Shown here: positions 1-64,000 of the stretch, piece after piece | Layout: every line of letters starts with the position of its first letter | Position numbering within the stretch: position 1 is the stretch's first letter | Source of the DNA: Antechinus flavipes | Taxonomy: Eukaryota | Assembly: GCF_016432865.1 (NCBI RefSeq) | Contig: NC_067403.1 | Coordinates: forward strand, 181,288,001 to 181,352,000 | DNA length: 64,000 bases | Reading direction: 5' to 3' | Position numbers and translations under genes: made by a program | Notes under the pieces: model-generated | Databases searched by the model: none | The model's input: only the letters and a program-made list of their open reading frames with translations | Told to the model about the DNA's origin: nothing

Positions 1-213
1 CAGCTGCTCTACAAGTGTATCAGAAAGCAGCTGTCAGTCTGCATTGGTAGAAGAATTTCTTTATGCTAATGAAATCACAGGTGCATTAAAAGAAAAATGA
101 AATTTGATTATAAACCAAGTGCTGACAAAGCACTTACTATGTGGCAGGTGCTTAAGTAACAGGGGAAGGTGAAATAGTTCCTGCCCTTGGGAAGATTATA
201 CTCTAATAGGGAA

Positions 214-218
<5 letters not shown>

Positions 219-286
<68 letters not shown>
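219..286. repeat. (GT)34 microsatellite
   Basis: Read directly; explains the poly-TH and poly-CV ORFs. Confidence 0.98.
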
Positions 287-288
<2 letters not shown>

Positions 289-945
289 AAATACATGCTA
301 AACAGAAAACTTGTAAAGGTAGAGAGGGGATTGGGGAAAGTGGGAATAGCCATTAGAGAGAAATTGTGTTTGAGCTGAATTGCAAAAGAAGCTAGGGATT
401 TAAAGCTGCAAGCACAAGGAAGGAGTGCATTCCAGGCCTAGGGGGACAATCTGTGTTAAGGCATAAAGACAAAAGATGAAATGTTGCATGGGACAAATAC
501 TGAACAGTCCAGTTTGGCTGGACCATGGAAGGGAAAAGTAGGAAGAAGAACTTTCACTACCAGACAGGGCAGTTTCTATTGAATAGTAGAGGTAATAAAT
601 AGGGAGCCACTGAAGTTTATTGAGTAGGAGGGGAATGTGGTTAGCACTGTGCTTTGAGAACCATGTTGATTTCTCCCCTTTAATTAGGGGCTATTGGCAA
701 GGATCTCTTTCAGCACCAAATTAAAGAACTAGTTTTTAAAAGGTCTGTAAAAATTAAAAGTCTTGCAGAACCAGTGAAAAGAATGAAGTTATTGTGGTTA
801 GTTTGCCCAAGCTTTGATCTGACATCTTAATTCCCTTGAAAGCTCTTTCCCCTTTCCTTCTCCTCCTCCCCATCCTTCTCATGTTCCCAAACCCACATGC
901 TTGGAGGTTTATTTCATAACTTAACTGTGGCTTTCTCCCTCCCAG

Positions 946-60932
<59,987 letters not shown>

Positions 60933-62221
60933 AGAGTTCAGCACTGAGAGCTTCAAGAGAAAAGAACATTGGGCTTGTGTGGCATTTGAACTGAACAGCT
61001 AGTCCAGTTTAAACCTGTGGCCAATCCATGCACACTTTCCTGCTTGGTGTTGTGATTTTAATTTTAAACAACTGAATGTAGGCTGTATATGCATTACTTT
61101 TGTTTGCGTTTTCTTATGCACAAAAAAAGGTGAAATCACATCAAACTGAGACAAATTTTACAAGTCACTGACGATGTTGGGGATGTTGGCAATTTCAGGA
61201 ATGCCTTCATTTCAGCACTGACTACAGAAACTGGCGTGAGTTTTCCAATTTGTCTCACCTTGGTAGAGTGAATTCTCTATTTTGCCATTTGATAATCTGG
61301 GCCTTATTTATGATTTCATTTTATTCCAGAGCATTTTCCTCAAGATGAACAAGATATGACAGTTCAGGCCTTATTTCTGTATAATTCAAAATTTAGATTT
61401 TAGAGTGGCTTTTTATATTTAAAAATCACCAATTCTTAAGTGTCAATGTGACTTTGATTCAAAGTACATAAAAGTATTCTGCTTGAATAGAGAAAACAAT
61501 CTACTTTTTCCTTACTACTCCCAAATATGGCATGGCAGAAAAGACAATTAAACCTGAAAGCAGGAGTAGGCATTCAAGCCCAGCTTCTGGCACATCCTGG
61601 CTGTCAGATCCTAAGGCAAGCCCCTTCCTTTGTTAGTACTCTAGGTAAATTCCCAAGAAGTTGCCAACCTATACATATTGGTAGAAATCATTTCCTAACT
61701 TGAGATTTCCTTAAACCAATGAAGTCAAAGATCCACATCCCTAGTATTCAAGGTCATTCTATATTTTCCCACTAATACATGGAGAGGGGGGAAAATGATG
61801 GAAAGCAGATCTGTGTAAAATGCAGAACTGTGAAGAAAGAGGATCTTAGCCTCAAGACCTGCTGTTCAACTCTATTCCACATTTCTTGCTGAAGATTCTT
61901 GTAAATGTGTCCGTTCAACCATTTGTCAAGTCATGGCAATTCCTCAGAGAAAATGCATTTAAACTTCCAGCCAGCCCACCCCCAGAAAGGAGCTGTTCAA
62001 AATCACAGTGAGAGCCACAATGCAATTCCTTGTCCTTATATCTGAAGTATTTGTAATGTAGACTTGAATTTAGTTCTTACAATATCTCTCTAGGTAACAG
62101 AATTTTTCCTTAGTGCAATATTCCTTAACTGTCTCGTGAAACCTGATGATCAAAGGGTTGTGACTAAGGGTCTTCAAAAGAACATACTGTTGTTGGTGTC
62201 ATTCGTTCTAAAATATTACAT

Positions 62222-62227
62222 ATTAAA
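62222..62227 (+). terminator. Candidate PRSS12 polyadenylation signal (ATTAAA)
   Basis: ATTAAA followed by T/GT-rich sequence at the end of a ~1.3-kb largely repeat-poor stretch after the stop. Alternative AATAAA at 62713-62718. Confidence 0.3.
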
Positions 62228-62841
62228 TTTTGTATCAGAAATATTTGGGAGTAGCCCTTTTCACCATGTAGAAGGGTAATTTACTCTATTTTGACTAAAA
62301 GTTTTCCTGACTTTTGACCACCTGAGGTATAGTGTGGAAAGCTCCTCATCTATTTATATATATAAGTAGGACATCAAGTAACTAGGGGAAAAATTGAATT
62401 TGGAGTCAAGAGGACCTGTGTTCTTGTTCAGGTTCTACTGGGTTCACTCCTTATGGGCAATTTCAACAGTCTCTCCTCTAAAAATTTGGGGATGTAGGGG
62501 AAGAGAGAGAAGGGAGGGCGGACTTGGACTAGACAACCTCTACATCCTTTATTGCTCTAAAACTAATCTTTTGATTAAGAGTGAAAATATTTCATTTTGA
62601 AAACAACTTTTTACTTATAAAATCGTTACAAATTTCAGAAGTATTTAAGTCAAAATGTATGTCCCTTTACATTATTCACTGACAATCATTAGGAAAGAAT
62701 CCACAATTGAAGAATAAAGTACAGTACTTGTTAAGCAGGCACTAGAGTGCCCTGATGAATGCTGTGGAAGCTACAAAATGTATATGACATCCCTTTCATG
62801 AAGCTTACAGTCTAATAAGGATATTGAGAAATCTTTCAACC

Positions 62842-63174
62842 TGAAGTCCAGAAGAGTTCAGGGAGAATCTCATTTCCCTGCTGGGTCCACAGACTGAGTA
62901 ACTTCAGGGACCAGCTGAAAAAGTTAAGTTTATTCAAAGCTAAGTAGGGGAGCAACTGTCTAGAAAATGACTCTTCAAACAAGGGTTTTTTTTTTTTAAA
63001 TAGCCCTTGTTCTATAGCACATATAGGGTTCAGCACCATAGCAGAGATGACAGCCAATAGGCAGCATACTCCAAGAAACAGAAACCAATTTGAGTTTGTT
63101 CTAAGGCTATCCACATTAAGGCACTCCCTAGGGCTCTCCCTGGAAGGTATGGCACTCATTTATATCCAGCACCA
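62842..63174 (-). mobile_element. Putative 3' LTR of the env-bearing provirus
   Basis: On the - strand: purine-rich AAAGGAACTTGGGGGAAA (63192-63175), then TG (63174), TATA-like CTATTTAAA (63003-62995), AATAAA (62934-62929) and ...CTTCA at 62842; 333 bp. No second LTR in the window for comparison. Confidence 0.5.
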
Positions 63175-63212
63175 TTTCCCCCAAGTTCCTTTGGAGTCTT
63201 GCCAAGTCAGGG

Positions 63213-64000
63213 CTACTCAGGGTCAGTGTTCATTAAGTTTTTCAACTTGGTAACATTCTGACTTATCTGATTCTTTTTATCGACATAGAAACAACACATG
63301 GTGTTGATAAATGCACAAACTCCTCCTTGTTGCGCTCGTTTCATATCTAATGCCATTCGGCTCTGAACCACCACCTGAGAAAGGGGGTCTACCTCTAGGC
63401 GAAGGTTGGAAATGGCATCTAGAGTGGCACTAAAACCTTCTTCCACAGCCGCAGACATATTCACTATTGCCTTCTCAATTTCCAAAATCCCAAGCCATGG
63501 GAACAAAGCTCGGGCAAAAGCATGGAATCCTGACGGTTTCTCAGCCAATGGATTAGTGGTACGTTTGTGAAATCGATTAATGAAGCTCCCGGAGTTGGAG
63601 ATAGATGTAGAGGTCAAAGTTTTATGTATCTGCAGATCAGGGACTAGATAGGCTATGGTGCATGTTCCTCCCCACCCTGGAGGTAAAGCCTTATAAGCAT
63701 AATCACCACATATGAAATAAAGCCCTGGCATGTGTGCAAGGGATAGAGTGAGTCTATTACCAGAATACTGAGCCCAAGTGGAATTGGGTGACCACCGTTC
63801 TTTCCCGTGTATCATCAAAGTACCTGTTTCAAAGTACCAAGGGCATCGCTTCTCAAAATTCTTCCACAAACGGGTCAAATGATGCCAAGAGGTGTCATTA
63901 TAGGCACAAAATATGGACTCAAATATCTGGTATAAAAGTGTGAAATTGACAAAAGATCCTTCACCAGGGCAACTTGACATATTAAAGCTTGTGTGGACAA
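63213..64000 (-). CDS. Endogenous retrovirus envelope ORF (class I / gamma-type TM), 5'-partial, ends before a transmembrane anchor
   Basis: SU C-terminal motif GLYFICGDYAYKALPPGWGGTC. Basic cleavage region RFHKR (63561-63575). Fusion-peptide-like FHAFARALFPWLGI, heptad region, ISD-like LSQVVVQSRMALDM and CX6CC (CAFINTMCC, 63291-63317). Five N-x-S/T sequons. The frame is open beyond the Met at 63980 to the edge (..VHTSFN-MSS). Confidence 0.92.
   Translation of the reverse strand, partial: VHTSFNMSSCPGEGSFVNFTLLYQIFESIFCAYNDTSWHHLTRLWKNFEKRCPWYFETGTLMIHGKERWSPNSTWAQYSGNRLTLSLAHMPGLYFICGDYAYKALPPGWGGTCTIAYLVPDLQIHKTLTSTSISNSGSFINRFHKRTTNPLAEKPSGFHAFARALFPWLGILEIEKAIVNMSAAVEEGFSATLDAISNLRLEVDPLSQVVVQSRMALDMKRAQQGGVCAFINTMCCFYVDKKNQISQNVTKLKNLMNTDPE

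Follow-up and report, generated by a model that had tools for sequence, protein, structure and literature searches.

The question raised by this locus is whether an open retroviral env frame, which reaches the right edge of a 64,000-nucleotide stretch of the Antechinus flavipes genome (the window, G000:C6:181288001-181352000) and ends just before the membrane anchor, is a captured gene or simply the remnant of a young provirus, and, if it is captured, how it is expressed and what its product does. Positions outside the window are given in segments L001 (beginning at 181350001) and L002 (beginning at 181360001) of the same contig. An ORF scan, extended rightward past the edge, placed the frame as follows.

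Window 63213..64000, minus strand: 3′ part of the pan-Mars-env2 ORF (residues 242-502 and the stop)
G000:C6:181351213-181352721 (L001:1213-2721), minus strand: whole pan-Mars-env2 ORF, reaching 721 bases past the window edge
L001:2721, minus strand: env ATG, from the extended ORF

As the original prediction held, 261 codons (window 63213-63998, minus strand) run free of stops to the edge, and this part of the frame matches Pfam TLV_coat (E 2e-19). Extension to the right, which had been proposed as a check, carried the open frame on to an ATG and gave a total ORF of 502 amino acids. An N-terminal leader, an SU CxxC and a splice acceptor were sought upstream and each is present, the leader being recognized by hydropathy rather than by a signal-peptide predictor, as the single hydrophobic peak in the protein, which starts at residue 11. 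The SU CxxC lies at residue 53 and the CX6CC motif at residue 469.

The stop falls exactly 25 residues past CX6CC and no hydrophobic 19-residue peak follows the leader, as had been claimed; in all four turtle and eagle relatives checked, CX6CC is followed by 112-114 residues, which include a strong hydrophobic peak. Searches by tblastn with five anchor-bearing relatives as queries yielded no anchor match past the env stop. One candidate for an anchor relic, a hydrophobic run in a different frame (window ~63030-63090), was ruled out, as it lies within the 3′ LTR relic (see below). Secretion is predicted because a predicted signal peptide occurs without an anchor, and on this basis the protein is probably secreted. 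The number of N-glycosylation sequons, put at five from the letters alone, is six in the window part and 12 across the whole protein. The AlphaFold model, with a mean pLDDT of 31.5, is unusable. Matches are generic both in the PDB (class I TM regions) and in the Atlas (TLV_coat clusters).

Judged by protein identity, the gene is almost certainly pan-Mars-env2. The original prediction was right in reading the frame as a captured, anchor-less Env and cited pan-Mars-env2 as an analogy only; the locus is in fact pan-Mars-env2 itself, 99% identical over the full length to the Sminthopsis GenBank entry AIX10010.1 (P0021), which has the same truncation (another entry is AIX10004.1), and the named entries and the locus show no difference at the protein level. 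The exact protein is placed in a 36-member cluster; among the 15 rows listed, six are named pan-Mars-Env2, eight have automatic HEMO-like or MER34-like names, and one is the exact protein, unnamed. In RefSeq, the marsupial protein is labelled HEMO-like. Full-length identity is 99% to Sminthopsis and Sarcophilus, 92-94% to other Australian marsupials and 88-89% to opossums, and the highest-scoring homologue is an opossum protein (88%). All 15 aligned marsupial proteins (5 opossum and 10 Australian, 88-99% identical) end in the same terminal column. The proposed lineage-specific capture is contradicted by orthologues in opossums, dasyurids, bilby, wombat, koala, wallaby, possum and glider, and pan-Mars-env2 is common to American and Australian marsupials. 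The gene itself is already known, reportedly from the description by Cornelis et al. in 2015 (PNAS 112:E487), and is not a new capture. In the available text of other papers, pan-Mars-env2 is described as conserved without an evident function (PMC13568524, a 2026 paper), is used as a known reference sequence (PMC11334065), and is loosely termed a syncytin under the name Env2 (PMC11239497, a genome paper).

An affinity to bird and reptile envs had also been suggested, and the nearest non-marsupial matches are indeed from turtles (30-37%) and, over the TM part, from an eagle (46%). Among the full-length relatives that were found, the closest (P0002-P0005, P0024-P0041) are multi-copy envs of sea and soft-shelled turtles, with 30-37% identity over SU and TM. 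These matches hint at a retrovirus lineage common to turtles and early marsupials.

Expression of env was followed in X20 and X21, two raw stranded RNA runs from one study of a related species (not from this genome), and in X18 contigs, which share 99+% identity with this genome. On the same strand as env, ~10 kb upstream of it, is SNORA24, beside a CpG island (the SNHG8 position). The elements of the transcript and its convergent neighbor are listed below.

L002:~3000-4500: CpG island, from a sequence scan
L002:~3283-3207, minus strand: host exon 1, with a TATA-like box and a pyrimidine-rich start, inside the CpG island
L002:2798-2668, minus strand: SNORA24 (Rfam RF00399, 141.7 bits, E 1e-27), in the intron between exons 1 and 2
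L002:2584-2546, minus strand: host exon 2, from reads, with a GT-AG border
L002:2342-2323 (20 bases) or 2342-2220, minus strand: host exon 3, from reads, with a GT-AG border
L001:3070, minus strand: env splice acceptor, from read junctions and a drop in depth
L001:2722-3070, minus strand: env 5′ UTR, 349 bases in the env exon, with eight short upstream ATGs (1-18 codons)
Window 62536..63212, minus strand: 3′ UTR of the env mRNA, from read depth (an X18 contig ends at L001:536)
Window 60537..60932, plus strand: last trypsin-domain exon of the convergent neighbor, ~1.6 kb from the 3′ end of the env mRNA
Window 57793-58206: trypsin-domain exon of the same neighbor, from a domain match

The env transcript that was looked for is present, with a stranded depth of ~15-50x over the env exon on the expected strand and of 2-4x beyond the acceptor at L001:3070 (X20, X21). 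Coverage by these reads extends over the env exon with its UTRs and over the host exons, which supports the presence of the same locus in the related species. Reads that run from the env acceptor into host exons 2 or 3 number at least 22 in X20 and at least nine in X21, together with one X18 contig, and the sites are GT-AG. Among the loose ends listed, env continues into exon 2 in eight X20 reads, nine X21 reads and one X18 contig, into exon 2 plus the 20-base exon 3 in eight X20 reads, and into the longer exon 3 in six X20 reads, the read-to-exon junctions having been matched by eye. Host exons 2 and 3 are therefore spliced to the env acceptor, and it is very probable that env RNA is spliced onto SNORA24 host-gene exons; the link to exon 1 is seen only in a decayed processed copy (L003, see below). 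The two motifs at exon 1 are what we take to be a TATA-like box and a pyrimidine-rich (TCT) initiator, and a CpG-island promoter has reportedly been noted before for the marsupial pan-Mars-env2 gene. The eight short upstream ATGs may limit translation or give translational control. Reads pass the AATAAA of the LTR itself (window 62934-62929) toward a second AATAAA ~380 bases further on (62553-62548), near which env transcripts appear to end. X20 has two further loose ends (L001:793, six reads, GC-rich; L001:2587, four reads), and X21 contains a few opposite-strand reads at L001:1066-1287.

Copy number in this genome was checked by DNA and protein searches, which found one intact match and two decayed processed copies, all counts being lower bounds. 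No other look-alike of any size turned up in these searches.

L003:4568-5668 (G000:C4:~133339570-133340670): processed copy, 79-81% DNA identity, 8 stops
L012:2779-3881 (G000:C4:~403840780-403841880): processed copy, 65% DNA identity, 7-8 stops per frame

In both, the match to env breaks off at its acceptor. L003 then carries, in order and without introns, exon 1 (matching from the pyrimidine-rich start onward), exon 2 (29/39), exon 3a (16/20, against 6/20 for either intron as controls) and the env exon, with the snoRNA intron missing between its exons 1 and 2; in L012, exon 2 adjoins the env exon. The score of the exon 2 match was reached by 0/500 shuffles in both copies, whereas that of exon 1 was reached by 0/500 in L003 (94, narrowly above the shuffle maximum of 87) and by 31/500 in L012. 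The intron before the env acceptor was matched in neither copy. L003 and L012 are retrocopies of the chimeric host-gene/env mRNA, and because they keep the same exon joints, the fusion transcript is old and was present in the germ line. They also serve as a neutral control for the decay rate of an unselected copy. Diagnostic residues (27 sites in all) give weak dating, with four Australian, no American and one other among five readable sites in L003, and three Australian, two American and one other among six in L012.

The convergent trypsin-domain neighbor is presumably PRSS12, and orthology to SNHG8 is based on SNORA24 together with this presumed neighborhood. Like the marsupial gene, SNHG8 hosts SNORA24, has short exons on either side of the snoRNA and lies under a CpG island. 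In the available text of PMC8416628, the human host of SNORA24 is the non-coding SNHG8 at 4q26 and has no protein-coding signature, whereas in the marsupial transcript the last exon is that of env, with its conserved 502 codons. A retrovirus of the marsupial ancestor, by landing behind SNORA24, would have made a non-coding host gene (SNHG8 in humans) protein-coding; the chance that this is both true and undescribed is about even. Among the papers listed, the literature search found no mention of a link between SNORA24 or SNHG8 and pan-Mars-env2, and excerpts of PMC10152393, PMC9367772 and PMC8003504 contributed nothing further; the texts or supplements of Cornelis 2015 and Heidmann 2017 (the HEMO paper) may already give the transcript structure, and the exons are probably annotated already, because RefSeq gives several transcripts per protein. 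The mode of expression may be the new part, and capture by the SNORA24 host gene is worth following. If the reading is true, one housekeeping transcript yields both a snoRNA for ribosome biogenesis and a secreted viral Env, the output of Env is tied to growth and ribosome synthesis, and an env was domesticated via the promoter of a snoRNA host, with the chimeric splice recorded in two old processed copies. The added anatomy names a likely promoter, that of the SNORA24 host gene, and predicts expression that is broad and growth-linked, not placenta-only. In addition, env knock-outs must spare SNORA24.

Remains of the provirus were sought on both sides of the env exon.

Window 62845..63179, minus strand: 3′ LTR relic, starting ~35 bases past the stop, with a 5′ boundary that is uncertain over its first ~90 bases
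L002:~2207-1930, minus strand: 5′ LTR relic, which aligns with the 3′ relic
L002:1926-1909, minus strand: primer-binding-site relic, 15/18 bases complementary to the 3′ end of tRNA-Leu

The 415 bases past the stop were aligned with 642 tiles over 82 kb, and the best tile, 11 kb upstream, scored 280 (206/290 aligned bases identical) against 153 for the best unrelated tile, a score reached by 0/1000 shuffles. An earlier alignment with lax gaps had given 174 vs a shuffle maximum of 162, and the stricter version was chosen after the lax one had been seen. Together with the primer site, the two stretches are read as 5′ and 3′ LTR relics with a primer-binding site, which places the provirus in sense orientation ~0.5 kb downstream of SNORA24. 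The corrected distance between the relics is ~0.37, from a gappy alignment, which at an assumed rate is consistent with many tens of millions of years. The anchor-coding part appears to have been deleted, because the 3′ LTR relic begins ~35 bases past the stop. Between the LTRs, six long and 12 short frames (with X at stops) matched no Pfam family, and five open stretches of two other proviruses, used as tblastn queries, matched nothing; integrase-like words are visible by eye only, as a pol relic without statistical support.

Selection on the env frame was checked against the X20 and X21 reads, and pN/pS was 0.14 (p 4e-5), an estimate for one close species pair from the differences listed only. 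Among the 19 fixed ORF differences listed between the genome and these reads, 13 are silent and six are replacements, and all six replacements agree with the residue in P0013; the indels listed are all outside the ORF (6/6). While gag and pol have decayed, env has kept its frame under purifying selection, minus the anchor-coding part.

These features are most simply combined, with a probability of roughly 0.8, in the reading that the locus is a domesticated anchor-less env on the SNORA24 host transcript, with a product that is likely secreted and likely acts, without fusing cells, as a ligand for a conserved protein of the host cell surface. A provirus landed in sense ~0.5 kb downstream of SNORA24, gag and pol decayed while purifying selection retained the env frame without its anchor, and host exons 2 and 3 are spliced to the env acceptor. 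The CpG promoter of the snoRNA host would have replaced that of the LTR and would give broad expression of the housekeeping type. The leader without an anchor would direct secretion, and the missing canonical cleavage site and altered heptad would preclude fusion. By analogy with suppressyn and Refrex-1, the Env would bind the receptor once used by the virus, which is probably a nutrient transporter, and its highly conserved TM ectodomain would hold it as an oligomer.

Cell-cell fusion by this Env is unlikely, because a canonical cleavage site is lacking, the heptad contains a proline, and the core and the ISD segment are altered. A canonical furin site (R-x-K/R-R) at the SU/TM border was found in 0/15 marsupial proteins. 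The heptad proline and a changed core position are present in 15/15, unlike in most or all of seven non-marsupial rows, and the ISD segment has a charged or polar residue in 15/15 where 7/7 non-marsupial rows are hydrophobic. Both the SU CxxC (residue 53) and a basic residue at the SU/TM border (384-387) are absent from 5/5 opossum rows and kept in 10/10 Australian rows, and processing may differ between the two groups. Expression of pan-Mars-env2 is said to have caused no cell-cell fusion (Cornelis 2015). Identity to opossum is 108/115 in the TM ectodomain vs 312/354 in SU; the loss of fusion features became fixed, yet no part has stayed more conserved than the TM ectodomain.

Known systems resemble parts of this arrangement. 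Suppressyn, Refrex-1, ERV3 env and CARenvV/ARTenvV are captures independent of pan-Mars-env2. HEMO (ERVMER34-1) of eutherians is full length and shed by cleavage, whereas the marsupial protein is genetically anchor-less; the HEMO locus presumably differs from that of pan-Mars-env2, and eutherian HEMO was not among the matches of two homologue searches, which were limited by a word index. As proposed for the marsupial gene, HEMO is an ancient captured env that has lost its LTR promoter, uses a cellular CpG island and gives a soluble product, as described in the available text (PMC8978518). The independent captures are likewise anchor-less, co-opted, non-fusogenic and soluble or predicted to be soluble, according to excerpts of PMC9604959, PMC13709493 and bioRxiv 2021.12.09.471612. 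Suppressyn binds ASCT2 and Refrex-1 binds CTR1, and in the same excerpted sources both are without the TM ectodomain, which pan-Mars-env2 has kept highly conserved (PMC13709493; bioRxiv 2021.12.09.471612). On this analogy, a receptor or transporter ligand is proposed tentatively, with slightly less than even confidence, as the main function. Simple receptor blocking does not account for the TM ectodomain being better conserved here than any other part.

In a rival reading, the same gene and transcript would have been selected for immune modulation via the TM ISD segment, for example in pregnancy or in pouch young, with SU as a carrier. The truncation leaves the whole ISD and CX6CC, TM is more conserved than SU in the comparison with opossum, and an ISD role has been suggested for HEMO (PMC8978518, in the text available). 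However, the charged or polar residue fixed in the ISD segment of 15/15 marsupials, where 7/7 non-marsupial rows are hydrophobic, argues against such a role, as does the strong conservation of SU as well, and this function is doubtful.

Antiviral restriction, in which the Env, as a secreted or ER-retained protein, would block the receptor used by related retroviruses, is likewise unlikely, and somewhat more so. Refrex-1 and suppressyn are precedents in the excerpts of PMC9604959, PMC13709493 and bioRxiv 2021.12.09.471612, and a housekeeping-type promoter would shield many tissues. An arms race would be expected to cause change or loss, whereas strong purifying selection is seen across all marsupials, and no close viral relative was found in the genome, where other env matches reach only 26-36% over the TM part. 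A secreted ligand of a conserved host protein remains the preferred reading.

A true syncytin that fuses placental cells is very improbable for a protein without a membrane anchor or canonical cleavage site, with a fixed heptad proline, and with the SU CxxC lost in 5/5 opossum rows. A young provirus with a 3′ deletion and a frame open by chance, the alternative offered in the original prediction, would account for the apparent loss of the anchor-coding part ~35 bases before the 3′ LTR relic and has next to no probability, because the gene is single as an intact copy with no near-identical copies, pN/pS is ~0.14 and the LTR relics are 71% alike, which also excludes a lineage-specific origin, and it is already refuted by the orthologues, the end point shared by 15/15 marsupial proteins, the unrecognizable gag/pol frame, and the 7-8 stops per frame of its processed copies.

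Genome-wide, ~80 weaker matches, at 26-36% identity across the TM region, belong to the envs of other ERV families, and many of these lie in long open frames. In the brushtail possum, two full-length copies (P0014, P0016) are annotated on contigs of different length and are a few residues apart, and one of them is possibly a recent duplicate or retrocopy.
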